Assembly (NCBI GenBank): GCA_963735245.1
Contig: CAVTKI010000003.1
Location: 78,794 to 142,793, forward strand
DNA: 64,000 bases
Reading direction: 5' to 3'
DNA from: an uncultured Actinomycetota bacterium
GTDB taxonomy: Bacteria > Actinomycetota > Actinomycetes > Mycobacteriales > Mycobacteriaceae
Both the position numbers and the translations under genes were made by a program. The notes under the pieces are model-generated. The model saw nothing but the letters and a program-made list of their open reading frames with translations, searched no databases and was not told where the DNA came from. Positions 1 to 64,000 of this stretch are shown one piece after another; positions within the stretch are counted from its first letter, which is position 1; every line of letters begins with the position of its first letter.

Positions 1-499
1 ATGATCAAATTGACGCAGGCGATAGTACTTGCGGCTGCCGCGTTGATGGTCGTCAGCCCCGCGATCGCATCGGCCTCCCCCGCCCAGTCCAGCGAGTCCA
101 GCGGCCCAACCGTGATGCCCTTGTCCAGCAAGTTCCGCGCCTGCGACTTCACCCTGGAGAAATGGGTGAACGCCGTCGGTTACGCCAGGGGAATCGCGCA
201 CCTGAGCACCTCGGGATCGACCATCATCGCGCACCGTCGACATGGCGACCGCCGAGCCCAACATGCACTACGACGTCCGGGTCATTCAGACGCCGCGGGC
301 ATCGATCGGATGCGCCCCCGGCGCCCCCGGCGTGCTCACCGGCAGCATCCAGACCGACGCGGGCGGCACGGGCAGCACGTCGCTGCAGGGCCCGATCGAG
401 TCGAACGCAACCGGCGCGTGGGTGATGGTGACGCGCCCGTCGGCGTTCTCCCAGACGCCTGCCGAGTTCTACAGTTCGACCTTCATCGCCTCGATCTAG
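1..499 (+). CDS. Secreted hypothetical protein (frameshift near 235)
   Basis: Signal-peptide-like N-terminus (MIKLTQAIVLAAAALMVVSPAIA); reading continues in ORF 242..499 (MATAEPNMHYDVRVIQTPR...GCAPG...), which resembles small mycobacterial exported proteins. Confidence 0.6.
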
Positions 500-528
500 C
501 CGCGCGAGGCGCGCCGAGGGGGTCGGGC

Positions 529-943
529 ATGTCGTATCGGTTGAGCTGCGCCGCAGTGGCGGTGTTCGCGCTCCTCGCCTCGGGTTGTTCGAGCAACGAA
601 CCGACGATCACGCACACCCCCGCCACGACCACTGCGTCCGAAGCCACCGCGCCGTCCATCGCCGCCGTCCACCGCGCCGTCCAAGGAGGCCGACGCGCCG
701 CTGCCGACGCTCGATCCCGATGCCTGTGTCGACGTGACCGCCGCGAACCTGGATCTCGCGGTCGCCAACAACTCCGAAGATGCGCAGAGGCCAGCCGACG
801 TGTTCGGGAGGTACAACCCGCCCGCATCGGTCCAGGAGGCGATCGACCACTTCGTCGAGACCGGCGGCGTCCAGTACGACGATCCCGACTACGACGAGTA
901 CAACGGCCGCATCGACGCCTGGGTCAAGGCCGTCTGCCCGTAG
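529..943 (+). CDS. Putative lipoprotein (frameshifted)
   Basis: ATG at 529, lipobox-like LLASGC, Thr/Ala-rich linker; C-terminal part is ORF 734..943 ending WVKAVCP. Confidence 0.6.
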
Positions 944-1017
944 TGGCCCGCGCCGCGTGTTGACCCGACCCGGTACGATCGGAAACTAGAACACGTTCCA
1001 ATTCGTCAGGGGGCTGC

Positions 1018-1824
1018 GTGAACGCGACCGATACCGAACCGTCGGAGGTCACGAAGTGGGACCCTGCGCTCACCGAACGGGTGATGGGACTGCTCCGCCC
1101 GCTGATCAAGGGATATCACCGGGCAGAGGTGCGCGGGCTGGACGACTTCCCGGCGGGCGGCGCGCTGGTGGTCGGCAACCACTCGGGCGGGTTGTTCGCG
1201 ATGGACGTGCCGGTGTTCGCCACTGGCTTCTACGAGAAGTTCGGCTACGACCGCCCCGTCTACACCCTCAGCCACGACATCATCTTCACCGGCCCGACGG
1301 GCGACTTCTTCCGCAAGACGGGGTTCATCGGCGCCAACCACGAGAACGCCGACGAGGCGCTGCGCTCGGGTGGCGTCGTCATCGTGTTCCCCGGCGGCGA
1401 CTATGACGTCTACCGCCCGACGCTGTCCGAGAACAAGATCGACTTCGACGGCCGCACCGGATACGTGCGGGCCGCCATCAACGCAGGCGTGCCGATCGTG
1501 CCGTCGGTGTCGATCGGCGGCCAGCAGGCGCAGCTGTTCCTCAGCCGCGGCGAGTGGATGGCCAAGACGCTGCGACTCGACAAGCTGCTGCGGGCCAAGA
1601 TCCTGCCGATCTCGTTCGGCTTCCCGTTCGGGTTGAGCGCCGTGGTGCCGGTCAATCTGCCGCTGCCGACGAAGATCGTGGCGCAGGTGCTGCCCGCCAT
1701 CGACATCGTCGCGGAGTTCGGCGAGGATCCCGACGTCGACGAGGTCGACGCCCATGTCCGCCACGTCATGCAGCGGGCTCTGGACCAACTGGCCAAGGAA
1801 CGCCGCCTGCCGGTGCTGGGCTGA
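1018..1824 (+). CDS. Lysophospholipid/glycerol acyltransferase family protein (Rv1428c-like)
   Basis: NHSGG..D (HX4D-type) motif, VFPGG motif, GVPIVP; intact 268-aa ORF. Confidence 0.9.
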   Translation: MNATDTEPSEVTKWDPALTERVMGLLRPLIKGYHRAEVRGLDDFPAGGALVVGNHSGGLFAMDVPVFATGFYEKFGYDRPVYTLSHDIIFTGPTGDFFRKTGFIGANHENADEALRSGGVVIVFPGGDYDVYRPTLSENKIDFDGRTGYVRAAINAGVPIVPSVSIGGQQAQLFLSRGEWMAKTLRLDKLLRAKILPISFGFPFGLSAVVPVNLPLPTKIVAQVLPAIDIVAEFGEDPDVDEVDAHVRHVMQRALDQLAKERRLPVLG

Positions 1825-2151
1825 CTTGGTGGCGCTCACCGACCGGCTGGCCGGCGCGTTCGCAGCCGCGCTACAGGCGCTGCCCGGCGGCCCGCCCCCC
1901 GTGGTCGGGATCATGGCCAGAAACCACCGGGGCTTCGTCGATGCGCTGATCGCCTGGTGGCGTTCGTCGTCCTGACCGACGGCGCCTCCACCTCGCCGGA
2001 CGAACTCAAGGCGCACGTCCGCGAGAACCTGGCGAACTACAAGGTTCCGAGGAACATCACAGTGCTCGAAGGTTTGCCGCGGGGCAGTACCGGCAAGATC
2101 CTTCGTCGTGAGCTTCAAGAACTTCAAGCGAATGACGGCGATGGGTCGTAG
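1825..2151 (+). pseudogene. Internally deleted acyl-CoA synthetase remnant (fadD12-like)
   Basis: AAALQALPGGPPPVVGIMARNHRGFVDALIA joined directly to the AMP-binding C-terminus (LANYKVPR...LPRGSTGKILRREL); sits between acyltransferase and esterase as fadD12 does. Confidence 0.75.
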
Positions 2152-3369
2152 GGAACGTAAGCGGTACCCGTTGCTGCGGGCTGCCGCCGAACTGGCCAAC
2201 GCCGCCAACGCGGTGCAGCCGCTTGGCCGGGACGGTTACATCACGATTCCGGTGTTCTTCCTGGGCTGGCCCACCGGCGAAGCTGCTCCGGTGGTGGCGG
2301 GCGCGTCGATGCTCGACGCGCTTCGGCGCGGGCTGCGCGGCGACTTCAAGACCGGCCGTGGCCGGATCGCGTTGGCGCTCACCGTGCTCTCCTGGGGTGT
2401 GCTCGGGTTCGTGTACCGCCGGAATGCCAAGTCGCAGCACAACTTCGAGAATCCGCTGAAGGCCGCGCTCGGCGAGAACTACGGCGCGGTCGCCGAAGGC
2501 GAGCGGCGCAGACGCCGGGGCGGCGTGCTGCGCACGTCGATGGCGCGGCGGCGGTACGTCAAGAAGGCCGACATCGTCCGATACGGCCCGCACCGTGCCA
2601 ACGTCGCCGACATCTGGCACCGCGCCGACCTGCCCCTCGACGGTCGCGCACCGGTGCTACTCCAGGTGCCCGGCGGCGCGTGGGCGATCGGGATGCGCCG
2701 TCCGCAGGCGTACCCGCTGATGAGCCTGATGGCCGAACGCGGCTGGGTGTGCGTGTCGATGGCCTACCGGGTCAGCCCGCGCAACACCTGGCCTGCCCAC
2801 ATCGTCGACGTCAAGCGTGCCCTGGCCTGGGTCAAGGAGAACATCGCCGACTACGGCGGCGACCCGGACTTCGTCGCGATCAGCGGCGGTTCGGCGGGCG
2901 GGCATCTCACGGCGCTGGCCGCGCTGACGCCGAACGAGCCGGAATGGCAGCCGGGATTCGAGAACGCCGACACGTCGGTCGTCGCGGCGGTGCCCATCTA
3001 CGGTCGCTACGACTGGTTCACCCGCGAGGGCTCCGGCCGCCCCGAGTTCATCGGGATCCTGCAGCGCTTCATCGTCAAGAAGCGCTTGCGCACCGACCGG
3101 CAGGTGTACCTGGACGCGTCGCCGATCGCCAAGGTGCGACCGGACGCGCCACCGTTCTTCGTGTTGCACGGCGGGATGACTCGATCATTCCGGTGCAGGA
3201 GGGACGCGAGTTCGTCGAGGCGCTCGCGCAGAAGTCGGACAACCCCGTCGTGTACGCCGAGATTCCGCATGCGCAGCACGCCTTCGACTTCTTCGGCTCA
3301 CCGCACGGGCACTACACCGCGACCGCGGTCGCCCACTTCCTGGACTGGGTGAAGGCCAAACGCGGCTGA
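2141..3369 (+). CDS. lipO: Alpha/beta hydrolase esterase (LipO-like), frameshift near 3175
   Basis: VPGGAW oxyanion motif, GGSAGG nucleophile, HG..D and HAFD catalytic motifs across ORFs 2108..3352 and 2680..3369. Confidence 0.8.
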
Positions 3370-3394
3370 TCCGTCGCGCTTCGCCAGGTCGCCG

Positions 3395-4810
3395 CTACGG
3401 GGCCATTGCGCCTTCGACGACGGTCAGTTCCTCGGAAAGCCCAGCGGCACGGCGAATCTCGATGAACGCCTTGACCATGGCGTCGGTGAGTTCGTGCGGA
3501 TCCTCGAGGGTGGCGCCGTCGGAGAGCACCGAGACGTTCAGCTGGTCGACGTAGCTCCACACCGTGATGTTCAGGCCACTGCCCGTGGTGAGCGGGCCGA
3601 CCGAGTAGATCTCGGTGACCAGCGCTCCGCCGACGCGGCCGTGTTCGCGCGGTCCCGGCACGTTGGAGATCGGCAGGTTGAGCACCTTGTTCTGACCGTC
3701 CTTGTTGGCCAGCCAGCGGAACAGCGCCTCGGCCGGGGCGGGCGGGAAGTACGCCGACCACCTGCTCACCAGTTCGGGACCCATCAGGTGGTGGGTTTCC
3801 TTGGCGGACACCGCGGCATCGTGCACGGCCTGCACGCGGGCCAGCGGGTCGTCGAGTTCCACGGGCAGCACCATCATGACGCCCGTGAAGTAGTTGCCCG
3901 AGATGCGGTCGGGCGAGAAGTCGAAACTGACTGGGACGGAAGCCAACAACGGATGGTCGGCGTGGCCGTCATGACGCAGCAGCAGGTCGCGCAGGGCCCC
4001 GGTCGAGATCGCGAGCACCATGTCGTTGATGGTGACGCCGAGCTGCTTGCCCGTCTCCTTGACGTCGGCGAGTGCCAGCGTGGCGGTGGCGAACTTCCTG
4101 GTCCCGTCGACCATGTGGTTCATGAAGCTCGGCGGCGGCGTGAACGGGCGGGTCAGCTCCGGCGACAGCTTGTAGGAGCTCTTGCGCACCCGGCTCATGC
4201 CCTGTGCGGTGTAGCGCATCACCCCGGGCAGCCGTCGGATCTGGCGGAGGTGATCGGCGAAGGCCGTGCGCACCAACTCGGGGCGGGTGGGCGCGGGATC
4301 CGTTGCGTACGAATCGCGATCGTCCGGGGCGGTCTTCAGGTCCATGCCGCGCGCCAGCAGATTCGCCGAGGCCACGCCGTCCGCCAGCGCGTGGTGGATC
4401 TTGCCGAGGACCGCGATCCTGCCGTCGGCCAGCCCTTCGATGAAGTACATCTCCCACAACGGCCTGGTGCGGTCGAGCGGGGTGCTGGCGATCTTGCCGA
4501 CGGCCTCGTCCAGTTCGCGTCTGCCGCCGGGGCTGTCCACGCGGTAGGGCCGCACGTGGTACTCGAGATCGACCTCGCAGTTCTCCCGCCACATCGGGTG
4601 GTGGAACTTGAACGGGATGTCGATGAGTTCGTAGCGGAAGGGGTCGAGCTTGTGGAGTCTGGCGTGAATCACGTGGCGGAAGTCATCGACGCCGAAATGC
4701 CTGCCCTTCAGCTCCGAGATGTCGATGACCGCGAGCTTCAGGGTGTGCATGTGCACGGACGGCGTCTCGCTGTACAGCAGTACCGCGTCCCACCCGCTGA
4801 GCCTCTTCAC
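3395..4810 (-). CDS. Wax ester synthase/diacylglycerol acyltransferase (Rv0221-like)
   Basis: HHALADG catalytic motif, MKRLSGWDA start, SNVPGP motif. Confidence 0.93.
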   Translation of the reverse strand: MKRLSGWDAVLLYSETPSVHMHTLKLAVIDISELKGRHFGVDDFRHVIHARLHKLDPFRYELIDIPFKFHHPMWRENCEVDLEYHVRPYRVDSPGGRRELDEAVGKIASTPLDRTRPLWEMYFIEGLADGRIAVLGKIHHALADGVASANLLARGMDLKTAPDDRDSYATDPAPTRPELVRTAFADHLRQIRRLPGVMRYTAQGMSRVRKSSYKLSPELTRPFTPPPSFMNHMVDGTRKFATATLALADVKETGKQLGVTINDMVLAISTGALRDLLLRHDGHADHPLLASVPVSFDFSPDRISGNYFTGVMMVLPVELDDPLARVQAVHDAAVSAKETHHLMGPELVSRWSAYFPPAPAEALFRWLANKDGQNKVLNLPISNVPGPREHGRVGGALVTEIYSVGPLTTGSGLNITVWSYVDQLNVSVLSDGATLEDPHELTDAMVKAFIEIRRAAGLSEELTVVEGAMAP

Positions 4811-4831
4811 GCGAACCTCCTGCCCCGGAGG

Positions 4832-6055
4832 CTATATAACCTGCTTCTCGCGGACGATCATCCGGTTTCGATGAACTTCGTTGAGAAACAGGCCGATCGC
4901 CGTGGCCATCGAACCGGTGCGGGCACCGTCGGTCATGTCGAAACCGTGTCCGGCGCCGGGCAATTCGACGTAGCCGACCAGCGACCGCGACGTCGACCGC
5001 AGTTGCTCGACGAAGTCGCGGGCCTGCTGCACCGGGATGACGGTGTCACCGCTGCCGTGGATCACCAGGAACGGCGGGGCGTCGGCGTTGGTGCGGGCGA
5101 TCGGCGACGCGTCGCGGAAGATCTCCGGGTGCTTGGCGATCGTGCGCTTCACCACCACGCGTTCGAGGAAGTCGACGAAGCGGGCCCGCTCGACGGTGGA
5201 GCGGTCCTCCCAGTCGTAGCGGCCGTAGATGCCGACGACGGCGTCCACCGACGTGTCGGACCCCTCGGGCAGGTCGTTCTGTAGTTCGGGATCGTTTCCG
5301 GTCAGGCCTGCCAGCGCCGCGAGATGACCGCCTGCCGAGGTACCCGCCAGTGCGACGAAGTCGCGGTCACCGCCGAACTTGTCCACGTTGGCGCGCGCCC
5401 ACGCGATGGCGGTCTTCACGTCGGTGATGTGTTGGGGCCAGCGGTGATTCGGCGCCACCCGGTAGTCGATGGACAGGCACACCCAGCCCATTTCGGCCAG
5501 GTGCGACATCAACGCGTAGCCCTGCAGCAGCCGGCTGCCGTGCACCCACGCGCCGCCGGGCACGAACAGCAACACCGGCGCGGGGTGGGCGGGCAGCTCC
5601 TTGGGCCGCCACACGTCGAGCAGTTGCGACGGGCTGTCGCCGTAGCGCACGGAGGACCGGTACACGTTCTTCCGGTGCTCGAAGGCCTTCCACACGGGTG
5701 GGGTGCGTTCGGGCGCGGGCCAGGTGATGTCGAGATCCGCGGCGGGCACCACACCCCGCAACGCGGCCTCGGTCACGGCGTTCGTCGCGTCGCGCTCGAG
5801 TTTGCGCACCTCGCCGATCCCCGGCGTGAACCACGACTTCACGGCTGCGGACAGGAAGTCCGGCATGTGCCGAACTCCCCAGATGCTCATGGCCGTAACG
5901 CCGCCGAGTGGCTCGAGGTGCTTGCCGATGACCGGTAGCGACGTGGACGCCACGCTCATTGCCAGCATGTAGTCGGCAGGCCCCGCCTTCATCAACCAAC
6001 GCGCTCGAGTCGTCCAGGTGGGGCCGGGGTACCGGGTGTCCGGTCGAGCCGTCAT
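4832..6055 (-). CDS. lipC: Alpha/beta hydrolase esterase LipC-like
   Basis: VPGGAW, GTSAGG, HGSGD, HGFD motifs; directly upstream of WS/DGAT as Rv0220-Rv0221. Confidence 0.85.
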   Translation of the reverse strand: MTARPDTRYPGPTWTTRARWLMKAGPADYMLAMSVASTSLPVIGKHLEPLGGVTAMSIWGVRHMPDFLSAAVKSWFTPGIGEVRKLERDATNAVTEAALRGVVPAADLDITWPAPERTPPVWKAFEHRKNVYRSSVRYGDSPSQLLDVWRPKELPAHPAPVLLFVPGGAWVHGSRLLQGYALMSHLAEMGWVCLSIDYRVAPNHRWPQHITDVKTAIAWARANVDKFGGDRDFVALAGTSAGGHLAALAGLTGNDPELQNDLPEGSDTSVDAVVGIYGRYDWEDRSTVERARFVDFLERVVVKRTIAKHPEIFRDASPIARTNADAPPFLVIHGSGDTVIPVQQARDFVEQLRSTSRSLVGYVELPGAGHGFDMTDGARTGSMATAIGLFLNEVHRNRMIVREKQVI

Positions 6056-6129
6056 CGCGCGAGCGTACCCCGGTTACTCGTCGGTAAACGACAACTCCGA
6101 GAAGTTGTCTACCAGTGTCTCGACGTCGA

Positions 6130-6145
6130 TGTGACCTGTATCACA
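6130..6145. promoter_or_regulatory. CRP (cAMP receptor protein) binding site
   Basis: Perfect TGTGA-cctgta-TCACA in the divergent lipC / acyl-CoA dehydrogenase intergenic region. Confidence 0.75.
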
Positions 6146-6177
6146 GACACCGGGGCTCTCGGTGGTTAGGTCGAGCC

Positions 6178-8366
6178 GTGGGCAAATCTGCGCTAGCGAT
6201 CACCGACGACCACCGCGACCTCGCCGATGCCGCGAACGGCCAGCTCAGCAGGTTGAACAGCCGTGCCGCCGCCAGGGCGACGCTCGACGCAGGACCCGAG
6301 GACGGCGCCAATCACCCCGCGCGCCTCTGGTCGGCCGCCGCCGACGTCGGCTGGCAGGGTCTGGCGATCGCCGAGGAATACGGCGGCTCGGGGTTCGGCC
6401 TGTCCGAGTTGGCCGTGGTGCTGGAGGCACAGGGCCGCGAACTGTGCCCGGGCCCGTTCCTGCCCACCGTTGCGGCCGCGGTGGTGATCGACCGCTGTGC
6501 ACCCGATTCGGTTCGGGCGCAACTACTTCCGGGACTGGCCGACGGCAGCGTGGTGGGCGCACTCGGCTTGTCGGGCAGCGTCGTCGTCGGCTCGGACCTG
6601 GTTGCCACCGGTGAATGCGCTGCCGTGCTCGGCGCGCCGGATGCGGCGGTGCTGGCGGTCGTGGCCGGCGACGACGTCGTGCTGGTCGAGGCGGACGCCG
6701 ACGGCGTCACCATCACCGCGCTGCCGTCGCTGGACACCACCCGCAGCATCGGGTCGGTGGCGCTGCGCAACGTCGCCGTGACCGAGGACCGCGTGCTGCG
6801 GGGTGCAGCGCGGCGCGCCCGCACCGTGTTCCGCATCCTGGCGTCCGCGGAGGCCGTCGGAATCAGTTGGGCCGCATTGGACATGGCCGTGGAGTACGCC
6901 AAGGTCCGCGAGCAGTTCGGCCGCACCATCGGCACGTTCCAGGCGGTCAAGCACCACGCCGCGAACATGTTGGTCGACGCCGAGCAGACCACGGCGGCCA
7001 CCTGGGACGCCGCAAGGGCCGACGACCTGGACAGCGCCTGGTTCGCGGGTGCCGTCGCGGCCTCGCACGCGATCAGAACCCAGATACTCAACGCGCAGTG
7101 CAACATTCAGCTACACGGCGGCATCGGGTTCACCTGGGAACACGACGCGCACCTGTACCTGCGGCGGGCCCGCACGCTGGCGGCCGTCATGGCCGACGGC
7201 GCCGACCCCCTGATCGACGTCGTCGACGGCCAGCGCAGCGGTCAGGCTCACGGCGCCTCGTTCACGCTGCCCGACGGCGCCGAGGAGTACCGCACCGCCG
7301 CGCGCGACGCCGTCGCCACGTGGCGATCGCTGCCCGCGGAGGAGCGGCGCGACTTCCTGGTCGACTCCGGGTATCTGGTGCCGCACTGGCCGCGGCCGTG
7401 GGGAAGGGCCGCGGGCGTCCTCGAGCAGTTGGTGATCGAGGAGGAGTTCGCTGAGCAAGCGTCGGGATCGCGCCCGACATGGGCATCACGGGCTGGGTGA
7501 CGCTGACGATCGCGCAGGCGGGCAACGACGACCAGCGTGAGCGCTGGGTCGAGCCCGTGCTGCGTGGCCAGGTGATGTGGTGCCAGCTGTTCTCCGAGCC
7601 GGGTGCGGGATCGGACGCGGCCGCCGTCCGCACGGCCGCCAAGAAGGTCGACGGCGGCTGGCGGGTCACCGGACAGAAGGTGTGGACCAGCCTGGCGCAC
7701 CTGTGCCAGTGGGGTCTGGCGACGGTCCGCACCGATCCCGACGCGCCCAAGCACGCCGGCGTGACGATGATGGCCATCGACATGAGCGCGCCAGGGGTGA
7801 CGGTGAATCCTCTGCGGGGCATGACCGGGCACGCCCACTTCAACGAGGTGTTCTTCGATGACGTGTTCGTCCCCGATTCCGACGTCGTGGGTGACGTGAA
7901 CCGGGGCTGGCTGGTCGCCCGCGCGACATTGGGCAACGAACGGATCTCCATCGGCGGAGGATCGTCGGCGCCGACCGGTTTCACCGTCGACGACGTGGTC
8001 AAGCTGCTCGACAGCGCACCGGCAGACACGGCCGCCAGCTACCTCCGGCGGGCGGGTGAGGTGATCGCAGAAGGGCACACGTTGCGGTTGCTCAACCTGC
8101 GCCGGGTGAGCCGGGCCATCGCGGGCGCCGAGCCCGGACCCGAGGGCAACGTGACCAAACTGCTGCTCGCCGAGCAGTCGCAGCACCTCACCGAACTCGG
8201 TATGGACCTTGCCGGGGCGGCCGCCGTCACCGGACAGACGCCACAGCTGGCAACCACCTACTTCGGCAACCGCGCGATGACGATCGCGGGCGGCACGTCG
8301 GAGATCACCCGCAACACGATCGCCGAACGGATTCTCGGCCTCCCCCGTGACCCGCTTCTCAAGTAA
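6178..8366 (+). CDS. Two-domain acyl-CoA dehydrogenase (FadE6/FadE22/FadE34 type), frameshift near 7470
   Basis: REQFGRTIGTFQAVKH, HGGIGFTWEH, WCQLFSEPGAGSD, IAGGTSEI motifs. Confidence 0.9.
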
Positions 8367-8463
8367 CGGGGCGACAACGGCTGGCATAACAATGAAGCCA
8401 CGCAGGAGGCGCGGCGCGCCAGATTGTGACAAGCTTCAAGGTCGTGGCTAGCAAACCCGGAGC

Positions 8464-9852
8464 ATGGGCCGGGTCACCATCGTCGAGCGGCGGCGAGGAC
8501 ACCGTCGACCTCGCGTCGGTACTCGCCGCGCTCGAACGCGAGCGGACTCCCCTCCGCCGAACGTTGCCAGGCCACCCGGTGCGAACCGGCGAGGCTTGCT
8601 GACGCTGGCCCTGATCGCCCTGATTCTCGGCGCGATCATCCAGCTCGCCACGTCGACGCCCGAACGTGAGCGGAGTGCCTCCGGCGAGACCCGCGCCGAC
8701 GTGGTCTTCACCAATGCGAAGAGCGGCACCTGCCTGAACTGGCCCGTCGACGAACCGGACAAACCGTCGTTCGTGTGGTGCACGGACGACCACGTCTTCG
8801 AGGTCGCGAAGCCGGTCGACATGAACAACTTCGGTGAGCCGTGTCAGCTGGCGGTTCGCCACTATCTCGGTGCCAAGTACGACCCGAGCAGCAGGTTCAC
8901 CATCGGCGTCATCTGGCCGGGGGACTCCGTCGGGACGCCCTCGGGTGGCGGAAACCTGCTGTGCGGACTGCAGCTGCTCGGCCCGGGAGGCCGACCGATT
9001 CCGTTCAAGGGGAAGATCGCCGACCTCGACCAGTCCAGGGTGTGGCCGGTCGGTACGTGTCTCGGCATCGACGAGGCGTCCCGCCGGTCGACCGACGTGC
9101 CCGCCGAGTGTTCCTCGCCGCACGCCTTGGAGGTGGCCGGCGCCGTGAACCTGGCCACGCGGTTCCCTGGCGGATTCCCCGCCGAGCCCGAGCAGCAGGC
9201 GTTCCTGGCCGACGGGTGCGCCCAGGCGGCGGACGCCTACCTCGCCCCACGGAAGCTGCGCGAGGCCGGTCTGGCGGTCAACTACGAGACGATCTCACCG
9301 GCGAGTTGGGCGGCGGGCAGCCGCCAGGTGTCGTGCGACGTCGGTACCCGACGCGCGGACGGGTGGGCGCCGATGGTCGGCAGCGTCAAGCAGCCGCCCA
9401 CCGACCTCCCCGTCGTGAAGACCCCGGCGCCCGCACCCCCGACCGAGGCACCTCCGACCTTCGAGGACGCCCCCACGATCGCCGCCCGGCCGCCGGAAAC
9501 CGTCGCCACCGAGACTCAGCCGCCGCCGCGTCGCCGCCACGCCGTCGCACCCACGTCCGCGCCGACGTCCGAGCCGACTTCTGCGCCGACTTCTGCGCCA
9601 ACGTCCGCGCCGACGTCCGAGCCCACCTCCAGCGCCACCGCCCGAGCCCACCCCCGAGCCGCCCACCACCACCGCCACGTCACCACCAGCGCTCGGTCCG
9701 CCGCCAGGACCGCCACCCTCGGGCCCGCCGCCTGGACCGCCGCCGCCGAGCAGCGAGAGTGCCGAACCTGCGCCAGGGGTCTTCGAGATCCCCGGCATGG
9801 CACCCATCACCTTGCCCTGGCTCGCACCACCCCCACCGCCGCCAGCCGGTAG
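8464..9852 (+). CDS. Septum-formation family membrane protein with Pro/Thr-rich tail
   Basis: One TM segment, two Cys-containing repeats (GTCL...C...H..EV), Pro-rich C-terminus with indels. Confidence 0.7.
   Translation: MGRVTIVERRRGHRRPRVGTRRARTRADSPPPNVARPPGANRRGLLTLALIALILGAIIQLATSTPERERSASGETRADVVFTNAKSGTCLNWPVDEPDKPSFVWCTDDHVFEVAKPVDMNNFGEPCQLAVRHYLGAKYDPSSRFTIGVIWPGDSVGTPSGGGNLLCGLQLLGPGGRPIPFKGKIADLDQSRVWPVGTCLGIDEASRRSTDVPAECSSPHALEVAGAVNLATRFPGGFPAEPEQQAFLADGCAQAADAYLAPRKLREAGLAVNYETISPASWAAGSRQVSCDVGTRRADGWAPMVGSVKQPPTDLPVVKTPAPAPPTEAPPTFEDAPTIAARPPETVATETQPPPRRRHAVAPTSAPTSEPTSAPTSAPTSAPTSEPTSSATARAHPRAAHHHRHVTTSARSAARTATLGPAAWTAAAEQRECRTCARGLRDPRHGTHHLALARTTPTAASR
9550..9630 (+). 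repeat. 12-bp coding tandem repeat (PTSA/PTSE, about 7 units)
   Basis: ccgacgtccgcg / ccgacttctgcg / ccgacgtccgag units. Confidence 0.85.
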
Positions 9853-9853
9853 T

Positions 9854-10164
9854 GAGGGGGGGGGGGAGCAGAAGACAGGAGGAGGGGGAGAGGCAGCCAG
9901 AGCGGCCGACGGGCGAGCAGCAAAGCGGAGGGAGAGGCAGGGGCAGCAGGAACAGAGCACGCAGAAGACGAGACGGCAGCGCGCCGCAGCGGAGCGCGCC
10001 GGGCCAGCGCGCAGAACTCGACGGGACAGCGCAGCAAGCGCGCGCGAGGCAGCCAGCAGCCGGCGCGCGCAGAAGCGAAGACAGACGGCAAACGCGAACG
10101 GCACGCGCAGCGCCAGCGCGACGGCACGGCGGGAGCGCGCACGCACGCCCGCAGCAGACACGAG
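9854..10164. other. Nearly T-free low-complexity block (probable consensus artefact)
   Basis: Only one T (position 10018) in 311 nt; begins with a poly-G run; replaces the 3' end of the MBL gene. Confidence 0.7.
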
Positions 10165-10996
10165 TTTCGGATGCTGCCGTGATGGGGCAGCTTGAACACG
10201 GCGAGGTCGACCGGCGGGCCGCCGGGATAGCGGTCCAGCGCGCCGACGAGAACTTGAGGAAACGCATCACCGGCGAGTAGGAGGCGATGGCCGCCGTGCT
10301 CGAGGATCACCGCGAGCTGCTGCCGTTGGCCACCGAAGAGTCGCTGCCCGGCGGATCGTCGGCCTCCCCCAACGTGTCCGCGGGGGCCTGGTCGCCGAGC
10401 GTATCGACCGGCTGCAGACGCTTCTGGTTCGCCAGCCGGGCCAACGCCGTGGCCGTGTCGCCGGTGGCGAATCCCTCCTTCTCGACAATCGCGGTCCAGC
10501 GCGCGCCAAGCGTTTTCAACTCTTTGGCGGTCGGAGAGACCACGGTCAGCGTGGCGTCGCCGCCGAGCTTCGCCGTCGGTAGGTCACCCTCGGCCGGGAC
10601 GTAGATGACCTTGCCCCCGAACGCGGCGTTCCACGGCTGTTCCGACGAAGTCAGCACTGCCTGCAAGTATTCGCCTTCGCGTTCGTCGAGCAGGTCGCCC
10701 TCGTCGAGGGCGGCGTTGATCTGCTGCGTGCCGTTGAACCACACGTCGCCGAAACTGACGCCCAGGTGCGGTTCCTGCAGAAGACGCAGCACCCCTTCGA
10801 TGTGATCGGCATCGACGTGGGTGACGATCAACAGTTCGAAGTGCCGGTCGTCCGCGTCGAGCTGTTCGATCCTGTTCCGCAGATGCTTATAGCTGTAATA
10901 CGGACCCCCATCGATCAGGATGCGGCGGACCGGCACGCCATATTCGATCCACAGGCAGTCACCATGACCGGCGGGCAACATCTCCAACGACAGCAT
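10160..10996 (-). CDS. MBL-fold metallo-hydrolase (ComEC/Avs1a-like); 3' end lost in the T-free block
   Basis: LPAGHGDC, LIDGGP, THVDADHIEG (HxDxDH), NGSS, LLAGDA, KLPHHGS motifs across ORFs 10307..10996 and 9807..10310. Confidence 0.85.
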
Positions 10997-11005
10997 CCTG
11001 CTCCC

Positions 11006-13436
11006 TTATATGGTGAGTCGATAATCCGCGTCGCCGAACGCATTCAGTGCCATCGCCATCACCGAACCCTGCGCGAGCCCGGCTGCCCAGGGCCTGGCGC
11101 AGCAGCTCGCCGAGCGGCCTGCCTCCTGCGGCCTCCTTGACCGCGGCGACAGACCGGCGGTCACCGGACCGGCTTGCCGGCCCAGCACCGTGGATGTCGT
11201 GCCGACGACGACCGATGCGTTCTGTTGTCGGAACTCGCGGGCGAACGTCGCCTGCTCCAATCCTTCCGACGAGGTGACGCAGCCGAACAGGAATGCCACC
11301 GGTCCTGGGATGCCCGGTGGCGCGTCGACCACTTCGGGGAAGACGCGCGTCACGTAGAGGTCGCTCTCCGTGCCGATCTGCATGCTCCACTCGCCTCGGT
11401 CCTCGTCAAACCTGGCGTGGCCCAGCACGATCAGAAGGTCCGGCTGCTTGGCGTTGATGATCTCTTCCCAGCTGCGCCAGTCGGTGATCGGACCGTCGAA
11501 CGGGATCCCGGCCGCCTCGAGCGCTCGCGCAATCCGGTGCGACGGCGGGATGTAGGTATCCGGAGCGCCGCGCGGTGCCTTGTCTGCCTTCGCGCTCAGC
11601 GCGAACACTGCTCGCTTCAGCTGGACAGGGGTTCGACCGGCGATGTCGCCTCGGCGCAAGCGCGCCTGGCGCGGGTCTCCGCCGCGCCAACAGCATTGTG
11701 ACGTTCAATGACTCGGTTGAGACCCCAAAAACCCAACGGGCACAGCGTGCTGCGGTTATCGGCTCCAGCAGCGTGGCACCGTGGGCATCGACCGTCGGCG
11801 ATGCCGTCGGTCCACTGGGTGCACAGCTCGAAATCGTCGGGCGGGCTTGGCAGCTCATACACGAACTCGAAAGGAAGCTCAGGCGCAGCGTCGCTGAGCC
11901 GCAGAACCTGCAGGAACCGCTCCCCCGTCACCGCCTCGCGCTGGACCTGATTGGGGAACAGCGACCGCAACAACAGACTGCCCTGCACCGCAAGGTATTT
12001 CAGCAGAGACCGGGCCTGAGGACCGTTCAAGTCGGGCGCCTCGTCGAGCTCGACCGCCATCTCGCCGAGCTTGGCGGCGATCCGGTTGCTCGCGTGCGAG
12101 ACTCATTTTCACGAGGCTCGATCAGAAAGTCGCCGCACTCCGCGTACACGGCGGGGTTGGTGTCCAACTCGATGGTCACACCGCCGGCCGACTGTTCGTC
12201 GAGCCGGGCCAACGGGTGAAATTCGCCGTCGATGACGAGGCTGGGCCGACCGCCGGGGACGCCGTCGGCGTCGATCACCTGGCGGTCAGAATGGCGCTCT
12301 GGACCGCTCGGGATTGGTGCAACACCGTGATGCGCCCCCGCCATTGGTCGGCGGCGGGGTCGACGTCGATCGGGAATGGCACATCGGCGCTCGGGCCGTT
12401 CGCGGGCAATTGCAAAGGCCGCCGGACGATTTCGCCCACATCGGGCTTGACGATGACCTCCAGGTCCCGCGTCCGTCGGGTCCCGGCCGGCCCAACTGCC
12501 TCTCATCGAGCGCGACAGTCGGCCCCAGCCGCGTCGGGCCAAGCGATCCGATCCCACGAGCAGCACCATCGGTTGGTTGCGCAAGAATCCGTACCCGATC
12601 CGCGGGCCGGGGGCACCGTCGCGCTGACGGCGGTGCAGCGCCACCTGAAGAAATCGGCTGACCCCGGCAGGACCGGCACGGCGCCGGTCGAGCCCGTCGG
12701 TGATCGCTTGATCACCCCTCAGCGCAGCAGTGACCAGCGCGCCGGCGCGGGCAGCCATCGGGTCGTCGCGCGCATCGTCATTGCCGACTCGCCTGCGAGA
12801 TCACGCAGCGCCGCCTCGACTTCGCGCGACGATCGGTACACACCCCGGGACGGAAAGCGATCCACGCCACGCGGAACCCCCCGCGCGGCGCGAGTCACCG
12901 GCGGTGGTGGCTCCATCACCTCCAGCTCAACCTCGGGGGCGTCGATCGTCGCCAGCCCCGCCAGGAAGGCGTACCGCGGCGAAACCGCAAGGGCGTCCGG
13001 ATCGCCCACCAGCGTATGTGGGCCGCACCGGACCAGGCCCTCCTCTACGGTGGCCCCCTCCGCCAGCTGCCGAACGAACAGTGACAATCGGTCGGCACTG
13101 AACGCCGCGATCACATAGCCGACCGCGCCCATGGCGTGGGCCGCGTCCACCGCCGCCGCTGGCGTCAACCTCCTCGGCGGAATGCCCGAGCATCACAACC
13201 AGGTTGGCCGAGAAGGTGACCGCCGCACCAAGCAGCTCAAGCTCCGACGTCGTCTGCGCAATCGCGATATCGCAATCGAGCCCATCCACACCCAAGCGGA
13301 TCCTTCTCGAGCAGCACACCGGCAGGGGCAGCGACGACGTCGTCGAGCACTGCGCCGCCGACGACCCCGGCGGCAGTCCAACGCGAAGCGGGAACCGCCA
13401 GTCCGGGTCGCTGTCGAAGGTCGGCTCGTCGGTCAT
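11006..13436 (-). CDS. Large CHAT (caspase-HetF) domain protease, reconstructed over several frameshifts
   Basis: C-terminal LPFEFVY, CPLGFWGLNRVIE, LLIVLGH (His), VAFLFGC (Cys), FAREF...ASVVVGT, ending AFGDADYRL; upstream beta-rich segment; pieces in ORFs 12927..13436, 12719..13168, 12027..12758, 11617..12060, 11006..11659. Confidence 0.65.
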
Positions 13437-13804
13437 CGTGCTCCTCGACCGCGCGCGACGGGACCGACCTCGACTGCACCGCAGCGGATCGTGGTCATGC
13501 GGCCCCCTTGCTCTACCCGCAGTTCTACAGGCCCGCGGACAGACCCGGCGATGAATCAGGAGACTTCACCCCGAATTGCTCACCCCCACAGCACATGGCG
13601 GCCCAAACGGTGCACAGCCCGCCACACCATCGGCAGCACCGGTCGCGGGCGCTGCCCTGAGTCATGTCACTGAAGCCGCGACGCGCAACGAACGATCCCC
13701 ATTATTGGCATCACCGTTGCGGCATTGTCCGATACTTGAACCATGCACGACTGCGCCCAAACCACCGGGCGGGCAACTTCATCGACTCACGGGGGGAACC
13801 GGCC

Positions 13805-14802
13805 ATGCGTAAAGCACTGATCGTTGGCATCGATTACTACGACCGCATCCCAGCCCTCGCGGGTTGTGTCAACGACGCAAGCGCGGTGAAATCCGTTCTC
13901 GAGCGCCACGCAGACGGCACCACGAACTTCACCACTCCGGAAATCCTGCTCGGCGCGACAGCCGACTCAGCCGTAACGAAACAAGAGCTGAAGGAGGCGG
14001 TGAGGCAGCTGTTCTACGACGATGCCGACATCGCGCTGTTGTACTTCGCCGGTCACGGCTATACCGAAGACACCGGCGGGTTTCTGTGCGCGAGCGATTG
14101 CGCGACGGGCGACGATGGACTCCCGCTGGCCGAAGTCATGACGTTTGCCAACAAGTCGCAGGCGAAGAACAAGGTGATCGTTCTCGACAGCTGCCACAGC
14201 GGCATCGCCGGGGATAGTCCGATTCACGACAAGTTTGCCGAAGTCGCCGAAGGGCATGACGATCTTGAGCGCCTCGGGAGCAAACCAGTATGCGCTGGAA
14301 GTTGCCGAAGGCGGCGCCGGCGTATTCAGACGAGCCTGTTCGTCCATGCGCTTCAGGGCGCGGCGGCCAATCTCGTGGGAGACGTTACGCCCGGCAGCGT
14401 CTACTCACACATCGATCAGTCTCTCGGGTCCTTGGTCGCAACGGCCCGTGTTCAAGACGAACGTCAAGAGATTCGTGTCGCTCAGACGGGCGCAGCCGCC
14501 GATTCCTCTGGATCATCTACGAGCCGTCACGAAATACTTCCCCACGCCAGGTCCATCAGCTGCCTCTCGACCCCTCGTACGAGCCGGAGCGCTCACCCGA
14601 TCAGCTGGCCAACTCGTCGATTCCGCCACCGGATCCCGCCAAGACTGCCGTCTTTGCGATCTTGCAGGCGCAGGCACTCGTCAACATGGTCCGCCCGGTC
14701 GGCGCACTCCACATGTGGCACGCCGCGATGCAGAGCAAGGCGTGCGAGTTAACCGTCCTGGGCCAACACTATTGGAATCTCGTTGACAAGGGCCTGCTGT
14801 AG
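13805..14802 (+). CDS. Caspase family (peptidase C14) protein with C-terminal extension, frameshifted
   Basis: [28 protein letters not shown] (His), VLDSCHSG (Cys); G-rich RBS; C-terminus LDPSYEPE...[30 protein letters not shown]. Confidence 0.88.
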
Positions 14803-14803
14803 C

Positions 14804-15097
14804 GTGCCCGACATACCGGAAGGACCTGCCGAGTGCGCTGCGCGAGGGATCGCTGATCGAAGCTCTTGCAGCTGTCGAGACACAGAGCGGTGGTCGCACT
14901 GGCAGCGCTATATGCACGCGCAATGTCAAAGTCAAGACGATGGTTCGCTAACGATTCCCGCCGACCTCGTGATGCGGTGGACGACGCAGATGTCGACGCC
15001 TTATTCGGGGTTGTCGGAGACCGAAAAAGAAAGTGATCGCGAGCAAGTACGCCGCTATCTATCGACAATCGAGTCGGCCGTGACTCCCCCGCGGTGA
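14804..15097 (+). CDS. Small RyR-domain-like protein
   Basis: GTG start 2 nt after the caspase stop; (LAAVE)..ERWSHWQRY...TPYSGLSETEKESDREQV resembles the RyR repeat (LA..EHERW...PY..LSE.EK..DR). Confidence 0.6.
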   Translation: MPDIPEGPAECAARGIADRSSCSCRDTERWSHWQRYMHAQCQSQDDGSLTIPADLVMRWTTQMSTPYSGLSETEKESDREQVRRYLSTIESAVTPPR

Positions 15098-15155
15098 TGA
15101 CCATCTGATTTGGTCACGGCCCTCGCTTCACCGTCCACGGGTACACCGGACTGCA

Positions 15156-17620
15156 TCAATTGCGCATCGAACCGTCGCCTATGCGAGCACCGGCAGACGG
15201 CTTGTCGTAGTCGACGTCTGGCGAAATCCACTCTCGCCACTGATCGTGGCTGAGGTTGTCGGTCAGCTTGGCGCACAGAACGTCTCGCCACGCGGCAGGT
15301 TCAGATGGGGGCGCCGGCCAAAGGCGCGCGTTGCCGTCTTCACCGCCGGAAACAATCTGACGTCCGTCCGGGCTGAAGGCGACACTGTTTACGTTCCCCT
15401 GGACCAAGAAGGGTTCGCCGAGCGGCGTGCGGGTTTCGTTCTGCCACAACCAAATCGAGCAGTCGGCGAGGAGGGGATGCGCTCCGGACGTCCGGGCGGC
15501 GCTGGCGCTGGCCAACCGGCGCCCATCCGGGCTGAACGCCACACCGTTCACCGCCGCGGCGTGGCCGGTGAGCGGCTCGCCGAGAGCTGGCCGGTGTCGG
15601 CGTTCCACAGCCGCACCGTGCGGTCGGCGCTGGCGCTGGCCAGCCGGCGCCCGTCGGGGCTGAACGCCACACCGTGCACCGCCGCGGCGTGGCCGGTGAG
15701 CGGCTCGCCGATCGACTGTCCGGTGTCGGCGTCCCACAGCCGCACGGTCGCGGTCGAGCGCTGGCGCTGGCCAGCCGGCGCCCGTCGGGGCTGAACGCCA
15801 CACCGAGCACGGGGCCGGTGTGGCCGGTGAGCTGCCCGGTCATCGGCGTTCCACAGCCCGCACCTTGCCGTCGCCGCAGCTGCCGCCGGCCAGGCGGTGC
15901 CCGTCGGGGCTGAACGCCACACTGAACACCGTCGCCGGTGTGCCCGGTCAGCGGCTGCCCGAGCGGCTGGCCGGTGTCGGCGTCCACAGTCGCACCGTCT
16001 CGTCAGCGCTGGCGGTGGCCAGCCGATGTCCGTCGGGGCTGAACGCCACGGCCGAACACCGCGTCGGTGTGGCCGACCAGCGGGGCGCCGAGCGGTTGGC
16101 CGGTGTCGGCGTTCCACAACCGCACCGTGCTGTCATCACTGGCGCTGGCCAGGCGGTGCCCGTCGGGGCTGAACGCCACGCCGAGCACGACGGCGGTGTG
16201 GCCGGTCGAGCAGCGCCGAGCGGTTGGCCGGTGTCGGCGTTCCACAACCGCGCCGTGCTGTCGTGCTGGCAGTGGCCAAGCGGCGTCCATCAGGGCTGAA
16301 CGCCACACTGGTCACGCCTCGGTGTGGCCGGTCACGACGGCGCCGACCGGTTGGCCGGTGTCGGCGTCCCACAACCGCACGGTGGCATCCGACCCGCGCG
16401 GGCCAGGCGGTGCCCGTCGGGGCTGAACGCCACACCGTTGACACCGCCCGTTATGGCCCGTCAGCGGTGCGCCGATCGGCCGACCGGTGTCGGCATCCCA
16501 AAGTCGTACAGATCCGTCGGCCGATGACCGCTGACGAGCCGTTGCCCGTCCGGGCTGAACGCCACCCCGGAAGCGGCACGTGCGCGTCAATGGGAGCGAA
16601 GGATTGGCCGGTGTCCGCGTCCACAGCCGAAGCGTCCATCCGCTAGTACTAGCCAGCCGGTGCCCGTCGGGGCTGAACGCCACACCGGCCACCGCGGAGG
16701 TGTGACCGGTGATGATCTTGACGGTGCGCATCCGTTGAATCACCGTGTTGTAAGAACGCGCTGGCCACAGCGCATCGTCGGGGGCGGCGAGGCGTGCGCG
16801 CAGCGAGGATCTGCTGCAAGGCGCGCGCGTCCCCGCCCGGCTGGCCCCGCCAGCATGCCCTTCGCTTCGGCGATCAGCTTCTGCGCGAGTGGCGACCCGC
16901 AGATTGGTGCTCTGCTCTGGTTGCGTTGGCGGATGGCTTCTTGTCGCTGGCCATCTGCGATGCGCCGTTGCGATCAGCCAACCGCTGCCGCCGACGAGCG
17001 CACCACCGTCAGCACCACCAGACCGGCTATCGCGGCGCGGCGTAGCCGCGGAATGCGGCGTTGTTCGCGCAGGTCTTCGCTCGCCAGTTCGGATTTCGGT
17101 TTGCCGTGGATCGGGGCGGCCAGGTCGGTGACCTTCTCCCGGAACAACGGCGCGTCCGGATCCCAGGGGCGTCGTCGCTGACGTCGACGTAGAGCGGCTC
17201 GGCCGGCAGCGCACCGGGCTGCGTCAGCACCGGCAGCGCCGCGTCCGAGCTGCCCGGGTCAAACCGTCCTGCCGCTTCGTCCCATACGAGGCACCCACTG
17301 GCCACGACGAACAGCACGTGGTCGGATCCGCGGCGCTCCAACCAGTGCGCGACTTCCCTGTTGACCCACTTGGAGGCGACCGCGCTGGGCGACTGCACCA
17401 CGACCAGGTACCGCGATCGATCCAGGGCTTCGGTGACCTTGCCCCACAGATCGGGGCTGGCCGTCAGATCGGTGGAGTCACGAAACACCCGCAGCGCCGG
17501 CGGCTGGCCAAACCGCCTGCCGATGCGTTGCAGACCGCGCTGGATCCCGTGAGCGACCGCTCGATCATCGTGGTCGTAGGAGATGAAGGCGTCGTACGGA
17601 AACGACTGTCCGCGCGTCAC
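15156..17620 (-). CDS. TIR domain - transmembrane - WD40 repeat protein, heavily frameshifted
   Basis: YDAFISY...VFRDSTDL...[25 protein letters not shown] (TIR with WxxxE); hydrophobic segment near 17000; many GHT..V..VAFSPDG..LASAS.D.TVRLW repeats; ends [21 protein letters not shown]. Confidence 0.85.
15320..16720 (-). repeat. WD40-coding tandem repeats (~125-130 bp period, about 11 copies)
   Basis: Recurrent ggggctgaacgccac (VAFSP on the minus strand) near 15371, 15530, 15658, 15789, 15908, 16037, 16167, 16294, 16421, 16553, 16672. Confidence 0.85.
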
Positions 17621-17765
17621 GACCGCACTGGAAAAGAAAGAGCATCGTCGTCGGGCGTCGAGGAGAGCCGCTGCGCGACGCGCAGATCCGACGACGTCAA
17701 TTGGCGCAAGAAGCCGCCGACCTGCACAAACTCCGTGTACAGTCCGATCATGTGGGGGCACAGAC

Positions 17766-20355
17766 ATGGCCGGTGGTGCAACGCGACAGCTGAGTTCGCG
17801 CGCATCCACGCGGCACTGGTCGGTGACAACAAAACCTCGGGCATCGTCCTCGATCGGTGATGCCGGAGTGGGCAAGACGACTCTGGCACGGCTCGTCACC
17901 CAGTCACTCCCAAGCAGGGTGCAGTGGGTAGCTGGCACGGAATCGGCCCGCACCATCCCGCTCGGCGTCTTTGCACACCTGGTCAGCTCCGCGACATCGC
18001 GTGACCCGATCGCGTTCCTCGCTGCCGCCCGCGAAACGCTGCTTGCGGAGCGCGACTCGATCGTCGGTGTCGACGACGCCCACATGCTCGACCAGCTCTC
18101 TGCCACATTGCTGCACCAACTCGCCATCGACGGGTCGGTGCGGATCGTGGCGACCGTGCGTCGTGGGGAGACCCTTCCCGATGCGATTACCTCGCTGTGG
18201 AAGGACGGCTACCTCGAACTGCTGAATCTGCAACCGTTCACGAAGGCCCAGTGCGTCACCTTGATCGAAGATGCCCTCGGTGGACGGGTCGAGGGGCTCA
18301 GCGCCGACCTGATGTGGGACGCCTCCGCAGGCAACGCACTCTATGTCCGGCACCTCGTCGAAGGTGCGCTGGAAACGGGCGCGCTCAGACAGGTTCGCGG
18401 TGTATGGCAATTGCGCGGCCGCACCTCTGTGACCTCCGAGCTGGCCTCTCTGCTCGATGCTCGCGTCGAAGCGCTGCCTGACCCGGTCATGCACGTTCTG
18501 CGGCTGGTGACCTTTTGCGAACCGCTCGACCTCGACGTCCTTACCGAGCATGGCCGGCGCTGACGCGGTCGAACAGGCCGAAGCCCGCGGTCTGATTCGC
18601 CTTGCCGAAGAACGCGACGGTATCGACGTACGCTTCACCCACCCGCTGTTCGGCGAAGCGATCAGACGGCGGCTCGGGATCGCGGCGGCGCGGCGGGTGC
18701 GAGGCGAGCTTGCGCGCGCCCTGCAGCGCCAACCGATCACCGCGCCAACGCAGCGGATGCGGCTGGCCGAACTCACCCTCGACAGCGATGTAGTCCCCGA
18801 CGTCGACCTGCTCGTCGGCGCCGCGCGTGACGCCATCGCCCTCAGCAACATCGCTCTCGGCGAACGGTTGTCGCGCGCGGCGGTCAACCGCGGCGCCGGC
18901 CTGAGGGGCAGCGAACTTCTGGGTCGCGCCCTCCTGTGGCAGGGCAATGCCGCGGAGGCCGAAGACGTGTTCTCCGCCTTCGATCCCGATCAGCTCGGTG
19001 AGATCGATCTGGTGCGTTGGGGTACCGCGCGCATCGCCAATCTGCACTGGGCCATGGGCGACGCCGACGCCGCCGACGAAGTGATCAACCTGCTGCGCAG
19101 CCGGGTCGCCGACCCCATGCTCGGTCTGGTCGTGGACGGACTCGCTGCGGCGTCGCTGGTGTTCGAAAACCGACTGGTCGAGGCCGCCGACCTCGCCGGC
19201 CGCGTCCTTGCCGACCCCGCAGCGCCTCCCTCCGCGGTGCAGTGGGCGGTCTTCGGCGGTGGACTCGCCCTCGGGCTGATGGGACGCGGGAACGAGGTCG
19301 CCGCGATCGCCGAACGAGGGCGCGCCTTGGACGACCAGGCTGAAGGGCTGCTGCGGTACCTGATGGCGTTCGGGGAGATCCGGGCATTGGTCGCCACGGG
19401 CGATTTCGCCGTCGCCGAGCAGCGGTCCGCCGACATCGTCCGGGTGTTCCTCCCCAGGCCAGTATCTGGCGTGGGGAATGGCCAACGTGCTGGCCGGCAC
19501 CGTGGAGTTGGCGCGCGGACAGTTTCCCGCGACCGTGTCGCGAATGGAGCAGACGGTTGCGGCTCTGACCTCTGAGTCCGCCGCTTCGTGGAGCTTCCCT
19601 GCCCGACTGCTTCTCGCGCAGGCCTACTCGGCTCTCGGCCGCACCGACGCCGGCAGCAAGATGATCGCCGAACTGAAGATGCGCTACGCCCGGCACGTCG
19701 CGGTGTTTCATCCTCAACTTCTTGATCGCTGAATCATGGCTTGCGGCTGCCCTTGGCAATGTCAGCGGCGCCGCCGATCTTGCGCTGGAAGCTGCGCGTT
19801 CGGCCCGACTCTCCGGTCAACGGGCCATCGAATTGCTCGCCCATCACGACGCCGCCCGCTTCGGGGACCGCACCGGTCTGGAGGCCTTCGCCGACGTGGC
19901 TGCCACCATCGATGGTGCACTGGCGCGCACGCAGCATGCCTATGCCCGTGCGCTCATCGACCGCGATGCCACTGCGCTCTATGACGCCGCCAACGCGTTC
20001 TCCGACATCGGCGCGCTCCTGTACGCCGCCGACGCCGCCGCCCAAGCCGCAGTGCTGTTCGAGTCAGCCGAACGAGCGCAGGCATCACGTCGACTCCGCC
20101 GCCGTTGCTGACCGCATCGCCACCGCGTGTGGCGGAATACAGACTCCCGCACTGAGTTTGGCAGCCAATCCGCTGCCGTTGAGTACGCGGGAACGCGAGA
20201 TCGCCAACCTCGCTGCGCAAGGTCTGTCCAACCGCGACATCGCCGAACGCCTCACGGTCTCCCTCCGCACGGTGGAGGGCCACATCTACCGCGCCTGCAT
20301 CAAGCTCGACGTCACCGACCGGGAAGAGCTGGCCCGCGTCATCCGAAAGACCTGA
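17766..20355 (+). CDS. AAA ATPase - LuxR HTH transcriptional regulator, frameshifted
   Basis: GDAGVGKTT P-loop, VGVDDAHMLD Walker B, AGNALY, FTHPL, C-terminal LSTREREIA.LAAQGLSNRDIA.RL..S.RTVEGH. Confidence 0.9.
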
Positions 20356-20381
20356 TCGTCCGCCGCCCGGCGCGTGACGGT

Positions 20382-21179
20382 CTAACGCAGGACGGCGCGG
20401 CCGCGGATCCGGCCGAGCAGCACCAACGCCAGGAGCGTCACCAACAGCAGGATCGCCGTACAGGCCGCCGCCTGGAACGCCTGCCCGCGATCGGTCAGCG
20501 CGAAGATCGTGACGGGCAGCGTCTTCCACGTCGCCGGATAGACCATCACCGTGGCGCCGAGCTCGCCCATCGACAACGCGACCGCCAACCCCGCGGCCGC
20601 GCCGAGTGCAGGCAGCAGCAGCGGCAGCGTGATTCGCACCAGCACGCGGACCGGCCCTGCCCCAAGCGATTCGGCGGCCTGGCGGTACGCCGGGTCGAGC
20701 CGGTCCAGCGCGGCGGACACCGCACTGAACGAGAAGGCCAGCACCAGCACGGCGTGCGCCAGGATCACGATCCAGCGGGTACCGCCGAGCAGCAGCGGTT
20801 GCGAGTTGAACGCGATCAGCAGTCCGAGGCCGATCGCCACCGACGGCACGGCGATCGGTAGGTGAAAGACCGCGTCGGTGACGCGGCTCAGCCAGCCAGG
20901 AGCTTCGCGCGCGGCGAGCGCCGCCCAGGTGCCGAGCACCAACGCGATGGCGCCGGAGACGAACGCGGTCTGCAGGCTGACCGACAGGCTGGCCAGGTTC
21001 TCGCCGGACAGCGCGTCGTCGAAGTGGCCGAAGCCCAGATCGGACGGCAACGCACCGGTCCACGAGCCGGCCAGTCCGGCGAACACCACGGTGGCCAGCG
21101 GCGCGACGAAGACGACGAACACCACGACGGCGAAGATCCCGAGCAGAACGGCTCTACTTCGCTTGCTCCACAACAACAT
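20382..21179 (-). CDS. phnV: Aminoethylphosphonate-type ABC transporter permease (PhnV-like)
   Basis: Six TM segments, EAA loop (AAESLGAG), SMGELG. Confidence 0.8.
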   Translation of the reverse strand: MLLWSKRSRAVLLGIFAVVVFVVFVAPLATVVFAGLAGSWTGALPSDLGFGHFDDALSGENLASLSVSLQTAFVSGAIALVLGTWAALAAREAPGWLSRVTDAVFHLPIAVPSVAIGLGLLIAFNSQPLLLGGTRWIVILAHAVLVLAFSFSAVSAALDRLDPAYRQAAESLGAGPVRVLVRITLPLLLPALGAAAGLAVALSMGELGATVMVYPATWKTLPVTIFALTDRGQAFQAAACTAILLLVTLLALVLLGRIRGRAVLR

Positions 21180-22075
21180 CCGTGTCTCCCTTCCCTCGGC
21201 TGGTCATCACGCGGGCGAATGTCACGCGGTAGAGCGTGTAGAGGGTCAGCGACAGCGCGATCTGCACGGTGGCGATCACGGCAGCGCCAGGCAGATCGAA
21301 CGTCACGATCCCGCGGGTGTAGATCAGCACCGGCAGCGTCATGACGCCCTTGGCCCCGGTGAACAGCACGATGCCGAACTCGTTGAGCGTCAACAACAGA
21401 ACGAGGCTGCCGCCCGCCATCAGCGCGGGCCACGCCTCGGGCATCACCACCGAACGCAACACCCGCAGCGGCGACGCCCCCAGGCTCGCGGCGACGTCGA
21501 GCTGCGCCCTCGGCAACATCGAGAACGACGCCAGAAGCGGACGGATGACGAACGGCGTGAAGAACGTGACCTCCGCGGCGATCACCCCGGCCGGGGTGTA
21601 GAGGAAGTTCAGCACCGGCGATCCGTCACCGGTGAGCCCGGCGAGCGCGGCGTTCACCGCGCCCGCGGTGCCGTACAGAAACGTGAACGCCAGCGTGATC
21701 AGGAACGACGGGAGCGCGAGGACGGTGTCGATGAGTCGGCCGACGAGTTGCGCACCGGGAAAGGGGACGAACGCCAGCACGATCGCGAGGAACGTGCCGA
21801 GCACGAGGCATCCGACGGTGGAGGTCACCGCGATCGCCACGGTGCGCCACAGCGCGTCCCGGAACGCCTCCGACGAGAGCACCCCGGTCCACGTCGACCA
21901 ACCTCGGCCGCTATCACCGACTTTCAGCGATTCCAGGCACACCCGGACGAGCGGGTACACCGCGGCGAGCAGAACGATCGGCCAACGGCGGCACGGCCCA
22001 CCACGCGGCGAATGACCTCGGCGGCGCCGGCCGGTCGGGTGCCTCCGATGCCGGCTTCTCCAGCAGCGTCGTCAC
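21154..22075 (-). CDS. phnU: Aminoethylphosphonate-type ABC transporter permease (PhnU-like), frameshift near 21975
   Basis: VAASLGAS EAA loop, LNEFGIVLF; GTG start overlaps the ATPase stop. Confidence 0.8.
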
Positions 22076-23299
22076 GACGCCGGCTCTTGCCTCGACGCGG
22101 CGGGGTTCGCGGCAGGGACCAGCACGCCCGCCGGGTCGGGAAACCTGACGCCGACCTCGCTGCCGATGTCGAACTGGGCGTTGCCCGGCACGTCGACGTC
22201 GATCAACTGGTCGGGCAGCCCCGTGACCGACAGCACCAGGCGGGTGGTGGCACCGCGCCACACCGCCGCGTTGACCGTGGCGCGCACGGCCTCGCGGTCG
22301 CCGAGGGACACGACCCGCAGCGCGTGCGGCCGAATGCACAACAGCGCCTTGGACTCCGGCGCCCAGTCGATCCTGCCGACGGCGGGCTGCGGCGCCTCCG
22401 CGCTGACCGTCTTGGTCGAGAAGGAGACCAGCGCCGAGGTGCCGATGACGCGGCCGACCGTGCACGGGATCAGGTTCGCCCCGCCGAGGAACGCGGCGGT
22501 GAAGCTGGTCGGCGGCCGCTTCCACAGGTTCGCGGCGGTGTCGACGTCCATCAGCCTGGCGTTGTTCATCACCACGATCCGGTCGGCCAGGGCCAGCGCC
22601 TCGGTCTGATCGTGCGTGACGTACAGCATCGCGGTGTCGGGCAGGGCCTCCTTGAGCCGCTGCAGTTCCGCGAGCATCGACTGCCGCAGCTGGGCGTCGA
22701 GCGCCGCCAGCGGCTCGTCGAGCAGCAGCACCCTCGGCCGGATGGCCAACGCCCTCGCGATGGCGATGCGCTGCTGCTGCCCACCGGAAAGCTCACGCGG
22801 CAAACGCTTTCCGAAGTCCGACATCCCGACCATGTCGAGCGCCTCGGCGACGCGGACCGCCGTCTCGCTCCGCGGCACCCGCTGCGACTTCAGGCCGAAG
22901 GCGACGTTGTCGGCGACCCGCATGTGCGGGAACAGCGCGTAGGACTGCAGCACCACCCCGATGCCACGCTTGGCAGGCGGCAGGTCGGTGACGTCACGGC
23001 CTGCCAGCCGCACGCTGCCCGACGTGGGGCGCACGAAGCCGGCGAGCGCGTTGAGCGCGGTCGACTTGCCCGAACCGCTCGGCCCGAGCAGGGCGACCGT
23101 CTCGCCCGCCGCGACGCGCAGGTTGAAGTCGATCAGCGCATCGGTCGCCTTCTTGCCCCGCCCGTAGGACACCCCGACCCGATCGAAGGTGATTGCAGGC
23201 GCTTCGGTTTGGGCGGTCGCGGCTCGGTCGCGCTGCCGCCGTCGACGGGGCAACTCCCGGCCGCTCGCTCCTGCGCGACCGATCCCCGATCTCGGCCAT
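22072..23299 (-). CDS. phnT: ABC transporter ATP-binding protein (PhnT-like)
   Basis: GPSGSGKS, LSGGQQQR, LLLDEP, VTHDQ motifs; TOBE-like tail; N-terminal frameshift. Confidence 0.85.
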
Positions 23300-23301
23300 C
23301 G

Positions 23302-24348
23302 TCAGCTACCGGTCGCCTTCTGGTAGGCGGCGACGTCGGCGTCCAGGTCGGTCAGCACGCCGTTCCAGTCCGGCACCCACACGTCGACGCCCTTCAGCAC
23401 GCCCGCCGGGGTGTTGGGGCCCGCCGCTGCCTCCGAGGACGCGACGAGTGACTCGAGGACCGGGATGCCGAGCGCGTCGGGGGTCACCGTCTTCTGCACG
23501 TCCTCGGACACCAGGAACGCCAGGAGCTTCTTGGCGTCGTCGGCGTGCGGAGCGCCCTTCGTGACGCCCGCGACGTACGGCAGCGACACGGTGGTCTTCT
23601 TCCCGTCGGCGGCCGTGGGAATGAAGATGTTGAACTTCGACCCGTCGTCCTTGATCGAACCCAGGTTCATCTGCACGTCGCCGTTGGCCACCAGCAGTTC
23701 CCCGTTGCTGACCTTGGGCTGCAGCTTGCCGGTGGACGACGACGGGCCCACGTTGTTGGCCTGGAGCTTCGTCAGGTAGTCCAGCGCGCCCGGCTTGCCC
23801 ATCAGGTGCTGCAGCAGGACGAGCACCGCGGTGCCGTCTCCTGCCTGCCCCGGCGTCGAGTACTGCAGCTTGCCCTTGTATTCGGGCTTGAGCAGGTCGT
23901 CCCAGGTGACCGGCTGCGGGTTGACGCCCGGATTGACGATGAAGCTCAGGGTGTTGTCGACGATCGGCAGGTAGTTTCCACCGGGGCCGACCTGGCCGGC
24001 GGCGATGCCCTTGGTGTCCACGCCGCCTGCCTGCAGCAGACCGGACTGGTCGGCCTTCTGGATGAACGGCGGCAGGGTCACCAGGAGGTCGGCCTGCGGG
24101 TTGGACTGTTCCTTCTCGACGCGCGACACCACCTCACCGGAGCCGGCCTCGACGAGGTTGACCTTGATGCCGGTGTCCTTGGTGAACTTGTCGAACTGGC
24201 CCTTGTACCAGGTCGCGAGTCCGTCGGCGCTGTAGACGGTCAGCGTTTCACCGCCGCCGGAGCCCGACGAGCCGGTGCCGCCACAGGCGGTCATGGTGAC
24301 GGCGATGGCAGCAGCCGAGATCGCCGCCAGTGTCGTGCGGAGTTTCAT
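23302..24348 (-). CDS. phnS: 2-aminoethylphosphonate ABC substrate-binding lipoprotein (PhnS-like)
   Basis: Lipobox TACG; YSADGL, TLPPFIQ, STPGQAGDG, NGDVQMN motifs. Confidence 0.85.
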   Translation of the reverse strand: MKLRTTLAAISAAAIAVTMTACGGTGSSGSGGGETLTVYSADGLATWYKGQFDKFTKDTGIKVNLVEAGSGEVVSRVEKEQSNPQADLLVTLPPFIQKADQSGLLQAGGVDTKGIAAGQVGPGGNYLPIVDNTLSFIVNPGVNPQPVTWDDLLKPEYKGKLQYSTPGQAGDGTAVLVLLQHLMGKPGALDYLTKLQANNVGPSSSTGKLQPKVSNGELLVANGDVQMNLGSIKDDGSKFNIFIPTAADGKKTTVSLPYVAGVTKGAPHADDAKKLLAFLVSEDVQKTVTPDALGIPVLESLVASSEAAAGPNTPAGVLKGVDVWVPDWNGVLTDLDADVAAYQKATGS

Positions 24349-24351
24349 GTG

Positions 24352-25050
24352 TCAGCCCTTCGGTTGGCGGTTGGTCAGGATCAGGTCGGCGAACTCGGTG
24401 ACGCTGGGCACGACGTGGGTGGCGCCCGCATCGCGAAGTTGGCGCTCGTCGTGAGCGCCGGTGAGAGTGCCTGCGGCGATGGCACATCCGGCTCGCAGCG
24501 CACTGTCGACGTCGCTGCTGGTGTCGCCGAGCGCGGCGACGCGCGACACCGAGTCGACCTGCAGCCGGATCAGCGCGGTGAGGATGAGGTCGGGGTACGG
24601 GCGGCCGCGCACCCCGTCGCCGGGGGCCAGCACCAGATCGGCCATGGACTGCCAGCCCAGCGCCGCGAGCAGCTTCTCCTGGGTGGTGCCGCTGAACCCC
24701 GTGGTGAGCGCGACCTTCACGCCTGCGTCGCGCAGCCGGGTGATGGCCTCGGCCGCGCCGTCGATGGGCTTGGCGCGACCGTTGTCGATCTCGGCCTCGT
24801 ACGCGCCCTCGAACGCCGCGTTCGCGCGCTGCGCGAGTTCCTCGGTGCCGAACAGTGCCCGGAAGACCGTGATCTTCGACTGGCCCATGGTGTCGAGGAC
24901 GTACTGCCTGGCGTGCTCACGCTCGGCGCCGGTCTCGGGCAGGCCCGCCGCCGTCGCGGCGGCCTCGAACGAGCTGACCACCAGGCCGTCGTCGGCCACG
25001 GTGGTGCCTGCCATGTCGACCACGGCGAGTTGGATGTCGTTGTCGGTCAA
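24352..25050 (-). CDS. Phosphonatase-like HAD hydrolase
   Basis: DMAGTTV motif I, MGQSK, TTGF, GRPYPD, GDTSSD; TTG start with GAGGA RBS. Confidence 0.85.
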   Translation of the reverse strand: MTDNDIQLAVVDMAGTTVADDGLVVSSFEAAATAAGLPETGAEREHARQYVLDTMGQSKITVFRALFGTEELAQRANAAFEGAYEAEIDNGRAKPIDGAAEAITRLRDAGVKVALTTGFSGTTQEKLLAALGWQSMADLVLAPGDGVRGRPYPDLILTALIRLQVDSVSRVAALGDTSSDVDSALRAGCAIAAGTLTGAHDERQLRDAGATHVVPSVTEFADLILTNRQPKG

Positions 25051-25061
25051 TGCAATTCCTC

Positions 25062-26178
25062 TCACAGCTCGATCAGTTCGGCGGTCTGTTCGGCGATGGC
25101 CGGGCCCAGCGTCATGCCACGTCCACCTGGGCCGGTGATCACCCACACCCCGTCGCCTGCCGCCGTCCGGCACACCAGTCGGTCCGGATCGACGCACTGG
25201 CTGTAGACCCCCGCCCAGCGCCGGCGCACGGCGGGCAGCGGACGTCCCAGGAATTCCTCGACGACCGCGGCGAGGTGGCCGTACGGCGCCTCGTCCACGT
25301 CGAAGGGGAACGGTTCGTCGTACTCGTGGGTGTCGCCGATGGTGAGCCCGCCGTGCAGGCGTTGCACGCAGAGCAGCTGCATGCGGTGCGCACCGGCCAC
25401 GGCGTCCTGAGGTTCGTTGTCCCGCAACTCATCCAGTGCGGTGCCCGCGAATGCCGGGTAGTAGCGGAAGCTGTCGCCGTCGGCGATCGCCGTGGTGAGC
25501 GGCTCGTCGAGCGGCTCGGTCTGCATCATCTGCAGGCGCACCCGCCGCACGGGCAGGTCACCAGCGATCTCGCGGGCCAGGCCCCCGTGGGCGGCGCCGG
25601 GGCACACCAGCACGACGTCGCTGTCGTAGCGGCGCTCGCGGTCGTCCCGCACCACCCCGCCGTCGACGGACCGTGCCTCGGTACCCGCCATGAACTCATA
25701 CCTGCCGGTGGCGGCGAGGTGCGCGCGGATGGCGGGCATGGCCTGTCGGGATTCCACCGCGGCGTCGCGCGAACAGTGCAGTCCGGCAAGGAACTTGCCC
25801 CGCAGTGCGGGGTTGAGTTGGCGGACGCGATCGGGCTCGAGGAGCTCGAATCCCCGCCTGTCCGCGTCGGGGCGCGCGACGACCTGTTCGGCGACCGCGA
25901 CCTCGCGCGGCGTGCGCAACAAGCGTCAGCGATCCGGCGGGCCGGAACCCGACACCGGGGATGCCGGCGCCGATCCGTTCCCACAGTTCCCGCGACCGCA
26001 GTGTCGCGTCGAGCTCGTAGTCGGCGCGACCCGAAACCCACACCAGCCCGAAGTTCCGCACGGTGGCGCCGCGCGCCTCGACCTCGCGCTCGAGTTGGAC
26101 GACGTGGTGGCCGCGCTGGACCGCTTCCAGCGCGTGGGCGGTACCGATGATGCCCCCGCCGATGATCGTCACACGCAT
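25062..26178 (-). CDS. FAD-dependent oxidoreductase (TIGR03364-type, phosphonate-cluster associated), frameshift near 25920
   Basis: IIGGGIIG Rossmann motif, GATVRNFG, GDTHEY, GGRGMT. Confidence 0.88.
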
Positions 26179-26252
26179 GTTCAGTGACCTTTCAGACTCA
26201 TGAATACGACCCGCAGAAGCTGCGGTGATGCCTACCGGAACAGCAGGTTAAC

Positions 26253-26270
26253 AATTGGTATAGACCAATT
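26253..26270. promoter_or_regulatory. PhnF/HutC-family operator
   Basis: Near-palindrome AATTGGTATAGACCAATT containing TGGTATAGACCA, between the divergent phn operon and HD-GntR genes. Confidence 0.8.
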
Positions 26271-26287
26271 GCCGGTATGCTGCAACC

Positions 26288-26837
26288 GTGACCGTGCTGG
26301 AGGAAACCGCTGCGCTGCTGCGCTCACTTCGCGACGTCTGGGACGAGGAGGCCGTCGACGAACTCGACCACGCGCTCCAATCCGCGGCCCGCGCCATCGA
26401 CGACGGAGCCGACGACGAACTGGTGCTCGCCGCGGCACTGCACGACGTTGCCCACAGCCCGATGTTCGACACGGCGGCGGCCTTCGAGCACGACGCGGCC
26501 GCCGAGAACTGGCTGGCGCCGCGGTTCGGCGAGCGGGTCGGCTGGCTGGCGGGGCGGCACGTGGCCGCCAAGCGCTACCTGGTCGCCACCGAGCCCGGCT
26601 ACGGGTCGACACTGACGCCGACGTCGGTGTCGTCCCTCGATGCGCAGGGCGGCGCCGGTGTGGATGCCGCCCTGGTGGCGCACCCCTGGTGGCCCGACGC
26701 GCTCCGGCTCCGACGCTACGACGACGCCGCCAAGGATCCCGAGGCCGGCCCCAACGGCAGGGCTGCGACAATCGAGGACGTGCTGACCATCGCGGAACGG
26801 GTTATGCGGCAACAGGAATCGCCGGGAATCATCGTGA
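26288..26837 (+). CDS. HD-domain protein (PhnZ-like); reads in frame into the GntR gene as sequenced
   Basis: HALQSA, AALHDVAH, HVAAKRYL, SLDAQGG, LRRYDDAAK. Confidence 0.8.
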
Positions 26838-27529
26838 GCAAGCCGCACGCGATCCGCACCGCACTCGACGAGATCCTCGACGGACTCATCGAGGGCGACG
26901 CGTTCCCGCCAGAGCGTGAACTGGCCACCCGGTTCGGCGTCGCACGCGAGACCGTCCGGCAGGCCCTGCACGAGTTGCTGGTCGAGGGCCGGATCGAACG
27001 CCGCGGCCGTGGCACGGTGGTTTCGAAACCCAAACTCGTTCAACCGCTTTCGCTGCGGTCCTACACCGAGGGTGCGCTGCGGATGGGGCGCAAACCCGGC
27101 AGGCTCCTGATCACCTGGGAGGACGTCGAGGCGACGACGGACCTGGCCGCCGCACTCGGCGTGCCCGACGGCGACGCCGTCATGCACCTCGAGCGCGTGC
27201 TGCTCGCCGACGGACAACGGATCGGGTTGGAGAGCACGTATCTGCCCAGACACCGCTTCGGGCAGTTCACCGAGACGTTCGACCCGACGACGTCGCTCTA
27301 CGCCGCGATCCGCGCGACGGGGGTCCAATTCGGCTCGGCGAGTGAGCGCGTCGAGACGGTGCTCGCCTCGCCACGGGAGGCGGGTCTGCTCGAGTCGACG
27401 ACCGCCATGCCGATGCTGCGGCTCAACCGCAGGTCACTCGACACCGACGGCCGGCCCATCGAGGTGGTCCGGTCGCTGTACCGCGGTGACCGCGTCGCGT
27501 TCGAGGCAATCCTCACCGACCGCGACTGA
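26834..27529 (+). CDS. GntR/HutC (UTRA) regulator, PhnF/PhnR-like
   Basis: FPPERELATRFGVARETVRQAL wHTH plus UTRA domain ending SLYRGDR. Confidence 0.85.
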   Translation: MSKPHAIRTALDEILDGLIEGDAFPPERELATRFGVARETVRQALHELLVEGRIERRGRGTVVSKPKLVQPLSLRSYTEGALRMGRKPGRLLITWEDVEATTDLAAALGVPDGDAVMHLERVLLADGQRIGLESTYLPRHRFGQFTETFDPTTSLYAAIRATGVQFGSASERVETVLASPREAGLLESTTAMPMLRLNRRSLDTDGRPIEVVRSLYRGDRVAFEAILTDRD

Positions 27530-27547
27530 GAGTCCTGCTGCGCACGC

Positions 27548-28612
27548 TCAGGCAGACGGAATCGGCCGACGCCTGAAGCCGTCGCCGCCGACGGTCGTCG
27601 GCCGCCGCTCGGCGTTGGCCTCGTGCGGCTGCCCAAGCGGGATCCGACTGACCCGGTCGAGTTCGTCGTAGGTCTCGGCGTCGACGACCAGGTCGAGCGC
27701 CTTGACGTACTCGTCGACCTGCTCGACGGTCCGGGGGCCGATGATCGGCACGATGCCCGTCGGTGATCGCCTGGCGCGTTCCAGCAACCACGCCACCGCG
27801 ACCCGTGCGGGTGGCACCCCGAGGCCGTCGGCAGCGGTGAGCACGGCGTCGACCGTCGCCGCCTTGATCGGATCGTCCTCGGCGTGCACCAGCCGATTCC
27901 ATTCGGTCAGTCTGCCTTCGTCGCTCTTTCGGTACTTGCCCGTGAGCAGTCCACCGCCAAGCGGCGACCACAGTGCCGCACCGATCCCGAGCGCCTCGGC
28001 CATCGGAAGGTTCTCCCGCTCGCCGCTGCGCTCGACGAGGCTGTACTCGAACTGCACGGCGGAGATCGGCGCCCAACCCCGCACCTCGGCCAGCGTGACG
28101 CCGCGGGAGGTCATCCAGGCCGGGAAGTTCGACAACCCGGCGTAGAGGATCTTGCCCGAGCTCGCGAGGTCGTCGAACGCGTGCAGGATCTCCTCGATCG
28201 GGGTGACGAAGTCCGGGAAGTGCACCCACAGCATGTCGAGGTAGTCGGTGTCCAGGCGACGCAGACTCTCCTCGACCGAGCGCAACATCGCCCGCCTGCC
28301 GTTCCCGGTGCGCAGCACGCCGCTGCCGTCCTGCGTGCCGCCGATGGCGAACTTGGTGGCCACGGTGAACTCGTCCCTGCGGCCGGCCAGGATGCCGCCG
28401 AGGATCTCCTCGGACGCGCCGACCTGGTAGCTCGCGGCCGTGTCGATGAACGTTCCGCCTGCCTCGGCGAAGCGGTCGAGCATCGCGCGGGCGACCTCGG
28501 GTTCCGCCCCGTAGCCCCATCGGGTGCCGAAGTTGCCTGCGCCGAGCGCCAGTGCCGACACGCGCATGCCGTTGTTGCGGCCGAAGGTGAAGTGTTCCAT
28601 GCCCATGCTCAA
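27548..28612 (-). CDS. Aldo/keto reductase
   Basis: IDTAASY, ATKF, SLRRLDTDYLD, GLSNF, WSPLGGGLLTGKY. Confidence 0.92.
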   Translation of the reverse strand: MSMGMEHFTFGRNNGMRVSALALGAGNFGTRWGYGAEPEVARAMLDRFAEAGGTFIDTAASYQVGASEEILGGILAGRRDEFTVATKFAIGGTQDGSGVLRTGNGRRAMLRSVEESLRRLDTDYLDMLWVHFPDFVTPIEEILHAFDDLASSGKILYAGLSNFPAWMTSRGVTLAEVRGWAPISAVQFEYSLVERSGERENLPMAEALGIGAALWSPLGGGLLTGKYRKSDEGRLTEWNRLVHAEDDPIKAATVDAVLTAADGLGVPPARVAVAWLLERARRSPTGIVPIIGPRTVEQVDEYVKALDLVVDAETYDELDRVSRIPLGQPHEANAERRPTTVGGDGFRRRPIPSA

Positions 28613-28663
28613 GGCGATACCTCCTGGGTTTATTTCACAATACTCAGATGTATGTGCACGTCA

Positions 28664-29968
28664 TCAAGATCGCTCGAAGACGACGCTGCCCTCGATGATC
28701 GTGGCGGCGACCATGTCCGCGTCCAGCTCGTGCAGCAGTTCGTCGGGCGCGGCGCCGGTCACGCACAGGTTCGCGGGCGCGCCGGGCGCGACGGTGCGCG
28801 TTTCCGTCGGCCGATCGGCCTCACCGAGGAACATCAGCAGCGCGGTGCGGGCGTCGATGCGTTCGGCGGGTCCGAGGACCGCTCCCGCCGCGGTGGTGCG
28901 ACGCACCGCGGCACGCATCGCCGCCCACGGGTCGGCATCGCCGAACGGCATGTCGGTGGACAACACGACCCTGACGTCGGCGGCCAGCAGCGATGCCACG
29001 CGCCACAGCTGGTGGTGCTCGTCGGCGGGTACGTCGGCGAGGTACTGGTCTCCGCGCTCGGCGACGAAGTTCGGTTGCGTGACGACCAGCACGCCGAGCC
29101 GGGCCAGGTCGGCAACGCAGTCGTCGGGCACGACGGCGGCATGCTCGATGCGGTCCCCCGGCCGCGTACCCGCCGAGTCGAATGCGGCGATGGTGACGAC
29201 GAGCTGGGCGGCGGTGACGCAGTGCACGGCGACCACTCCGTCCGCGTCGTGACGTCGGGCGATCCACGCGGTCAGCTCGGCGAGGTCGAGCGCGTCGTCG
29301 TGCAGGATCCGCTTGCCCGGCGCCAGGCACGTGACCGATTGCAGAAGGTCCCCGCGACGGTGCGCCTCGGCGAACTTGACCACGTCGTCCACGCCGAGAC
29401 CGGGGGTGGCCTCGGTGACGCCCGTGACGCCGTAGGACGCCAGCCGTCGACTGACCTCGGCGAGCCCGATTTCGCGGCGCTGCAAGGCGTTCGACCAGTT
29501 CGGGTCGGCGCTGGGCAGCCGGCCGTCGGGGTGGTCGGGCAGCCCGACCCTGGCCAGTCCCGACGAGTTGAGCGTCCACAGGATCCCACTGCGGTGCTGC
29601 ACCCGCACCGGCGTGGCGGGCGACACCCCGTCGAGCACCGTGCGGTCCAGCGGCCCCGCGACGGCTTCGTGGTAACCCACGGCCCTGATCCAGCCGTCCT
29701 CGCCGACGGCGGCCTCGGACAGCACGCGGGCCAGGTCGGCACGGCCGTGCACCTCGTGCGGTCCCACGGACACCGACGTCAGCGCCGCGGCCGCGGAGTG
29801 CAGGTGGACGTGGTGATCGTGCAGGCCGGGGATGACGGCGTGCCCGCCCGCGTCGAACACCGCCTCGCCCGCGACGGGGGCGAGGCGTTCCGCCACGTCG
29901 ACGATTCGCTGCTCGGCACGGATGTCGACCACCGTGCCGTCCAGCAGGCGTGCACGCTGAATCAGCAT
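28664..29968 (-). CDS. Amidohydrolase family protein
   Basis: PGLHDHHVH metal motif, RIEHAA, STDMPFG. Confidence 0.85.
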   Translation of the reverse strand: MLIQRARLLDGTVVDIRAEQRIVDVAERLAPVAGEAVFDAGGHAVIPGLHDHHVHLHSAAAALTSVSVGPHEVHGRADLARVLSEAAVGEDGWIRAVGYHEAVAGPLDRTVLDGVSPATPVRVQHRSGILWTLNSSGLARVGLPDHPDGRLPSADPNWSNALQRREIGLAEVSRRLASYGVTGVTEATPGLGVDDVVKFAEAHRRGDLLQSVTCLAPGKRILHDDALDLAELTAWIARRHDADGVVAVHCVTAAQLVVTIAAFDSAGTRPGDRIEHAAVVPDDCVADLARLGVLVVTQPNFVAERGDQYLADVPADEHHQLWRVASLLAADVRVVLSTDMPFGDADPWAAMRAAVRRTTAAGAVLGPAERIDARTALLMFLGEADRPTETRTVAPGAPANLCVTGAAPDELLHELDADMVAATIIEGSVVFERS

Positions 29969-31158
29969 GGGGCGAACCTCCGTTCGGCGACCATCCGGTC
30001 CACCAGGGCGTTGTCGGCACCGAGCTCGGCGGCAGACGAGAGCACCACCGGCGGCGTGGGTGGCAGTGCGGCACAGTCGCTTTCGCTCGAGCGCTGCGGC
30101 AAGGCCGCATAACCGGCAGCGACGGCGGACATGGCGACGTCGATCAGTTCGCCGCCGCCGCGGGCCAACGCCTCGACCACCGCGGCCGCCGCTTCGAGGC
30201 CGGTGAGCGGATCGGCGATGGCGTCCGCGCAGAACACCGGACCATCGGCGCTGCGCCCGACCAGCCCACCCGCGACCGCGGCGTCGTCACCGAACGCGAC
30301 GAAGTCGGCGCCCGCACCGTCGGCGCCGTGGCCGGTGATCCGCAGCCACACCCGCCCGTCGCGGCCTGGCACGTCGTCGGGTCCGATGCGGCGGTGCGCC
30401 AGCGCGGCGGGACGCGACGAGGTGAGCACCACGTCGGCCGCCGCGAGCAGGGCACGCAGGGCGGAGAGGTCGTCGAAATCAGCTGCGTAGCAGAGCTTTC
30501 CGCCGTTCATCCAGTCGAAGAAGGAGCGCGGACCCGCACGGGTGCCGTCGGGCCGGGCCATGCTCTCGACCTTCACCACCGTGGCGCCCGCCCTGGCCAG
30601 GATCTGCCCGCACAGCGGCCCGGCCCACATCGAGGACATGTCGACGACCAGCAGGCCCGACGGCGGACGCGGCGAGGTCCCGGCACCGATCCGCCGCACC
30701 ACGGGACCGGCCGCAGGCGCCTCGCCGAGCACGGCCGTCGGCAAGCCAAGCAGGCGGGCGCGCCCGACGACCTCGTCGACCGGGCGGGTGGCGACCCACT
30801 TCTCGACCGCGTTCCACGTGCCGTCGCCCGCCACGTCGTCGCGTTCGATCAGGGCGGGTACGGCGTCGACGTCGTCGGCACGCGACAGCGTGACGGCGCA
30901 CCAGCCGTCGCGCGCGGGCAACAGTCGGGTGGCCCCACCCGGGGAGACTCGACCGCCGCGGCGCAGCCCGAGCTGAGCGGCCCGCCCGGCGAGCAGCGTG
31001 GCGGCGTCCAGGTCGACACCGATCCGAGCGCCGAGGTGGGCGGCGACTCTGCGCGCCTCGGCCAGCACCGCGGCGCGGGAGAAGTCGGGCGGACCGTCGG
31101 GCATGCCGGTCAGGAACGCCAACCCGGTCGCACCCCAATCCTGCGCCGCCGCGTCCAC
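29962..31158 (-). CDS. CaiB/BaiF family CoA transferase
   Basis: VVDMSSMWAGPLCG, VVKVES..RPDG, FGDDAA, ADPLTG. Confidence 0.85.
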   Translation of the reverse strand: MDAAAQDWGATGLAFLTGMPDGPPDFSRAAVLAEARRVAAHLGARIGVDLDAATLLAGRAAQLGLRRGGRVSPGGATRLLPARDGWCAVTLSRADDVDAVPALIERDDVAGDGTWNAVEKWVATRPVDEVVGRARLLGLPTAVLGEAPAAGPVVRRIGAGTSPRPPSGLLVVDMSSMWAGPLCGQILARAGATVVKVESMARPDGTRAGPRSFFDWMNGGKLCYAADFDDLSALRALLAAADVVLTSSRPAALAHRRIGPDDVPGRDGRVWLRITGHGADGAGADFVAFGDDAAVAGGLVGRSADGPVFCADAIADPLTGLEAAAAVVEALARGGGELIDVAMSAVAAGYAALPQRSSESDCAALPPTPPVVLSSAAELGADNALVDRMVAERRFAPC

Positions 31159-31205
31159 GGCCCCATTGTGTCGGAGCCGCCGCGGCGGCGACGTCGATCG
31201 GGCCG

Positions 31206-32201
31206 CTAGAACTGCAGGGCGGTGAATCTCCAGTCCAGCACCTGCCGGTCGGTGTCGTCGGCCGCGTACACCAGCGACCGGAGCTCCAGCGTCCCGCCGC
31301 GGCCGCCGGGCAGCGCCGTCGCCCGCTCGACGTGGATCTCGCTGTACAGCGTGTCGCCCTCGTGCACCGGTCCGGTGTGGTCACAGGACTTCCACCCGAG
31401 CACCGTCACCAGGTTCGGCAGGGCGCGGGTCGCCTGCGCGAGCGCCAGCCCGATGGTGTGGCCGCCGTACACCAGGCGCCGGCCGCCGACCCGCGAATCA
31501 TGGTGCGTCGCGGCGATGTTGAGGCTCAGCCTGGCCAGCTCCGGTGCGCTGCTGACCACGTCGCCGGTGCTGTGCAGCGTGGTGCCCGCGATCTCGGGAT
31601 CGAAGTGCGGGCCTGGTACGCGCTGCCGGAAGACCTCGGCATCCCAGTCGGCGGTGGGATCGGCCACCGGGGCCGGGTCGGACCCGATCGCCGAGAGGTC
31701 ATCCTGGTGTCCGGTGTCGGGCGCGCCGGGACCGAGCGGCAGCATCGCACAGCGGTAGAAGTCGAGGACCAGCCGGTCGGCCTGGTCGATGGTCGTCATG
31801 CGCAGGGCCGCCAGACCCGTGGGCTCCCGCCCCGGTTTGGCCGAGTTCTGTTTCAGGCCAACGACTTCCGTTCGGGTGTACAGGGTGTCGCCGATGATCG
31901 GGAAGCGGAAGTACGTCAGGCCGCGGTAGAACAGGTTGGCCTTGACGCGCTGGGTGGCCAGCGTGCTCTGCCCGATCGCCACGTCGGCGACCATCGCGGG
32001 GTGAGCCAACGCGGCCGACGCGCCGGTGACGGCGTGGGTCAGTGTCGCGTCCAGCGGCAGCCGCATCGAGTCGCCGAGGATCGACTGGTGCACCGCGGCC
32101 GTGCCAGGGGTCAGCGTCATCGACGGCGCCCAGTCGAACACCTGGCCATGGGTCAGATCGTCGAAGAAGGGGCCGCCGGGCCTTTGGCCGTACAAAGTCA
32201 C
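31206..32201 (-). CDS. Double hot-dog MaoC-like dehydratase (Rv0216-like)
   Basis: GPFFDDL, KANLFY, YGGHTIG, CDHTGPVHEGDTL; divergent from fadE3. Confidence 0.88.
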   Translation of the reverse strand: MTLYGQRPGGPFFDDLTHGQVFDWAPSMTLTPGTAAVHQSILGDSMRLPLDATLTHAVTGASAALAHPAMVADVAIGQSTLATQRVKANLFYRGLTYFRFPIIGDTLYTRTEVVGLKQNSAKPGREPTGLAALRMTTIDQADRLVLDFYRCAMLPLGPGAPDTGHQDDLSAIGSDPAPVADPTADWDAEVFRQRVPGPHFDPEIAGTTLHSTGDVVSSAPELARLSLNIAATHHDSRVGGRRLVYGGHTIGLALAQATRALPNLVTVLGWKSCDHTGPVHEGDTLYSEIHVERATALPGGRGGTLELRSLVYAADDTDRQVLDWRFTALQF

Positions 32202-32250
32202 AGCTTCACATGCTGGCAGTATCGCGTTCTTGGTGTCAATATGGCCGTAC

Positions 32251-33411
32251 ATGGAGCACACGAGCATTCTCAACGACGAAGAGACCATGCTGGTCGACAC
32301 CGTCCGGGCATTCGTCGACCGCGACGTCCGCCCGACGGTGCGCGAGGTCGAGCACGCCAACTCCTACCCCGAAGCGTGGATCGAGCAGATGAAGCGGATC
32401 GGGATCTTCGGGCTGGCCGTGCCCGAGGAGTACGGCGGCACACCCGTGTCCACCCGCTGCTACGTGCTGGTCACCCAGGAGCTGGCCCGCGGCTGGATGA
32501 GCCTGGCGGGCGCGATGGGCGGGCACACCGTCGTCGCGAAGCTGATCGGCCTGTTCGGCACCGAGGAACAGAAGCAGCGCTACCTGCCCGCGATGGCCAC
32601 CGGCGAGATGCGCGCGACCATGGCCCTGACCGAGCCCGGCGGCGGTTCCGATCTGCAGAACATCACCACCACGGCGCGGCCCGACGGCGACGACCTGGTG
32701 ATCAACGGCGCCAAGACGTGGATCACCAACGCCAGGCGTTCCGCCCTGATCGCCCTGCTGTGCAAGACCGATCCCGACGCGGAGCCCAAGCACCGGGGCA
32801 TCTCGGTGGTGCTCGTCCAACACGGCGAGGGGCTGACCGTGTCTCGCGATCTGCCCAAGCTCGGCTACAAGGGCGTCGAATCGTGCGAGCTCGCCTTCTC
32901 CGACTACCGGATACCTGCCTCGGCGATCCTCGGCGGCCAGCCCGGCAAGGGGTTCGGGCAGATGATGAAGGGGCTCGAGACCGGCCGCATCCAGGTGGCC
33001 TCCCGCGCGCTCGGGGTGGCGACGGCCGCGCTGGAGGATGCCCTGGCGTATGCGCAGGAGCGCGAGAGCTTCGGCCAGCCGATCTGGAAGCACCAGGCGA
33101 TCGGCCACTACCTGGCCGACATGGCCACCAAGCTCACCGCCGCGCGCCAGCTGACGCTCTACGCGGCCGACCGGTACGACAGCGGCGAGCGCGCCGACAT
33201 GGAGGCCGGGATGGCCAAGCTGTTCGCCTCCGAGGCGGCCATGGAGATCGCGCTGAACGCGGTGCGCATCCACGGCGGCTACGGCTACTCCACCGAGTAC
33301 GACGTCGAACGCTACTTCCGCGATGCGCCGCTGATGATCGTCGGCGAGGGCACCAACGAGATCCAACGCAACGTCATCGCCGCGCAGCTGGTTTCGCGCG
33401 GCGGCATCTGA
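32251..33411 (+). CDS. fadE3: Acyl-CoA dehydrogenase FadE3
   Basis: ALTEPGGGSDL, HGGYGYSTEY, IVGEGTNEIQR; synteny with Rv0215c. Confidence 0.85.
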   Translation: MEHTSILNDEETMLVDTVRAFVDRDVRPTVREVEHANSYPEAWIEQMKRIGIFGLAVPEEYGGTPVSTRCYVLVTQELARGWMSLAGAMGGHTVVAKLIGLFGTEEQKQRYLPAMATGEMRATMALTEPGGGSDLQNITTTARPDGDDLVINGAKTWITNARRSALIALLCKTDPDAEPKHRGISVVLVQHGEGLTVSRDLPKLGYKGVESCELAFSDYRIPASAILGGQPGKGFGQMMKGLETGRIQVASRALGVATAALEDALAYAQERESFGQPIWKHQAIGHYLADMATKLTAARQLTLYAADRYDSGERADMEAGMAKLFASEAAMEIALNAVRIHGGYGYSTEYDVERYFRDAPLMIVGEGTNEIQRNVIAAQLVSRGGI

Positions 33412-33415
33412 TGCC

Positions 33416-34145
33416 ATGAGGACCGCCCCCGCGTATCAGACACTGCGCCAACAACTTCGGGACGAGATCGCCGCCGGGCTGTACGGCGAGGGCACGCGGC
33501 TGCCCACCGAGTCCGAGCTCGTCGCCCGCCATCGCCTGTCCCGTCAGACCGTGCGAAGGGCGTTCCAGGACCTGGTCGCCGAGGGCGTGGTGTACCGGGT
33601 GCCCGGCCGCGGCACGTACGCCAGCGAGTCGGGCCGCCGCTACCTGCGCCAGCTGGGGTCGATCGAGGACCTGATGAGCCTGTCCGACGACACCACCATG
33701 GAGGTGCTGTCCGGGCTGCGTCGCCGCGTCGACGTCGACGCCGCCAGCCGGATGCGCCTGGTCGATGACGTCGTCTACACCGTGGTCTTCCGGCGCTGCC
33801 ACGACGGGGTGCCGTTCGTGCTGACCCGCGTGCACCTGCCCGAGCCGGTCGCCCGACTGGTGCTCGGCGCGCCCGAGATGGCCGACGGCGCGGTGAGCAC
33901 CAGCACCGTCATCGGGTCTGACCGAGCCGCATCTGAGCGAGCCGATCGTCGAAGCGGCGCAGTCGATCACGGTCGGGGCCGCCGATCGCGAGGTGGCCGA
34001 CGCCGTGGGTTGCGGTGTCGGGCATCCGATGCTGCGGGTGGACCGGCTGTACGCGGACGCTTCTGGAACGCCCGTCGAGTTGGCGCTCAGCCACTTCCTG
34101 CCCGAGCAGTACACGTACCGGGTGACGCTGCGCCGCTCCACCTAA
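33416..34145 (+). CDS. GntR/UTRA regulator, frameshift near 33920
   Basis: LPTESELVARHRLSRQTVRRA wHTH; C-terminal UTRA ending HFLPEQYTYRVTLRRST. Confidence 0.85.
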
Positions 34146-34148
34146 CGC

Positions 34149-34191
34149 GATTTGTGCACTCCGCCGCGGTGAGCGCGTTAGTGCACAAATC
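34149..34191. terminator. Inverted repeat between convergent genes
   Basis: GATTTGTGCACT ... AGTGCACAAATC 12-bp stem. Confidence 0.6.
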
Positions 34192-35130
34192 ACGGGGTGA
34201 GGGAGTCGACGAGGCCCCAGTCCAGCGCGGTCGACGGGTCGATGGTCTGCCCCGACAGCACCAGATAGGCGGTGCGCCAGCGACCGATCCGCCGGGTGAT
34301 GCTGACCGTCCCACCAGCGCCGGGGATCAGGCCGAGCGCCAGTTCGGGCAGCCCGAGTGTGGCGTCGGGCCGGCAGGTCACGTGTCCGCAGAAGGCCGCC
34401 ATCTCCAGTCCGCTGCCCAGCACCTGACCGTGAACCTCGGCGCGGCAGGCCGGACCCAGCCGCGCGGTGATCTCGTCGAGTACCAACGCCGGGCTGTGCC
34501 GGGTGCGGGCCAGATGCGCACTCGCCGGATCGGCGAAGGTGCCGAACTCTGCGAGATCGCCTCCGCTACAGAAGGAGTCACCGTTGCCCGTGAGCACCAT
34601 CCGGGTGACGCCCGGATCGAGCCGGGCCACCTCGAGCACCTCGAGCAGCGCCGCCCGCGCATCGGTGGAGAACGCGTTGTGGCGGCTCCGGCCGGTTGAA
34701 CCGCACACGCAGTTCATCGCCATCCCGTTCCGCCTCAACGGGATCGGGGATCTCGGGCACGCGTTGCGGGGCCCCGTTCGGCCAGCCACCTGGCGAACTC
34801 GGGGCCGGCCTGCAGCGTCGAGTAGGCCAACGACTCGGTGATCACCCCCGCGAATGCGGGGGCGGCGACGTCCACCGCGCGCAGCACGTCGTCGCACACC
34901 GCCGCCGCCTGCGGCCACGTCTCGATTCGCTCGCGCAGTTCGGCCACGGCGGCCGTCGTCGACGGCACGCGCACCGCGCGCCGGTCCGCGCAGACCTTCT
35001 CGGTGAGCGTGAAAGTCGCTCGCTGAAGCCAGTATTCGGCGCCGTCGGCACCGAGGTCCCCGGTGGCGATCACGATGCCGGGCGGCACAGGACCCGCCGG
35101 GTCCGCCAGGTCGACGACGTGAAGGGTCAT
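34190..35130 (-). CDS. Enoyl-CoA hydratase/isomerase family protein, frameshifted
   Basis: ESLAYSTLQAGPEF, FCSGGDL, GSGLE, LPELALGLIPGAGGT. Confidence 0.85.
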
Positions 35131-35134
35131 CGCG

Positions 35135-36661
35135 TCAGCCGACCGGTTGGGAGTACTTCTCGATCAGGGTCTGCTTGTAGAGCTTGCCGGTGTCGGTGCG
35201 GGGTAGCTGGGTCTCGAACGAGATGGTTCGCGGACACTTGTAGTGCGCCAGTCGTTCCCGGAGCCAGGCCAGCAGCTCGTCGGCGAATGCGTCGGTGGCG
35301 TCGGCGGGGTCGACGGTCTGCACCACACCCTTGACGCTCTGGCCCATCTCCTCGTCGGGGACACCGAAGACCGCGGCGTCCATCACCTTCGGATGGGTGA
35401 CGAGCATGTTCTCGGCCTCTTGCGGGTAGATGTTCACGCCGCCGGAGATGATCATGTGATGGCGCCGATCGGTGAGGTACAGGAAACCCTCTTCGTCGAG
35501 ATAGCCGATGTCACCGACGGTCATCCACCCGCGGGAATCCCTGGATGACGCCGTCTTCTCCGGGTCGTTGAGGTACTCGAACGAGCGGCCACCCTCGAAG
35601 TAGATCTCGCCGGCCTGCCCCGGTGGCAACTCGTTGCCCTCTTCGTCGACGATGTGCACCCCGCCCGTCATCGCCCTACCGACCGAGCCGGGATGCGCGA
35701 GCCACTCCTCGGCGCTGATCAGCGTCGACCCGTGGGCCTCGGACGAGGCGTAGTACTCGTCGACGATCGGGCCCCACCAGTCGATCATCTGCTTCTTGAT
35801 CTCGACCGGGCACGGCGCGGCCGCGTGGATGACGCGTTCCAGGCTGGACACGTCGTACGAAGTACGGACGTCCTCGGGAAGTTTCAGCATCCGGGTGAAC
35901 ATCGCGGGGACGAACTGCCCGTGCGTGACGTGGTGGCGCGCGATGGCGTCCAGGCAACCCTCGGCGTCGAACTTCTCCATGACGACCGTCGTGACGCCTG
36001 CGGCCTGCACGTTCATCGACCACACCGACGGCGCGGTGTGGTACAGCGGCGCCGGGCTCAGGTAGATCGCATCGGGGTGCATCCAGAACCCGACCAGCCC
36101 CGACATCATTCCGGGAGCCTCGGCCGGCGGGACGTGCGGCAGTGCCCGTTTGATGCCCTTCGGGCGGCCCGTGGTGCCCGACGAGTACTGCAGCAGGTCG
36201 CCCTCCCACTCGTCCTCGATGGGGGTATCGGGTTGGTCGGCAACCGCTTCCGGGTAGCGCTCCCAGCCGTCCAGGTCGTCGTCGGCGATCAACAGAACGT
36301 CCGGAAGACCCGACGGCAGATGGTCTGCCAGCTTCTCGCACGTGTTGCGCAGCGCCGCGGAGCCGATGATCGCCGAGGCGCCGCTGTTGTCGATGATGTA
36401 CGCGGCCTCGGCAGAGGTCAGGTGCGTGTTGATCGGTACGTAGTAGAGCCCGCTGCGCCGCGCCGCCCACATCACCGTGTGCACGTGCTCGTTGTTCTCC
36501 ATCAGGATCGCGACCACGTCGCCCTCCCGCAGGCCCCGCGCGCGGAAGTAATGGGCCAGGCGGTTGGCCCTGGCTTCCAGGTCGTCGAAGGTGACGACGG
36601 TGCCCTTCGGGTACAGGACGATGGCCGGTTTACCGGTGCCCACGTGGTCGCGGATCTGCAT
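35135..36661 (-). CDS. fadD4: Fatty-acid-CoA ligase FadD4
   Basis: YSSGTTGRPKG, EYYASSE, TVGDIG, IISGGVNIYP, TGKLYK; synteny with Rv0214. Confidence 0.9.
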   Translation of the reverse strand: MQIRDHVGTGKPAIVLYPKGTVVTFDDLEARANRLAHYFRARGLREGDVVAILMENNEHVHTVMWAARRSGLYYVPINTHLTSAEAAYIIDNSGASAIIGSAALRNTCEKLADHLPSGLPDVLLIADDDLDGWERYPEAVADQPDTPIEDEWEGDLLQYSSGTTGRPKGIKRALPHVPPAEAPGMMSGLVGFWMHPDAIYLSPAPLYHTAPSVWSMNVQAAGVTTVVMEKFDAEGCLDAIARHHVTHGQFVPAMFTRMLKLPEDVRTSYDVSSLERVIHAAAPCPVEIKKQMIDWWGPIVDEYYASSEAHGSTLISAEEWLAHPGSVGRAMTGGVHIVDEEGNELPPGQAGEIYFEGGRSFEYLNDPEKTASSRDSRGWMTVGDIGYLDEEGFLYLTDRRHHMIISGGVNIYPQEAENMLVTHPKVMDAAVFGVPDEEMGQSVKGVVQTVDPADATDAFADELLAWLRERLAHYKCPRTISFETQLPRTDTGKLYKQTLIEKYSQPVG

Positions 36662-36686
36662 GTTCTGCACTTTACGGGCGCTCGAC

Positions 36687-36700
36687 TTGACGGGTGTCAA
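36687..36700. promoter_or_regulatory. TTGAC-N4-GTCAA palindrome upstream of fadD4
   Basis: TTGACgggtGTCAA; second copy at 36997-37010. Confidence 0.45.
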
Positions 36701-36996
36701 CAGGGTGGGACGGGCGCCATGGCCGAGTTCGACACATCGTTCATGGTGCAGGCGCCACTGCTGGCACCGAACCGGCGTCCGGATCGTCGACCGGCTCCGC
36801 GACCGGCACGTCGGCGACCGACGTGGACGACCTCGTCGATCGTGCCAATCTGCGTGCCGGGCATCGACGGCCCTCGCATGGCCTCTCGATCATGCCGATC
36901 ATCCTCGACGTAGGCACCAGCGCACCCGCGTCGACAGTCTGCAGCCGCACGCCGCCTGACTCACCGACGACGCCCGTCCGGCTTCAACCGCGGTGG

Positions 36997-37010
36997 TTGA
37001 CAGGCGTCAA
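36997..37010. promoter_or_regulatory. TTGAC-N4-GTCAA palindrome upstream of the cyclase array
   Basis: TTGACaggcGTCAA about 100 bp before the first cyclase ATG. Confidence 0.45.
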
Positions 37011-37108
37011 ACCGCCTCGTTCGCGCGACCGCGAAACTGATCTTGTGGTGACTGTCCAGGCCATACGATGTGACGGCCGGGGAAATTCCGGGAGTGCGGG
37101 GGTGCTCC

Positions 37109-39804
37109 ATGAGCGTGCGAGCAGGCGGCCCTGTCAGGCCGTCGGGCGTCGTCACGTTCCTGTTCACCGACATCGAGGGATCGACGCGGCGATGGGAGAG
37201 CCGACGCCGACGTCATGGGCGGGGCGCTCGATGCGCACGACGCGACGCTGCGCGAGGCCATCGAGAGCCACCGGGGCTGGTTGTTCAAGCACACCGGCGA
37301 CGGGGTGTGCGCGGTGTTCTCGTCGCCACGTTCCGCAGTGCGACGCCGCGGTGGCAGCGCAACGCGCACTGGAGTTGCCGGTGCGCATGGGCATCGCCAC
37401 CGGCGAAGCCGAACTGCGTGGCGACGACTACTTCGGCGCCGTGCTCAATCGGGCCGCACGCGTGATGGCCTGCGGTCACGGTGGCCAGATCCTGCTCGAC
37501 GGCCAGACCGCTGGGCTTGTTTCGGCGTGACGAACTGGTCTGCCTCGGCTCCAAGCAGTTGCGCGACATCACCAACGCCGATCGAGATCTTTCAGGTCCG
37601 CGCCCCCGGGCTGAACATGCAGTTTCCTCCGCTGAAGACGTCGATCCCACACCGGGCAACCTGCGCCCACGCACCACCAGCGTTCGTCGGTCGCGAATCG
37701 GAACTAACCGAACTCGAGGCGACACTGCGCGAGCACCGCCTGGTCACGTTGACCGGCGACGGGTGGGGTGGGCAAGACGCGGCTCGCCTTGGAGGTCGCC
37801 GGACGGTTGGCCCCCGATTTCGCCGACGGGGTGTGGGTGATCGAGCTCGCCGCGGTCGGCGACCCGGCTGCGGTGCCCGAAGCCGTGGCCGCCATCTTCG
37901 GAATCACCCAGCAGCCGGGGATGTCCGTAACGCGAAAGCGTGGCGGCCGCTCTGGACGGCCGCTCGCGACTGCTGGTGTTCGACAACTGCGAGCACGTCC
38001 TCGATGCCGCCGCCGAGATGATCGAGGCGATCCTCACCCGGTCGTCGACGGTGCGGATTCTGGCGACCAGCCGTGAGGGCTCTGCGGGCGGCCGACGAAC
38101 AGCTGTGGCCGGTGCCGTCGCTGCGAGACCGGCCGCCGAGTCGCCGGCCACCCGACTCTTCGTGGAGCGCTCTCACGCGCGTGGCGCCGCACATCTCGCT
38201 GACGACGGGCACGGACGAGCCGACCGTCGTCGAGATCTGCCGCCGCCTCGACGGAATTCCCGCTGGCGATCGAGCTGGCCGCATCCCGAATGCAATCGAT
38301 GACCGTTACGGAGGTCCGCGACCGGCTCGACGACCGGTTCCGGCTGCTGGTCGGATCGCGGCGTGGGCTGGAGCGTCACCAGACCCTGCGCCACGCGGTG
38401 CAGTGGTCCTACGACCTGCTCGACGACACCGAGAAGTCGCTGCTGGCCAGGTGTTCGGTGTTCGCCGGCGGCTTCGACCTCGGTGGTGCGCGTGCGGTCG
38501 CCGATGTCGACGACGAGTTCGCCACCCTGGACCTACTCGGTGCCCTGGTCCGCAAGTCGCTGCTGATCGCCGATCAATCCTCGGCCAGGACGCGGTACTC
38601 GATGCTGGAGACGATTCGGCAGTTCGCCGAAGAGCAGCTGGTGGCTCGACGGCGACGCCGAGAATGCGCGGGCTGCGCACTCCCGCTACTTCGCAGGCCG
38701 GGAAGCCGACCTGCTGGAGCTGTGGGACGGCCCGCGGCAACGCGAGTCCTATGAGTGGTTCAACCTCGAGTTGGCGAACCTGCGGGCAGGCATTTCGGTG
38801 GGCCGCCGACCACGGTGACCTCGACGCCGCGGCCGCAATCGCCTTCTACGCGGCCTTCCTCGGAGCTGTGGCTCGAACAGCACGAACCGATCGCCTGGGC
38901 TGAGGAGCTCATCGGACCTGCGCGTGCCGTCGAGCACCGGCGGCTGGCGCAGCTCTACGTGATGGCCGCGCACTGCTACGCGGCCGGACGGCATGGACGA
39001 CGCCGCGACATACAGCGACGCGCAGCGCGAAGCGCGATCGAAGACGGCCGCTTCGACGCGGTTCCATACGAGCTTCGAATCGAGTCTCGGCGGCGGGGCA
39101 ACGGTCATGCGTCGTCCAGGCCGAGCAGTGGATCGAGATATGCCGCAACGTGATCGGGCGGGACACGGGCCCTCACACCTACTCCCGGTCATCGCCTGGT
39201 GCTCGGCGTTGACGCTCTTCGGCGCGAACGGACGAGGCGGTTGCCGAGGCGCAACTGCTGCTCGCCGAGGCCGAGGCAACCGACAATCCCCAGCTGCAGT
39301 CCTACGCGCTCGCCGCGTACGGCATCGCCAACCGCGACGCCGATCCCGCCGCAGCATTGGACGTCCAGCGTCGAGGCCTCGCCATCGCTCAGGACAGCGG
39401 CAACAGGCAGATCGAACACATCCATGCGGTCAGCCTGGCGAGGCTTTCGGCCATCCACGCCGAGCGACCCCGTGGAGGCGCTCGACTTCCTGACCCTGGC
39501 GATCCGCATCCGGCACGACTCGGGCAGCTTCTCGCTCCTGCATCGCCCCGCTGGCGATCCTCAGCACACTCCTCGACCGACTCGCGGCACTACGAAGCCG
39601 CCGCCGTCATAAGCGGATTCGCGGTCACGCCGCTCACCCACGTGTTCTACCCCGAGACGACCGCGGCGATCACCCACCTGCGCGAGGTGCTCGGCGCCGA
39701 CGCATACGAATCGTTGGCGCGCACCGGCCGGAACATGACCAACGCAGCCATGGTGACGTACGCCTTCGAGCAGATCGACCGCGCACGGGCGGAACTCTCG
39801 ATGA
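37109..39804 (+). CDS. Class III adenylate cyclase - STAND/NB-ARC ATPase - helical repeat protein, copy 1 (frameshifted)
   Basis: TFLFTDIEGST, FKHTGDG, DYFGAVLNRAAR; G.GKTRLA, VFDNCEH, ATSRE, ICRRLDG.P, ERHQTLR, RYSMLETIRQF. Confidence 0.85.
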
Positions 39805-42466
39805 ACGCGCCGTCGGGGATCGTGACGTTCCTGTTCACCGACATCGAGGGTTCGACGCGGCGGTGGGAGGCCGACGCCGGAGGCGATGCGGGTCGCGCTC
39901 GAAGCGCACGACGAGGTGCTGCGCGAGGCGATAACCGGTTGTGGCGGTGCGTTGTTCAAGCACACCGGCGACGGGGTGTGCGCCGCGTTCTCGTCGCCGC
40001 GGGCTGCCGTCGATGCGGCGGTGGCCGCGCAGCTGGCTCTGGAGCTGCCGGTGCGGATGGGCATCGCCACCGGCGAGGCCGAGCTGCGCGACGGCGACTA
40101 CTTCGGCGCGGTGCTCAACCGCGCCGCGCGGGTGATGTCGGCCGGCCACGGCGGCCAGATCCTGCTCGACGGCGCAGACGGCGGGTCTTCTCCACGGCAT
40201 CGACCTAGTCGCGCTGGGGCCCAAGCGGTTACGCGATCTGACTCAACCCGTCGACGTGTTCCAGGTCCGTGCGCCGGGACTGCGAGCCGACTTCCCGCCG
40301 CTGAGGACCATCGATCGCACACCGGGCAACCTGCGGCCGCCGACCACCAGCTTCGTCGGGCGTGAGGCCGAGCTCGCCGAGGTGCAGGCGGCGCTCGAAG
40401 GCACACCGGTTGGTGACGCTGACCGGTGTCGGCGGGGTCGGCAAGACCCGACTGGCCTTGGAGGCTGCCGCGCGGATCGACAGCGGACTTCCCGGACGGC
40501 GTGTGGGTGATCGAGCTGGCCCCGATCGCCGATCCGGCCGCGGTGCCCGAGGCGGTGGCCGCGGCGCTGGGGATCACCCAGCAGCCGGGGATGACCGTGG
40601 CCGAGAGCGTGGCCGCCGCATTGGAGGGCCGCTCGCGACTGCTGGTGTTCGACAACTGCGAACACGTGGTCGACGCGGCCGCCGAGCATGGCCGAGGCGA
40701 TCCTGAGCCGATCCCGCAACGGTGAAGATCCTGGCCACCAGCCGGGAAGGGCTGCGGGTGGCCGACGAGCAACTCGTCGGCCGTGCCCTCAATGGATCTC
40801 GAACGGCGGCATCGACTCGACCGCAGCCACCTTGTTTCTCGAGCGCGCGCGCGGCGGTGTCGGCGGGCATCGCGCTGACCGGGACCGACGATGCGGACGC
40901 CGTGGTGGAGATCTGCCGGCGCCTCGACGGAATTCCCGTTGGCGATCGAACTGGCCGCGTCGCGCATGCAGTCGATGACCGTCGCCGAGGTGCGCGACCG
41001 GCTCGACGACCGGTTCCGACTGCTGGTCGGATCTCGGCGCGGCCTGGAGCGTCACCAAACCCTGCGCCACGCGGTGCAGTGGTCCTACGACCTGCTCGAC
41101 GATGCCGAAAAGAGCCTGCTGGCAAGGTGTTCGGTGTTCGCCGGCGGCTTCGACCTGGCCGGCGCTGCGCGGTCGGCGGATTCCGCCGACGAGTTCGCCA
41201 CGCTGGATCTGCTCGACGCGTTGGTCCGCAAGTCACTTCTGGTCGCCGACCGCTCGTCGGGGCGAACCCGATTCTCGATGCTGGAGACGATCCGGCAGTT
41301 CGCCGAAGAGCAACTCGTCAGCAACGTGGTCGGACCGACGATGCCCGCACCGCACACGCCCGCTACTTCGCCGGACGCGAAGCCGACGTGCTCGCACTGT
41401 GGGACAGCCCGCGCCAACGCGACGCCTACACGTGGTTCGAGGCCGAGCTGGCCAACCTGCGCACCGCATTCCGGTGGGCCGCCGACCACGACGACCTCGA
41501 CACCGCGGCGGCGATCGCCGTCTACGCGGCATTCCTCGGCACCTGGGTCGAGCAGCGCGAACCCGTCAGGTGGGCCGAGGAACTCATCGAACGCGCCAAG
41601 GCCGCCGACCATCCACGGCTGGCACAGCTCTATGTGATGGCCGCGCATGTGCTTTCCAGACGGACGGATCGAGGACGCCCTCGCCTACGCCGACGCGGCC
41701 AGGCAAGCCATCGACAGCGGACGATTCGACGAGGTTCCATACGAGTTCGAAGCTTGCACTGAACGGCGCGTACTTCACCAACGGTCAGCCCCAGACGGTG
41801 CGGTCGACTTGTGCCGCAACATGCTCGAACACGGTGCGGGCCCTGCGAACTTGGACCCGGTCATGCCTCGTCTTCGCCCTGACCATCGCCGGCTCGCGCG
41901 ACGAGGCGATCGCGGCATCAGAGCCCCTGCTCACTGCCGAGCGACCGACAACCCCGGCATGAAATCGTGGCGCTGCTGGCCTACGGCTTCGCCCACAGTG
42001 ACACCGATCCCGACGCTCGCGTACGAGGTGCAACGGCGAGGCTTGGCGATCGCGCGAGACAGCGGCAACCGTCAGGCCGTCACCCTTCACGCCGATCAAC
42101 CTGTCGCGGCTTGCCTCGACGCACGGCGAACCCGCTGACGCGTTCGACTATCTGACGTCTGGCGATCCGCCACCACTACGACTCAGGCAGCTTCTCCCTC
42201 ATGCGCAGCCCGCTGGCCATCCTCGCCGCCTTCTTCGACCGGCTCGGATACTATCGAGCCGGCCGCCACCATCAGCGGGTTCGCCGCCGACCCCTTCACG
42301 TTGGTGGCGTACCCCGAGATCAACACGGCGATCACGCATCTGCGCGACGTGCTCGGCGACGACGGCCTACGAATCGCTCGCCCGCGCCGGCGCGGACATG
42401 ACGAATGCCGCCATGGCGACCTACGCGCTCGAGCAGATCGACCGGGCCCGCGCGGAGCTCCCGTGA
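39801..42466 (+). CDS. Class III adenylate cyclase - STAND ATPase - helical repeat protein, copy 2 (frameshifted)
   Basis: Same motif set as copy 1; ends RARAELP* with its stop overlapping the GTG of copy 3. Confidence 0.85.
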
Positions 42467-45133
42467 CCGCGCCGTCGGGGGTCGTCACGTTCCTGTTCAC
42501 CGACATCGAGGGCTCGACGCGGCGTTGGGAGGCCGACGCGGATGCGATGCGGGCGGCGCTCGAGGCCCACGACGAGTCTTGCGGGAGGCCATAACCGGTC
42601 ACGGCGGTTCGCTGTTCAAGCACACCGGCGACGGGGTCTGCGCGGCGTTCGGGTCACCACGAGCGGCCGTCGACGCGGCGGTCGCTGCGCAACGGGCACT
42701 GGAGCTGCCGGTGCGGATGGGCATCGCGACCGGTGAGGCCGAGCTACGCGACGGCGACTACTTCGGCGCCGTGCTCAACCGCGCGCGCGGCTGATGGCCG
42801 CCGGCCACGGCGGGCAGATCCTGCTCGACGGCCAAACGGCTGGTCTGATGACCGGTGTCGACCTGATCGCACTGGGCCCCAAACGCTTACGGGATCTTGC
42901 CCAGCCGGTGGACGTCTTTCAGGTCGGCGGCAGCGGGTCTGGCAACCGAGTTCCCGCCGCTGCGGACGCTGGACCGGGCGCCGGGCAACCTGCGCCCGCA
43001 GACGACGTCGTTCATCGGGCGTGAGGCGCGAGGTCGCCGACGTTCGGGCGGCAGTCGACGCGAACCGGCTGGTGACGCTGACCGGCGTCGGCGGGGTCGG
43101 CAAGACGCGGCTCGCTCTCGAGGTCGCGGCGCGATCGGTGAGCAGCTTCGCCGACGGGGTATGGCTGATCGAGTTGGCCGCGGTCGGCGATCCGGGCGCG
43201 GTGCCCGACGCGGTCGCCGCCACCCTGGGGATCACCCAGCAGGCGGGGATGACCATCTCGGACAGCGTCGCGGCGGCGTTGGAGGGTAGATCACGCCTGC
43301 TTGGTGTTCGACAATTGCGAACACGTCCTGGACGCTGCCGCCGAGCTGATCGATGGAATCTTCGGTCGGTCGGCGACGGTGAGGATACTCGCCACCAGCC
43401 GCGAGGGCCTGCGAGTCGCGGACGAACAGCTCTGGCCCGTAACGTCACTCGACATCGAATCGAGCGCGGCAACACTGTTCGTCGAGCGCGCCGAACGGGT
43501 GGCACCCGACCTGGCAGTCCGCGCGACCGATGAGGCGGTCCTGGAAATCTGCCGACGCCTGGACGGAGTCCCTCTGGCGATCGAGCTGGCCGCATCGCGC
43601 CTGCATTCCATGACGGTCACCGAACTGCGCGATCGGCTCGACGATCGCTTCCGGCTGCTGGTCGGATCGCGACGCGGACTGGAGCGTCACCAAACCCTGC
43701 GTCATGCAGTGCAGTGGTCCTACGATCTGCTCGACGACGTCGAAAGATCACTGCTGCAACGGTGCTCGGTGTTCGCCGGCGGGTTCGACCTCGAGGCGGC
43801 CGGCTCTCTGGTGGACGATGGCGACGAACTCTCGACCTTGGATCTGCTCGACTCCCTGGTGCGCAAGTCGCTACTGGTCGTCGACCGCACCTCCGGCCGG
43901 ACGCGGTTCTCGATGCTGGAGACCATCCGTCAGTTCGCCGAAGAACAACTCGCGGCGAGCGGCGCCGCCGAGGTGACCCGCGCCGCGCACGCACGACATT
44001 TCGCCGGGCGGGAGGCCGCCGTGCTCGCGCTATGGGACGGTCCACGGCAACACGACGCGTATGCCTGGTACACCGTGGAACTCGCGAACCTGCGCGACGG
44101 CATTCAGGTGGGCCGCCGACCACGACGACATCGACAGCGCGACGACCATCGCCGTTCTCGCGACGTTCCTCGGGTTCTGGGTCGAACAGTTCGAGTCCGT
44201 CACGTGGGCAGAGGAGATCATCGCACCGGCACGGGCGGTCGAGCACCGGCGGCTGGCGCAGCTCTACGCGATGGCGACGCAGTGCTACGCGGCGGGCCGA
44301 CTCGAGGACGCCTTCGGCTATGCCGACGCGGCGAGGCTGGCCATCGACAGCGGACGTTTCGACCCGGTTCCCTACGATTTCGAGAGCTGGCTCGGCGGTC
44401 CCTACATCTGGACCGGCGTTCCCGAGCGCTGGCTTGAGCTGTGTCGCAACATGATCGCGCAAGACCGGGACGATGGCTACTTCGCCGAGGCGAACCTGGC
44501 GGTGGCGCTGACCTTCACCGGTGCCGGTGAAGAGGCACTGGCGGTGTCGGAGCACCTCGTCGCAGCCGCGGAAGCCACAAACAATCCCCTGGTGCTCTGC
44601 TACACGCTAGTGGCGTTCGGCTACCCGCGCCGCGACTCGGACCCTGTCGCCGCGTACGAGGCCTTCCGGCGCGGCTTGACCATCGCTCGCGACAGCGGAA
44701 ACCGGCAGCTCGAGTCGCACCTGGCTGGGAACGCGACGATGCTCGCCGGACTTCTCGGCGAGCCGTCGGACGCCTTCGACTATCTGACCATCGCGATCCG
44801 CAACCACATGGACTCCGGCAGCTTCTCTCTGGTGTTGACCCCGCTGGCGATCCTGGGCACCGTCTTGGACCGGCTCGGACGCCACGAATCCGCCGCGACC
44901 ATAAGCGGATTCGCCGACACTCCCTTCACGAGGGCGTCGTTTCCCGAGATGGCCGCCCTCGTCGATCACCTGCGCGAAGCGCTTGGCGACGACGCCTACG
45001 GTGCACTCGCCGGGATCGGCGAAGCCATGGCGCCGGCGGCCATGGCGACGTACGCCTTCGAGCAGATCGACCTGGCCGGGCAACGCTCCGACGACGCGTC
45101 TACGAGCTCCGACGAGGCGTCGAACTCAGGTAG
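42463..45133 (+). CDS. Class III adenylate cyclase - STAND ATPase - helical repeat protein, copy 3 (frameshifted)
   Basis: Same motif set; end placed at TAG 45131-45133 assuming one missing base after EQIDLA (as-sequenced frame runs to 45224). Confidence 0.85.
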
Positions 45134-45207
45134 CCGACTACTCTATGGCGCTCGTCACAGCCGCGTGACGCTGGTCTGGATAGTCCGCTCGCCCCCGAGG
45201 AGATCCG

Positions 45208-46446
45208 ATGACCATCGAACTTGACCGGCCACACTCACCGAGCGTCTTCGAAGCCGGGCTGCCCTCCGTCGACTACGAGCAAACCCAGGATCCCGAGGAG
45301 GCGCACGCGATCCTCCGGCACGCCCGTGAGCAGGCGCCGATCGCGCTCGGGTCACACGGCCCCGAGTTGCTCACCTACGAACTCGTGCACGCGGCGCTGC
45401 GCGATGCGCGGTTCTCCACGCCGCCGGGCTTCATCCTCGCCGCACAGGGCATCACGTCCGGGCCACTGTGGGATCGGGTGGTCAACAGCCTGCTGTGCAT
45501 GGACGGCGACGAGCACCACCGGCTCCGCCGACTGGTGTCGAAGGCGTTCACCCCCCGCGCCGCCGCGCGCCTGCGCACCACCATCTCGGAGGTCATCAAC
45601 GAGCTGGTGACGCCCCTGACCGCGATCGGCAGCTGCGACATCGTGACCGACGTCGCGCAGAAGTACCCGATCCCGATCATCTGCGCGCTGCTCGGCACGG
45701 ACCGCGACGATTGGAAACTGTTCTCGGACTGGACCGACGACATCATGAAGACGTTCGGCTGGACCGCGGCCCAGGAGGAGGCCAACATCCTGCGCTCGTG
45801 GGCTGCGCTCGACGCCTACCTCGACGACATGATCGCCGCACGGCGCGAAACCCTGACCGACGACCTGCTGTCGGACTTGATCCGCGCCGAAGACGACGGC
45901 GACCGCTTGACGCACGACGAACTGCTCATGCTCGCCTCCGGCCTTCTGATGGCAGGCACCGACACCACCCGCAACCAGGTGGCCGCCGCGATCTACACCC
46001 TGTGCGATCACCCCGACCAATGGAAGCTGCTGGCCGAGAATCCAGAGCTCGCGCCCAACGCGGTCGAAGAGATCCTGCGGCACTCCCCGATCGCCGCCGC
46101 CACCTTCCGCGCCGCGACCGTCGACGTCGAACTCGCCGGGGTCACCATCCCGGCAGGCACACTCGTCGTCGTGAATTCCGCCAGCGCCAACCGCGATCCC
46201 GCCGTCTACGACGATCCCGATCGGCTCGACATCACCCGCGTCGCCCCGTCGGCGATGCTGACGTTCGGTGGCGGTGTGCACTACTGCCTCGGATCACACC
46301 TCGCCAGAGCCGAACTCGTCGAGGCGCTCACCGTGATGACGCGTCGCATGCCCAATATGCGGCGCTCCGGACCCGCGCCGTGGAAGCCGCTGACCGGCTT
46401 GAGCGGCCCGATCACGCTACCCATCGAGTTCGACACCGGACACTGA
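45208..46446 (+). CDS. Cytochrome P450
   Basis: AGTDTT I-helix, EEILR, ANRDP, FGGGVHYCLG heme motif. Confidence 0.95.
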   Translation: MTIELDRPHSPSVFEAGLPSVDYEQTQDPEEAHAILRHAREQAPIALGSHGPELLTYELVHAALRDARFSTPPGFILAAQGITSGPLWDRVVNSLLCMDGDEHHRLRRLVSKAFTPRAAARLRTTISEVINELVTPLTAIGSCDIVTDVAQKYPIPIICALLGTDRDDWKLFSDWTDDIMKTFGWTAAQEEANILRSWAALDAYLDDMIAARRETLTDDLLSDLIRAEDDGDRLTHDELLMLASGLLMAGTDTTRNQVAAAIYTLCDHPDQWKLLAENPELAPNAVEEILRHSPIAAATFRAATVDVELAGVTIPAGTLVVVNSASANRDPAVYDDPDRLDITRVAPSAMLTFGGGVHYCLGSHLARAELVEALTVMTRRMPNMRRSGPAPWKPLTGLSGPITLPIEFDTGH

Positions 46447-46452
46447 TCGTCC

Positions 46453-47730
46453 TCAAGCGCGCAGCGAGACCAGCTCCGCAGGGTCGGCCGACGCGTCCTC
46501 GGATGACTCCTGCCGCTGAAACGGTGCGCGCAGCGTGGGCACGAGGTGCCTGCGGTTCACGACGAGGCCGGCCACGGCGAGCACGGCGTACACACCACAG
46601 AGGATCAGCCTGCCCTCCGTCGACGTGATCGGGAACTGCACGACGAACAACGCCAGCAGAGCCCACGCCGTGTACCGGTGGAATCTCAGCGACAGGATCA
46701 ACGCGATGCCCATCAGCGTCTGCGTCGCGGTCAGCAGCACTTCCTCGATCTGCCTGCCGTCGAGCACCAGGGCCGAGCCGCCACCACCTGCCATGTAGGC
46801 GATGGGCAGCGAGCCCATCAGCAGGGTCCACTGGTTGACCTTCGACGAGATCAGCGTCGCGATCGCCGCAGTGCCCTTGCCGCGGGTGGCGAAGATGATC
46901 GCGATGATGAACTCGGGGGCCTCCGACGCGAGCGGGGCGAGCCATTGCACCAGCAGGAACTTGTCGATGCCCAGCTCGGTGCCCGCGCCGATCAGACTCT
47001 CGGCGAACGGCTCGGCGCACGCCAGGATGACGGCGGCGGCCAGGACGAACATCGCGACGACGACCGTCCGGCGGGCTTGATCCGGCAGACCACCGATGGC
47101 GGCCGCCGTTCCGATCAGTTCCGGTTCTTCGACGTCGCCACGGGTGAGCTTGTACAGGTAGAAGCCGAACCAGGCGAGCAGAGCCACTCCGAGTACCAGG
47201 TGGATGCGGCCGGTGGCCGGGATGACGAACGCGATGACGCCCGCGACCAGCAGGAAGCCGAGTTCGACCCGGTTGCCCGGTTCGAGCGCCATCCCGTTTG
47301 CCTTCTTGCCGGTCACCTTCCGCGCGACCGCGAGGCTGACCAGGACGACGATCGGCCAGCCGATGCCCATGAGCAGCCGGTTCGATCCGGTCATGTTGGC
47401 CGCGGCGTACTGGGTGTACTCGGCGTTGTGACCCGCCGTGTACGCGTAGTACAGGTCGACGGCGTATTCGGGCAGCACCGCGATCAGCGCCAGCACCGCG
47501 ATCGCCAGACCACCGGAGACGTCGATCTGGGCCGCTTCGGCCGCCCATGCCAGCACGAAGCTGGCCGAAACCACGGCGGCACCGTAGATGACCAGTGCGA
47601 CAACGGGATTCGGGTGCAGGCCGGCGAACCGCACGACCAGGGCGGGCACGATGAACACCATCGTGACGAGGAGGGATCGACGCAGCGTCTGCCGGTGGGT
47701 CCGTGGCGGCGCGCCAGTACTGAGGGCCAT
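46453..47730 (-). CDS. Ca2+/cation antiporter (CaCA family) membrane protein
   Basis: Alpha repeats AVLPEY...ANMTGSN and ASEAPE...ISSKVNQ; start MALSTG with AAGGA RBS. Confidence 0.85.
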   Translation of the reverse strand: MALSTGAPPRTHRQTLRRSLLVTMVFIVPALVVRFAGLHPNPVVALVIYGAAVVSASFVLAWAAEAAQIDVSGGLAIAVLALIAVLPEYAVDLYYAYTAGHNAEYTQYAAANMTGSNRLLMGIGWPIVVLVSLAVARKVTGKKANGMALEPGNRVELGFLLVAGVIAFVIPATGRIHLVLGVALLAWFGFYLYKLTRGDVEEPELIGTAAAIGGLPDQARRTVVVAMFVLAAAVILACAEPFAESLIGAGTELGIDKFLLVQWLAPLASEAPEFIIAIIFATRGKGTAAIATLISSKVNQWTLLMGSLPIAYMAGGGGSALVLDGRQIEEVLLTATQTLMGIALILSLRFHRYTAWALLALFVVQFPITSTEGRLILCGVYAVLAVAGLVVNRRHLVPTLRAPFQRQESSEDASADPAELVSLRA

Positions 47731-47797
47731 CTCTGTCCTTGAGTCCGCGACCCTGATCTCGTGGCATGGCGAGACCTCGGGTCGACAACGTATGTCG

Positions 47798-47918
47798 GCC
47801 GAAGGTCTCGCTCGCCGAACCTGGTGTCCGGTGGATGACCGGGCGGCTACCGCCGCCAGCATGTCGACCATCCGCGTCCCGCCGCAGGTGCGGCGGTCGG
47901 GAACTACTCCCCTTCGCT
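47798..47918 (-). ncRNA. yybP-ykoY (Mn2+) riboswitch
   Basis: Minus strand reads GAAGGGGAGTAG...GGTCGACATGCTGG...GCGAGACCTTC, upstream of a cation transporter. Confidence 0.85.
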
Positions 47919-48098
47919 GCGACGACCATACCTCGCCATCGCTGAAGTCAGCAACGTAGCTGAACTACCAAGTATTCCGGTCGATGCCGCTGAATTTGCT
48001 GCTCATAGGCGGTAAATAATTAGTTCGTGGACTCGAATTCTCGAGTTTGGCTAACCTCGCCAGCGGCGCGCGGGAAGCCTCACGACCCGGGCGCAAAG

Positions 48099-48133
48099 AG
48101 AAGCCCCGCGACCACCTCGATCGCGGGGCTTCT
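48099..48133 (-). terminator. Intrinsic terminator of pckA
   Basis: AGAAGCCCCGCGA ... TCGCGGGGCTTCT stem just past the pckA stop. Confidence 0.75.
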
Positions 48134-48150
48134 TGGAGATCTGTCGGCGC

Positions 48151-49980
48151 TCAGTCGGCTTCGGCGAGCCGGGTCTTCAGCGCGTCGAACTCGTCCTTGA
48201 TGCCGGTGGGCAGCTTCTCGCCGACGAACTCGAACCACTCCTCGATCAGCGGCAGTTCCTTGCGCCACTCGTCGGCGTTGACCGCGAGCGCCTCGTCCAC
48301 GTCGGCGGCGTTCACGTCCAGACCGTCCAGGTCGAGGTCCGCCGCCGTCGGCACGATGCCGATGGGGGTGCTCTTGCCGTCGGCCTGGTGCTCGATCCGC
48401 TCGATCGCCCACTTCAGCACGCGGCTGTTCTCCCCGAATCCCGGCCACAGGAACCGGCCGTCGCCGCCACGCCGGAACCAGTTCACGAAGAACACCGCGG
48501 GCATCTTGGACTCGTCGGCGTTCTTGCCGAGGTCGATCCAGTGCTGGAAGTAGTCGCCGACGTTGTAGCCGAGGAACGGCAGCATCGCCATCGGGTCGCG
48601 GCGCACCGTACCGACCTTGCCCTCGGCGGCGGCGGTCTGCTCGGAACCGAGTGTGGCGCCGATGAACACGCCGTGCTGCCAGTCGCGGGCCTGCGTGATC
48701 AGCGGAACCGTGGTCTTGCGGCGGCCGCCGAACAGGATCGCCGAGATCGGCACACCCTGCGGGTCGTCCCACTCGGGGGCCAGCGTCGGGCACTGCGAAA
48801 TCGGGGTGCAGTAGCGCGAGTTCGGGTGCGCTGCTTTGCTTTCCGTCTCGCGCAGGATCCAGTCGTTGCCCTTCCAGTCGATCAGGTGGTCGGGCTCGCC
48901 CTCGAGTCCCTCCCACCACACGTCGCCGTCGTCGGTCTTGGCCACGTTGGTGAAGACGGTGTTGCCCGCGGCGATGGTCTTCATCGCGTTCGGGTTGGAA
49001 CTCCAGTTGGTGCCCGGCGCGACGCCGAAGAAGCCGAACTCCGGGTTGACGGCGTAGAGCCTGCCGTCCTTGCCGAACCGCATCCAGGCGATGTCGTCAC
49101 CGACGGTCTCGGCGCGCCAACCGGGGATGGTCGGTTGCAGCATCGCGAGGTTGGTCTTGCCGCATGCCGACGGGAACGCCGCGGCGATGAAGTACGCCTT
49201 GTTCTCGGGGCTGATCAGCTTGAGGATCAACATGTGCTCGGCGAGCCAGCCCTCGTCGTGGGCCATCGCCGAGGCGATGCGCAGCGAGTAGCACTTCTTG
49301 CCGAGCAGCGCGTTGCCGCCGTAGCCGGACCCGTAGCTCCAGATCTCGCGGGTCTCGGGGAAGTGGCTGATGTACTTCGTGTCGTTGCAGGGCCACGGCA
49401 CGTCCTCTTGGCCGGGCTCGAGCGGGGCGCCGATGGAATGCAGCGCCTTGACGAAGAATCCGTCCTCGCCGATCTTGTCCAGCGCGGCCTGTCCCATCCG
49501 GGTCATCGTGCGCATCGAGACGACGACGTACTCCGAATCGGTGATCTCGACGCCGAGCTTGGGGTCTTCGGCGCCGAGCGGACCCATGCAGAAGGGCACC
49601 ACCCACAACGTTCGTCCGCGCATCGAACCGCGGTACAGATCCGTCATGAGGCTCCGCATGTCGGCGGGGTCCATCCAGTTGTTCGTCGGCCCCGCGTCGA
49701 TCTCGCGTTGCGAACAGATGAAGGTGCGCGACTCGACGCGCGCCACGTCCGACGGATCGGACAGCGCAAGGTACGAGTTCGGCTGCTTGTCCTTGTTGAG
49801 TCGCTGGAAGGTCCCGGCCTCGACGAGGTGCGCTGCGAGACGTTCGTATTCTTCTTCTGAGCCGTCGGCGAACGCCACCCTGTCGGGCTGTGTTAGCTCG
49901 GCGATCTCCTGAACCCAGGCAAGAAGGCCGGCGTGCTTGGTCGGTGCCGTATCCAGGCCCGGAATGGTCGCTGAAGTCAT
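48151..49980 (-). CDS. pckA: Phosphoenolpyruvate carboxykinase (GTP)
   Basis: [37 protein letters not shown]. Confidence 0.97.
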
Positions 49981-50120
49981 CGATTTCTCCTGCTGGCGGT
50001 CACGGAAAACGCTTCCTAGAGGTTAACGTGGGTGACTTACCCGCGGAGAATCGGGAGCATGTCCGATCGCTCACAAGAACGATTCAGATACGGATTTTCG
50101 ACGTTTTCCGTCATTTCATC

Positions 50121-51281
50121 TCAATCCGTGCGCGCTATTGTGCCGAGGTCCGATTTGCCGATCCGATTTTTCGGCCCCGAGGCACGGTCGGCGAGCTCGG
50201 CGGTGAAGGCGATCTCCGCCTCGAGTAGTCGGCGGGCGATCATCTCCTCGGCACAGCTCCGCAGTGTGCTGGCGACCTCGCCGACCCACCTGTCCATCAG
50301 CGCCCTGTCGTGCAGCACGCCGCGGATGCCGACCACCCAGATCGTCAGCAACAGACCCGCAACACCACCGGCGAGCAGGCCGATGGCTTCGAACCCGTCG
50401 CCCAGTTGACTCGTCAGCCGGCTGAGCGTCAGTGCCACCCCGAGGCCGAAGCCAGCTCCGAGCACCATCATCAACCGCGACTCCAGGCGCCGTGCCGACG
50501 GGCGCAGCGCAGGCAGTCGGGGCGACGGTGGTGCAGCCGGACGAGCTGGCGGGGTCAGCCCGAGGGCGCCGGCGACGTCGTCGACGGCTCGGCCGATGGT
50601 CTCGTCGATCGCCGCGACGAAGTCGGTCGCGGCGCCGCGCACCCCGGCCTGCATCCGCGCCGCCGCGCCGCGCGCGAGTTCGGCCGCCTCTGCCCGCAGC
50701 TCTTCGCCGAGCTCCCCGCACCGGCGGCGCGCGAAGTAGACGAGGGTCAGGCGCGTCCGCTGGATCCCCACCCGGATCGCGAGGGCATCCGCCGATTTCG
50801 ACGGCCGGTGCCCGCGGATCGGTTCGGTCCGGTGCGCCCGCACCTCGTTGCGCACGGCGAGGTCGGGTTCGGCGAGGCCTGCCCGCAACGTGTCGACCAG
50901 CACGTCCACGTCGGGATCACCGAGATCCGGCGCCGCAGCGACGCCCACCCATGCCGTCCGCAGATGGCGCCCGTCCCGGCCGACGGCCAACGCGCGATCC
51001 GCGGCCAGCACGTCGCGCCAACGCCGGTGCGCATCGATCTTGGACACCGCCGCGACCAGCAGTTCGGTGCGCGCCGAGGCGCTCTCGATCAGGTCGAGAT
51101 CGGAGTCGACGAGCGGTGCGACCGCCGAGGTGACGAAGACCACGGCATCGGGCGCCCCGGCGCAGGAAGCCTCGATGACGGCGTGCTCGGGCAGGCGTTC
51201 CGCGAGCACCTCGGCGAGGCTGGTGACCCCGGCCGACGGTGGCCCGACCACGGCGATGACGTGGTGGTTCGGCGCGGTCAC
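50121..51281 (-). CDS. Rv0210-like protein (degenerate P-loop, C-terminal TM hairpin)
   Basis: VVGPPSAGVTSL, VSKIDAH, LGAGFGLG TM pair; position between pckA and trmB. Confidence 0.75.
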   Translation of the reverse strand: MTAPNHHVIAVVGPPSAGVTSLAEVLAERLPEHAVIEASCAGAPDAVVFVTSAVAPLVDSDLDLIESASARTELLVAAVSKIDAHRRWRDVLAADRALAVGRDGRHLRTAWVGVAAAPDLGDPDVDVLVDTLRAGLAEPDLAVRNEVRAHRTEPIRGHRPSKSADALAIRVGIQRTRLTLVYFARRRCGELGEELRAEAAELARGAAARMQAGVRGAATDFVAAIDETIGRAVDDVAGALGLTPPARPAAPPSPRLPALRPSARRLESRLMMVLGAGFGLGVALTLSRLTSQLGDGFEAIGLLAGGVAGLLLTIWVVGIRGVLHDRALMDRWVGEVASTLRSCAEEMIARRLLEAEIAFTAELADRASGPKNRIGKSDLGTIARTD

Positions 51282-52280
51282 GAACAGCCGTCGAGCAGTC
51301 GAAGCGAACCCCGGGTGATGGCGGCACTGCAACTGCGGTGCAGCGCATCGACGGGACCGCGCCCGTACCGCCGCCACTGCACGGCGCGGCGAAGGTGCGC
51401 GTCGGGTTGATCACCGGGATCGACGCGGATGCCGTCGGCTTCCACCACGTCGACCGCGGCGGCCATCGTGGCGAGGACCGCGGCGTCGGAGTTGAGCAGC
51501 CGGAGCAACCGCTCGTCATCCAATTGGACTGCCAGCGAATGCATTTCGGCCATTGCAGTGCGTCGTCGCCGGTAGCGGACGGCAGCGGCAACGGCCTCGA
51601 GCCCTGCCAGCACGGCGTCGACATTGCTCAGCGAGCGCAGGTGCGCGGGGAGGGCCGTCGGGTCGGTGCCATCGGCCAGCGCGAGCACCGCATGCGCGAT
51701 GCCGAACCGGTCCAGCCGCTCGAGCAGCCGCGCCCTGACGTCGGGGCTCACCGCGTGCTCGCCGCTGCTGAACGCATCGACGGAGGCCAGGTCGGCGGGC
51801 GTGCGCACCAGCGTGCGCAGCGCATCCACCAGGTCGTCCTCGAGTGCGGTCGACGCGGCCGAGCAGGCCCACCATGGCGACGGTCGGAATCCCGGTCCGT
51901 CGCTGCACGTCGGCCGCGCGGCGGTGCGCGTTCGGCAGTGCGCCGCCGGACCGTGATCCAGTCAGGTCGGCCTTGTTCAGCACGATGAGCGTGGGCAGTC
52001 CATCGGCGGCCGTCGCCCGCTCCTCCGGCTTGATGGCCTCGACGATCACCAGTACCTGGACGTCGGCGGCGCCACCGCCGCCGGCGACGTCCACACCGTG
52101 GCCCCTGAGCGCCCGTGCCACCGTGTCGCGGCCCACCCCGGGTCGGCCGACGACCGCAACGCTCAACGGTTTGCAAAGCCGGTCGATTATCGGGAACAAA
52201 CGCGGCATGGGCGCAGTTTCAGCGAATTTCGCCAGACGCTCGTCGAACATCGTCGGCTCACCCGGTTTTGAAATCGGCAT
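51278..52280 (-). CDS. Rv0209-like protein, frameshift near 51850
   Basis: VVGRPGVGRDTV, VLNKAD, LERLDRFGIA; stop overlaps the downstream start (GTGA). Confidence 0.75.
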
Positions 52281-52418
52281 CACGCGGTTAACCCCCAGCC
52301 CATCGTCGCATCTCGGCGACGACGTCCCGAGCAGGGATTTCCGGGGCACCGGCACGATACGGGCGGAAGGCAACTGTTGGGTATCAATCTGTACCACGAT
52401 GCGGGTACACCGCCCTTG

Positions 52419-53180
52419 ATGAGCGACGATGGACGGATGCATGCCCAGCGCGAGGAGGCCGCTCAACCGGCCGCAGTCCCTGCGCACCCCTACCCACGGA
52501 TCACCAGTTTCCGGTCAAGGCGGTCTGCCCTCTCGGGCGGTCAGCAGGAGACCTGGGAACGACGCTGGCCCGAACTCGGCATGGGGGCCAGGGACTCCGA
52601 CGGCCGACCCGCCGGGGAACTGGACACCGAATCGTGGTTCGGCCGGACGGCACCGGTGGTCCTGGAGATCGGCTGCGGCGCCGGAATCTCGACCCTGGCG
52701 ATGGCCGCCGCCGAACCCCACCTCGACGTGGTCGCCGTCGAGGTCTACCGACGCGGGCTCGCACAACTGCTCGGCGGTGTCGACCGGGCGGGCCTCAACA
52801 ACGTGCGGCTCATCCGCGGTGACGGCGTCGACGTGCTGGAACACATGCTGGCACCGGGGTCGCTGACCGGCGTCCGGGTGTTCTTTCCCGACCCGTGGCC
52901 CAAGGCACGCCACCACAAGCGCCGGCTGCTGCAGCCGTCGACGGTGGCGCTGATCGCCGATCGCCTCAAACCCGGTGGGGTGCTGCACGCCGCCACCGAT
53001 CACGCCGGGTACGCCGAGCAGATCGCCGAGGTCGGCGACGCCGAGCCGCTCCTGCGCCGGGTGGCCCCCGATTCCGACGGGCTGCCGATCTCGGCCACCC
53101 GACCGGTCACGAAGTACGAGGCGAAGGCCCGGCACGCCGGCAGCGCCGTCACCGAATTCCTCTGGGAGAGATGCCCATGA
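52419..53180 (+). CDS. trmB: tRNA (guanine-N7)-methyltransferase
   Basis: LEIGCG, FFPDPWPKARHHKRR, ATDH..YA, TKYE. Confidence 0.95.
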   Translation: MSDDGRMHAQREEAAQPAAVPAHPYPRITSFRSRRSALSGGQQETWERRWPELGMGARDSDGRPAGELDTESWFGRTAPVVLEIGCGAGISTLAMAAAEPHLDVVAVEVYRRGLAQLLGGVDRAGLNNVRLIRGDGVDVLEHMLAPGSLTGVRVFFPDPWPKARHHKRRLLQPSTVALIADRLKPGGVLHAATDHAGYAEQIAEVGDAEPLLRRVAPDSDGLPISATRPVTKYEAKARHAGSAVTEFLWERCP

Positions 53181-53878
53181 GCGTCACCGAAGACATCCAG
53201 CAGCTCGAGCCCATTCCCGAGACGCCTGCACCGCGGATACCCGTGCCGCAGCGCGTGCTCCTGGTGTGGGACGCCCCGAATCTCGACATGGGCCTCGGCT
53301 CGATTCTCGGCGGCAGGCCGACGGCTGCGCACCGGCCCCGCTTCGACGCGCTCGGCCGCTGGCTGCTGGCCCGCACCGCCGAACTGTCCGCCGCCCGCGC
53401 CGACGAGAATCCGCAGGTCATGTTCGAGCCGGAGGCCACGGTCTTCACCAACATCGCGGCAGGGAGCGCCGACGTCGTGCGCCCCTGGGTGGAGGCGCTG
53501 CGCAACGTCGGCTTCGCGGTGTTCGCCAAACCCAAGATCGATGACGACAGCGACGTCGACAGCGACATGCTCGACCACATCGCGTTGCGCCGGCGCGAGG
53601 GCCTGGCCAGCGTTTACGTCGCCTCCGCCGACGGCCAGGCGTTCCGGCTACCTCTCGAGGAGCTCGGCCGCGACGGCATCGGAGTGCACGTTCTCGGATT
53701 TCGTGAACATGCGAGTTGGGCGCTAGCGTCGGATACCTTGGAGTTTGTCGACCTGGAAGACATCCCCGGTGTCTTCAGGGAGCCACTACCGCGAATCGGC
53801 CTTGATTCGCTGCCCGAGCAGGGCGCTTGGCTGCAGCCGTTCCGGCCGCTGTCGTCGCTACTGAACTCGCGCGTCTGA
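53177..53878 (+). CDS. NYN domain protein (Rv0207c-like)
   Basis: VWDAPNLD, DSDVDSDM, ASADGQAF; ATGA overlap with trmB. Confidence 0.9.
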   Translation: MSVTEDIQQLEPIPETPAPRIPVPQRVLLVWDAPNLDMGLGSILGGRPTAAHRPRFDALGRWLLARTAELSAARADENPQVMFEPEATVFTNIAAGSADVVRPWVEALRNVGFAVFAKPKIDDDSDVDSDMLDHIALRRREGLASVYVASADGQAFRLPLEELGRDGIGVHVLGFREHASWALASDTLEFVDLEDIPGVFREPLPRIGLDSLPEQGAWLQPFRPLSSLLNSRV

Positions 53879-53882
53879 CAAC

Positions 53883-53910
53883 TGAAGCAGCACAGGTGAA
53901 GCAGCACAGG
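53883..53910 (+). repeat. 14-bp perfect tandem duplication upstream of mmpL3
   Basis: TGAAGCAGCACAGG x2. Confidence 0.8.
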
Positions 53911-53947
53911 CCGAAAAGAACTTGAAGAAGATCAGTTAGGAGCTCAC

Positions 53948-56900
53948 GTGTTCGCCTGGTGGGGTCGAACGGTGTACCGATTCCGATACGCGGTGATCGG
54001 AGTCATGGTCGCACTGTGCCTTGGTGGCGGCATCTACGGCATCAGCCTGGGCCAGCACGTCACACAGAGTGGGTTCTACGACGACGGCAGCCAGTCGGTG
54101 CACGCGTCGGTGATCAGCGACGAGGCCTACGGCCGTGACACGTCCGGCCACATCGTCGCGATCTACACCGCGCCCGATGGCAAGACCGTCGACGATCCGG
54201 CGTTCCAGAAGAAGGTCCTGGACAACCTGGCCCAGGTCGAGAAGAACCATCCCGACCAGATTCTGCGCTCGATCGGTTACTTCAAGAGCCCCGAGCTGCT
54301 GAAGACCATGGCGGACGCCGACAAGAAGCAAGCCTTCATGTCCGTGCAGCTCAAGGGCGACAACGACGACCAGATCCTGAACAACTACAACAAGAACGTC
54401 GGCTCGGACGGCAAGACCGTCAAAGAGGCACTGAACATCGACGGCGTCAACGTTCAGCAGGCCGGCCTCCAACCGCTGGCCAGCGAGCTGACCGGCACCA
54501 TCGGCGAGGACCAGAAGCGCGCCGAGGTGGCCGCCATCCCGCTGGTCTGCGTGGTGCTGTTCTTCGTGTTCGGCACCGTGATCGCGGCCGCGCTGCCCGG
54601 GCATCATCGGCGGCCTGACCATCGCGGGCGCCCTCGGCGTCATGCGCCTGATCGCCGAGTTCATCCCCGTGCACTTCTTCGCCCAGCCGGTGGTGACCCT
54701 GATGGGGCTCGGCATCGCGGTCGACTACGGCCTGTTCATGGTGAGCCGATTCCGGGAGGAGCTCGCCGAGGGCTACGACACCGAGGCCGCCGTCCGAAGA
54801 ACGGTGATGACCTCGGGCCGCACCATCATGTTCTCCGCGGTGATCCTGGTGGCGTCCTCGGTACCACTGCTGTTGTTCCCGCAGGGCTTCCTCAAGTCGA
54901 TCACCTACGCGATCATCGCCTCGGTCATGTTGGCGGCGATCCTGTCGATCACCGTGCTGGCCGCCGCCCTGGCCATCCTCGGGCCCCGCGTCGACTCCGT
55001 CGGCGTGAAGATGCTGGTGCGTTTCGCCCAGCCCGATCCCATCGTCTCCGACCCCGCCAATCCGCGCACCAATCCCCTTGCAGTGGCCTCGATCCCGGTC
55101 GGGATCCTGCTTCCGCCGCTGGGCATCGCGTTCGGGCACATCGCCCGACACCGCATCAGGACGACCGGCGAACGCGGCGCAGGGTTGGCTCTGATCGGTT
55201 TGGTCCTCGGCTACATCAGCCTGATGTGCGCGCTCGGGTACGGAGTGATCGCCCTGCGAGACGCGGGCATCGTCGACGGTGCGCTGTACTGGATCCTGCT
55301 CGGCATCGTGATCTTCGTCGCGGTGGTCATCGCCGGACTGGCCATAGCGCGGGCCGTGCCGCTCATCCGCGGCCCGATCGTCTGGTGGCTGAACTGGCTG
55401 GCCGAGAAGACGCAGAAGACCAAGACGCGCGCCGAGGTCGAGAAGGGCTTCTGGGGCGTACTCGTCAACCGCGTGATGAAGCGCCCCGGCGCGTTCGCGC
55501 TGCCGATCGTCATCGTGATGATCATCCTGATCATTCCGCTGGGCCAGCTCGCCCTCGGCGGCATCAGCGAGAAGTACCTGCCGCCCGACAACTCGGTCCG
55601 CGTGGCGCAGGAAGAGTTCGACAAGACCTTCCCCGGATTCCGCACCGAACCACTGACGCTGGTGATCGAGAGCGACAACGGCCAGCCGGTCACCGACCAG
55701 CAGATCGCCGAAGTCCGCAACGAGGCGATGCAGATCCCCGGCTTCATCGAGCAGAACAACGATCCCTCCACCATGTGGAAGGAACGGCCGTATCTCGACG
55801 GGGCCTCCAAGGACCCGAACGTGCGGGTGATCCAGAACGGCCTCGTCACGCGCGGCGACGCCTCCAAGAAGATCGACGAGCTGCGGGCGATGTCGCCGCC
55901 GCGAGGAGTCACCGTCTCGGTGGGCGGAACTCCCGCGCTGGAACAGGACAGCATCCACAGCCTCTTCGCCAAGCTGCCACTGATGGTGGTGGTGCTGATC
56001 CTCACGACGACGATCCTGATGTTCCTGGCGTTCGGCTCGCTCGTCCTGCCGATCAAGGCCGCGTTGATGAGTGCGCTCACGCTCGGTTCCACCATGGGCA
56101 TCCTGACGTGGATGTTCGTCGACGGGCACGGCTCCGGCCTGATGAACTACACGCCGCAGCCGCTGATGGCGCCGATGATCGGGTTGATCATCGCGGTGAT
56201 CTGGGGTCTGTCGACCGACTACGAGGTGTTCCTGGTGTCCCGCATGGTGGAGGCCAGGGCCAGCGGGCATGTCCACCGCCGAAGCGATCCGCATCGGCAC
56301 CGCCACGACGGGCCGGTTGATCACCGGCGCCGCACTGGTCCTGGCGGTCGTCGCAGGCGCGTTCGTCTTCTCGGATCTGGTGATGATGAAGTACCTGGCC
56401 TTCGGCTTGCTGCTCGCGCTGCTGCTCGACGCCACGATCGTCCGCATGTTCCTGGTGCCCGCCATCATGAAGATGCTCGGCGACGACTGCTGGTGGGCGC
56501 CGCAGTGGATGAAGCGCATTCAGGAGCGGCTGGGGCTCGGTGACGTCGAACTCCCCGACGAGCGCAAACGGCCCACCGTGCGCGAGCCGGAGGAGGCCCT
56601 CGTCGGTGCGGGCGCGCCCGTGCGTCAGCGACCGCCGCACGATCCAGGACATCCGGAGAACGCCACCCGTGGCGCCACGGGTCCGGGGCGCCTGCTCCCT
56701 CCCCCACGTGCCCTCCCGCCGTCGACGGCAGGCACCACCCGCATCCCCACCTCGCCAGCCGCACAGGTCGGGGAGGCGCCGACCACCCGTTTCGCGGCGC
56801 CCAAGGATGCGGCTCCGAGCGCTGGAACAACCGGGGCGGCCAACGCGGGGGCGCCGACCACCCGCACGCCGCGGGTCGACCCCAAGCGGCCGGCGACACC

Positions 56901-57240
56901 GGCCGCGCCACCGAGCACGAGGGCGTCACGCCGGGCCGAGGCGGCGCGGGCGTCCGCGCCCAACCGCGAGATCGAGTCGTGGCTGGGTGAGCTGCGCGGC
57001 GGCAACGGCGGCGGATCGGCTCAGCCCTCAGCCGACGCGACGCGGGCGATGCCAGGGCAGCGGCCGCGGCCAGTGCAGGCGCAGCCGGTCGACGAGCCGA
57101 CCACGGCGATCCCGACCCAGCGTCCGCGGGACCCGGAAGCCACCGAGAAGATCGACACCCGTGAGGCCGCCGACGAACCCAAGCGTCGCGGCGGCGGTGT
57201 CAGCGCGGCGGATCTGCTGCGTCGCGAGGGTCGGCTCTAA
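53948..57240 (+). CDS. mmpL3: Trehalose monomycolate transporter MmpL3 (frameshifts near 54600 and 56260)
   Basis: [11 protein letters not shown] start, [19 protein letters not shown], Pro-rich tail ending DLLRREGRL; synteny. Confidence 0.93.
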
Positions 57241-58379
57241 TCCTCGGGCTTGAGGTCGTCGGATTCGCCCGCGATCGCCGGGCCCACCTCCGCCTCGAGG
57301 TGGGCCTCCTCGACCTTCGGGTCGTCGGCAAGCAGCACGCGCACCGCACTGTTGAGCACCGCGACGGTCGGTACCGCCAGCAGCGCGCCGACGATGCCCG
57401 CCAGCACGCCGCCCGCCGCGATGGCCAACACCACGGCCAGCGGGTGCACGGAGACCGCACGCCCCATCACCAGCGGCTGCAACACGTGCGCTTCGAGCTG
57501 TTGCACGGCGATGATCAGCCCGAACGTGATCAGCGCGAAGACCCAGCCCTTCGCGATCAGCGCCACGATGACGGCCAGCCCGCCGGTCAGCACGGCGCCG
57601 ACCAGCGGGATGAACGCGCCGAGGAACACCAGGGACGCCAGCGGCAGCGCCAGCGGAATGCCCATGATCGCCAGGCCCGCGCCGATGCCGACGGCGTCGA
57701 CGAGCGCCACCAGGAACGTCGCCCTGACATACCCGATCAGCGTGTGGAAGCCCGCCCGCCCGGCGTCGCGCACCCGATCGCGGACGGTCGTCGGGAAGAT
57801 CTTCGTGACGTAGGCATAGATGTGGCGGCCGCCGAGCAACAGGAAGATCAGGGTGAAGAACACCAGCAGCGCGCCGGTGAGGATCTCGGTGATGGTGCCC
57901 GCGGTCGACAGGGCACCGCTGGTCAGCTTCGCCTGGTTGTTCTTGAGGGCGTCGATGGCAGCGTCGGTCGCCCCGTTGATCTGCTCGTTGCTGAAGTGTG
58001 AGAAGACTCCGGTGGTGAGCGACTCCTTGAGACCGGTGATGCTCTTGGTGACCTGCTCGACGAGGGCGGGCGCGCCCTCGATGAACTGGCTGACCACGAA
58101 CGTCAGGATGCCGCCGACCACCACGAACCCGGTGAGCAGCACCACCAGCACCGCAGCGCCGCGGGGCAGGCCGCGTCGATCGAGAATGTCCACGATCGGC
58201 ATCAGCATCGCGGCGAGCATGGCCGCAAGCGCGACCGGGACCACGATCAACTCGAGGTGCTTGACCACCCACAGCAGCGCGAGCAACGCGGCGAGGATGA
58301 CCAGCAGTCGCCACGACCAGGCGGCGGTCTTGCGGACGATCGGATGCACCGCGGCGTCGGCCATCGAATCGATGGACAC
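57237..58379 (-). CDS. AI-2E family transporter (Rv0205-like)
   Basis: [27 protein letters not shown]. Confidence 0.9.
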
Positions 58380-58495
58380 TCGGAATCTGACACCGAATCG
58401 AGCAAAGGGCCCTCTGGCATGCCGGTAGCGTAACGACTCGGCGCGCCCGTTCCGGGCATCCTCATTCGGCGAGGTGCCGCCGTTACCCTGTAGGC

Positions 58496-59680
58496 GTGTC
58501 GCACGACGCGCCGACCAGCGACGCCACCTGCCGAGAAAGCCGTCGGCGTGGCAAGTACTGGTGGGTGCGTTGGGCGATCATCGGTGTCGCGGTCGTGGTG
58601 CTCGCGGTCGAGGTGGTGCTGGTCAAGGACCAGCTGGCCAAGGCATGGGGGAGCCTACTTTCGGCAAACTGGTGGTGGGTGCTCGCCGCGGTCTTCGCCG
58701 CGCTCGGCTCGATGCACAGCTTCGCGCAGATCCAGCGCACCCTGCTGAAGTCCGCAGGCGTCGAGGTCAAGCAGTGGCGCTCCGAGGCGGCCTTCTACGC
58801 GGGCAATGCACTGTCGACGACGATGCCGGGCGGACCCGTGCTCTCGGCGACGTTCGTGTATCGGCAGCAACGACTTTGGGGCGCTTCGCCCGGTGGTGGC
58901 GTCGTGGCAGCTCGTCATGTCCGGCGTGCTGCAGGTCGTCGGCCTCGCGCTGTTCGGCCTCGCAGGCGCATTCCTGCTCGGCGCCAGCAAGAACCCGCTG
59001 TCGCTGATCTTCACGCTCGGCGGCTTCGTCGCGCTGCTGCTGCTGGCGCAGTCCGTCGCGTCCAACCCGCAGCAGATCGACGGCATCGGGGTGCGGGTGC
59101 TGTCGTGGTTCAACTCGTTGCGCGGCAAGCCCGCCGACACGGGCCTGGACAAGTGGCGCGAGATGCTGCAACAACTCGAGTCCGTCAGCCTGAGCCGTCG
59201 CGCACTCGGCGTCGCGTTCAGTTGGTCGCTGTTCAACTGGGTCGCCGACGTGGCATGCCTGGCCTTCGCCGCGTACGCCGCGGGCGGCAAGCCGTCGCTG
59301 GCGGGGTTGACGGTGGCCTACGCCGCGGCGCGCGCGGTCGGCTCGATTCCGTTGATGCCCGGCGGACTGCTGGTCGTGGAGGCCGTGCTGGTTCCCGGTC
59401 TGGTCACCAGCGGGATGACGCTGGCCTCGGCGATCTCCGCGATGCTGATCTACCGCCTGGTCAGCTGGATCTTCATCTCCGCGATCGGATGGGTGGTGTT
59501 CTTCTTCCTGTTCCGCACGGAGAAGGACGTCGATCCCGACGCGATCAGCGAGCCAACGGGAGACGAGCCCGCCGAGTTCAGCCCCGACCCGGACGCCATC
59601 TACGCCCCCGAGCGGACCGAGGACGAGCGCGGCCGCAGCCCGACCCCGAAGCCAGACGCGAGCCCGAATCCGAGCCATAG
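58496..59680 (+). CDS. YbhN / lysylphosphatidylglycerol-synthase TM family protein (Rv0204c-like), frameshift near 58890
   Basis: [22 protein letters not shown]. Confidence 0.85.
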
Positions 59681-59689
59681 GATCGGCGC

Positions 59690-60947
59690 ATGCACCCCAG
59701 CGTCCGCGGCCTCGTCGCGCTCCTCGGCACGGCCGTCCTGGTGGCGGCGTGTTCGTCGTCGACCGAGACCACGTCGCAGTCCCCGTCCTCCGAGCCGCCG
59801 GCCACGCCGTCGATCGATGCCCAACCGGCAGCCGCCACCCCGCTTCTCGCCGAGGTGCTCGCGCCGCCCGATGCCCGTGCCCACCACCGACGGCAAGGTG
59901 CACCTGGCCTATGAACTGCAGCTCACCAACGCGATCGGGCAGGACGTGACCGTCTCGTCGGTGGCGTCAAGGCAGGCGACAAGACGCTGCTGTCCCTGGC
60001 GGGTGACCAGCTGGCGTACTGGACCCGGACACTCGGCGGCAAGGACCCCACCACGAAACTGGGCCCGGGCCAGAGCGCCATCGTCTGGCTGGACGTCGTC
60101 ATCGACGGCGCGAAGGACAGCACACCCGCTGTGCCCCAGGAACTTTCGCACACCGTCGTGGTCAACCTGACCAAGCCGACGCCACCGCTGCTGCCCGCCA
60201 CGATGACCGAGGAGGTCGCCCCGGTGACCGTCTCCACCGACGAGCCCGCCGTCATCGCCCCGCCGCTGTACGGCCCGACTGGTTGGACGGCAACAGCTGC
60301 TGCGACATGACGCCGCACCGGATGGCGATGAACCCGCTGAACGGGAAGCTCTGGGCCGCAGAACGATTCGCCATCGACTACGTGCAGCTGAGCCCCGACG
60401 GCACCATCTACCACGGCGACCGGTCCAAACCCGAGAGCTACCCGTACTTCGGCGCCGACATCCACGCCGTGGCCGACGGTCCCGTCGTCGCGGTGCTCGA
60501 CGGCCTGCCCGAGCAGGTGCCTGGCCAGACCCCGACGGGGCTGCCACTCGAGCAGTACGGCGGCAACCACATCGTGCAGGACATCAGCGATGGACGGCAA
60601 CCACTACTACGCCTTCTACGCGCACCTCAAGACGGGCTCGGTCAAGGTCAAGCCGGGCGATCAGCTCACCACCGGGCAGGTGATCGGCAACCTCGGCAAC
60701 ACCGGCAACACCGACGCACCGCACCTGCACTTCCACGTGATGAGCACGCCCGACCCGCTGCATGGCCAACGGGATTCCGTTCGAGTTCAAGTCGTTCAAG
60801 CTCGACGGCCGACTCGCGTCGATGGACGGCCTCGGCAACCTGCTCGACGACGGCACCGCGGCGCCGATGCAGCCCGGATTCACCGCACGGGACGAGACGA
60901 ATGTCAGCCCACTGGTGCTCGACGTGATGACCTATGCCGCCGGGTAG
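59690..60947 (+). CDS. M23 family peptidase lipoprotein, frameshifted
   Basis: Lipobox VAAC; ERFAIDY, AVADG, YAHL, GNTGNTDAPHLHF. Confidence 0.85.
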
Positions 60948-61310
60948 CGCCACACGGGTGCGGCCCGCGGTGGCGGTGCTCGCCGACGTGGTCTGCGTGA
61001 TCGTGTTCTGCACCATCGGTCGGCGCAGTCACGCCGAGGGCATCACCGTCGCGGGCGTCGTCGAGACGGCATGGCCGTTCCTGGCGGGCACCGCCGTGGG
61101 GTGGCTGGCGGTACGTGGCTGGCGCCGCCCGACCACGCTCGCACCGACGGGGCTGGTCATCTGGCTCGTGCACCGTGGTCGATCGGAATGTTGTTGCGCA
61201 AGGCGACATCTCAGGGAACCGCGCTCAGCTTCGTGGTGGTCGCTTCGCTAGTGACCGCCATCCTGCTACTTGGGTGGCGCGCCGCCGTATCGGCCCTTGC
61301 TCGGCGCTGA
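60934..61310 (+). CDS. DUF3054-like small membrane protein, frameshifted
   Basis: DVVCVIVFCTIGRRSH, TAWPFLAG, GMLLR, LLLGWR. Confidence 0.75.
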
Positions 61311-62657
61311 CCGGCTCGACTGTCGTCCGGATCCTGTTCGGGCGCAGGCGAACTCGTCACCGTCAAGGTCGCCCGCAAGCCACCCAACGGCCCGTCGGAC
61401 AGCTCGATGCTCCCGCCGTGCAACGTCGCCTGCTGCGCCACCAGGGCAAGCCCCAGCCCCGACCCACCGGGAGCCGCCGTGCTCCCCCTGGCGAACCGGC
61501 CCATCACCGTCTCGCGTTCGTCGGCGGGCAGCCCGCGGCCGTTGTCGTCGACGATGATCGTCAGCACGTCGCCGGTTCGCGTGTGCTGCCAACGTGATCC
61601 GGGTTGCCGCACCGTGCGCTCTGGCGTTGCGCACCAGGTTGTCGACGGCCAGTCGCAGGCCGCCGGGCCACCCCCAGATCGAGCCGATGTCCTCGGCCTC
61701 CACCACGATCTCGACCGCACCGCCGACGCGTGCATTCTCACGCGCCACCCGGTCCAGCATGTCCGTGACGTCGATCAACTCGCGATCCTCGATCTGGGCC
61801 AGCTGACCCGACGCCAGTTGACCGAGCGCGGTGATGATCGCCTCGACGCGGCGCTGAGCGCGCAGCAGGTCGCCCACCACCTCCTCGCGTTCCTCGGCGG
61901 GCAGGTCGTGAATCCGCAGGGTGTCCAGGTCGGCGCGCATCGCGGTCAGCGGGGTGCGCAGCTCGTGTGCGGCGTTGGCCGCGAAGTCCTGCGCCGCCTG
62001 CAGCGAGTTCGTGGTGGCCTGCTGGGCGGCAGCGAGCCGGTCGAGCATGCCTGCCATCGCGTCGGACAACTCCTCGGCCTCCCTGGCCCCCGTCACGGCC
62101 TCCATGGTGTCGGTGCCCTTGCCGAGCCGCATGGTCTGCGCGGTCAGCCTGCGCAGTGGCCGGATCGCCGGGCCTGCCAGCAGCCAGCCGAGTCCCGCCG
62201 CGATCAGGACCGTCGCCACCCCGACGGCCGTGTACACCGGGATCCTGGCCGGGTTGAGCAGAATGCTGTCGGCGCGGATGCCGACCGACATGATCACGCC
62301 GCCCTGCTGGTCCATCGGAATCGTGCGCACCCGGTATTCGACATCGTTGACCAGGACGTTCTCCGTGCCGGGCTCCAACCGCGGCAACTGAAGTCCCCGC
62401 TGGAACACCACCTGGCCCGACGAGCGCGCCCGACCGGTGGTCAGCACCCCGCGGCTCGGATCACTGAGCTGCTCGGGGTACATGCTCGCGTCGACGATGG
62501 AGTCCAGCCGCCGGTCCAGTTGCTCGGCGTCGTTGCTGGCCAAGACCACCGACGTCAGGACCGTGAACACCGCGACGACGGCCGAGGCCGCCGCGGCCGA
62601 CGCCAGCGCCACCCGCGTACGCAGCGAGGCGGACCGGCCGAACCGAGGGAGTCGCAC
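61211..62657 (-). CDS. Sensor histidine kinase (PrrB-like), frameshift near 61590
   Basis: HAMP region, AAHELRTPL, NLVRNA, DDNGRG, GSGLGL. Confidence 0.88.
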
Positions 62658-63416
<759 letters not shown>

Positions 63417-63421
63417 GGGGA

Positions 63422-63811
63422 TTAAGGAATTGCGGGCGCCGGCGCAGCTCCGCAGCGATTCTTCAGATCGAGCAGCGGCTGACGGATACCCGTCAGGTCT
63501 GCCTTCACCATCGGGTTGTCATCCATGTACTTGGCGACCTCGGTCCGAACCTGATCCCGCGGAAGGCCCTCGAGGCTGGTGAAGAACCAGTTCACGTCCG
63601 GGTGGGTGAAGAGGTACACCGAGGTTCCCGCCGAGACGCCGGACGCGACCTGCGCAAGGTCGCCTGCGGTGCAGTTGGGCGGGTTCAGGGCCGGGTCATC
63701 GGCCATGGCGGACGGGATCGCGCCGAACAGCATCGCACCGGCGAATGCACCGGCGCCCAAGGCGCCAGCAACCGCACGCCGCCCAGTACGCATCGAGACC
63801 AGCATGGTCAA
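63422..63811 (-). CDS. Secreted heme-binding protein (Rv0203-like hemophore)
   Basis: Signal peptide, [21 protein letters not shown]...RC. Confidence 0.85.
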
Positions 63812-64000
63812 GCTCCTTCATCGAAAGCGGAGAGGCCGTAACCACGAGCGGTTACCGACATCGAAAAGCTAAGCAGAATCTGTGACGACTTTCTTGCCTT
63901 GCGCTGAACCAGTCACGAGAAACCCTGAATGCCCAGTTCAGGGTGCCTGGCACGGCGCGGCCGGCGCGGCGCTGCGGGCTAACCCGAGGTGGCCATCGAG

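Follow-up and report, generated by a model that had tools for sequence, protein, structure and literature searches.

A probable mycobacterial defence insert mostly explained by a Canu-type protease-nuclease pair and a type IV Thoeris caspase with an RyR-like partner

The 64,000-nucleotide stretch of mycobacterial DNA analysed here (the window) carries an insert of about 12 kb, at about 8367-20380, and the corresponding site is empty in a relative (G015), where window position 8365 is joined to 20386. The initial annotation had proposed about 10 kb inserted at 10160..20355 in a lipid-metabolic region; the insertion is upheld by the empty site, while its size had to be enlarged, and the surroundings are lipid-metabolic on the left flank only, the right flank being a phosphonate uptake and utilisation operon. 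A Septum_form gene with a garbled 3' end lies within the insert and belongs to neither of the two defence modules described below. The remaining six genes have the order and orientation originally described, and every one of them is broken by frameshifts in the window (Table 1). The tight couplings were likewise confirmed, with 9 nt between the CHAT stop codon (11006-11008) and the MBL ATG (10996) and 1 nt between the caspase TAG (14800-14802) and the RyR-like GTG (14804), as were the intact catalytic motifs, caspase His84/Cys130 and the TIR Glu being readable in the window. Position 10160 does not hold as the end of the MBL gene, the last codons of which are replaced by a purine-rich stretch poor in T (against a median of 51 T in the window) that is the only one of its kind in the window and unique in the genome. 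A 99% identical MBL protein (P0001) reads on to 365 aa where the window has this stretch, which is likely consensus junk. No tRNA or tmRNA gene was found in the window, no integrase ORF was seen in 5000-26000, and no boundary repeat was evident by eye at the insert edges.

Table 1. Features of the insert and their positions in the window.
Feature	Position	Strand	Remarks
Septum_form-domain membrane protein, Pro/Thr tail	8464..9852	+	Pfam PF13845, E 2e-51; missing from the G015 empty site
Purine-rich stretch replacing the final 87 MBL codons	9830..10163	.	3 T in 334 bases
Putative gated MBL-fold pro-nuclease, CanC-like	10164..10996	-	frameshifted once, near 10316; of 365 residues, 1-278 can be read
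CHAT-fold protease, about 813 aa	11006..13436	-	five or more frame breaks; 13436-11009 covered by the intact copy P0122
Site of the lost short TIR	13596..13790	+	176 unrelated bases followed by a 17-18-base tail resembling short TIR gene 3' ends
Type IV Thoeris caspase-like effector (by sequence), 330 aa intact, with C-terminal domain	13805..14802	+	five extra bases in window
RyR-repeat-like protein, about 96 aa, in translational coupling with the caspase	14804..15097	+	three extra bases in window
TIR, single hydrophobic segment, WD40 propeller	15156..17650 (ends approximate)	-	many frame breaks
AAA-LuxR transcription regulator	17760..20355 (start approximate)	+	Pfam AAA_22, GerE

Five of the six genes lie in the same order on a plasmid of Mycobacterium sp. 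JS623 (65-76% DNA identity). That cluster is not adjoined by an AAA-LuxR gene, which is common in the genus and has DNA matches of 64-72% in four genomes (G011, G016, G030 and G149); the regulator travels separately and was rejected as a system component.

Assembly error is the probable cause of the frameshifts, since intact copies of nearly the same sequence exist elsewhere. Proteins of 365 aa (MBL) and 813 aa (CHAT-fold protease) are on record, and two contigs from two other studies (X4 and X5, about 98% identical) have the caspase and RyR-like genes in frame. At all eight indel sites in 13440-15500 the window has extra bases relative to these two independent contigs, and their removal restores 330 caspase codons and 96 RyR-like codons. 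The splitting also affects the flanking acyl-CoA dehydrogenase gene. Each of these observations argues against the alternative that the cluster has decayed in this strain, its frameshifts being true mutations and no working system being expressed, and we consider such decay very unlikely even though the frame is broken in every gene of the cluster, the short TIR is missing, real deletions occur in this region in related strains, and the caspase and TIR-STAND-WD40 genes of a comparable cluster in another genome (G126) are broken too.

The MBL gene as it stands in the window matches Pfam Lactamase_B_2 just under the cut-off (E 6e-6), and its nearest solved relative is the ComEC nuclease domain; in PADLOC it matches LmuA-MBL (4e-58) and Avs1a (9e-38). 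The metal-binding and catalytic residues, namely the motif THVDADH (THxDxDH), D244 and H272-H273, are invariant in 58 aligned rows and can all be read in the window. Members of the family bear two loops with a Leu-Gly motif in both, the first of which aligns by eye with Gly104 of KaeCanC. In the subclade of the window protein, site 1 reads Leu-Asp and Thr-Leu-Gly occurs twice at site 2; at site 1 the window MBL carries Asp in the position occupied by Gly in the family and in KaeCanC. This change could be used to probe co-evolved specificity directly.

The partner protease is built from a small alpha/beta N-terminal domain, an Ig-like domain (about 261-391) and a C-terminal separase/CHAT-fold domain. 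Its designation as a CHAT protease is borne out by the fold of an intact copy and not by Pfam: a model of the 813-aa near-identical protein resembles separase (Z 20.4, rmsd 4.2, 304 aligned) and the TPR-CHAT protein Csx29 (Z 19.9, rmsd 3.7, 291 aligned). Pfam CHAT matched neither the window pieces nor the intact JS623 and G126 orthologues and was found in three of the relatives scanned; the intact protein is unnamed by Pfam, PADLOC and NCBIfam, and a PDB sequence search with the G126 protein returned no match. The presumptive catalytic residues His677 and Cys723 are invariant in 31/31 aligned rows. Among metagenome loci with the MBL gene, a protease gene lies upstream in 56 of the 68 counted, 12 of the original 80 having been dropped for having fewer than 400 bases upstream.

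This CHAT and MBL pair matches Canu (caspase-nuclease; Tuck 2025), of which it is a variant and whose prototype is CanABC of Klebsiella aerogenes (PMC12799240); it also corresponds to the clade 2 protease-MBL modules (PMC12642450). As in Canu, an MBL nuclease gene lies directly downstream of a gene for a caspase-fold His/Cys protease (PMC12799240), the protease contains an Ig-like domain, and the MBL family has two putatively gating loops with a Gly that is conserved in the family at large. In contrast to the prototype, the protease here is of the separase/CHAT type and about 800-1100 aa long rather than a 390-aa C14 caspase, its Ig-like domain precedes the catalytic domain, no CanB gene is present and nothing lies between the protease and MBL genes, and the mycobacterial MBL subclade carries Asp at site 1 in place of Gly. 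No Peptidase_C14 match was found in the CHAT protease, the best folds being separase and TPR-CHAT. Canu loci are described as variable (PMC12799240), so the lack of C14 and CanB rules out only the prototype subtype. The genus also harbours canonical CanABC-like loci whose MBL belongs to this family (G154, G129 and G149), and the MBL tree did not reliably separate CHAT-linked from C14-linked MBLs because of long branches. No prior description of a CHAT-type protease in Canu was found in the literature from 2025 onward, where subscription papers, figures and supplements may list such loci; CHAT-type loci may be drawn under 'caspase' in the figures of the Canu paper (PMC12799240). The literature passages covered likewise contain no description of a CHAT-MBL pair in phage defence. 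If a CHAT/separase-type protease truly takes the place of CanA, a further protease family would gate the same nuclease.

AVAST type 1 (Avs1a/b), HamMAB and the Lamassu trypsin-MBL systems share a homologous gated MBL, as indicated by PADLOC and NCBIfam matches, but the locus described here has no trypsin domain and its protease is without a fused STAND, helicase or SMC partner. Membership of AVAST type 1 was rejected, the NCBIfam Avs1a score being 185 against a cut-off of 420 bits and the partner being CHAT-fold rather than trypsin-STAND. By analogy with Canu and with trypsin-MBL biochemistry, some infection cue would act on the N-terminal or Ig-like part of the CHAT-fold protease, whose His/Cys site would then cut the two loops that keep the MBL active site closed, releasing a DNase that would destroy DNA and abort the infection.

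The second module is centred on the caspase, which matches Pfam Peptidase_C14 (3.5e-16), is 82% identical to the JS623 caspase and is nested in a quick tree among caspases linked to a short TIR gene. By a hand count from a by-eye comparison, about half of its first 150 residues are identical to PsCaspase; a PDB sequence search with a relative's caspase gave no match. From its sequence it is identified as a type IV Thoeris effector, of the same caspase family and with the same C-terminal domain as the published system, the catalytic Cys being residue 130 here and 129 there (bioRxiv 10.1101/2024.10.24.620036). A short TIR gene lies directly upstream of the caspase in 72/80 relatives; its product has 123 aa with Glu at residue 79, beside a caspase Cys at 130, and the corresponding residues of the tested Pseudomonas system are TIR E79 and caspase C129 (bioRxiv 10.1101/2024.10.24.620036). 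Wider genome draws yielded six caspase loci (5/361 and 1/371 genomes), three of which seem to duplicate loci counted before. An 'LRSF' domain adjoins some of the caspases that have no TIR.

No match to the short TIR gene was found in the window or in the genome. At the expected place, blastn aligned a short tail with TIR 3' ends (best E 0.003), and the JS623 locus has a possible 5' remnant; since an nhmmer search using a DNA profile of short TIR genes missed the window tail and scored the remnant at E 0.66, both are treated as leads only. The X4 and X5 contigs have 452-500 other letters at this site, which from their size and place we infer to be the short TIR. As in type IV Thoeris, the short TIR would make N7-cADPR, which would switch the caspase on for broad protein cutting; broad cleavage after Arg is what the type IV caspase tested so far shows (bioRxiv 10.1101/2024.10.24.620036). 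With the short TIR gone, this module is most likely silent in the present strain. Under the published search rule, a caspase with TIR_2 or ThsB and at most one gene between them (bioRxiv 10.1101/2024.10.24.620036), the locus would still be classed as type IV, with the TIR-WD40 gene one gene from the caspase. It departs from the described system in that the short TIR gene is missing, the nearest TIR belongs to a membrane-spanning TIR-WD40 protein on the opposite strand, and the caspase has a third, RyR-like gene coupled to it, RyR being unmentioned in the main text (10.1101/2024.10.24.620036).

The RyR-like gene follows the caspase in 67/77 caspase loci. Its sequence match to Pfam RyR is weak and under the cut-off (E 0.003-0.03; 0.03 for the window), while a PDB profile search returned RyR repeats (best E 0.0015), 12 of the 14 matches listed being RyR-type, and an Atlas score of 0.93 links it to a cluster with RyR in 14% of its members. 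A His-x-x-Trp motif and the Asp of an EKxxDR motif are invariant in 51/51 rows and were aligned to RyR repeats. In RyDEP (PMC13232231) and RyR Tad (10.64898/2026.06.04.730250), His-x-x-Trp and a later Asp serve ligand binding and catalysis, and phage RyR proteins bind or cleave cADPR. The RyR-like family keeps these residues without exception; the gene described here differs in being host-encoded within a defence operon, in a His-to-Asp spacing of 51 rather than 42, and in having no clear counterpart of the phosphate-binding second His (H100) of RyDEP. By analogy, the RyR-like protein is likely a brake on the caspase signal, which it would bind or hydrolyse and so set the threshold. A complex prediction for the caspase and the RyR-like protein scored 0.00 and counts neither way. 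Type IV Thoeris is unmentioned in the passages of the RyDEP and RyR Tad papers searched, and the passages covered of the N7-cADPR and ryanodine literature contain no prior description of an RyR gene in Thoeris. That most members of this type IV branch carry the gene suggests a host-side off-switch for N7-cADPR, and the gene's thousands of relatives, many standing alone in phages, are candidate anti-Thoeris IV proteins.

None of the 80 MBL loci carries a caspase, RyR-like or short TIR gene (only 27 have at least 5 kb upstream), and none of the 80 caspase loci has an MBL or CHAT gene (58 with 5 kb on both sides). Near-identical strains lose modules separately: the X5 contig is without the TIR part of the TIR-WD40 gene, and in the X4 contig 10184 is directly followed by 13503, with only 21 letters on one side of the joint. 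TIR-WD40 genes are found in 40/400 genus genomes, mostly without a caspase, and 0/21 fetched loci have a caspase, RyR, CHAT or MBL gene nearby. The region is thus probably, in our judgement, a variable slot of separate modules, namely a Canu variant and a type IV Thoeris caspase with an RyR-like partner and its short TIR missing, beside TIR-WD40 and AAA-LuxR genes that mostly occur elsewhere without either. The initial annotation had offered a cluster of independent modules as one option, which this distribution favours, and as the other a single cascade in which a WD40-TIR protein senses, the caspase and CHAT protease relay and the MBL kills. The cascade shares in its favour the five-gene order common to the window and JS623 and a similar gene mix in G126, where CHAT-MBL lies beside a different caspase without a short TIR and a TIR-STAND-WD40 gene. 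Co-location therefore recurs, although the window, JS623 and G126 MBLs form one tight clade. The initial annotation would have been contradicted by homologues that never co-occur elsewhere; five of the genes do co-occur, in order, on the JS623 plasmid. Given these absences, the module-wise loss and the broad cutting after Arg by the tested type IV caspase, which is not relay-like (bioRxiv 10.1101/2024.10.24.620036), we rejected the cascade as extremely improbable. The combination had also been called undescribed; two systems published in 2025 explain most of the locus, which is thus not a new cascade. The proposal of a defence or conflict cluster itself stands: the gene identities with their folds and motifs, the coupling counts, the empty G015 site and the separate loss of modules were observed directly, the activities are all deduced, and the modules are likely anti-phage. 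A comparable juxtaposition is Liu-DS6, in which type IV Thoeris adjoins a second defence system and an accessory gene follows its caspase; there, however, the partner is Pycsar, in Gammaproteobacteria, and the operon shows synergy without cross-activation (PMC13069673).

The TIR-WD40 protein matches TIR_2 (5e-11) and WD40 in Pfam and has 11 repeat cores, and its TIR is 70% identical to that of JS623 and 82% to that of G211. Literature matches listed for the output of mycobacterial TIR-WD40 proteins included no relevant description. It flanks three of ten other caspases that lack a short TIR and none that have one, and may therefore be a swapped sensor, now supplying the caspase signal in place of the short TIR while the RyR brake was kept and CHAT-MBL remained separate. 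We hold this swap to be a minority possibility. Among loci with 3.5 kb on both sides, TIR-WD40 adjoins 3/6 caspases without a short TIR against 0/54 with it (Fisher p 6e-4, post hoc and with kin that are not independent), and these three loci and the window/JS623 pair are placed on separate branches of a quickly built tree whose inner nodes are weakly supported; the tally of three in ten arises from two further caspase-RyR loci without a short TIR, which have no TIR gene nearby and speak against the swap. A similar layout recurs in G126 with unrelated genes, a search of this 86%-complete assembly (G000) found no TIR domain other than that of the TIR-WD40 protein, which keeps its Glu, and X5 is without that TIR yet has the TIR-sized stretch. 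On the other side, TIR-WD40 mostly occurs in genomes that have no such caspase (40/400 genomes against 6/399), its TIR is not matched by the short-TIR profile, so that it may make a different product or none, and in the window, JS623, L181 and L185 the gene runs towards the caspase and is not transcribed along with it. Separate modules remain our preferred reading, and the window locus together with the intact JS623 plasmid copy provides a ready read-out for the abundant mycobacterial TIR-WD40 proteins.

More speculatively, and in our view doubtful, Actinobacteria may repeatedly have rewired type IV Thoeris such that an envelope-sensing TIR-TM-WD40 protein fires the caspase via N7-cADPR, a host RyR-domain protein clears the signal, and the neighbouring CHAT-gated DNase serves as an independent, possibly synergistic kill switch. 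Under such rewiring, the TIR-WD40 protein would be shaped like a Toll-like receptor, with a cytoplasmic TIR, one membrane helix and an outer WD40 propeller, and the RyR-domain protein would have been borrowed from phages or given to them.

Two modules of the cluster represent variants of systems that were published in 2025. The initial annotation holds for gene content and arrangement, confirmed here, and for its alternative reading as a cluster of independent modules, but not for an undescribed combined cascade. In module 1, two structure models place the C-terminal half of the protease with separase, Csx29 and SAVED-CHAT: that of the protease from G126, a relative whose CHAT-MBL pair belongs to the same clade (C-terminal domain; Z 16.9, 16.5 and 15.6, respectively), and that of P0122, a near-identical intact protein (Z 20.4 for separase and 19.9 for Csx29). 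The P0122 model also has an Ig-like domain at about residues 261-391, with a middling Z of about 8. Although Pfam CHAT gave no match to the protease, the predicted fold and a His and Cys invariant in the aligned family bear out the proposed CHAT protease with an intact catalytic pair. The N-terminal parts of CHAT partners differ among loci (L053, L054, L063, L074 and others): some carry HEAT repeats, others an HU-like DNA-binding domain or a further CHAT-like stretch, a variation suggestive of exchangeable sensors.

The MBL partner has intact metal ligands and a ComEC-like core, and its family bears a Leu-Gly motif in each of two loops. Passages of Tuck et al. (PMC12799240) describe Canu as a nuclease gene downstream of a caspase-family protease, with two insertions containing a conserved Gly that gate the nuclease and whose mutation abolishes defence; part of Evans et al. 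(PMC12642450) places a caspase-like clade among protease-MBL modules. Because these descriptions match, module 1 is a Canu variant, predicted to work in a Canu-like manner, and not the CanABC prototype. Aligned by eye, Gly104 of KaeCanC, the prototype nuclease, coincides with the first Leu-Gly of the MBL family. In the window's subclade this position is occupied by Asp, and the second loop carries Thr-Leu-Gly twice. The family is present in 8 of 399 genus genomes, with partners of CHAT type in four, C14 caspases (as in CanABC) in three and an ambiguous partner in one; among the best 80 of 171 metagenome loci, the protease lies upstream of the MBL in 56, is missing from 12, and 12 are too short to tell. 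The three C14-type loci are L225 (G154) and L228 (G129), both CanABC-like, the latter with an additional patatin, and L227 (G149), where a 708-aa caspase is accompanied by a further MBL, DUF2235 and an AAA-LuxR protein 84% identical to the window's.

Features of the window and of related loci
Feature	Location	Positions	Strand
Acyl-CoA dehydrogenase gene (left flank)	window	6115-8366	
Septum_form gene	window	8464-9852	+
T-poor stretch	window	9830-10163	
Module 1 (CHAT-fold protease, MBL)	window	10164-13436	-
Match to 3' ends of short TIR genes	window	13773-13790	
Module 2 (caspase, RyR-like)	window	13805-15097	+
TIR-WD40	window	15156-17650	-
AAA-LuxR	window	17760-20355	+
Phosphonate operon (right flank)	window		
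DUF2235, CHAT, MBL, SLOG-like, EcCaspase-like caspase, DUF5995, TIR-nSTAND1-WD40, 391-aa membrane protein	L130 (G126)	3435-17654	
Further TIR, TIR-STAND-WD40 and WD40 genes adjoining cluster	L029 (JS623 plasmid)	3931-12044	
Orphan caspase-RyR pair	L304	4131-6886	
Orphan caspase-RyR pair	L306	8489-9790	
'LRSF' membrane protein	L177	9365-11350	
'LRSF' membrane protein	L182	3868-5718	
'LRSF' membrane protein	L029	18303-20813	
RyR-like gp044, Microcystis phage Ma-LMM01	L260	2971-3213	

The caspase of module 2 aligns by eye with the tested PsCaspase over its full length (by hand count, some 78 residues among the first 150 are identical; PMC13243611 supplement row). Its relatives carry Cys130 and their TIR is 123 aa with Glu79, compared with C129 and E79 reported by Rousset et al. 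for type IV Thoeris. Within the best 80 of 194 genome loci, the short TIR lies directly upstream of the caspase in 72, and an RyR-like gene, often overlapping the caspase stop codon, follows in 67 of 77; L138 has one as well. No short TIR was found in the window or the rest of the source assembly, nor in the JS623 plasmid cluster. A 17-18-base match to the 3' ends of short TIR genes precedes the window caspase. In place of 176 letters of the window, X4 and X5, near-identical contigs from two other studies, hold 452-500 different ones, a size compatible with a 372-base TIR gene plus promoter.

The RyR-like profile, whose best match to RyR repeats has E 0.0015, puts His-x-x-Trp and a later Asp in register with the motifs of those repeats, and these residues are kept in 51 of 51 rows; with an E value of at most 1e-10 as the limit, the family comprises 3,729 clusters. 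Phage RyR-domain proteins cleave or sequester 2'-/3'-cADPR via these residues, according to passages of two 2026 preprints (PMC13232231; 10.64898/2026.06.04.730250). The host-encoded protein is predicted to act as a brake on N7-cADPR, with binding likelier than cleavage since the N7-cADPR bond differs from that in 2'-/3'-cADPR. In PMC13069673, a type IV caspase is followed by an accessory gene reported to be dispensable; the supplement did not reveal the identity of this gene. At viral RyR-like loci (2.5-kb flanks) no caspase was nearby in 34 of 35 and a TIR in none of 35, and the standalone phage proteins are candidate anti-Thoeris IV sponges or hydrolases. Such members occur in L260 and viral loci L261-L295; those from Microcystis phages are 41-44% identical.

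A single cascade, in which a WD40-TIR sensor acts through the proteases on an MBL effector, draws support from plasmid pMYCSM01 of Mycobacterium sp. JS623, where five of the genes recur intact in the window's order (MBL, CHAT, caspase, RyR-like and TIR-WD40, with a TPR gene added between CHAT and caspase). Against it, MBL or CHAT is near the caspase at 0 of 80 genome loci (best 80 of 194) and other cluster parts are near TIR-WD40 at 0 of 21 fetched loci, several on short contigs. Near-identical strains also lose parts separately: X5 passes from 16562 to 17683 and lacks the part of TIR-WD40 with the TIR and the membrane segment, and X4 joins 10184 to 13503, with only 21 letters on one side. The G126 CHAT-MBL pair has as neighbours an SLOG-like gene, a TIR-STAND-WD40 gene and a caspase that is only distantly related (35%), with DUF5995 at the short-TIR position, making this a second caspase without short TIR that adjoins a large TIR receptor; its 391-aa membrane protein is also found in JS623.

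It is conceivable, if doubtful, that TIR-WD40 replaces the short TIR as caspase trigger, an exchange for which no prior description was found in the literature searched. No TIR other than that of TIR-WD40 was found in the source assembly. A TIR-WD40 gene adjoins the caspase at 3 of 10 other loci without short TIR (in L141 it lies upstream, on the caspase strand; in L181 and L185 the two genes are convergent) as against 0 of 54 short-TIR loci whose flanks are long enough; a weakly supported tree puts these three and the window/JS623 pair on different branches. However, the remaining 7 of 10 have no TIR-WD40 neighbour, most TIR-WD40 genomes lack the caspase, and the TIR of TIR-WD40 is distant from the short TIR. 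No TIR turned up within some 5 kb of the orphan caspase-RyR pairs in L304 and L306, which adjoin a transcription-activator-like gene and an unnamed 489-aa gene. Near several caspases without short TIR lie membrane proteins ending in an 'LRSF' Rossmann-like domain, which may represent another TIR-like sensor.

Members of the TIR-WD40 family, frequently several per genome, occur in 40 of 400 genomes of the genus. Between TIR and propeller, intact relatives show basic residues and then a single hydrophobic segment, an order that suggests a cytoplasmic TIR and an outside WD40 propeller. AAA-LuxR occurs without the cluster in three relatives (G011, G016, G030) and near the C14-type Canu locus of G149.

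The broken frames in cluster genes are probably not real mutations. Between 13440 and 15500, the window has extra bases at 8 sites absent from both X4 and X5 (about 98% identical), with no indels in the opposite direction listed, and their removal yields a caspase of 330 codons and an RyR-like gene of 96. Both the MBL and the protease have recorded near-identical counterparts that are intact, namely P0001 (365 aa, 99%) and P0122 (813 aa), respectively. The T-poor stretch (3 T among 334 bases, the sole such stretch in the window) occupies the place of the last 87 MBL codons, overwrites the end of the Septum_form gene and is likely long-read consensus junk. In the left flank, the gene for acyl-CoA dehydrogenase is divided between two frames, which fits assembly errors also outside the island.

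The proposed insert of about 10 kb in a lipid-metabolic region stands as an insert, enlarged to about 12 kb and including the Septum_form gene because in G015, which has an empty site, about 10 bases separate 8365 from 20386, and in G028 position 8365 is joined to 24375; the left flank fits a lipid-metabolic setting and the right does not. No tRNA genes were found in the window. The source assembly (7.07 Mb, 86% complete) comes from a genus in which the named members are Mycobacterium, and GC content stays near background across the insert, with its minimum over the caspase (0.62 versus about 0.68).
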